From NCBI GenBank assembly GCA_963693365.1, contig CAVNZM010000002.1:2062259-2126258 (forward strand): a stretch of 64,000 nucleotides of DNA. Reading direction: 5' to 3'. This document shows, piece by piece, positions 1 to 64,000 of the stretch (positions within the stretch are counted from its first letter, which is position 1; every line of letters starts with the position of its first letter). The stretch is from Amoebidium appalachense. Its lineage: Eukaryota > Protista > Ichthyosporea. The notes beneath the pieces were generated by a model that saw nothing but the letters and a program-made list of their open reading frames with translations, had not been told where the DNA came from and ran no database searches. The position numbers were made by a program, and so were the translations under genes.

Positions 1-70
1 AATTGCAAGTCACCGACCGGTGATGAACAGCGTGACAGCTGCAGAGCAAATCTAACCCAAAATCGTACGT

Positions 71-219
71 GGGCTGTTTGGCATCCATGGGTTATCTACC
101 CGGCTTAACCCAGGTTTCGGCTGAGATCCGGATTCTGTAGCATAATCTGGATCTCGATTTTGATATCCAGATATCCCCCGAAATCCAGATTACACTAACC
201 CGCGTTGCCAAACAGGCCC
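71..219. mobile_element. PIF/Harbinger (Tourist-like) MITE or element end
   Basis: GGGCTGTTTGGCA at 71 is inverted against TGCCAAACAGGCCC ending 219, which is followed by TTA. Internal ATCCGGAT/ATCTGGAT/ATCCAGAT motifs. Same TIR as the element at 32547-33513. The left TIR lacks one C and has no matching TSD. Confidence 0.65.
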
Positions 220-233
220 TTAGTTTGTACACA

Positions 234-327
234 TGCAACAAGAACTGTTGACGTCTGCTGTGTGTTCTTCTTTTGAACGGTGCAACAAGAACTGTTGACG
301 TCTGCTGTGTGTTCTTCTTTTGAACGG
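234..327. repeat. 47-bp tandem duplication (2 copies)
   Basis: TGCAACAAGAACTGTTGACGTCTGCTGTGTGTTCTTCTTTTGAACGG at 234-280 and 281-327. Confidence 0.9.
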
Positions 328-575
328 TGGTGTGCGGTTTCTCTGTGCCTTGCTCACCGGGCCGGCAGCGGGGGGTGCGGCATGCCAGGAGCTACTACTA
401 GAGAGAAGGGGGGGTATGATTGGGGCCGGGGAGGGAGAATTCAAAAATTGCCCGCTCCTGATATGGTATTTGGGCCATTTTTCAGCTATGTATAGACCGG
501 TTTAGTAACCGCCGCGCCTGATTAGGGAAAAGATAAAAATAGATTTCGGCTCGCGCGCACGTGTGCATCATCAGA

Positions 576-780
576 GGGCCTGTTTGGCAACGCGGAGTTA
601 GCGGCGCCGGCCATACTCCGGAGTAAGATCGATTTTGGAGTTAGGGCTAAAGCGGAATTTCTGAATCCGCGGATGCCAAACAGACGGCCAGGGTTCGAAG
701 TTACGAAAAACAAAATCGGAATTTCCGATATTTGAAAACACACAGTTCCGAAAATCGTCCCGGCCGAATCGGAACGCCCG
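576..780 (+). mobile_element. Left end of a PIF/Harbinger-family element
   Basis: GGGCCTGTTTGGCAACGCGGAGTTA at 576; no nearby right end seen. End coordinate is approximate. Confidence 0.6.
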
Positions 781-784
781 AAAG

Positions 785-829
<45 letters not shown>

Positions 830-1786
830 CCCCCGGGGGGAAGCTTCTCATGACTTCGCAGGTCTCATCATACACGGGGCATACACCACCCACACAAGCG
901 CTGCACACGTACGTACGCGTCTCCCTGTCCCTGTAGAATGTTCAATGGCAGACCCTGACTGCAGCGCCAGCCTAGCACATGTATGTACATGTTGTCACAC
1001 CAAACTGATTTATGCACACACCCACGCGCGCGCACACACACACACACCCATACACACACACACACATTCACACACACACAGCCATGACACCAAATATGCA
1101 TCATAGCCATGCATGGCCACATGAACATACAATGCATATGCCTGCGCATGTATATATAGGCCGGCCTCCACTTCAAAACTTCCCCCCCCCCAGCCTTGAA
1201 ATGGAACCCCATTCCCCCCTCCTCCGCTGCCCACCGTTCCCTCCACCAGTGCTGCCCCTCCTTCTCCCCCCACCGCCGCTCCGGCCTCACCCCTCACCCC
1301 CCCCCCCCCTTCCCCCCCCCCCTCTCAGGCGGATCCCGGGATCCCCCCCTACTACTAGTACCCCTCCCCCCCCCCCCCCCTTCCCCCCCCAGGAAGGCCC
1401 TAAACATGGAATGGATCTAGATGCTCAGAGTCGACGGCCACCAGGTGCAGGTGCCACGTGTATCACGATCAGTGGCACGCGTCTTAAATGGCAGGCAATA
1501 CACACACTGTGCACCACTGTGTTCCGTTCAAAAACACACATGCACATACATACACAGCCGTGACACCACACATGTGACAGCTAGGCTAGTACACGTGCAC
1601 AGGCACATACTATCTCAGATCATGATAACTGTATTACAAACGTGCACATGCATACACCCTGTACAATCACATGCTATGCACCCACGTGCACACACATGTA
1701 CACACAAACAAACACACACACACACACACACACACTTACACTGCACACACACACCATTTACACGGCGCACGCACACACACCCCGTG

Positions 1787-1828
<42 letters not shown>

Positions 1829-1901
1829 GAAACCGTTGGTACAAACACCCACACCCACACTGGCATGTACACACACATACACAGACACACACACCCTGCA
1901 T

Positions 1902-2337
1902 TGTTGTTTTGTGTGGGTAAACGGGAAAGCAGAGTGCACAGATGGGTGTTATGTTATACACAACACAGAGACACACGGGAGAAACACAACCGGAGAGGTG
2001 GAACGATTACTGGGGCCATAAGAAAATGATTCGACTGCTTCATATTTATTTCAAGATGAAGTCTTTTTTATACTTGGGAATGTGAAATCGATAAACCAAT
2101 CAAAAGAACGAAAACTCTATTTTCCAATCAGAAAGACGAAACTATGAGTGTAAAATATATCGATCGAAATGTCTGTCGACACATAGAAGATAAAACGCAA
2201 TCCTCTAATGAAAGTAATATTCTAATAAAAGCACGGAAACATTTAACAAAATGAAACCACTTATGTAACTATTAGTTCACATCATACATTTATACATGTT
2301 CTTAACATAACACATCTAAATATAAGTATTCCTAATA
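1902..2337 (-). mobile_element. Diverged Copia-family solo LTR
   Basis: Starts TGTTGTTTTGT..GGGT..GCAGAGTGCACAGA..GGTGT like the LTR at 6184 and ends TTCCTAATA (TTCCTAACA at 6573). No TSD found. Confidence 0.55.
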
Positions 2338-2798
2338 GTTGGGGAACATAGAGCAATGCTACGGCGTGAGAAAAGAAGGGAAAGGAATGGGAAAGGAATG
2401 TAAGTTACTATATTCGGGATGAAATTAGCCTGATTACACCCCGATTTTTTGATACCGATCACACCCTGATTCGCAAAAAAAATCCCGATCACGCCTGTGA
2501 CCGGGACACCCCGATTCCTTCCCGACCTGCCCTTACCTACTTCCTGCCCTTTCGACTCGGATACTGGAACTTAACCCAAAGTTAAGTACAAAAGAAGGCA
2601 ACTGCAAGAAAGCTGAAGTACACCGTGACTAGCTCGCGCCTTTACTTTGTTACTCGTACCACACACAGTGTGGTGTCAAGTCATGTTCTTCGTCATCACA
2701 CACAGTGTGATGCAAGGTGTGATGCCTGGAGCCTGGAACAGCCCAACAACGGCTATTCAGCTGGGTAGAAAGCACTCACAATATATATAAAAGCAGAC

Positions 2799-3187
2799 TG
2801 TTGTAATACGTAGTATTTACATATTGTAAGATCTTCTCAGTTTGTGTTATGTTTCAGTTCATATGCTTAGTGTAAATGTCACACTCCTATTATGTAAAGT
2901 GTAGCATCGATCTCCGATATGCTTGTATACTTGTAATCGTGTTGTATCGGCTCTAATCGTGTGTTGTAATATCGATTAGAATATTTATATGTGTGTGCAC
3001 GGATCCACCCACTCAGGGAGAGACGTGTACGTGTTCGTGTGTACATAAATATCTCTGGTTATAGTTATGCTATTACTATCTTGTTTGTTGATCTGTGCTC
3101 TCTTTTTCTTCCTCTTTCTCCTTCCTTATTTTCTTTTCTTTCTCTCTTTGTCTTCATGTGTATAATCGTATTTCTTTTCTACTAATA
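2799..3187 (+). mobile_element. Possible further solo LTR
   Basis: Begins TGTTG, is AT-rich, contains TCTGTGCTCTCT resembling the motif near the 3' end of neighbouring LTRs, and abuts the LTR at 3190. Confidence 0.3.
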
Positions 3188-3189
3188 TA

Positions 3190-3723
3190 TGTTAGGTAGA
3201 TTTGTGTTACTTAATACGTGTTCATTGGACGGTAACACACTTAGGCTACACTTAGAATAGCATGTGTGTTTAGACTTCATTAATTTACTTTAGTTTTCAT
3301 GTGTTGCCGGGCTTTAACCAATCATCAAGGTTAAGTGTGATATGTCTGAGTCTTTGCAGTATGTCATAGGTTAGAACTTCCTTGATGATGACACAAGTTG
3401 ACCTTAACTAGTGTCTGTGTCCTATCGTGTGCGTCTCCGCGTACCGGATCTCTCTAAAAGCAATTGGTTCTTAGTGATTGGTTTCTATTAGAGATAGATC
3501 TGATTTCCGACTGGTCGGAAATCATGTATGGATTGGACTTAGAGGAATTTCAGGTATTTATTCGAAGATCAGAATAAATTCAGTTCAGTCGTGTCTAAAC
3601 ATTGATGTCTGTTGTGTACACTGCTCCGATCGTTCCGTGTTTTGTTGTTGTGTGTGTCTGTGGTGTTTTCACACTGCACCACTGTGTCTCTGCTTACCAA
3701 GCAAATACTTATACAATTTAACA
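3190..3723 (+). mobile_element. 5' LTR of Copia element A
   Basis: TGTTA...TAACA termini, followed directly by GGTTATGCAGCCC (copia-type half-tRNA-iMet PBS-like, cf. GGTTATGGGCCCA) and a gag ORF. Confidence 0.75.
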
Positions 3724-3785
3724 GGTTATGCAGCCCTTTTGCACGCTCCCTACACACATCTAGAACTAGCGCTCGTTTTTCAATC

Positions 3786-4619
3786 ATGGATCCAAACAAA
3801 ACTGGCGTAAACAAAATCACCATGTGGAAAGGTGAAGGGAAGACTGGTCCCGATAGCAAAACCACCTATTTTCAATGGGAAATCTTTTTTCTCGGCATGA
3901 TGACCGGCACTAAAGGTGTCCGACTCGTGGATGTTGTACTTGCTGACAACTACGTCCCCCCTACCACCGTCGCGGTTGACGGTGAACCCCCCTTCTATGG
4001 CTACGGCACTACCGCGGAACTCAAGGAGGCCCGCAATTGCCTCCTGCTCCATATGATACAGAACATCGACCCTTCCGTCCTCACCACCGTTGCCCAGTAC
4101 CGTATTGGCATGGACCCTGAACGGGCCATGTGGAAATTCCGTCAACACTATCTCCAAGGCAAACCCGATCAGATCCGCATCCTTCACCGTCAGTGGGATG
4201 CCTGTGCCCTTCAGCCCGGTGAATCATTCACCACCTACCTGAGCCGTCTGCAGACCATCGTGAACCAGCTCCAGTCTCTCCAAGATGAGTCCATTCACTT
4301 CACTCGTCTAGCTGAGAAGGTCTTCAATGAACTCACCACCAGAGACGACCTCACCCCTGAGTTCAACCGTCTTATCGAAGACTATCACTTCGGTGATAAG
4401 CTATTCCCCGACTTCGAGTCCCTCCACAACCACGTCAAGGGCATCGAGTTACGTCAAGACCTCAAGATGCAACTCCGGAGCAACCGTGCCCACCGTGCCT
4501 CCAAGTCCAGCATGGCATTAAATGCCAGTGCTCCCCCCCGTGATCTTCCTCGCCGTGACTTACGCAACCGACTTGACAGAGCAGTGACGGTCCGAGGGAT
4601 GGAGGGACGTATCTCATAG
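3786..4619 (+). pseudogene. gag: Truncated Copia gag (element A)
   Basis: MDPNKT...TYFQWE...AMWKFRQHY...LQPGESFTTYLSRLQTIVNQL is a UBN2/retrotransposon gag pattern, homologous to the opposite-strand gag. It breaks off near 4575 before the zinc knuckle. Confidence 0.8.
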
Positions 4620-6064
4620 TCAGTGATGAAGTACAGTCCATCTGTGCCTGTGAGGGAACACACGATGTTGCCACCACGAGTGTAGAGGTATGATGGGAAT
4701 GCATCCTCATCATCGAGGTGGGCAAGGAGACCCGACTTGGAGGCCATTGAGGGTGATATCAGGAAGGCTGGGGAGTCGGGTACATAGAGGGTGTTGAGGC
4801 TCAGTACTGATGTTACTCCGTTGTAGGTGACGGCCAGGTTGATGACACCACGGTGATGTGCAGTGACGATGCCGAGGCCGTGGACGTCAGTCGGGGGGCA
4901 TGGCTCAAGAGTAGAGAAGTACTCTTTTACTGGGCACACGTGGACGTTTGAAGCCGAGTCCCAGCAGGGGTCCATGGGTAGGGAGGCCGTGGTGGACACG
5001 AGGGCAAAATGCACCTCTTTTCCAGACTTGGTGTTGGCACGGTGACGACGGGCAATTGAGCAGCCAGGTTTGTCACACTGTGTGACATGATGGTCTTCGT
5101 GACAGTAGGCACAGTCGAGGGAGCCAGTGGTCTTGGCTCGGTGTGGCTGGGAATGACGGTTACCCCCTTTACGTGGGGGGTAGGGTGACCGGGAACGATA
5201 GCCGGGGGAACGGGACCGTGAGTAATCACGGTCAACTGAGGGGGATCGATCGGTGGGACGACCGCGGGGGTGACGGGAGACGGAGCTGTCACGTCGGGGG
5301 ATCCGGTGTCTGAGGTCGTCCTTGGTGAGTACACGGCTTTGCAGGGCACGTGCTGTTCGGACGGTGGAGGAGGACCCGGACCCAGAGTCGATGAGACCTT
5401 CACGGATCTCTGCAGCTCTGATGTCACTGATTAGACGGTTGTAGGTCTCGTAGTTAATGGTACGACGGAAGTAGTCGGCAATCATGGCCTGGATGTCGGT
5501 ACAAACTAACTTACGGTTCTTCTTGAGGTGGATGAAGAAGTTATCAACCATAGTCTTGTGAGGAATGGGCTCTTCGAGGATGTGCAGGGTAGTGCACAGA
5601 CGGCGTGCCATGGTGAGGTAGGCCGTGACGGTCTTGAAGTCTTTGAGTTCAAGCTCATGGTAGTCGAGGAGGATTTGACGAGCACGATCTTCACGTTCAG
5701 CCGCATAGGTCATACGGAGGTTGTGGAAAGCTTGGGCAGGTGACACATCATCGTGGATTTGACCAGAGTTATACAGCTCATCATTGGAGACGAGTTGAGT
5801 AAACATCTGTTCAAGGAGGTTGGAAGCCTCGGTGTAGGCCTCCTCAGTGTCGTAGCCGTGCCACTCATTCTCGTCGGAAGGGTCGACCCACTCGGGGGCC
5901 TTGATGACGGGCACTAACTTCAAGTTGGCCGCGGTGGTGGTACGTAGGTACCGGAAGATGACGGGTTCCCACTCATAATAGGTGAGACGTTTGCCGGACT
6001 TCTTGTCCGTGGTGTCATCCCCTTTCCAGGGGGTGAGGTTGAGATACGCAGGTTTCTCCGACAT
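4575..6064 (-). pseudogene. gag-pol: Copia gag-protease (element B), truncated before integrase
   Basis: Gag N-terminus, zinc knuckle CAYCHEDHHVTQC, aspartic protease WDSASNVHVC...LYVP...LIS...GLY. No integrase, RT or RNase H follows. The ORF reads through to 4454 on the antisense of element A. Confidence 0.88.
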
Positions 6065-6183
6065 GGTGATCAATCAGTCAGATGATGCGTGAGAGAGGAA
6101 TCAGATCGGTATTCAAATTTGAATATTTTTGATTGCAGCGAGAGTATGTGTTTGCGAGAGCGTGCGAAAATGGGCCTTTAACC

Positions 6184-6573
6184 TGTTGTTTTGTACGGGT
6201 CTAAGGGAGCAGAGTGCACAGAGGTGTCATGTAAAAACACGACTAACACATTAATGAGAGGGCAATCGGAGTTGTTCACGAGACATTGAAAGATTTCAAA
6301 CAACAACTGAATCTTTATTGTGCTCTCGGTTCCTTTTGTACTTGCGACTTATCACCTTATCACAACTAAAGAGGGAGAACCAATCGGTTCTATCAGAAGA
6401 TAGAAAAACACATTCCGACAGAGCATACGCATTCCAACTTCCGATTAAACTAAAGTGTAGAAACTCTTACTTAAATAAATTAAGTAATTATACATCTAGT
6501 CACTATTAACTCACATATATATTTATGTTCGTCTCTATAAAGAAACTTATTTAAATACATATATTTCCTAACA
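6184..6573 (-). mobile_element. 5' LTR of Copia element B
   Basis: Minus strand TGTTAGG...AACAACA, then PBS-like GGTTAAAGGCCCA (6183-6171), then the gag ATG at 6064. Confidence 0.78.
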
Positions 6574-6932
6574 GTCGACACTCTCAAAGTGAAGAAACTT
6601 TGCAATAAACCGAATTCCATATATATCTATTGTCCAATCACAACACACATATATTAACAGACAGGAATGCACAACACAATCTACAGATGTACTCGCTCGC
6701 GACTATTGGCGAGCCATCCTTTTGAGAACAAACTAGGCCATTTTGAAATAAAGGAAAGACAACGAGTGAGGCTAGCCAATCACGCTACCTCTCAGATAAA
6801 CAGAGGAGAGCAAATAGAAATAAAACACAATAAGTTCTTATCAGGCAAGAGAGCCAGGTGTGCACAGATCTACAGATATCTGTGCCCACAGAAACAAGGG
6901 AGAGAGAGATACGGGGGGGGGGGGGGGGGGGG

Positions 6933-6986
<54 letters not shown>

Positions 6987-7329
6987 GAGAGAGGGAGAGA
7001 GAGAGAGGGAGGGAGAGAGAGAGAGCACAAAGGAGGAAAGCAGACACGAATACAAACAAGCTAGGACACATACATACTTCAAGGCTCTTGCTGTCATACA
7101 TGGTGACGTATTCCAACAAGGTCTCGTGCCAGAAGCTGTTCTGTGGGTAGTTATTGAAAAAACCAATAATGTCTAGGTAACATATGTACATATACTATGC
7201 TACAAGGGGGGTTCTATACGAGCTACAACGTTGTGTTTTTTTCGTGTGACCCTCGTACTTCAGGGGCACATTCACCATCCCCCATAAACTTTGTAGTAAA
7301 TGTCTCGTGCTAGAAGCTGTTCTGTGTCT

Positions 7330-7505
7330 GATGTGTGGATGTCTGTGTATGTTGTGTGTGTGTGCATGTCTGTGTGTGTGTATGTGCTCAGTTGAAAGGG
7401 AAGGGGGGGAGAGGGGGGATGCACCGTGTGTGTGCATGTGTGCACGTGTGTGTGTGTGTGCTCTGTGGAGAGGGAAGGGGAGGGGGGAAATGCACCGTGT
7501 GTGTG

Positions 7506-7541
<36 letters not shown>

Positions 7542-7742
7542 TGTGTGTATGTGTGTGTGCCACAGTGTATGTGTGTGTGTGTGTTGTGTGTTTGTGTGTG
7601 TGTGCATGTCTGTGTGCATCGTGTGTGGTGTGTGTGTGTGTGTGTGTGCATGTCTGTGCATGTGTGCATGTGCTCGGTGGAGAGGGAAGGGGAAGGGGGG
7701 GATTCGTGTCCGTGCATGTGTGCATGTGTGCATGTGTGTGTG

Positions 7743-7783
<41 letters not shown>

Positions 7784-8230
7784 ATGTATGTGTGTGTGTA
7801 TGTGCTCAGTTGAGAGGGAAGGAGAGAGGGGGGATGCACTGTGTGTGTGCATGTGTGCACGTGTGTGTGTGTGTGCTTTGTGGAGAGGGAAGGGGATGGG
7901 GGAAATGCACCGTGTGTGTGCATGTGTGTGTGTGTGTGTGTGCGTGCGTGTGTGTGTGTTGTGTGTTTGTGTTGGTGTGTGCATGTCTGTGTGCATCGTG
8001 TGTGTTGTGTGTGTGTGTGTGTGCATGTCTGTGCATGTGTGCACGTGCTCGGTGGAGAGGGAAGGGGAAGGGGGGGATTCGTGTCCGTGCATGTGTGCAT
8101 GTGTGCATGTGCGTGTGTGTGTGTGTGTGCGTGTGTGTGTGTGTGTGTGCGCATGTATGTGTGTGTGTATGTGCTCAGTTGAGAGGGAAGGGGAGGGGGG
8201 GGATGCACCGTGTGTGTGCATGTGTGCATG
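7330..8230. repeat. Compound (GT)n minisatellite with higher-order duplication
   Basis: Blocks ATGTGCTCAGTTGA..GGGAAGG..GGATGCAC recur at ~7382, ~7800 and ~8169; GGATTCGTGTCCGTGCATG recurs at ~7700 and ~8075. Confidence 0.85.
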
Positions 8231-8274
8231 TTAATGCAAAGTACACACGGGGGAGTCCGTAGAATTGTTTTCCC

Positions 8275-8306
<32 letters not shown>

Positions 8307-8760
8307 CATGATCGGGGAATTTCAGTGTTTTCTCCAGTCCCGCATGCAACATACCAGCCTTCGTATTCAAAAAACCCAAACACCCTTTCCTTTAGCAAGT
8401 AGCTGACTTTCTCACCACCAAACGTAGATGGGGGTGGGGGGGAGTGCCCACGTTCACCCACACATCCCCACGGGCATTTGCCGGGCCCATCAGGGGGGGT
8501 CCAAGAGGGGGGGGGGGGTCATTCTATAGTGTGCATGTGTTGTGGAGGGAATTTGAAACGTGCAAAAACCCTCAGAATGGACGGATTTCGATGCAGTTTT
8601 TTTTGTTTTCCCAATGGGAAGGTACGTTAATGCAAAGTACACACGGGGGAGTCCATAGGATTTTTTCCCGACGGACGGGGGGACGTGATCGGGGAATTTC
8701 AAGAAGAAAAATCTAAAATCTCAATATCTGCCAAAACCCTCCGAATGGACGGGGGGAAAA

Positions 8761-8791
<31 letters not shown>

Positions 8792-9499
8792 GGGGGGAAG
8801 GGGGGGGGGGGGGGGGAGGCATCAAACGTGATGGCTCCCCCCCCCCCCCCCCCCCTCTCCCCGGCGGGCCCCGCCGCTGCGCTGCGGAAGATTACTCTGA
8901 TCTACTCGAATCCTTTTGTCCCAAACACAGGCTTGCAGGATAAGAAAGGCCTGCACCTTGCAAAGCTGGATGCCTATTTTGCATCAGAAGGGAACTTCGA
9001 CCCCAGCCCCAGGCTTGAAGGACGTGGCAATTGCCTAAAGTTCCTGCCGCTACAGCTGCAGTTGTTCCTAGCGGGCTTAACGCCTGCTGAAGCACGGGGG
9101 ACTCCACGGGGAGATCTGCCTCTTCCAGTGAAAAGAAAAATATTCCCATACAACTTGAACAGCTGCTATATTCGACTGCAAGAAGGTGAGGAGGGAGTGT
9201 ATCTTAGGGTGGTGGGGTGTAAGGAGTTTTATGGTCGGCGATCCGCACTGCAGTTTCAGGTATGGTCGGCGTATTTATTCAGGACGTACTGACAGAATAG
9301 TAAGTATAGCTCTAGTATAGCGTGAGGATATTCTTAGGAGCTTCCTAAGGTATGCGATATATATCTTTGCGTTTTTTTGCGTTTTTTGTGCATTTTTATT
9401 TTTATTTTTTAATGTGTTTATTTAGGGTAAATTCAACGCACCGGCCACTTGCTCCGCGCAGGCATTGCACCGTTTGCCAAAGTATCTCGCCTAATTTAT

Positions 9500-10862
9500 A
9501 GGTACCTTAAATATTATTACAACTAAAACTTCTGTATTTGGCAGTTGAATGCCCCAGTTTTACTTACATTATACGGATCATGATTGTAAGATAACAGTGC
9601 TTCGGATTCTGTTTTGCACTCCTCCAGTAAATCTTTGTTTCCATTGGCTATCAAGGCAAACCTTATGATCCTTAACATAGACAAATGTGGTGTTCTTGTA
9701 CCTGATATAGCTAACAATTTACACACATTTACATTATCATCTAAACCTGTACCTATAGTTCCAGAATACAAATATCTTGGTGTTCCGGTTGATTCTGTTG
9801 GTGTTATGTTTCCCCATATGGTCGAAAAGAGGGTAGAGTTGGCTCGTAAGCGGTTAGCTTTCTTCTCGGCTAATATTTTTAAAGACACACCCCTCCATCC
9901 TTCTATTAGACTTACATTTATTCGCACTTTTGTCTTCCCGGCATGTGAATATGGTTTACCCCTTCTCGCCGCTTGGATCAAGAAAGAGAGAACTAGAGCG
10001 CTTAAACCCTTGGCAAATTTCCTTGAAGCAGAAGTTGCCTCCTTTCTATCTAACAACTGTTGTAAACCTGGGCCTGTAACGCTCTCGATATATGGTCTGG
10101 TCCCAATAGCTGCTAGAGTATCCTATCTCGCGCTGAAATTCAATAAGCACATAAGCCGCTTAAAGAAGTATTTGCCCTCCCACCCTCTCTTCTCTATCCG
10201 ACCTGTCCCCTCCTCACCTCTCCCCTCTTTCCTCCCCTCTCTCTCCCCTTCTCCCCTGGGCACAAATACAAATAAACCCCGCAATAGTGTGTGTGTGACT
10301 TTGGACTGCCACTTACTTATTAAACATGTACACAATCACAAGATAATCACGCAATATAACAAATGGAAAAAGATACCACACGACACTAGACCCGATGAAA
10401 GCATACACCTTGAAAAACTAAGCCTTATGTCTCGTTTTATATATACTGACCGCCTCAACCATATTGCCAAATATGGCACTCGCAAGTGTATAACACCTAA
10501 ATACATATTACCTTCCTGTAGAACTGGTCTTTCTCTAGCTGATGGTATTATTGATCAATTACCACGCTTTTACTGTACACGTGCTATACAGTGGAGATCT
10601 AATAAGTATAAGGTGGCATCATTTGCATGCCCAAACAACACACACACACACCAGTTTAACCGGTCATGTATCGCCAAATGTAGTTTGATAGACCACATAA
10701 TACCGCAACACACACACGTCACATTCACAACAGACACCCAGAAAGATAGCCTACCTGTAAATTACAACATCCTTGATTTTATACTAAACACGCGTAACTA
10801 CGACCTGTTTATTAGATGTATTGATTGGCTTGAGAAACACATCACTACAAAATTATAGCGCA

Positions 10863-10927
<65 letters not shown>

Positions 10928-10959
10928 CCAGCTGATACCGAGTGTCCCGAGGGGAGCCC

Positions 10960-10992
<33 letters not shown>
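9500..10992 (+). mobile_element. 5'-truncated non-LTR (LINE-like) retrotransposon
   Basis: ORF 9614-10858 has RT C-terminal motifs LNIDKC and PIVPEYKYLGV plus a thumb-like region and a Cys/His-containing C-terminus. A disrupted YxDD-like segment lies at ~9570-9595. The ORF is followed by (CA)n and an A tract at 10964-10992. Confidence 0.8.
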
Positions 10993-11477
10993 CGGGGAAC
11001 CCCAACTAATTGATTTCTCCTTGTAGTCTTTATGGTGTCTCGTAGAGAAAGTAAACCCTGATATATAGTCACCACCCGACATCTATGTACGTGATCATGA
11101 TATACCGCTGAGGGGATATTCCGAGCAAAACCCCCCCCCCCATACCTGAGACTGGTTCTCTTTGCCTCGAGTAAACAGCGTAAACCCCGCTATCATCTCA
11201 CACGCACCTGCGCGACGCCTTCATGTTTCATGTTTCAATAAAAGCGTGACCTTGTGACGCCTTCATTGTGAATGCTGTGTGAAATTCGATCCTAAAAAAC
11301 AACCAATCAAAAACGTTGGAGTAATCTATCCCACAATCAAATGCGCAATCCCCTTTCCCGCCGTATATATTGAGCTAACCCTCGCATCACGGAACGTGGT
11401 CCTGGGTAATCGGCATTGACAGGGTGGTAAAGAGGCAGTGGCTGAGCTCGTTAGCGATACGTGCTTTGCTTTTGTAT

Positions 11478-12400
11478 CCCAGGGAACACTTAAAGATCAT
11501 CCAAATCGATCCCATTAAACCCTTAAAGAGGTCCTAAAGTAATCCTAACACAATACCTAATTGCAACTCTGAACATCTTTAAGCTACCCCAAATAGGGCG
11601 TGAAGATCGCAGAAAGGTATCACCAATACTTGCCTAAGATTGCGTTAGCATATCACATGCACAGACATGGCCTGTCTTGAAGATATAATTGGGATGGCCA
11701 AAAGCGCTACAAAAGAACTCTCCAAAGATCTCCTTAGATGATCTACTGCCTAGCTGTGATATATCCTGACGACATCCTAACGCAATCAGTTCGTTTCGCA
11801 AATGTTGCATGGCCATACGGGATTAAGAGAGGATAAAGATTGTACTAAGATCTCTGCAGTACATCTTTAACATATCTCTACGCCCATCCCACGAGCGCCT
11901 TGTGTCAACTTACTTGCGTGTATAATGCATCTTACACACATCTATATAATATGTATCGGTATCTCTCATAGACATCCTGTAGAATGAGTGCAGACGTCTT
12001 TAGGACATCTGTTAACTACACCATGTTCCGGGATGATAACAATATGTCCTCAATCCGTCCAGGATATCTTTAAGACGTAATAGACCAGAAAATTCGAAAG
12101 ACGTCTTTAATATATCCCGTATGCATCCGCAACCCATCGGACAATTTAAAGGGGGGTTAAGGACATCCGGACTTGTGCTGATGGGTATAAGTGCACTTCC
12201 AGGTGTCTGTATGACATCTTGTCAGACGACTTTACTACGTCTTTAAGATGTCCACTGTCTTTAATCCATGCCAGACGTATTTAATATATATGGGATATGT
12301 TTCAGACGCCTTGCCATCCTGAAATTCCGGGTTATCCTAAACCCGTCCTAAGCTATCTTTTAGATATATTAACGACGATAGGACGTCCTAAAGTCGTACA
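11478..12400 (+). mobile_element. Putative CMC/EnSpm-type transposon end with subterminal repeat array
   Basis: Starts CCCAGGGAACAC, then ~900 bp of imperfect GACGTC/GATATC/GACATC-TTTAA motifs (e.g. ~11574, 11861, 11994, 12063, 12100, 12237). No matching right end found. Confidence 0.45.
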
Positions 12401-12439
12401 GGACAGGTTTCGGATGGGGGGTCATCTTTGCTGATGTCC

Positions 12440-12747
12440 TCTCCCCTACACCCCCCTTTGAGCCCCTCTTTGCCTTCCCCTCCCCACACCCGTCACCCCC
12501 TCCCCCACCACAAGAGCTACAATCCGCCGTGCTCACCCTACTCGACGATGATGAGGGTATGGCCTCAAGCACAGGCAGCACGGACACGGAAAAGGACGTC
12601 ACCCCATTGCACCCACACCCCCTCATCCCCGACCACCCCATCAAGCTCCAGGCACCCCCTGCCCCCAAGGCCAAAAAAACGACCAGAAAGACCACCAACA
12701 CCCGCAGGCCAAGAAGGGTGCCCGAGGAGAAAGTGTCAACCGACTAG
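12440..12747 (+). pseudogene. 3' fragment of an island gene (Pro/Lys/Arg-rich)
   Basis: Coding-like frame ending 21 nt before the integrase ATG; the 5' end runs into the repeat array. Confidence 0.35.
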
Positions 12748-12768
12748 TAGCGAGCGCAGGAAACCACC

Positions 12769-14088
12769 ATGGTGGCCAGAGACAAGGGCATTGAGCAGGT
12801 GATTGAGGAGACCTACGCCACCTTCAAGCTCCCCCCCACCGTGCAGGCACTGTGGCGGCGTGCAAAAGCAAAAGACAAGAGGGTAGGGCAACCGGCCGTG
12901 CGTGCCTACCTGTCCAGAAGAAACACCGGGCAGCAGGAATCCCTCAAGGAGGTGCTCGCCCCCCATCGTATCGAGAGGAAGGACTACCTCCCCACCACAG
13001 CACGGCCGAACAGCGTGGCGGCGGATCTGTTTTTCATGACACGTTACTCAAAGGCAAACAGGGGGTACAAGGGGGGATTGAGCATGATTGACATGAACAC
13101 GAGGCAGGCAACGGTCGTGCCCATAAAGACAAAGAGCTCAGGGAGCGGGAAGAACGAGCACCTCACCATCAGCAACGGGCCGGAGATGCAGAGGGCTGTG
13201 CACAAAGCCTTAAAGACCATCAGGGAGATGAAGGACGAAAGCAACAAAGGGGAGGAAAACCTACAACCTACAGAGGTCAAGCAGATCTTTACGGACAAGG
13301 GCACGGAGTTCCTCAGCAATACAATGAAAAAGTACTACGATCAACACGACATCACCATCCTTCCTCAAAAGCCAGGCCGAAAACCACGCAACGTGGCCAT
13401 GGTAGAACGGTTCCATCGCACCCTAAAGCAAGGATTGAGCAAGTACATGGAGGCCAACGACACGGGCAAGTGGACGGGGGAGGGGTTGGAAAACGTGTTG
13501 GAGGATTACAACGACACGTACCATGGTTCGATCGGTAGAGAGCCCAACAAGATGACCCAGAGGGCCGAACGGTGGAACAGCATCAACACGTGGCTGGAGA
13601 ACAGGAAGCAAAAAGGTAAGCTACGTGCCAAGATGGGGCACACGGAGGGCGAGCACGTGCGTGCACTCAAAAAGCCAAAGGGACCGTTTGAAAAGGAGGG
13701 AAGAAACTGGTCCAAGGACGTCTACACGCTCGCCTACAAGGATGCAAGTGGGTGGGCGCTACGCAACGCGGCTACAGGGGAGATGAGGAAACACACGCCA
13801 GGCCTACGCTACGCTTGGCCAGACACCATGCTAAAGAAGGTACCACCTACCAGCGTGTCTGTACCGCCCAGCAGCGGGATGCGTGCAGCTCGCAAGGAGA
13901 CAGCCAAGGAGAGGGCTCGCGAGGAGCTGGCGTTTGAAGGGCGCGAGCTGGTGCGCCAGAAGGGCACGCGTGCACAAGCCCAAAAGGAAAAGGAAAAACG
14001 AAAGGCACAGGAACTGAGAAAACTGGAGTTTGCCCACCAACAGGAGCAAACGGGTCTGCGTCGCAGTGAAAGGCGTGCACGCCGCTAG
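12769..14088 (+). CDS. Polinton/Maverick-type retroviral-like (rve, DDE) integrase, 439 aa
   Basis: ADLFFM...NRGYK...ID...PIKTK, TDKGTEF, VERFHRTLK, YNDTYHGSIG.EP, GEHVR...FEK..RNWS match the Polinton c-integrase pattern. DDE triad intact, intronless, ACCATGG start. Confidence 0.92.
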   Translation: MVARDKGIEQVIEETYATFKLPPTVQALWRRAKAKDKRVGQPAVRAYLSRRNTGQQESLKEVLAPHRIERKDYLPTTARPNSVAADLFFMTRYSKANRGYKGGLSMIDMNTRQATVVPIKTKSSGSGKNEHLTISNGPEMQRAVHKALKTIREMKDESNKGEENLQPTEVKQIFTDKGTEFLSNTMKKYYDQHDITILPQKPGRKPRNVAMVERFHRTLKQGLSKYMEANDTGKWTGEGLENVLEDYNDTYHGSIGREPNKMTQRAERWNSINTWLENRKQKGKLRAKMGHTEGEHVRALKKPKGPFEKEGRNWSKDVYTLAYKDASGWALRNAATGEMRKHTPGLRYAWPDTMLKKVPPTSVSVPPSSGMRAARKETAKERAREELAFEGRELVRQKGTRAQAQKEKEKRKAQELRKLEFAHQQEQTGLRRSERRARR

Positions 14089-14136
14089 GTGTGACCTGCC
14101 CATTCTGGAAAAACCATCCGTCTTGAAAAAAACAGA

Positions 14137-14241
14137 GACGCCCCACCAACCAGCCACCGCGAAAACTGGCCATTTTGGGATGATTGCGCAAACAGGGGAC
14201 GCCCCACCAACCAGCGACCGCCAAAACTAGCCCAATTTGGT
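14137..14241. repeat. Two direct repeats with a 61-bp period downstream of the integrase
   Basis: GACGCCCCACCAACCAGC.ACCG..AAAACT.GCC at ~14137 and ~14198. Confidence 0.75.
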
Positions 14242-14445
14242 CACCTTCCAAATCAGGCTAATCCTCCATGTGCGGACCCCAGGCCCAGGTCCGGATCAGG
14301 CCCGTGCGGGTCGGTTCGGGTCGGCCTGGTCAGATTTGGGTCGCGTCGACCCGTTAACGACCCGGCCCGACCCGACCCGGGCTAATCTGGACCGGCCCGT
14401 GGCCCGCGAAATTTTCACAGCACACAGGTGCGGGACTGTGTGATC

Positions 14446-14943
14446 ATGGGGCTGGGCAGCTGCTGCGGGGTGTACAAGGTCACACAGGACAAGAGGAAGG
14501 CCGGACTGGACACTGACAAGGTGCAGACACCAGCATGGGTGCTGGATGCACTCGAAAAGGAGTTTGGCGCACTCAATGACCCCTGCCCCATCACCTGGCG
14601 GGAGGGGGAGGACCCTTGCGCACTCACAGACGACGACGTGTGGTCCACCGAGAAAATAAACTATGTCAACCCTCCCTTCTCTGAGATTCCCCCATTTTTA
14701 CGCATGGCCATACGGATGTACATATCCAAGGGTAGAAAGAGCGTGCTGCTCGTGCCTGCACGCACGGAGGCACGCTGGTTCCATGACCTGGCCTTCAGGT
14801 ACGCCGCAGAGATACGCATCCTGAGGGGTAGGATCAAGTTTGAGGGGTTCAAGAGGCCATCGCCAGAGGGCGTGTGCCTGCTAAAGTTTGTTCACAGAGC
14901 CTCAGCCTGTCGGTGGCCCGCGTGTAGTGTCGTGGATGCCTGA
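14446..14943 (+). CDS. Phage-type DNA N6-adenine methyltransferase (PF05869-like), 165 aa
   Basis: QTPAWVLDALEKEFG..DPC, W...YVNPPFS, LLVPARTEARWF, EIRILRGRIKF is the full motif series of the phage Dam-like family. Confidence 0.9.
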   Translation: MGLGSCCGVYKVTQDKRKAGLDTDKVQTPAWVLDALEKEFGALNDPCPITWREGEDPCALTDDDVWSTEKINYVNPPFSEIPPFLRMAIRMYISKGRKSVLLVPARTEARWFHDLAFRYAAEIRILRGRIKFEGFKRPSPEGVCLLKFVHRASACRWPACSVVDA

Positions 14944-15070
14944 GGCATACCCGCGCAGCTCAAAGGCAGGGGCCGTGTTGGGGCTGGATTTCTAGCTTAA
15001 TTACTAAGATCTACTAGTAGGGTCTAGATCATAAAAATGTGTGTTAGAGTGTATGTAGTGCGTGCACACC

Positions 15071-15330
15071 ATGGCCAACTTGGAATCGTGCTGAACGACC
15101 AGTTTCAGCCCCTCACTGCGCGTACGTCAAACGCCACGCACACAGACTTTAGCTACTATGGCCAGCAGGCGATGGCACAGGCTGTTGCGGACAAGATATG
15201 CCCGCACGGTACCCGCCACCCCTTCTTCCTCAAACCAAGCACCATGGCAGGGTCTGCAGCAGGCCGATTTGCTCGCCCCAGACCCACCTTTGCGGCACTC
15301 AGGCGTGCACATGGCAGGCCCATGCACTGA
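15071..15330 (+). pseudogene. Small island ORF, probably frameshifted
   Basis: ACCATGG at 15071 is out of frame by 1 nt with the downstream open frame (IVLNDQFQPL...). Confidence 0.3.
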
Positions 15331-15427
15331 CCGTTAGTGTACGTAGTAGGCCATGGCCAAGCGGGCAATTGGCAACCAAAAATAAAAATAATGTGCATGC
15401 ATAAGTAAACGTGCAAGTCACGTCACC

Positions 15428-16009
15428 ATGGGGGTGTCATCGCAAGGCAGGAGCGGCAACACGCGTGTCATCTACGTGCAGAACCGGCCAAACAAGGCCT
15501 CAGAGGTAGCCAAGTGGGTGGGGGCCCTGGCGGGCGGTGCTGCCTTGGGGGCAGGGGGGTACTATGCATGGAAGCACAAGGGGGACATTGCGAGGGGGGT
15601 GGGCAACTACATGTACAACAAGGCTGCGGATGCTGCCACCTACACTGCAGGGAAGGCGGGGGAGGCGGGGGGGACGGTTTTCAAGGGCCTCAAGGGGGTA
15701 GCGCGTGCCACAGGCGATGCTGCCATGCAGGGCACGCAGCGTGCAGGGCAGGGCGCGCAGAATGGTGCATTCAGTGCGTGGAAGACCCTGAGGAATGGCA
15801 CGAGGGATGCGGGCAACTACCTGCTGCACAACACCCAGGATGCGTTGGGATATGGTCCTTATAACTTGAATGCTGCAGGCACACGCACGGGAAACAGCTA
15901 CGAGTGGAGAGGGGGTGGAGGGGGCGGTGCGCAGGTGCTTGTCGGCGGTAAGCCCTACGTCTGGCCGCCAGCCAGGTCGCCAAACGTATCGGGACGCGGC
16001 ATCCTCTAA
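15428..16009 (+). CDS. Gly/Ala-rich hypothetical protein with an N-terminal hydrophobic segment, 193 aa
   Basis: ACCATGG start, island-like codon usage, hydrophobic WVGALAGGAALGAGGYYAW, AATAAA upstream. Confidence 0.65.
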   Translation: MGVSSQGRSGNTRVIYVQNRPNKASEVAKWVGALAGGAALGAGGYYAWKHKGDIARGVGNYMYNKAADAATYTAGKAGEAGGTVFKGLKGVARATGDAAMQGTQRAGQGAQNGAFSAWKTLRNGTRDAGNYLLHNTQDALGYGPYNLNAAGTRTGNSYEWRGGGGGGAQVLVGGKPYVWPPARSPNVSGRGIL

Positions 16010-16294
16010 TGGAACCTTCCGTTTATGGTAAGTGTGCAGGGAAAAACCGTTGGCGGGCGGTGCGAGCGGCCAATCAAATTTTGTAGAATTTGTTGACTTG
16101 CATTCCATTGGCGACTCCCCTGCGCTCCTATTGGACGCCTAGGGCAACAGGAGTCACCGAATTTTGGAGCACGGTAGCGTGTGTGCACCGGAGGGCACAA
16201 AAGCCACCTGCAAACGTTCCTTATTCAAACACTTTTTCTTATATTCTAAGCCACTCTAGCCTGGTCTTTTTGCAAGCAGCGAACTTTGGAAACC

Positions 16295-17395
16295 ATGGCA
16301 GACCTCTCCTTCCTGCCCCCTCTAGATCTAGACGATGCTGATGTTCTTGCTGCCGCCGCAGCAGCCATTTCTGTGCCAGCCCGCAGGCCTCCTCCTGGCC
16401 GCACCTTCTCCTGGCATCTCAAAGATTTGGATCTTGACACTGTTCTGCTTCAACCCTTCTACGCATCCTACCGCACGCTTGCTGAGGGGTATGCAGCACA
16501 GCCCAGTGTTTCCGCCAACGCAGCATCCTTCCTCCTCTCCGCCAAGAAAGGTGACTTCTTCGCTGGCTATGATGCAGGGGGCGAAGTCTACTTCCAAAAA
16601 CGCTTCACGGGTCTAGATGACTTTGATGGGGCATGGCTCCCTGAGATGCTGGTGCGTGGTACCATCTCTGAGCCTGCAGAACTGGCTGAACTGCACGGCA
16701 AGTCGCTTTTGGCAACACTCGCGTGCCGCAACGCCCTCATGCTCAAGGGGGTGGCTGCTGCTGTGGTAGACATCCTCCTACCGCAGTTCACAGAGCATGA
16801 GAGATCCACTAGGCACAAGGTAGAGACAGACCCTCAGTTGGTTGGCAACTACATGCAGAGGTACCTGGAGGAGATAGAGGCCAACTGGGAGCCCATCGTC
16901 GGGATGTGCAAGGCAGGACTCACTCCCCACAGGGAGAGAGAGGTGGCCCGCCACCTGGCTCGTGTTGTTGCTGGCTTCCTGCAGACCATGGTGGCCACTG
17001 CAAAGGCAGCCAAGTTGAAGTCCACGCCCCTCTTCAAAGGGGTCGCCATGGATGTCCTCCATGACATGCAGGCATTGCTGCGTGGGGTTGCGAATGAGCG
17101 TATGTATGGTGCAGGTGAGAAGATTGTGTTTGCAGGGCTGATCAAGAAAAACATCCACAAGGAGGCACCATCACGGCGCAAGTCCGGCACGTTCATCGAC
17201 ATTGCCCCCAAGGAGAAGGAAAACCTTGCCCCCCTCCGCAGCAGCAGCACCAACAGCAACACCCCCTACAACAACAACAACAACATCATGACGGTCGGTG
17301 CCCCCTACTTCTACGGTAGGACCCGGGTGCCTAACTTACTCCGTACCTCAGCGGCACCGCCCCTCAAGACTGTGAACCATGGCTACATGGGCTAG
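16295..17395 (+). CDS. Hypothetical island protein, 366 aa
   Basis: Long intronless non-repetitive ORF with ACCATGG start and GC3 bias; no family recognised. Confidence 0.75.
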   Translation: MADLSFLPPLDLDDADVLAAAAAAISVPARRPPPGRTFSWHLKDLDLDTVLLQPFYASYRTLAEGYAAQPSVSANAASFLLSAKKGDFFAGYDAGGEVYFQKRFTGLDDFDGAWLPEMLVRGTISEPAELAELHGKSLLATLACRNALMLKGVAAAVVDILLPQFTEHERSTRHKVETDPQLVGNYMQRYLEEIEANWEPIVGMCKAGLTPHREREVARHLARVVAGFLQTMVATAKAAKLKSTPLFKGVAMDVLHDMQALLRGVANERMYGAGEKIVFAGLIKKNIHKEAPSRRKSGTFIDIAPKEKENLAPLRSSSTNSNTPYNNNNNIMTVGAPYFYGRTRVPNLLRTSAAPPLKTVNHGYMG

Positions 17396-17498
17396 TGCAC
17401 AGGATAGGGGGCAGTGCCCTAAACTTTGCCATTTTTAATTTTTTTAGTAAAGTACCTTAAAGTTTGAGCATGCCATGGCCTCATTAACATAGACACCG

Positions 17499-17937
17499 TT
17501 GTGATTTGTGTATACATAGTGGGCAGTGCCCTTTATTTTCACGTTTTTTTTCTTCTTCTTCTATACAAAGAATTGAACCGACGGCAAAAATAAACTTTTG
17601 TTTTTTTACGAAAGTTCCAAGAAAAAGAACAGAGCACAAGCTGAAGACTACCATGGTGCATTGCACACGTGTGTCTGCACGTGTGCGTGTGTGTGTGTGC
17701 ATGTGTGTGCATGTGTGTGCTTGTGTGTGCCAAAACACTCTAACAAAAATCTATGAAGATTTTAACGATAAAAAATAAAAAAACTTTGTGATCTGTGGAT
17801 GCATTGGGCGGAGCCCTTTATTTTCACGTTTTTTTTTCCTAGAAAGAAAACCGACGGCAAAAAGATCCAAGGAAAAAAAACAGAGCACAAGTTGAAGACT
17901 ACTATGGTGCATTGCACACGTGTGCCTGCACGTGTGC

Positions 17938-17940
<3 letters not shown>
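17499..17940. repeat. Imperfect duplication between convergent island genes
   Basis: GCCCTTTATTTTCACGTTTT...AACCGACGGCAAAA...ACAGAGCACAAG.TGAAGACTA.ATGGTGCATTGCACACGTG occurs at ~17528-17690 and ~17813-17938; each copy has a minus-strand AATAAA. Confidence 0.8.
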
Positions 17941-17994
<54 letters not shown>

Positions 17995-17995
<1 letters not shown>

Positions 17996-18969
17996 TAAAC
18001 GTTGCTGTTTGGCCCGTGGGGTGGCTCTGCCACAACCACTTGGTAGACCTTCACGGTCTCTGATGTTTCTGGCCTCATCCGTTTGTTGTCACGTTCCGTG
18101 ACAACGAGGCTGAACAGTTTGGACTTGATGCCCTCGTTAAGGGCCGTCAGAATGTCCCGTGCCGTTTCCTCCACCCACAGGCGATCCATCACCTCGAACA
18201 GGAAGTTGTGCACAAGTCGTTGCAGGTTATCCCGCAGCCCTCGTTCCTTGTGCATTATGCGGGGGTGGCAGTTTGGGGGTGAGACCATCCAATCGACCGT
18301 GATAAACTCGACGTACTTCTTCGACTCCGACCACGTCGTGTCGACAAACGTGATGAATCGCCTAACGTCGTTAATGTTATCGTCGTCGAAAACTCTCGGG
18401 GACACCGAGTCCAGGAAACCACCCACACGGCCTTCGTACACGTACAACCCCCATGCATCCCCCTCGGCCCACTTCTCTAGTTCCCCCAAGTCTCTCTTGA
18501 ACCGTGTCTCGTGCCCATCCTCGTAGTTGGGTGCGGTGATAGTGAACGTCCATTCCCCCTGCTCGTTGATTTCCCCCTTAAAAATGTCCGTGCCTAACAC
18601 TTGGTTGAGACGTCCTGGTAGGGCCTTCTTTTCCTCCATCGACCACGTGCCTGTGTGTGTGTTCACCTTGGTAATTGCACGTTCCCGCTCCATCACTTCG
18701 TCCTCGAAAAACTGCCATACTTCCACCCTCTCCATGCTCGTCTTGGCCCAGTCGGCAATCATCTCCCTATAGGTGGGTGAAACGGGGCGTGTGACCCACT
18801 CTTTAGTACGGTGATTGTAGTACCTGTAGGTACCGTTGAAAATGTGCAGGTGGGGTTGGGCTGCCACGTCGAGATAGTGGCCAAACATGTGTTGGTTGGT
18901 TGCTTTTCTTATGAAGGGGGGACCAAGTTCGAGGTCGTCCTCTGAGGAATCAATACGATGAGAAGACAT
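17995..18969 (-). CDS. Hypothetical island protein, 324 aa
   Basis: Intronless complex ORF with AACATG start; no family recognised. Confidence 0.75.
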
Positions 18970-19308
18970 GTTGTTGTGTGGTGATTGATTGTTCTAAGTC
19001 TCACTGAGTAAAAGGATGGTGTGGTGTCTTTTAAAAGTCTTTATTCTGTGCGAAAAGAGATGATTGTGAAAATGTTTAAGAGTTTTTTCTAAGTTTTTTC
19101 TTCACAAAAAAACGAACGAAAACGAGACGAGACTGAGAGAATACGTAATATTACGTAACATTCAATTTCGCTTGATTTCATTGGCTCATAAGTTACGCAA
19201 AGTTCAAGTTGGCGCAATCATTTACTCTCTCACTCATGTACGTACTAAGTCAACTCAGTCGCGGCGGCACACAGTGTTTTTTTTTGGGAAGAAGTTTATT
19301 TCGTGGCA

Positions 19309-20274
19309 TCACCCGGAGGTAAAGAGATTCTGAATAAACAGACATGTGCCTATTACATCCTGACGCATTTTCGCCTTGTCCTCCCCAGGCATGGGCGTGC
19401 CAGCACGCTTAGCCTGCCCCATGTCTACATCACCCCCCTCCCCCTCACTACCCGCACCACCACTGACCAACTCCATCAGACCATCTAACTCAAACACCTG
19501 AACCTTGCGGGCAACGAGCTTGGTGCGCACAGTGTTGTTTTTCTTGTTGTAGATGACGCTGGTGGCGGCAGCAGACACCCATGCAGTAACCTCACGGCAC
19601 TTGGCACGCTGGGAGTTCATAAACTCCACAAACTCATCCACAGAGGCCGCGTTGTTGCCCAGCTTGAAGAGGCAGGCGTTGCGGCCATGGGGGTTGGGCA
19701 ATTCCAACGTCACGTTGAAGTAGGTGTCGCCCAGTGCCCCCTCCATGTCCTCCTTGCCGACGGGGTCGGCACCCAGCACCTCGTACAGGTTGGGGGTGTG
19801 CTTGCTCCAGAGGTTGCTGCTGGTCTTGACGGGCACACCATCCAGGTCGACACCCTTGAGCATCTCGTGGTCCTTGTGCATCCACAGCACGTCCTTGGCC
19901 ATGCTGCACACGTAGGGCCACAGGTCTGTGGCGTAGGCCACCTCAAAGGGCTCGGGGCGGCGTTGGGACTTGATCTTAATGGTGGGTTTGGTGTCCCAGG
20001 CAGCCGTGCTGGGAACCAGCTCGATGAGCATTTGCCCGTTGATGTTGATGTTGGGCAGGTTGTACAGCTGCACCACCAGCACGTCGTTCATGACCCAGGG
20101 TGCACCCATGGTGGCCTTGCCCACACCGTTGAGGAACACCTCCTTGTACAGCACCATCTTGGACCCCTCAACGCTGCTGTTGATGTTTTCTTTGCCACTG
20201 CTTGCCGCGACGATGCTGGTCCTTTTGACGGTGGACAGACCAGTCATTTGACGCAGCAGGGTTGGCTTGACCAT
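19309..20274 (-). CDS. Hypothetical island protein, 321 aa (possibly OB-fold ssDNA-binding)
   Basis: Strong GC3 bias, AAAATGG start, AATAAA downstream on the minus strand. The function guess is weak. Confidence 0.78.
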   Translation of the reverse strand: MVKPTLLRQMTGLSTVKRTSIVAASSGKENINSSVEGSKMVLYKEVFLNGVGKATMGAPWVMNDVLVVQLYNLPNININGQMLIELVPSTAAWDTKPTIKIKSQRRPEPFEVAYATDLWPYVCSMAKDVLWMHKDHEMLKGVDLDGVPVKTSSNLWSKHTPNLYEVLGADPVGKEDMEGALGDTYFNVTLELPNPHGRNACLFKLGNNAASVDEFVEFMNSQRAKCREVTAWVSAAATSVIYNKKNNTVRTKLVARKVQVFELDGLMELVSGGAGSEGEGGDVDMGQAKRAGTPMPGEDKAKMRQDVIGTCLFIQNLFTSG

Positions 20275-20453
20275 TTTGCTGTTGCTTGGGGGGTGTGGTG
20301 AACGTTACTGTGGTGTGCACCTCGACTGTGACTGTCTGGCTCATGTTTGGTTGGTGAGAGGTTGCCTGTGTGCGGCTGTTTATGTACACGGCGGTAGGAT
20401 GCAGGGTGCGTTTCTGGCCAATGAGGACCGTAATCCCTGTTCCCTGTGCCCTC

Positions 20454-20618
20454 ATTGGACACCTAGAACCACATGTGCCTGTCTAGATTCCGATTGGACG
20501 CCTTGTGCGGCAATTTGCTTTTTTGAGCCGAATTATCATTGGTCGCCCTGCGCACCCGTAATACCATTGGACGCCTTGTACATGGAATTCAGAATTCGAA
20601 TTCTTATTGGACGCCTTG
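20454..20618 (-). promoter_or_regulatory. Array of five CCAAT-containing motifs (ATTGGACGCCT on +) upstream of the 19309-20274 gene
   Basis: ATTGG at 20454, 20493, 20538, 20566 and 20606 with conserved flanks; the same motif occurs at 16130. Confidence 0.6.
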
Positions 20619-21411
20619 CGCAAACCTTCGCATTCCTTTGATCCGCACTTGTGTACATGTACGCACCACACGTACGCGTACACGTACACGTACACGTGTT
20701 CCGCCCTCTCTCTCTTTAATTGTTTAATCATTTAATTAAAACCACGTGCTCTGCACATGTTTTACACACACAGTGTGTGCACGTGCTCCTGTACATATAT
20801 CCACCCACATCTCATATCCCATATCGCGATATGTGTACACAGATATCACACATCTCATATCCACATATCCCATATCCTGGGGGGTGCGGATAATGGTCGA
20901 GGTGACGTCATCAAAGATGACGTCACGTCGACCATGTGCCGCGCCCCCATATGTAGTGAGGACGTGACCGTACGTATATACGTAGGCAAAATGTATATAT
21001 ATATATTGTGCATTAAAGCACTTCATATTTCCCTTTTATTCCTTCAAAGCTTCAACTGCCAACACCAGGAAGGCCTCTAATAACCACAGGGGTTTTTGAG
21101 TATATGCATTATAATTACATTTTGATGCAATATAGGCACAAATAAGCATGCCCTAGTTTACTGATGCGCGACGATTACGTTTTTTGGTGAGCCTGCTCCG
21201 ACGGAGCATTCCGGTTTTCGAAGAGGTTTTCCGAAACGGGATTTCGACTTCCGTTAATGGGCTCCACCGTCCTTCGAACACTGCAGACGGCCCAATCTGG
21301 CCTGTGTACGCCGGGTTTCAAACCCCTTGGACATCGCTTGTAGGCCTACTCCAATTTCTATAATCCGCCTCCGGAGGTGGATTATGCGCGAAATGTTCAA
21401 CGCCGTGTGAA

Positions 21412-21669
21412 GGTCTAAACCAATGAAAATTCATGTCCTGAGACCTTTTTACATTTCTCTCTCGGCCAATCGTCGGCAGTGCAATATAGCCAAAAAAAGT
21501 TAAAGTGGAAAAGGCGCCAAACCGTAAAGTCCGTTGTCACGGTCTAAACCAATGAAAATTCATGTCGTGAGACCTTTTTACATTTCTCTCTCGGCCAATC
21601 GTCGGCAGTGCAATATAGCCAAAAGAAGTTAAAGTGGAAAAGGCGCCAAACCATAAAGTCCGTTGTCAC
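21412..21669. repeat. 129-bp tandem duplication
   Basis: 21412-21540 and 21541-21669 are near-identical. Confidence 0.92.
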
Positions 21670-22189
21670 CGGCATGGCCAGCTTGCTGGTGAGCCTGCGA
21701 CAGCCCGAGCGCAGGCTGCGACACAGCCACACACAGCCGGCCACGTGTGGTAGGTCGTATAAAAACGAGCCCCCCCTCAACTATTCTTCCTCTTCGCGGC
21801 CAACATGTAGGCAACTTTTTTTTTACCATTAGACAATCTTTTGCACATCGGTCAAGATTGTCTGAACCGACAAGATGCCTGTAGGGGGAAGCAAAGAATG
21901 CACTTGCTGCAATTGCGGCCGAAAGGGCCATGTTTCGTGCTAAATACATAGTGGTCTTGCAACCGGAAACGTTGTTGTTATAGTATATGCAAATGGTATC
22001 ATCACAGTGTATACAAATACGTATATACATACGGGACACTGCACAGTCACTACAAAAAAAATAGTACTGAGTCCTAGGTACGATATCCGTGCAAAGTATG
22101 CGCACTCCGATCAACGTAAAACTTGTACAATGTGACTTGCCAATGGTAAACCAAGCTGAAAAAAGTGTTGTCTGTTTGACACGAGCGGT

Positions 22190-22283
22190 TATCTACGCCA
22201 GGTTTTGACCTAAATGGATACTGATTTGATACCCGGCGTATACGGTCTACGCCGGAGTTCGTAACTCCGCGTTGCCAAACAGG
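22190..22283 (-). mobile_element. Right end of a PIF/Harbinger-family element (terminal CCC missing)
   Basis: TAACTCCGCGTTGCCAAACAGG at 22262-22283 is the reverse complement of 579-600. Confidence 0.55.
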
Positions 22284-23071
22284 TAGTGCCTACAACCTAC
22301 TGAGGCGGTGTCTCCTTTCTTTTTTTTTTTTTTTGCCGCCTGAGTAGATGTTAAACGTCGCACGTGCGGCAACACGTCAGTACGTGTTAGCCTTAGTGCC
22401 CTTAGTCACAACTATCAGACTATAGTTACGTGTCCTCCACTTCTTTGTTCTTGACCATTTTTTCGGCATGAAAGGGTTTCTGTTACTTCTTGCTGTCCTT
22501 CTTAGCGTGCTTGCTTGTCTTTTTTTCAACATGGGTGTCACTGGCGCTTTCGACTTCTTTGAAATCACACGTGTACGTGGACACAAGCACGAATGCACAC
22601 ACCCACACCCACACTCTCACTCACACCCACAGCTCATGCTCACACTCAAACAGCACACACACACACACACACACAGACACACACACACACACACACACCA
22701 TACACGTACAGACATTTTAAACATGGACATCGGCACCGTGAACCCCCCCCCCCCCCTCTCGATCTTGGTTGGGTCTTTGGTATGTATGTATTTACCCCTC
22801 ATCCCACCTCCCTTCCTTATCTTCCTGTCCAGTGCACACACCACTCCTTTTTTAGTTTAGGCAATTTATAGTGTCGTGTAGCACATACAACCCCCCCCCC
22901 CCCCACCCCCCCCCCCCCAACAAACGCAGTACAGTACACACCCCCGCCCTCCCCCCCCCCCCAACAAACGCAGTACAGTACACACCCCCGCCCTGCGCCC
23001 CCCCCCCCCCCCCCCCCCCCCTTCCTCTCTTCCCACCTCCCGAGTCCTTATCAATGTTCCCACCTCCCCAG

Positions 23072-23230
<159 letters not shown>

Positions 23231-23397
23231 ATACACATACAGACATTCACAAACACGGACTTTTGGATTTTGTCCTGGTGCAGAGACTAGCGATCTTGCT
23301 AGCCTTGAGATCACAACCTAACCACTGCCGATGGTTGTGATGACGCCAGTAAAGGCGTGCTGGCTTTTACCCCAGCGAGAAGAGGATGAGAAAAAGA

Positions 23398-23470
23398 TGA
23401 TCCCGACGGGATTTGAACCCGCGACCCCTCTATCTCCGGTCGAGTGCTCTACCAACTGAGCTACGAGATC
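23398..23470 (-). tRNA. tRNA-like gene in the 3' LTR (GGA at anticodon position, C33, short variable arm)
   Basis: 73-nt cloverleaf: acceptor GATCTCG/CGGGATC, D stem GCTC/GAGC, A box TAGCTCAGTTGG, B box GGTTCAAATCC, T5 terminator 2 nt downstream. Confidence 0.8.
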
Positions 23471-23767
23471 GGTTAAGATCTCGCAGGCCACCAGCCGATC
23501 ATGATCTGATTCATGCGATCGGACTGGATAACGATACCATCTTCCAACATCCCCACTCAGGACGAATCGCAGAATCAGGTTAGGGTGGACTGCCCCCTCA
23601 GTCCCCACTGAACCTCTGTTCATGCTACCATTTTGGATTTTGTCCTGGTGCAGAGACTAGCGATCTTGCTAGCCTTGAGATCACAACCTAACCACTGCCG
23701 ATGGTTGTGATGACGCCAGTAAAGGCGTGCTGGCTTTTACCCCAGCGAGAAGAGGATGAGAAAAAGA

Positions 23768-23840
23768 TGATCCCGACGGGATTTGAACCCGCGACCCCTC
23801 TATCTCCGGTCGAGTGCTCTACCAACTGAGCTACGAGATC
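23768..23840 (-). tRNA. tRNA-like gene in the 5' LTR (identical copy)
   Basis: Same sequence as 23398-23470, offset by 370 bp. Confidence 0.8.
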
Positions 23841-25376
23841 GGTTAAGATCTCGCAGGCCACCAGCCGATCATGATCTGATTCATGCGATCGGACTGGATA
23901 ACGATACCATCTTCCAACACGGACATCGGCACCGTGAACCACTCCCCCCCCCCCCCCCCCCCAAACCCCCCCCCCCCCCGGCCCCCCCCCCCTTCTCCAT
24001 TTCTTGTATGTATTTGAACTGGGCAGGCTGCACCAGGTGTGTGAGCCATGGCCTGTGAGCCACGCCAACTGGTCCGGGTGAGCCAGCTGGCCCGGAACTT
24101 CCGGACTGACAGGTGTATTTCCGGCCCGGGGGCCACACGTGCTCGACTGCAGCATGGCCGCGGGCATAGACAGAACACACGTGTCCCATGCATTGCCGCA
24201 CACTTCTAGCCTCGTAGTTTTTGCCAGGTGGTTAATCTTGCTTTTTTATTCGTATCACACACACATTATAGTACATTCAAACTCAAAACCCAAACTTTAA
24301 ACCCCTTAGGGGCATGCGTCATATAAAGCTCTAGTACGTATACATATGTGGGACTGAATAAAGTGACTTTTCAGGCTGTTGCATAATGCTGTGTGAAGAG
24401 ATACCGAGTTCCCCAAGGCGCAGGAGGCATAACGTGTCATTACATGCGTGACATATCCCTCATCGGGGGTTGTCATAACCTCCCAGGGGATTATCGGGAT
24501 ATATTTGGATAGTCAATGGATATTTTCGATTGCAATTTGACCCTCCTGGGGGGTTCTAAATGTGTCAGCCATTTGCGAACCGAACTTTCAAAAATTTTAA
24601 ATTCTGAAAAAAGTTTCAAGGATAAAATCGATAGCGCTGAGCACGTATAAGGAAGTTCAAATAAATAGTTTTTACGATAGGGAGCCCCTACGTAGAACAT
24701 CTTATTTTCTTTCTAGCACCCCTCCTTCATTGTTTTCTGGAAAACCGCCAATTTGGGGTCAATTAGTGAAAATTTAAATTTTCAAACGAAAATTTCAAAA
24801 GGTTCCCGCGGTGGCGCTGGGCAAGTGTCCGGGTGCATTTGAAGTAGACATCAAGACGGACATTTTGACGTGTCTATTTCCTTTTTATCTCAATTCTATG
24901 GGGAGCGACATGCTCTCAGATCGGGACGATTTTGGGGTCTGAAATTGGAGGGTTTTAGACTTGAGGCACGCACCTTAGTCCAAAAAGTGCGATCGATGAT
25001 CGATCCCCGGCCAACTTGCTAGAAAGCTGGCTCAGTCAGTATGTATGCATACGATCGTGGAGTTCGGACTCAGGCTGTTCCTTTTCCTGTTCCGGCTTGT
25101 TCAGGCTGTTCCTTTTCCTGTTCCTTTTCCTTTTCCTGTTCCGGCTATTAAGGCCGGCCTGGCCACGGTGCGCACGCCGTTTTACACCTGCTCCTCGGGA
25201 GGCGTGAGCCTGAAGTAGCTACAAGCTGCATAGCGCTACAGGTCATGACCTTGCAAAATTGGTCGGTACTTTCGAGATCGAATTCGAACGTACTGAACAA
25301 TTCCGGGATCGAGAGGACTACATGCTAAGGGATCCTTCCCCTGTCCCCGGGGCCCTTGCCCAGAGAGTAGCCGCGC

Positions 25377-25457
<81 letters not shown>

Positions 25458-26176
25458 GAGCAAGCTGGGGAGGAGGGGCTGGGGGGAGGGGAAAGGGGGC
25501 AGGGGGGGGGGAAGGGGGCACAGTGGGGGGGGGGGGGGGGGGGGGGAGGGGCCCACCTGGTCGAGTGGCCCGGTGCCCCTCGGAGGAGTCCCGGCCTGCG
25601 CGCTTGGCACTGCGCCACCCACGTGCACCAAGGGCTGTACATATTCGTTAGCGTACTTCGGTCAACTATTTCTACACTGTAAATTATCGGGGGCAAGCCT
25701 TGGGTTATCGTGCTCACCGTGCTGTGTTCGTGCAGACACGATTTGTTTGCCGGCGAGGGGTGCAAGTGTGGGCGTTTGTGTGTGTGACACTGTGTCACGG
25801 TGTGCGCCGGGGACGGCCATGCGTTGCACGTGTGCATGTGCGTGCCAAATATGTACATGTGTGTACATGTGGTTCTGTGTGTCTGTGCCTGCGTCTGCCA
25901 CGCAATGGGTGCCCGTGTGTGCACGCACGTGTGTGTTTCTGAGGGTGTCTGTGCCTGCGTCTGCCAGCCAGTGGGTGCCCGTGTGTGCACACACGTGTGT
26001 CACATGGTGACTGTCCATTTCACGACATGATATTATGATGAGTGTGATGGCGTGTATGCCTGCGGATGAGTTTATGTGTGCACCACGAACATAACAGGAT
26101 CGATATCCGCACCATGTCACATGGACACACACTGGGGCTCTGTGGCTAAGAGCCCCCCCCCCCCCCCCTCCCCCCC

Positions 26177-26207
<31 letters not shown>

Positions 26208-26506
26208 AAAAAGAAAACAAAAAAAACAAAACAACAACAACAAAAAAGAAACAAAAAAAGTCAGACGGGGACAGAGTCACCGTGCACGTGGCCATGGATG
26301 GGTGGGTGGAGGATTTTCTTCAAGTCTCTCTCTCTCTCTCTCCCCCCCCCCCCCCCCCCCCCAATCCCCCCCCCCCCCCTTTTCTTCTTCCTTTTTTCAT
26401 TTTTTTTTTCTTTCTTTTTTTTTTGGTTTTGTTTTGTTTGGTGTGTGTGGGGGGGGGGGGGGGGGGGGGGGGGGGGAGGGGGGGGAGGGGGGGGGATGTT
26501 TTTTTC

Positions 26507-26538
<32 letters not shown>

Positions 26539-26982
26539 GTCGGGGGGTGGGGGGGGGGGGGGGGGGGGTTAGATTTAGGGTAGCACGCCAGGAGTGAGTG
26601 TAAGTGTACACCGGCGGCTACATCCACTGTGATCATGATAAACCACAAATAGTAATAAAACTGTTTCCTTCAAGTTCCGAACTGACTAAACTATATGGAT
26701 ATCATTTTTGCGCATCACAGTTAAAGATCTATTTTGGGCCTGCAACTGCCACAATTGGCCTGCAACAAAACTGCCAGGACCCTAGGCTCGAGGAGTTAAG
26801 GGGGGGGGGGGGGGTCAATCAGAGTAGTATGGCAGCCAACCACACCAAAAGTTACCGTGAAGAAAGCCTTTCCCCGGCACTCCCATTTCGATCTTCGCCC
26901 CTACTAGGTATACCCTCGAATTTTTCCCTCATCCCCATATGCACTCACAAAGCATCCGCTTCTTCCACGCACACGCACACAC

Positions 26983-27034
<52 letters not shown>

Positions 27035-27745
27035 GCACGTGTGTACACGATGCACGATCACACACACACACATGTACCGTCGTGCACACACACTCTCTCT
27101 TCCTGAAATATAAGCGCCACATACCTTTTTAACCCAGCTGTTACTAATGAACCGATCAAAGGCGCCTAATCTGCCCCAGGCGCTGTTCAACCAGCAACTA
27201 AATCATGATCCAGATTCCATAATATGGTGATTGGCCGCAATACATATCGAAGATTGCTCCATACTAAGGGCAAAGTTGGCAATGACAATGAATGGCAATG
27301 CAGTGTAACATGTGGTCATGTATTGCAAAAACACTGAGTAAGACCTCATAAACTACAGGATTCCGGTCATCCTACAATGTCATTCTGTAGTAGCAATTAT
27401 GCCGTGATGTTGACTAGAACGAACGCCACGCACTCAAATGTTTGCTTAAAATGATTCTAATTAGTCCCATCCCCCCCCCCCCCCCCCCCCCCCCTCCCTT
27501 CCCCTCTTTCTCCCCTCCACTATTTCATTCGAGCTTCCCCTCCACCCCCCCCTCCTCCCCCTTCCCCCCCTGCCCCCCTGCCCCTCCCCCCCCCTCCCCC
27601 CCTCCCCCCTCCCCCCGGTCCGGGAAATCCCCATTCCTCCCCCTCCCTTCGCAGGGAGGAAGGGATATTGGGATATAAGGATCCCGCTTATCCTCTTTCC
27701 CCTCCACCACAGACAAGGCACCGGCACCGGCACCACCACCGACAA

Positions 27746-27790
<45 letters not shown>

Positions 27791-27791
27791 G

Positions 27792-27845
<54 letters not shown>

Positions 27846-27872
27846 CACGCACACACGCACACACGCTCACAG

Positions 27873-27904
<32 letters not shown>

Positions 27905-27937
27905 ACAGACACACACACACACACACACACAAACACA

Positions 27938-27972
<35 letters not shown>

Positions 27973-28108
27973 CACAAGACTGGTGGACACACGGGCGCAC
28001 ACTTGCCTGCACACACACGCGCACATGCACGTCGTCCACATGCACACACAGGCACATACATGCACGCACGCACGCACGGACGCAAGCATGCATCCATGCA
28101 CGCACTCT

Positions 28109-28148
<40 letters not shown>

Positions 28149-28316
28149 CACACGCACAGCACCAAAGTGGTGGACACACGGGCGCACACACGCACACGAG
28201 CCGGCATACAAGCACACACGCACATGCATGCACGCGACGCACACACATGCACATGTAGAAACACACACGCACACACGTGCACAAATGTACACACACACCG
28301 TCGGACACACGCACAC

Positions 28317-28401
<85 letters not shown>

Positions 28402-28849
28402 GCACGCACGCATACGCACACGCACGTCCAAACACATACGTACACAAACACGAGTCCGCCCGCGGCCGATCCGATTGAGCTCCTAGCGGCAAAATCAGGG
28501 TTTGCGTTACAAATCGTGTTGGCCTAAAATACGGTTTAGGAAACCCCGCAATACGATTACAAGTAGGCACCCAATTAGTAAACACGACCCTGAAGGGTGT
28601 CAAAATGCTCTGAATTTGCCAGAAAAACGATTAAGAACGCCAAGCCCCGGCAACCCCTGTGCAAAATTTAAGGTAAGCCAATAGGAAGCTGGAGACAGGA
28701 AAAGACACCAATAGGAGTACACCCCGCCATCAGATAACATTTCGCTGGCAACAACTTAGTCGCACAGTCTGTCGCACAGCTCACATGAGTCCACACTCCA
28801 CAGGGCTTTCTCCTGCAGTATTTACGGTATACACGCACTTTTTTCCAAA

Positions 28850-29225
28850 ATGGCCCGCTCAGCAACTGTGGCACGCAAGACCAAGGAGACAGACATCAAC
28901 GTGTCTCTGTGTCTGGATGGCAATGGTGACTCAACCGTGGAGACCGGGGTCGGCTTTTTGGACCACATGGTTTCTGCCCTGGCAAAACATGCAAAGTAGG
29001 TGTTTAACAGTTGTAGGCTTGTATCTTGTTTGGGGGACATTCTGAAGCTTCAGTATAATGCTTATTCAGAGATATGCTTGGCACTTATTTTTGGATCTAG
29101 GAAGCCTGGAATGTGCAAGGGGAGGGCAAAGGAGGTTATGCGTGTGTGAAGAGGGGTCATTGGGGCCTGTGGATGTATGTGCTTGTGTGTTTGTGTGTGT
29201 GAAAGAGAGGGGGGGGGGGGGGGGG

Positions 29226-29265
<40 letters not shown>

Positions 29266-29410
29266 TTTTGTGCATGTGCATGCGCACGCTTGCACCTGTG
29301 TGTGCAAACGGTGAGTTCCCACACTTATGCAAGTGAGCATCATGGCCATGATCACGCTCAAACGCAGGACATACACAAGCGCACGTACACACACACACAC
29401 ACATGCACAT

Positions 29411-29472
<62 letters not shown>

Positions 29473-30484
29473 ACGCGCGCACACGCTACATACACAAAAA
29501 TACAGGGACACGCCACACTCACCCGCACGGACCTATGCTGGTGCGCACACACGCACACATACAGACACTTACACACACGTGCTCACATACCACACCATAT
29601 ACTCTAAATGAACTTCTGATTTTTCATACCTCGTATTTCTCTGTCACTCTTACCTGCCTAAGAGCCAGTGCTAGGCACATGCACACACTCACCTCTTTTT
29701 CTCCCTGATTGCTCTGCACGCCTGCTCCCCTTTTCTTTGTATCTTGCCATTCTCCTTCGACTCGTGACTTACCACAATGCTTCTTTTGCATTCTTGGTGG
29801 ATCCGTTGCCTTCCCCCCACCATATATCAACATACACCAAACTAATAACAAACAATCCAAACGCAGGTGGCAGCTAACACTCACATGCAAGGGAGATCTG
29901 CACATCGACGACCACCACACAGTTGAAGATTGCGGCATTGCATTGGGCATTGCATTCAAACAGGCCCTGGGTGAGGTCAGGGGTATCCAACGGTTTGGTT
30001 TTGGATATGCCCCCCTTGACGAGGCACTATCTAGGGCCGTGGTGGATATCTCCGGCCGCCCGTTTGCGGATGTCAACTTGGAGTTGAAGAGAGAAATGAT
30101 TGGTGGGTTTTTGTTGCTCAGTCCCCCCCCCCCCCCCCCCCCCCCCCACCGCCCTCCCAAAAAAACAAAATAAAAAATGAAAAAATAAAATAACGAAACC
30201 CCCCCCCCCCCCCCCCTAACTTCTGTATGTCTGGCCCATTTATGATGTTTTTGCTCCATATTTTCATTTTTTCTAACGGTGAGCACATCACAGGCAATCT
30301 GTCCACGGAAATGTTGCCTCACTTCTTGGAGTCTTTTGCCTCCAATGCTGGCCTGACCCTGCACGTGGACGTGCTCAAGGTGCGTGCGTGGGGTGGGGGG
30401 GTGGGGGGTTGGGTCGGTGGGCGGGGAGGTGGGGCCCGGGGAGGCTGGGGGAGGGGGGGGGGGGGGGGAGGGAGAGGGGAGGGG

Positions 30485-30521
<37 letters not shown>

Positions 30522-30570
30522 TGGTGGATGGGCAAGGTGTGAGCGGGAGTGGTTGTGGTCAGTGTTTGTG

Positions 30571-30622
<52 letters not shown>

Positions 30623-30848
30623 CGTGTGCTTGTGTGGGTGGGTGGGTGCATGGGCATGGGCATGTGTGTGTATGGGTAGTATGTAAGTGTGCAGGTCCTT
30701 TCGTGTGTGTTTGTGTACACGTGTATGAAGAGGGAGGGGGAGGGGGGGAGGTCAAGGGATGGGAGTGACAGGTGTGCTTGTTTGTTTTATGTGCAGGTAG
30801 GCATGCACGATCACCTGCGCGGTTGCCTCTGTGCCTCCCCCTCCCCCC

Positions 30849-30879
<31 letters not shown>

Positions 30880-30893
30880 AAACACCCACATAT

Positions 30894-30951
<58 letters not shown>

Positions 30952-31237
30952 TTACACACACAACTCATACACACACCCCACACACATTCGTGCATGCATT
31001 CACCCAAACGAAACACATCGATACGACCACCGCGAACAGACAAAGCACTCACGAATGAATGTTGGAGAAAGCCTGCTGCCATATTATAAAATCCTCCCTT
31101 CCCCCCTCTTCTCTCCTCTCCCTCCCACGATTCTCTGCCCCCGCTCTCTCCCTCTGCCCTTCCCCCCCCACCCCCCTCTCTGGCACCCCTTTCCCTCCCC
31201 CCTTCTAAATATTCCCCCCCCCCCCCCCCCCCCTCCC

Positions 31238-31268
<31 letters not shown>

Positions 31269-31753
31269 ACACCACCACCACCACCACCACCTTGATATTT
31301 AAGCACATTGGGGCACAGCACACCCAGTGTGTCCACGCTGAAGGCCTGCATCACCCTCAGAGCACCATTCAACCTGCTATTTACTCATCTGGCCGCATTG
31401 TGTTGGTCGCGGCCTTCTTTCTTTCATTGAATTCTGTCATTCACTGCTCGACCTGACGCATCCTCCCCCCCCCTCCCCCCCCCCTTCCCCCCTCCAACCG
31501 CCAAAAGACAAACACACAGACAGACATACACAAGCATGTTACCCCTTCCCCCCCCCCCCCCTCCCCCCCATCCACCCACCCACCCATCCCACCCGCACCC
31601 CCCACCACTCACACACACACACACGTACACATACAGGGTAACAATGACCACCACCGTGCCGAGTCTGCATTTAAAGCCCTGGCCATTGCGTTGAGAGCGG
31701 CAACCACCCAAACAAACAGCAATGATGTGCCCAGCACAAAGGGTGTGCTGTGA
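28850..31753 (+). CDS. HIS3: Imidazoleglycerol-phosphate dehydratase; exons 28850-28995, 29867-30102, 30294-30379, 31637-31753
   Basis: RKTKETDI...[71 protein letters not shown] introns join in consistent phase. Confidence 0.97.
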
Positions 31754-31925
31754 ATAGTCGAGAATATAATTATATCATTGCAGGTTAGTGTACTGTGAAT
31801 ATTCGAGAATATGATATTATAGCAGGTTGGTATACTGTGAGTATTCAAGAATATGATCATAGCTTGCTTCTTCGAGAACATAATCATGGCAGGTTAGGTT
31901 GCAATGTGAATAAGCGAGAATACAG
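31744..31925. repeat. ~42-46 bp imperfect tandem repeat starting at the HIS3 stop codon
   Basis: TGTGAAT...CGAGAATAT.AT...GCAGGTT recurs about 4-5 times. Confidence 0.7.
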
Positions 31926-32300
31926 TAGATAGTCAACACATGAATAGACACATCTTTGTACGTATTTGGGAATATCGTGTCCTGATATGGGCCAATTCAT
32001 TTCTCATATGCTAGTGTTTGATTTGTATGACTTGGGCACTGTGTGCTGTATGTAAAGAAAAAAATCCCTGGTGATATGCCCTATTGCTACCAATATTTGC
32101 ACACGCATGGCCGGGTATGTCAGTGAGGATGTGTGTGTGTGTGTCTGTGAGTGTGTGTGTGCGCGCGCACGCACGCATGTGTGTGCGTGAAGGTGGGTAT
32201 GGGTGTGGGTTGTGGGATGTAAATGTGTGGGTGTGGGTGTGGGTGTCACGCGTGTGGTTGTGTGGGTGTGTGGATGTGGTTGGGCGTCAGTAGGGTGGAC

Positions 32301-32389
<89 letters not shown>

Positions 32390-32503
32390 CGCGCGCGCGC
32401 GCGATCGTGGGTGCGCACGCACGTGTTACTGTTTTCGAGTGCCCCAGAGGGGGGAAGGGGGGGAGGGGGGGGGGGGGGGGGGAGGGGAGCGAGGGGGAGG
32501 CGG

Positions 32504-32541
<38 letters not shown>

Positions 32542-32546
32542 GATAA

Positions 32547-33513
32547 GGGCCTGTTTGGTAGCGCGCTAAATACGGTTTTTTTATCGCATTCGTATTTAGG
32601 GCCTAAATACGTATACGATCCTGTGGCATGCCAAACACGCCGTGGGCTTTAATTTTTTGTAAATACGATAGGGATCGCTTTTTTATCGTATTTACGAAAA
32701 TCACCTCCGGAGGTGATTTTCGTAAATACGATATAGGAAATTGGCCAATCAGAGCATTTCGCATCATTTATTGGCTATCAGCTAGCCAATGGTACAGCGT
32801 AAGCCGCGGAGGGCACATTTTTACTACAGTACGCATGCCGTCGCATGCACGTGAATAATTCACTGTTAAAAAGAAGGTCGGTGTCATACACGTCATTTTG
32901 TGTACATGCTCAGTTAAAATTGGCACATGAATTTGGGCTGCACAGGTAAGACAGAGGACGAGGAACCCTACACGGTACCTATTGATAGTCTCCGTGCTGT
33001 GTTGTAGATCCTCGGCCGTCCTGCGAACAGAGTCGCCATGCCCAAGAATAAGCATCAGTAGACACACGATCTCTTCAACGTCCATGTGCGCACTCTCAGT
33101 CACGTAAGGCCGCATCTCTTCAATTAACTGGCTTATGGCTTCGGGGCTTGCGCGCATGATGTGCAAACACGACGAGGGTGTCCCGATTCTAACAGCTCAC
33201 GAACATATATATTCCTTTCCAGATCTAGAGAGTGAGCGTGTGTTTTGCTGCTGCTTGTTTTCAGATGCGTATTGCATAACAATTGCTGCGCCAGCAGCGG
33301 CACACACCACCGCAATAACTGGCAGTATCCCTTCAATAACAGACATTCTAACCTAATGTTAAACAGAGGAAGACTCACTGTCGGTGACTCGTTTTTGCCG
33401 TTCGCTGTAATACCGACTACAGCTGCACCAGCCTGGGCGCATAGGCGCATACGGTAGATCGTATTTAGGGCCTAAATACGAATACGATTATTGGGGTGCT
33501 GCCAAACAGGCCC
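32547..33513 (-). mobile_element. PIF/Harbinger deletion derivative, 967 bp
   Basis: TIRs GGGCCTGTTTGGTAGC / GCTGCCAAACAGGCCC, TAA TSD on both sides (32544-32546, 33514-33516), subterminal CGTATTTAGGGCCTAAATACG at both ends. Confidence 0.93.
32970..33225 (-). pseudogene. Frameshifted N-terminal fragment of a PIF/Harbinger transposase
   Basis: YVRELL.SGHPRR / MR.SPEAI..L....VEEIVCLLMLILGH...R.....QHSTETINRY matches the PIF transposase N-terminal HTH region; no DDE domain. Confidence 0.8.
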
Positions 33514-33999
33514 TAAGGATATATCTGCAATTGCAGAGTACTGGTGTGATGTTCAACATGGCCTTGGGGCATATAGTCCGCAATATATATATTAATGGAT
33601 GGCCCTCTGAATTCAAATCCGACGGTAGATGAGACTACATTAATTATCATATTACACTGCATGGCAGCTAGGTGAATATAAATCGGTGGCAAAGGCAGCT
33701 CACACATTTCGGCCTGACAGTTACGAGCCGACATGTACAAAGGCAGGATCCACGCAGGGATACTCTGCTAGTATGTGGACACCGGATTCGAAGTTTCTAC
33801 AGGGCTGTACATGTATATTTAGAGAGGGGTCAACCGCAACAGGTCAATATACAGATGAACACTATGTAGTGTATATGATTATATATATGAATATATACAA
33901 AAATATGCCACTTGCAGGTGACCCTTCAGGTATGGGGCCAAAAGCGAGAAAGGTTGCCAAATACGGTTGGGGGCCGGGGGGAAAGGAGGGAAAGGGGGT

Positions 34000-34038
<39 letters not shown>

Positions 34039-34953
34039 GGAGGCCGGGATCCGGAAGGACAGGCCAGAGCTGATGGGCTTAGAAAACGGACAAGCGGCTT
34101 ACCCTCCTTGTGTGTCTTTGTGTGAGTGTGTGTGTGGGCGGGAGGAGCCAGCAAGGGGCCGGACTGCAGGGTTGGGGGGGAAGGGGGGGGGGGGGAGGGG
34201 GGGGGGGGATGTACTCACTTCAAGTGACAGGCCTAGGATGTGAATATTTATCATCGTTCACAGTCAATTCAAGCAGCTAATATTATTATTAGATGTACCA
34301 GCATCCCAGCAGCCAACAGATTCAAGCACCGTTTGCCTTATATGGACAGAACCAACATCTCAAATATGCACGTGTCTGCACGCACCTACATTGAATTTCA
34401 TAGTGCAGAGGCTATTCTAGTTGCATACAACGACATTCGATGCGACCAAATATGGAAAGACTATGCTTGGTCGAGCGCATTGTCTGTGTTTGCGGCTGTG
34501 TTTGCGTCTTACAACATACGTAGCTTGAATATACGCACAGAATATGGGGGTGCTATCTCCAATCTGTACATACGTGTTGTTACATACAGAATTTTCTGGG
34601 CTCATACCAGAAATTAGCAACAAAACCACAATAATCACATTTTAACTGTATAGATGGTAATGTAAGATCGAACACGGATGAGAGAGAGAAGGCGACAGAA
34701 AAGGAGGAGGAGGAGGAGGGGAAGAGGGGGAGGCATACATATCAGAGAAGGGCTACCGTAGGACAAGAAAGCATAAAAAAGTCGTAAACGATTGAATGTT
34801 CAGTTTCCTCCATTCAATGCCACAACAAAGCTAATTGAAAAGAAAAAAAAAATCCGTTGACTAGGTTCGATCAAAGAACTTTGACACGGCAAGGCCACAG
34901 ACCCACCTGCCGCAAATTTGAACTTATACTTTGATAGTTCGGAAATTTCAGTG

Positions 34954-40835
<5,882 letters not shown>

Positions 40836-41600
40836 TTTTGTTTTAAAAGGTAGGGTACCGACAGTTTTGGATGAAAGCTAAACTTAATTACGACAAACCA
40901 CTAAGCTATGTACTACACGCCAACCGTGTGAGCACTGAATGTTAGTCTTTGATAAGGTGGGGATTGTTTCAAGAAAGCCACATATCACGACATGCTCTTT
41001 GCTACCCTACCATGCGCATCACACAAGCTTGGGCTACAGAGAACGTACACTTTGGGTGTATAATAGAAACTAAATAACTAACCCATGGCATGCCGGGGTG
41101 TCGTGGCAATGCCCTAAGGACGTGCTCAAAGTGTCTGAAAGTTGAGCGACTAAAGCTGGCCAGTGTCACCGTGACGCCTGAGACTAGAGAGACTAACATA
41201 ACAAGTCTGCAAATAGCTGCATGTGATGGGTCTTGAAAAAGATAAGTAAGTGTGTGCATGAAATTGTGTGGATGATCTAGAAACGCACGTGTATTGTCGA
41301 CAATTCTACCAAATATGCAGTCTCTCTTTCCAACTCGCTTGCTTTTGCTTTTGCTTTTGCTTTTGTGCTGGACAGGAAGTTTTGCGTGTCAAGTTGTTTT
41401 TATTTCAAGTCACGTTTGTGCCGGCGGCCGCGTGGCTCATCGGAGGTACCCGAGCGGCTCACGGACAGGCTCAGTAAGCAGCACGAAGTGGCGACGTCAT
41501 AGAATCAGGGGTGATATATGAAATGAAACTTTCTTGGAGCCATAAACGTTGCCTCAGGTCTACCTTGATTAGACTAACCTATTAGTGCGGGCGACCCTAG

Positions 41601-41610
41601 GTGACGTCAC
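41601..41610. promoter_or_regulatory. CRE-like palindrome in the divergent intergenic region
   Basis: GTGACGTCAC between the MXD-like gene (-) and the LRR gene (+). Confidence 0.3.
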
Positions 41611-42236
41611 CGCCGACAGTCGCCCCGGCCGGCCGGCCGGCCTTTTTAGCCAACCAGATGGCTTATTGTGTAGCTATAAATGGTAAGTTTGCTCAGAACA
41701 TGATGACGAACCTATATTTAGTAACTAATCCTCTATTTATAGCTGATGATGCAGAGGGCCATCTCTGGGGGGTTGGCGCCCCATTTCAAATCTGCCAGTA
41801 GGAAGGCACCACTGTTGAAACTGTTTTCTCACTTTGCCTGTCACGATAACTCGCTGACTCTTTGACAAATGTGCGTTTGTGTGTCAAGTTTTTCGGAGTC
41901 AGCTTTCATTGTTAGTACCAAACACTGCTGTTTTAAAAAGATATATTATTGCTCTGCATAAATCGTTTTGGTTGATATTGGCCGTCAATCTTGACAGTGA
42001 AGAAGGTGAAGTGAACCGGGCCACGGACACAAAACATGATGCCTTGATGCTTTTTGGCACAAACTCTCAGCACTTGGCGTTCACAATACTCAATATAAGT
42101 TTCATATAGCTGCTAATTTGGTACAGAGCGCTTTATATTGACCTTGTAATTGGAACATGCCGCGGAAAAGATGCCAAGCAACCAAACCTGAGACACTGGT
42201 ACTGTTGGAACCCTCGGAGCGGAAAGCCGGCGAAGA

Positions 42237-57647
<15,411 letters not shown>

Positions 57648-59451
57648 TGGGTTTCTGAGTTAACCTGTCTAGTATGGCATTGATATGTGCCGGTCCTTCT
57701 TCTCAACCGCATGCATGTGGGCAGAGTCACCCGCACAGACACTACACACACATGTTCTTAGTCCCTTCTTCTTTGCAACTCTCCCTTTCGAAGATTTTTG
57801 CTAAGTTTTGTAAGAACATCTCCACTGTTTTGTCTTTTTTTTTGCTTTTTTTCCCCCTACTTGTTTTTACAAGCCTATGGTGATGATTTGTTAAACTTAG
57901 TTGCACGTATGAATGTGCTAATATTAGTTCACGACAGTTTCATATGTTTCCTCGAATGCCCCCCTGCCGACCAGAACAGGTGATACAGGCAGTGTTTAAG
58001 ATTAGCGACTTATTAATGGCTACACGGCTGGGCCGTGAATATATCGTTTATTAAAATGCTTTAAAATGAGCTTGTTTCAGTTTAACAAAGGTGTGAATCT
58101 GTGGGAGATGGAATGGATGGTCTCCTTGACATGGGGGAAGCGGCATGCATATGGCCTCCGCCCCCCTCGCCTCCTCGAGACCGCCTCCTCCTCCGCCACC
58201 CACCCACCCACCCACACACACACTCATGCACACCCAAGACGAACATCTGTGCACCTGTGTGCAGACAACAACACGGCCTTACTGTGCATTATGCTCACAA
58301 GCACGTACACACGTCATGGTGTGTATGCCCCACATGCCTTATTTCACATGTGGCCATGGTTTGAGAAATGATTTCGAAATAAAGAAAGAAGAGGCAAGAA
58401 ACGGGGGGGGGGGGGGGGGGGGGGGGGGAGGGGGGCAGGAGTATACTTTCAAAGTACTTGCATGCGCAGCCACCCGTAAAGAATATCAGTACGTACGTAC
58501 TCCGTATGTACTTCTTGTATTTTGACCCCTATGATCCCTCACAGTTCGAGATTTCGAGATCCTTCGTGCATATTACTAGTTACATTCAAGCCTAACTGCT
58601 AGACCTGCGAAAATGTGGAGCCCTTGTGTTGTATATGATATTGCAATGACACAAGGTGCCAGGTGTGCTTATAATAAACGTGCATCTGACAAAGACATGG
58701 ATATGTTGGTTTCAGAAACGACATGTTGTGTTCAGAGCAAAATCAGAAACATGGGTCTGTGTTGCAGCCTAGCTGTTTTGGTATTAATGCATACCGGATC
58801 ATGATTAAAACCATAAAGCGATGAAACTGGTCTCACCGTAAAACAGAACCTGCTAATCTACACAAGAATCCAAAAGAGTTAACAATGGATAACTAATAAT
58901 TGCAAAATCGAACTTACGATGCACCTGTACATGTAAACAACCCCCCCCCCCCCCCCCCCCCCCCAACACACACACCCCACCACCACCACCACCCACCCTC
59001 TCCCGTGCACCCACTTAACCACTCAGAAAAGAACAGCCCTTCTCTCCACGCCACCCAACAGCAAACTTGAGATCCAGACATTCGTGGCTCCTCCGCTAAT
59101 TCTCTTCCACAGATCTCGAATTCATCGGGTAGATCATTTCTCTCTGCAGATAGTGGAGAGCATTAGTGAATGGGCCCAAGGATAGAAAATCATCAACGGG
59201 TGTGTGTGGGGCAGGGAGAGGAAGGAGAGGGTGTGTGAGGTCAGCGTGTTTGGTATATACGCGACACCAAAAAAATAGTACTAACTAAAAACCGTCCTCT
59301 CTTCTTGCGGGGGGGGGGGGGGGGGGGGGGGGGGGTTAGAATGTGTTTTAGAGAACGAAGTACACATTTCATAATGGTGATGGGATAACACAATGCAGAT
59401 TGCCAAGCACACACAGTGTGAATGATAAGCACAGTCCATCAGCGGCCTTGG

Positions 59452-59484
<33 letters not shown>

Positions 59485-60200
59485 AAGAGAGTTGGCGGAA
59501 ATGGCGTCGGGAAAAGGGAATGAGCAGGTGTGTATGTGTGCATGAGCCAGTCGGGGCAGGGGGGGAAGGGCGTTTGGGGGGGGGGGGGGGGGGGGGGGGG
59601 TTTTGAATGCGTCAAAAAGTACGAAGTACACAAGAACAAACGGATAACACGATGCAGAATGCAAGCCATACATAAAGAGTATGCATAATAAGCAGAGCCC
59701 ATGGGGGGGGGGGGGGGGGGGGTTGGGGGGGGGGGGGTTGCACAAAACGATGCGAAACATGGAAGCAAAGGAATCTAACAACCACAGACAACAAAACAAA
59801 CGTACCCAAACAAATATGCTCCGTAGGAAATACGGAACAGAGGCCATCACCAGGGCATGCGGTGGGGGGAGCGGGGTTAGAATGAGTTACAAAGTAACGT
59901 GGGGGAAGGGGGTGGGGGGAGAGGGGTCAGAGTGAGTTAGAAAGTACGGTGGGGGATTAGGGGGGGGGGGGGGGGGGGGGGGGGTTAGAATGTGTTACAG
60001 AGTACAGGTTCATAACGAACAACACAGTGCTAGTATTGCAATGCACACAAAAAGAGGCAGATTTTGGGGGGGGGGGGGGGGAGGGGGGAGGATGTTGAGG
60101 GCTTGGGGGCTAACGCCCGGGGGAGAGGGGGGGGAAGGGGGAGGGGGAGGATGAAGAGGGGAGAAGGGGGGAACGGAGGACGGGGGCAAACGTTGCATAC

Positions 60201-61873
60201 CGACTCCACATCCAGCTGGGGGCAATCCAAAAGTGGGTCTTTGGGGCAATGTGGCATACCGATCGTAACAGAGCGCAGGGATGGGTGGCCCCTAAGGGCC
60301 TCCAAATCACGAACCGCATCAAGGGAAAATAGTCGCAGGGCGGTTAAACGTGTGCACGACCCCAAAAACGACACGTCGGAAATATGCGGTAGGTGGTGTA
60401 AAAAAATGGTCCTGACGTTTGTTGCGTGTCGAAGAACGGATATGTCTCTCAAAATCAGGTTGTATGCGAGGTCTACTTCACGAAGATGTGGAAACGATCC
60501 GTTTGTTGCCGGGCCCAAGGATTCGAGATCTCCACAGTGACGAAGACTGAGCGCAACCAAGTGCTTGAAATTAGCGATCGGTAGGATGGGGGGTAGTACC
60601 ATGTGCGAAATTTCAATGTCGGTTAGGGTCGTGAGGGTGGCAATCACTGAGGCGTCGAGGGTGTTAACTGACAACAGTAACAGGGTTTTTAACTCGGTGC
60701 ATGCCCCTAAGAAAGAAAGGGTTCTCAGTAGAACATCGCGATCTTCCGGGGTTTCGTCCCTAATGATGCGAAACTCGAGCAGTTTTGCTGGCGCCGAGTC
60801 AGGAACTGGGATCTCGTCAGCGGCATGTACACATACACTCTTCAGAGAGGGGCTACCGGCAATAAACGACAAATTGTTGACAAATATGCCCTGCCCGCAC
60901 TTGAAGTGCACAAGGTGGGGGAGGGGCGGAATGTCGACGATGGTCGGGATATCTAAGTCATCGAATTCTTCCATGTACACACTGATGATGTTGACGTGTG
61001 TGAGCCGCTGGCAGTATGCCAAAGGAGCCGCGCTTAGGTTTCCATTTAGCGCGTTGCCGTGTTCCCTCGAGGGTAATTTAACATCCAACCGAGCCAGACT
61101 GGGGCAATTCTCAAGGAATGTAAAACTTGGATCCTCTCCGTCGTCCTGAAACACGGACTCGTTCCCAATTTCAAGGCATTGTAAGTGTGTCAAGCGAATA
61201 CACGCCTGAGTAAGTTGGTCACTGTTGGGCCACACATCCAGGTGTAATCTCGTTATGTTTTCACATGTTCGATCCGGGAATGTGTCCGCCAAAGGCAAGT
61301 CGTATCCGGTTAGTTCCAAACCGGTTACGTGCCCACCACCCACCAGAACCGCCTCCACGATTCGACCTGACACGACGTCTGTGGGGTTGAAGATATAGTT
61401 GCTCCCAATCTCATGTTCCAGCACTATATTTTGCGCCGTATTTCCTGCCTGGCGAAGAACTGCCATGACCAATCTCTCCAGAAAGTGCTCATCAGGATGG
61501 TGGCCATACGACCAAAATCTTACTGTGTGGACGTGGGGGAGGAAACTAAGAACGAGGGCTAGTAAAGCCAGCTGAAAAGGATTTGCCGTGTCGTTTCCCC
61601 TCGGAAGAAGTGCGTTCAGATTGAATCTTACAGTTTGGATTGCACCCGCCCATGTTCTGAGCACACCGTAACGATCGGACACTTGCTCAACGAGAGGAGA
61701 ACAAACTCCGTCTTCGAATTCGTGGTCTATTGGGTAGGGAAGAGTCACGCAAACGCCTCCACAGGCCAAATCACGTGCAATGTTGGCCAAACGTTTGCAT
61801 ACGAGTGTGATGTTGAGACGGCTTTTGTGGTCCAAACGCCGGATGATGGGTATGAGTATCTCAGGTGGAAGTG
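60201..61873 (-). CDS. F-box plus leucine-rich-repeat protein, large internal exon
   Basis: LPPEILIPIIRRLDHKSRLNITLVCKRL (F-box) follows a TTTCAG acceptor; many LRRs (LREVDLAYN, ISDVSFLGSCTRLTAL); GTATGC donor at ~60200. Flanking exons unresolved. Confidence 0.85.
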
Positions 61874-63091
61874 CTGAAATGGAGAGCCCTGAGAGAGAGG
61901 GAGCAAGTTGGTTGTATAAGGAGAATGGTAGTGGTGTGTGTGTTTGTTAGAAAAAAAGTAGAAGTAAGGAACACTGGGTGGAGGAGGGAGAGGAGGGTAG
62001 AAGGTGGGAAAAAACAGGTAGGAGGGAGGTGGATAGAACAGGGTACAAAGCGAAGAACCACAGATACCAGCACACGGATTTTCGGTTGCCAAACATTCTG
62101 CCTTTTACGAAGTTCGAAAGGAACATGCCTGGCGTGCAACAAATTGCTCTAAACCGAAGCAATAGACCACACAAAAGCAGAACGAAAGGTTCTGTGATAC
62201 AGATATGGTACGCCCATGTACAAGGCACAGTCAAGAAGGTTCCTGGCGCTATACCAGCACCTGCACACATCATAAACTTTGTCACTTTACTGCAACAATT
62301 AATCGTGCTAAGGATTGTGTTTACCTTCCCCAGCCACAGGCGACTGCATGGTGCCAGCCATACGTGTTCCGCATGTGTTTTACGTGAGTTAGGTGGTGCT
62401 TGTCTGGTTCGCTCACACGGAGAATACTGTGAACGTTACCATCAGCAGATCTAAATGTCTTGTCCAATAAACATTCAAAAAAACCCACACGGCATAGCTA
62501 AACGAAGCACGGAAGAATTTAATTCACTAGTATTGGCCAAGGAATGGTGTTCCACAGAAATGGTGTTCCATATCACGTCAACATGCCTTTCAACTTTTTC
62601 AGATAGAGAGCCTCTGAGAGTGAGAGAGAGCCTGTGTGAGAGAGAGAGCGAGAGAGAGACCGTCAAAGCATCAACAGAATGCTTTCATATGATTGGGTAG
62701 ATTGGCTCAATCACAGGCAAATACTCAAATCTAATTGGGTTACTTTGAAACAATCCTGAACGATTTGCTTATGATCACGCATAGTAACCTTCGGGTCTTG
62801 GATAGATCTGTCCTTGAGGCTTCAACCAAAACCGTTTTCAAGTTGTCTTGCTTTGGTGTTGGCAGCGTTTTCGTTTCTTTCAATGGATCCGGAAGGGTTG
62901 TGTGCGGACTAAGCTCGTTAGGAAGTTGTATTGACCAACGTGCTTGATAGTGGTCGACATTTATCATCGGTTGATGCGGAACCTACCATATGTTCATTCA
63001 CCTCATATCATTTCTTCTGAGCGCACAAAAACTGTACAGGTTTGGTAACGCTTCTCTGTAGATACCGTTTTTTTTAGTGAGAACAAACAAG

Positions 63092-63637
63092 ATGGGGGCA
63101 TATTTCTCGTCTCTTTTCTCTCGTCTGTTTGGCGAGAAGGAAGTGCGTGTTCTTATTCTCGGCTTGGACGGTGCCGGCAAAACCACAATCCTCTATCGTT
63201 TGCAAGTGGGCGAGGTTGTGACCACGATCCCTACCATTGGGTTTAATGTCGAGACAGTTACCTACAAGAATCTCAAGTTCCAGGTGTGGGATTTGGGCGG
63301 ACAGACAAGCATCCGACCTTACTGGCGCTGTTACTACGCAAACACAGACGCTATCATTTACGTTGTGGACTCTGCAGACAGAGAGAGAATGTCCATTTCC
63401 AAGCAAGAGCTAGTTGCGATGCTTGAGGAGGAAGAGCTGAAGGATTCAGTTCTTCTTGTATTTGCAAACAAGCAAGACATGGAGGGCGCCATGACACCGT
63501 CAGAGGTTAGCAACGCGCTTGGCCTGTCAGTGCTGAAAAACAGAACGTGGTCCATCTTCAAGACCTCAGCCAAGAAGGGTACAGGCATGGACGAGGCCAT
63601 GGATTGGTTGGTCAACACACTGCAGTCAAGATCGTGA
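63092..63637 (+). CDS. ARL1: ADP-ribosylation factor-like GTPase 1, 181 aa, intronless CDS
   Basis: MG myristoylation start, [51 protein letters not shown]. Confidence 0.97.
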
Positions 63638-64000
63638 GTTATCTTCCAGTCATACTCCCTAGCTCTTGTTGCTATGCTTTCGCATTAGGCCGATCAACCT
63701 TTTCAAGTTTCGCGTAAGGGCAGGCGAAAGCTTCAATAGTGGTCATAGCATCAGTCTGACGAACTCAAGCAACACCACTCTTGTTCACGTTGAATGGGGG
63801 GCTTTGTTTCACTAGAAGTAACGTTTTACACAATTACACGAGGCGGGTGTACATAGGTCTTTGACAATAAGCACATCGGTGTGTGCTCCTTATAGTGTGT
63901 TTGTTGATGCAGGGTGTACTAGAACGAGCTCGTGTTAGCTGTAGGTGGTTTGGGTTCTGTCTTGGGGATATATGGAAGTTTTTGGTGCACTGTACAAGAA

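Follow-up and report, generated by a model that had tools for sequence, protein, structure and literature searches.

A non-coding LTR element and its surroundings

The window analysed is a 64,000-nucleotide stretch of DNA from the ichthyosporean Amoebidium appalachense (contig CAVNZM010000002.1, positions 2,062,259 to 2,126,258); its minus strand carries a complete 659-bp LTR element which, on its sequence features, is almost certainly a Helenus-type TRIM. The parts of the element and of its insertion site, all read from the sequence, are the following:

23261..23919, minus strand: complete non-coding LTR element, 659 bp (TRIM, almost certainly of Helenus type)
23631..23919, minus strand: 5' LTR, 289 bp, first bases TG, last bases AA (not CA)
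23261..23549, minus strand: 3' LTR, 289 bp, 100% identical to the 5' LTR
23550..23630, minus strand: internal region, 81 bp, without coding capacity
23623..23630, minus strand: PBS-like site with a TGG start, directly behind the 5' LTR
23550..23558, minus strand: polypurine tract (PPT) adjoining the 3' LTR, 9 nt, 8 of them purines
23920..23924, no strand: 5-bp target-site duplication (TSD), 5' side
23256..23260, no strand: 5-bp TSD, 3' side

The assignment to Helenus (TRIMp3) draws on the two LTRs, the short length and the lack of coding capacity; on a tRNA-like sequence with an A box and a B box in each LTR; on the PPT before the 3' LTR and a TSD whose 5 bp fall within the criterion range of 4-6 bp; and on the dispersed, multi-copy family seen in contigs from public runs. 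The PBS-like site at 23623-23630 is presumably that of initiator tRNA-Met, and its TGG start is also present in some fungal Helenus. A 9-bp reading of the TSD was rejected: the first four LTR bases recur behind the PPT, and are therefore part of the LTR and not of the TSD. For the LTR end AA (23261-23264 and 23631-23634), no listed variant with the usual CA was found in the four public runs that cover 23631-23634. The insertion target is a short repeated sequence (flanks 23225-23260 and 23920-23945), and an uninterrupted look-alike of the site lies 500 bp off, at 22694-22744, matching at 82% over 57 nt.

Contigs from runs X2, X15 and X16 run out of the element into differing flanks at, or within a few bases of, 23631 and 23919; differing flanks at the same boundaries point to a dispersed, young family, and across eight public runs the family is nearly uniform. 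The loose ends at 23919 (X2) and 23631 (X15) have one shared other 5-mer beside the LTR, which, going by these contigs, is perhaps a second TSD. Sequencing depth in X15 is 4540 for the LTR and 2128 for the interior, a ratio of about 2.1 between contig depths that are not copy numbers, and hints that most copies are complete. Matches in runs X1, X17 and X20 do not show transcription. Joints in the contigs that go back by 370 nt do not prove tandem arrays, as the same joints are expected of a two-LTR element in an assembly graph. Two sets of apparent relatives were likewise set aside: a metagenome scan for the LTR start plus A box gave 14 loci, all 14 of which matched by chance and bore no similarity to the element in BLAST, and a viral scan for the acceptor-stem pattern gave 88 loci, none similar outside the tRNA part, which served as a control. 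In two viral contigs the sequence that fits the acceptor-stem pattern is 65 nt long and unlike a normal tRNA, the usual D and T loops being absent.

Elsewhere in the window two converging Copia-like ORFs, at 3606-4619 (plus strand) and 4454-6073 (minus strand), have a weak gag match (PF14223) and a protease-region match (PF22936); they are possible relics of helper-type elements, and the start of the element's PBS was not found near these two ORFs. A Helenus element would need an autonomous Copia or Gypsy partner in order to move. The ORF at 9523-10858 has no Pfam match and is presumably, by motif, the C-terminal part of a non-LTR reverse transcriptase. A compact intron-free gene block at about 12700-20300 contains an integrase-like ORF at 12751-14088 (by motif reading, with no Pfam match), a Dam-type adenine methylase at 14386-14943 (PF05869) and three ORFs without a Pfam match; the block looks like an integrated virus or a Polinton-like element. 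An intron-free ARL1 gene (63092-63637) and an intron-free F-box/LRR ORF (60030-61946) stand in surroundings rich in introns and microsatellites. The ARL1 protein has 88% identity to one with a CFRG gene id, the prefix of the ichthyosporean Creolimax, ahead of every named animal or fungal match; in a tree of 29 rows, picked from 120 listed matches, the two group together with 96/75 support.

The tRNA-like sequence and its leader hairpin

Each LTR contains a tRNA-like sequence followed by a T5 run:

23768..23840, minus strand: tRNA-like gene in the 5' LTR, 73 nt (ARAGORN, Rfam RF00005)
23398..23470, minus strand: tRNA-like gene in the 3' LTR, identical, 73 nt (ARAGORN, Rfam RF00005)
23822-23833, minus strand: A box of the 5' LTR tRNA-like gene, read from the sequence
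23779-23789, minus strand: B box of the 5' LTR tRNA-like gene, read from the sequence
23761..23765, minus strand: T5 run in the 5' LTR, within a pyrimidine tract, candidate Pol III terminator
23391..23395, minus strand: T5 run in the 3' LTR, read from the sequence

The tRNA-like sequence scores 57.4 bits against Rfam RF00005 in both LTRs, and the Rfam search returned these two tRNA matches only, with no ribozyme or other RNA family. Its acceptor, D and T arms are intact; the anticodon stem has a G-A mismatch, position 33 is C and the variable loop is short, without a long variable arm, features which make the Ser-GGA label isotype-discordant. A functional tRNA-Ser gene was accordingly rejected (no long variable arm, no U33, an anticodon stem that is not intact); tRNA scans in such genomes will nonetheless count these LTRs as tRNA-Ser genes. 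Phage tRNAs that share the element's acceptor stem are Lys-TTT in 47 of 49 cases, with a best identity of 55/73, and this Lys-TTT excess is a weak hint at the origin of the tRNA-like sequence. Isotype-discordant tRNA parts are common to many Helenus families (PMC10886601).

The sequence just upstream of each tRNA-like gene is complementary to its 5' end:

23461..23486, minus strand: leader hairpin, 3' LTR copy, read from the sequence; contains the reported 23464-23483
23831..23856, minus strand: leader hairpin, 5' LTR copy, identical, read from the sequence

The initial annotation had described, on the minus strand at 23483-23464 and again at 23834-23853, an arm of 7 nt followed by a 6-nt loop and then by tRNA nt 1-7, and had ascribed the structure to a retroelement; the inverted repeat is present as described, and the retroelement has turned out to be the complete 659-bp TRIM with LTRs, PPT and 5-bp TSD. 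The hairpin has 10 contiguous pairs, one of them G-U, around its 6-nt loop; the 3' arm consists of tRNA nt 1-10, and the stem extends into the first A-box bases. Thirteen local helices of at least 6 pairs, some of them overlapping, are listed for the 370-nt unit, and none of the others is as long as the hairpin. Because the LTRs are 100% identical over 289 bp, the two copies are one observation and not independent ones.

When the 79 nt upstream were shuffled 5000 times with dinucleotides preserved, at least 7 Watson-Crick pairs arose in 118 shuffles; with G-U allowed, the same 5000 gave at least 10 pairs in 57 and at least 8 in 403, for p values of 0.01-0.02 in what is a post-hoc test. A second null, in which 30-nt windows of the element stood in as leaders (102 of 680), was discarded as invalid, since its windows overlap the tRNA. 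Phage tRNA genes with the same acceptor stem were used as a control (50 distinct leader-plus-match pairs, 49 after one was dropped as too short): none of the 49 has a 7-bp Watson-Crick leader complement, and 8 leader pairs with G-U occur in one. On these sequence comparisons the leader hairpin appears to exceed chance modestly.

Two variants of the stem were seen in the public runs. At 23851 a minor variant in run X16, with a depth of 86 out of 3602, replaces an A-U pair by G-U, by which the arm turns identical to the tRNA's own 3' acceptor strand, and has a stem of 10 pairs at -13.9 kcal/mol. The relative in run X20, a wetland metatranscriptome, is represented by one contig of depth 3 that departs from the window over 107 nt in 6 letters and by one gap (3 of the 6 differing letters and the gap are listed); it has a loop change, a G-U pair changed to A-U and a one-base arm loss that opens a bulge, leaving 9 pairs at -10.1 kcal/mol. 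The predicted local stem of the window copy is -14.8 kcal/mol; both variants weaken the stem and both keep one, and in all three forms the acceptor stem is predicted to be lost from a 14-nt leader on. The two pair-keeping single changes in the family are not significant, and no two-sided compensatory change was seen in the stem across eight public runs, so that the covariation across copies to which the initial annotation had looked did not appear.

Folding was modelled as equilibrium secondary structure, which includes no tertiary contacts, modification or La protein. For RNA ending in the T run, the acceptor-stem probability is predicted to be 0.82-0.97 with leaders of 0-9 nt, 0.40-0.47 with leaders of 10-11 nt, and at most 0.03 from a 12-nt leader on. 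Forced-fold energies for hairpin versus acceptor stem are -28.3 versus -26.2 kcal/mol with a 12-nt leader and -42.4 versus -33.1 kcal/mol with a 30-nt leader, and with leaders of at least 12 nt the hairpin is predicted to be better than the acceptor stem by 2-9 kcal/mol. The two structures are predicted to be mutually exclusive; in models with and without the leader, the arm competes with the acceptor stem as had been proposed, and the folds flip with leader length. A true on/off folding switch would need, besides such exclusive folds, both of them populated in real transcripts and covariation. In the full upstream context of the window element the hairpin has a predicted probability of 1.00, and in RNA starting at -12 it is predicted at both copies.

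The further proposal, that the leader is what saves long transcripts from folding as tRNA, did not hold up in the models. Without a leader the acceptor probability is predicted to be 0.06 in RNA running from the tRNA to the LTR end and 0.00 in genome-length RNA, a loss due to pairing between the 3' half of the tRNA and the pyrimidine tract that follows it; in the whole LTR with the arm shuffled 100 times, the mean acceptor probability is still 0.00. For the 3' LTR copy ending at the T run, the native acceptor probability is predicted to be 0.00 and rises above 0.5 in 19 of 100 arm shuffles, which argues that the arm is not the sole competitor. In the models the pyrimidine tract with its T5 run (23746-23767 and 23376-23397) forms pairs with the variable loop and the purine-rich anticodon 3' arm, and it would act as a second competitor of the cloverleaf.

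Where transcription begins would determine how much of the arm an RNA contains. Pol III initiation prefers pyrimidine-purine steps, and such steps in the 5' LTR give three putative starts:

23844, minus strand: candidate Pol III start at -4
23852, minus strand: candidate Pol III start at -12
23854, minus strand: candidate Pol III start at -14

The A box is reported to lie 12-20 nt downstream of the Pol III start (bioRxiv 2020.04.17.046805), a range from which a leader of 5-13 nt is expected in the element; human tRNA starts cluster near -5, and plant starts lie at -2 to -10 (bioRxiv 696559). The start range straddles the point at which the predicted fold switches, so that a tRNA fold of short transcripts is possible and not given: the earlier claim that short Pol III transcripts fold as tRNA is not supported as it stands, since it would need a start at about -9 or closer (a cloverleaf is predicted for leaders of up to 9 nt) and the published range allows 5-13 nt, -12 included.

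Hairpins in published families and explanations of the leader hairpin

The published consensus LTRs of PMC10886601 (6 of the 9 parts of Data S1) were scored by eye for an inverted repeat that has roughly 8 pairs at the least, counting G-U and tolerating one mismatch or bulge, and that includes at least 4 of tRNA nt 1-7; LTRs cut before the tRNA start by a file-part boundary were left out of the tally. By this count 51 of 97 animal Helenus LTRs have the hairpin, 15 are partial or borderline and 31 have none, numbers which are not a count of events because the families are related. Among 59 fungal Helenus LTRs a single one has it (Helenus-1_AmAr), which does not exceed chance; the one LTR from Selaginella is without it, and both of the 2 Ajax have it. 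Hairpin-positive animal families include those of coelacanth, sturgeon, paddlefish, carp-related fish and a nemertean, and many from bivalves. In these stems about 10 nt upstream pair with the tRNA 5' strand and the A-box start; in the families counted, some 18-22 nt separate the base of the hairpin from the A box, whose first bases, TAGC, are typically paired with a GCTA at the beginning of the arm. Inner pairs differ among the fish families yet stay paired, with G-U, A-U, G-C and C-G seen at one position.

The 7 bivalve families whose tRNAs are drawn as intact (Fig. S1 of the same source) all lack the hairpin as scored by eye, one being borderline, so that hairpin and cloverleaf look like alternatives in animals. 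Many Helenus families combine an intact acceptor stem with no leader hairpin in the by-eye tally; since many successful families are of this kind, the hairpin is not required, and chance stays a strong rival for the window element. By eye, many fish, bivalve and nemertean Helenus LTRs also have a second short inverted repeat just upstream, which shares the GCTAG arm with the A-box hairpin; because the arm is shared, the two stems would exclude each other, and the second would be formable only in RNA that has the upstream LTR part, that is, at the 3' copy. To judge from these sequences, the shared-arm pair may be a better candidate for a true switch than the hairpin of the window.

The reading preferred here, with a probability of about 0.42, is that the leader hairpin is a functional, constitutive stem-loop at the 5' end, or R region, of the predicted Pol III RNA and not a length switch; on this reading the hairpin probably keeps the tRNA-like sequence from folding as a tRNA. 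The tRNA part would serve as a DNA promoter through its A and B boxes; Pol III would start inside the 5' arm at -12 or -14, pass the first T5 at some rate and stop at the second, and both RNA ends would carry a tRNA-like R region, as in the account given for Cassandra (PMC10886601). The hairpin would fold before the tRNA 3' half is made, with the result that RNase P and RNase Z would meet no cloverleaf at either copy; their cleavage would take away one of the R copies on which strand transfer relies. Dependence on the hairpin would be greatest at the 3' copy, where nothing downstream competes; at the 5' copy the pyrimidine tract that follows is predicted to disrupt the fold as well.

A constitutive structure is favoured over a switch by the animal families, whose stems persist through pair-keeping changes and which, in the few checked, have little of the acceptor stem left. 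Several points count against it: no two-sided change was seen in the family; 31 of 97 animal and 58 of 59 fungal LTRs are without a clear hairpin by eye; and the fungal Helenus without it share the 5-bp TSD and often keep the full acceptor stem. Starts near -5, as in human, or at -2 to -10, as in plants, would leave the arm out of the RNA.

It is possible, if on the doubtful side, that the hairpin is a neutral by-product, whether a chance match, a one-off inverted duplication or a remnant of the tRNA 3' strand, which is now slowly decaying. The LTR contains 8 GATC palindromes against 0.8 expected, LTR and element fold strongly overall relative to shuffles (z of -4.3 and -5.3), and 13 helices of at least 6 pairs are listed in 370 nt; in an element so rich in GATC and so highly folded one more stem is cheap, which counts against a functional constitutive stem. 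A by-product would also be in keeping with a post-hoc p of only 0.01-0.02, with the weakening of the stem in both the X16 and X20 variants, in one of which the arm is identical to the tRNA's own 3' acceptor strand, with the predicted loss of the acceptor stem in long RNA even without the hairpin, and with the lack of a hairpin in most fungal Helenus. It is less easily reconciled with the hairpin being the longest helix in the unit, with its retention in the diverged X20 relative, and with its having the same register as the covarying hairpin seen by eye in many animal Helenus and in Ajax. If the hairpin is chance, the remaining find is an ordinary new family of a known type.

A length switch, in which a Pol III start near -4 would yield a short tRNA-like RNA and leader-bearing RNA (the 3' copy, or Pol II read-in) would escape RNase P and Z, is clearly unlikely. 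The predicted flip between 9 and 12 nt of leader is sharp, a start at -4 would fall on a pyrimidine-purine step and close to the -5 around which human starts group, T5 stands directly behind the tRNA, and the acceptor stem of the window element still has all 7 pairs, in contrast to the few families checked among the animal ones with a hairpin. The 5' copy in genome-length RNA would, however, then be without the hairpin and is predicted to be unfolded by downstream sequence instead; the anticodon arm is degenerate, so that the short form has no evident use, and no compensatory change was seen. It is very improbable that the inverted repeat serves some other role, whether it signals packaging or strand transfer by the helper element from within the R region, influences how Pol III terminates at the first T5, or acts as a palindrome in the DNA where transcription starts: several animal families do keep a near-loopless stem with the acceptor stem largely gone (by eye, few checked), so that no cloverleaf is left to hide, and Ajax, with its 5S-derived part, has the hairpin too, but G-U pairs are common in those stems and fit RNA better than DNA.

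Comparison with known systems

Helenus (TRIMp3) elements are TRIMs with a tRNA-like sequence in the LTR that is thought to act as a Pol III promoter (Kojima 2024, PMC10886601). They are, like the window element, short non-coding LTR elements with a PPT and a tRNA-like sequence with A and B boxes in each LTR; where they have a PBS, the window element has its PBS-like site, and a T run behind the tRNA is common to both; their length range of 311-1263 bp includes that of the window element, and the tRNA is isotype-discordant in both (PMC10886601). Some fungal Helenus have a 5-bp TSD and a PBS start like those of the window element. The window element differs in its ichthyosporean host, in its LTR ends AA, and in having a full acceptor stem and a leader hairpin together. 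It extends Helenus-type TRIMs to a unicellular relative of animals, a lineage absent from the list of PMC10886601 as available; six name stems, ichthyosporean and holozoan, are all absent from the available supplement of that paper.

The cutting by RNase P or Z, or the stop at a terminator, that an LTR element with a tRNA at both ends might meet is not addressed in the available text of PMC10886601, in which hairpin, palindrome, inverted, acceptor, RNase P and processing are not mentioned. The available portions of PMC11481361, PMC13570524, PMC6934838, PMC7215508 and PMC10275265 contain no such hairpin and no ichthyosporean Helenus, and neither was described in the literature searched, which did not extend to subscription papers and Repbase entries. 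By sequence, a similar hairpin appears to recur in many animal Helenus-type elements and is apparently undescribed; a recurring, covarying hairpin at the start site would be a concrete and cheaply testable answer to the cutting and termination problem.

The animal Helenus families that have the hairpin, and Ajax, are likened to the window element by the position and pairing of that hairpin: where Pol III is expected to start, an arm from upstream is paired with the 5' strand of the tRNA and the beginning of the A box. These animal Helenus differ from the window element in their often smaller loops and, in the few checked, in having lost most of the acceptor stem; animal Helenus have 4-bp TSDs and are linked to Gypsy helpers (PMC10886601). 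It is conceivable, though unlikely, that TRIMs of separate origin (animal Helenus, Ajax and the ichthyosporean element) have converged on a start-site hairpin that captures the tRNA 5' strand; the window element would then be an intermediate with both folds, in which the choice between starts at -4 and -12 settles whether a tRNA-like by-product or a protected template for transposition is made.

Cassandra resembles the window element in its Pol III promoter within the LTRs and its strongly folded RNA (PMC10886601, PMC7215508); its transcript begins and ends within the small-RNA part (PMC10886601), and read-through of its LTRs has been reported (PMC7215508). It differs from the window element in containing 5S rRNA instead of a tRNA, in being found in plants only, and in facing no RNase P or Z problem. 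The tRNA-derived SINEs such as BC1 refold their tRNA head, and the RNA of the promoter region is no longer a cloverleaf; unlike the window element, they move by a non-LTR mechanism and have no PBS or PPT, and their refolding is internal and not brought about by an upstream arm.
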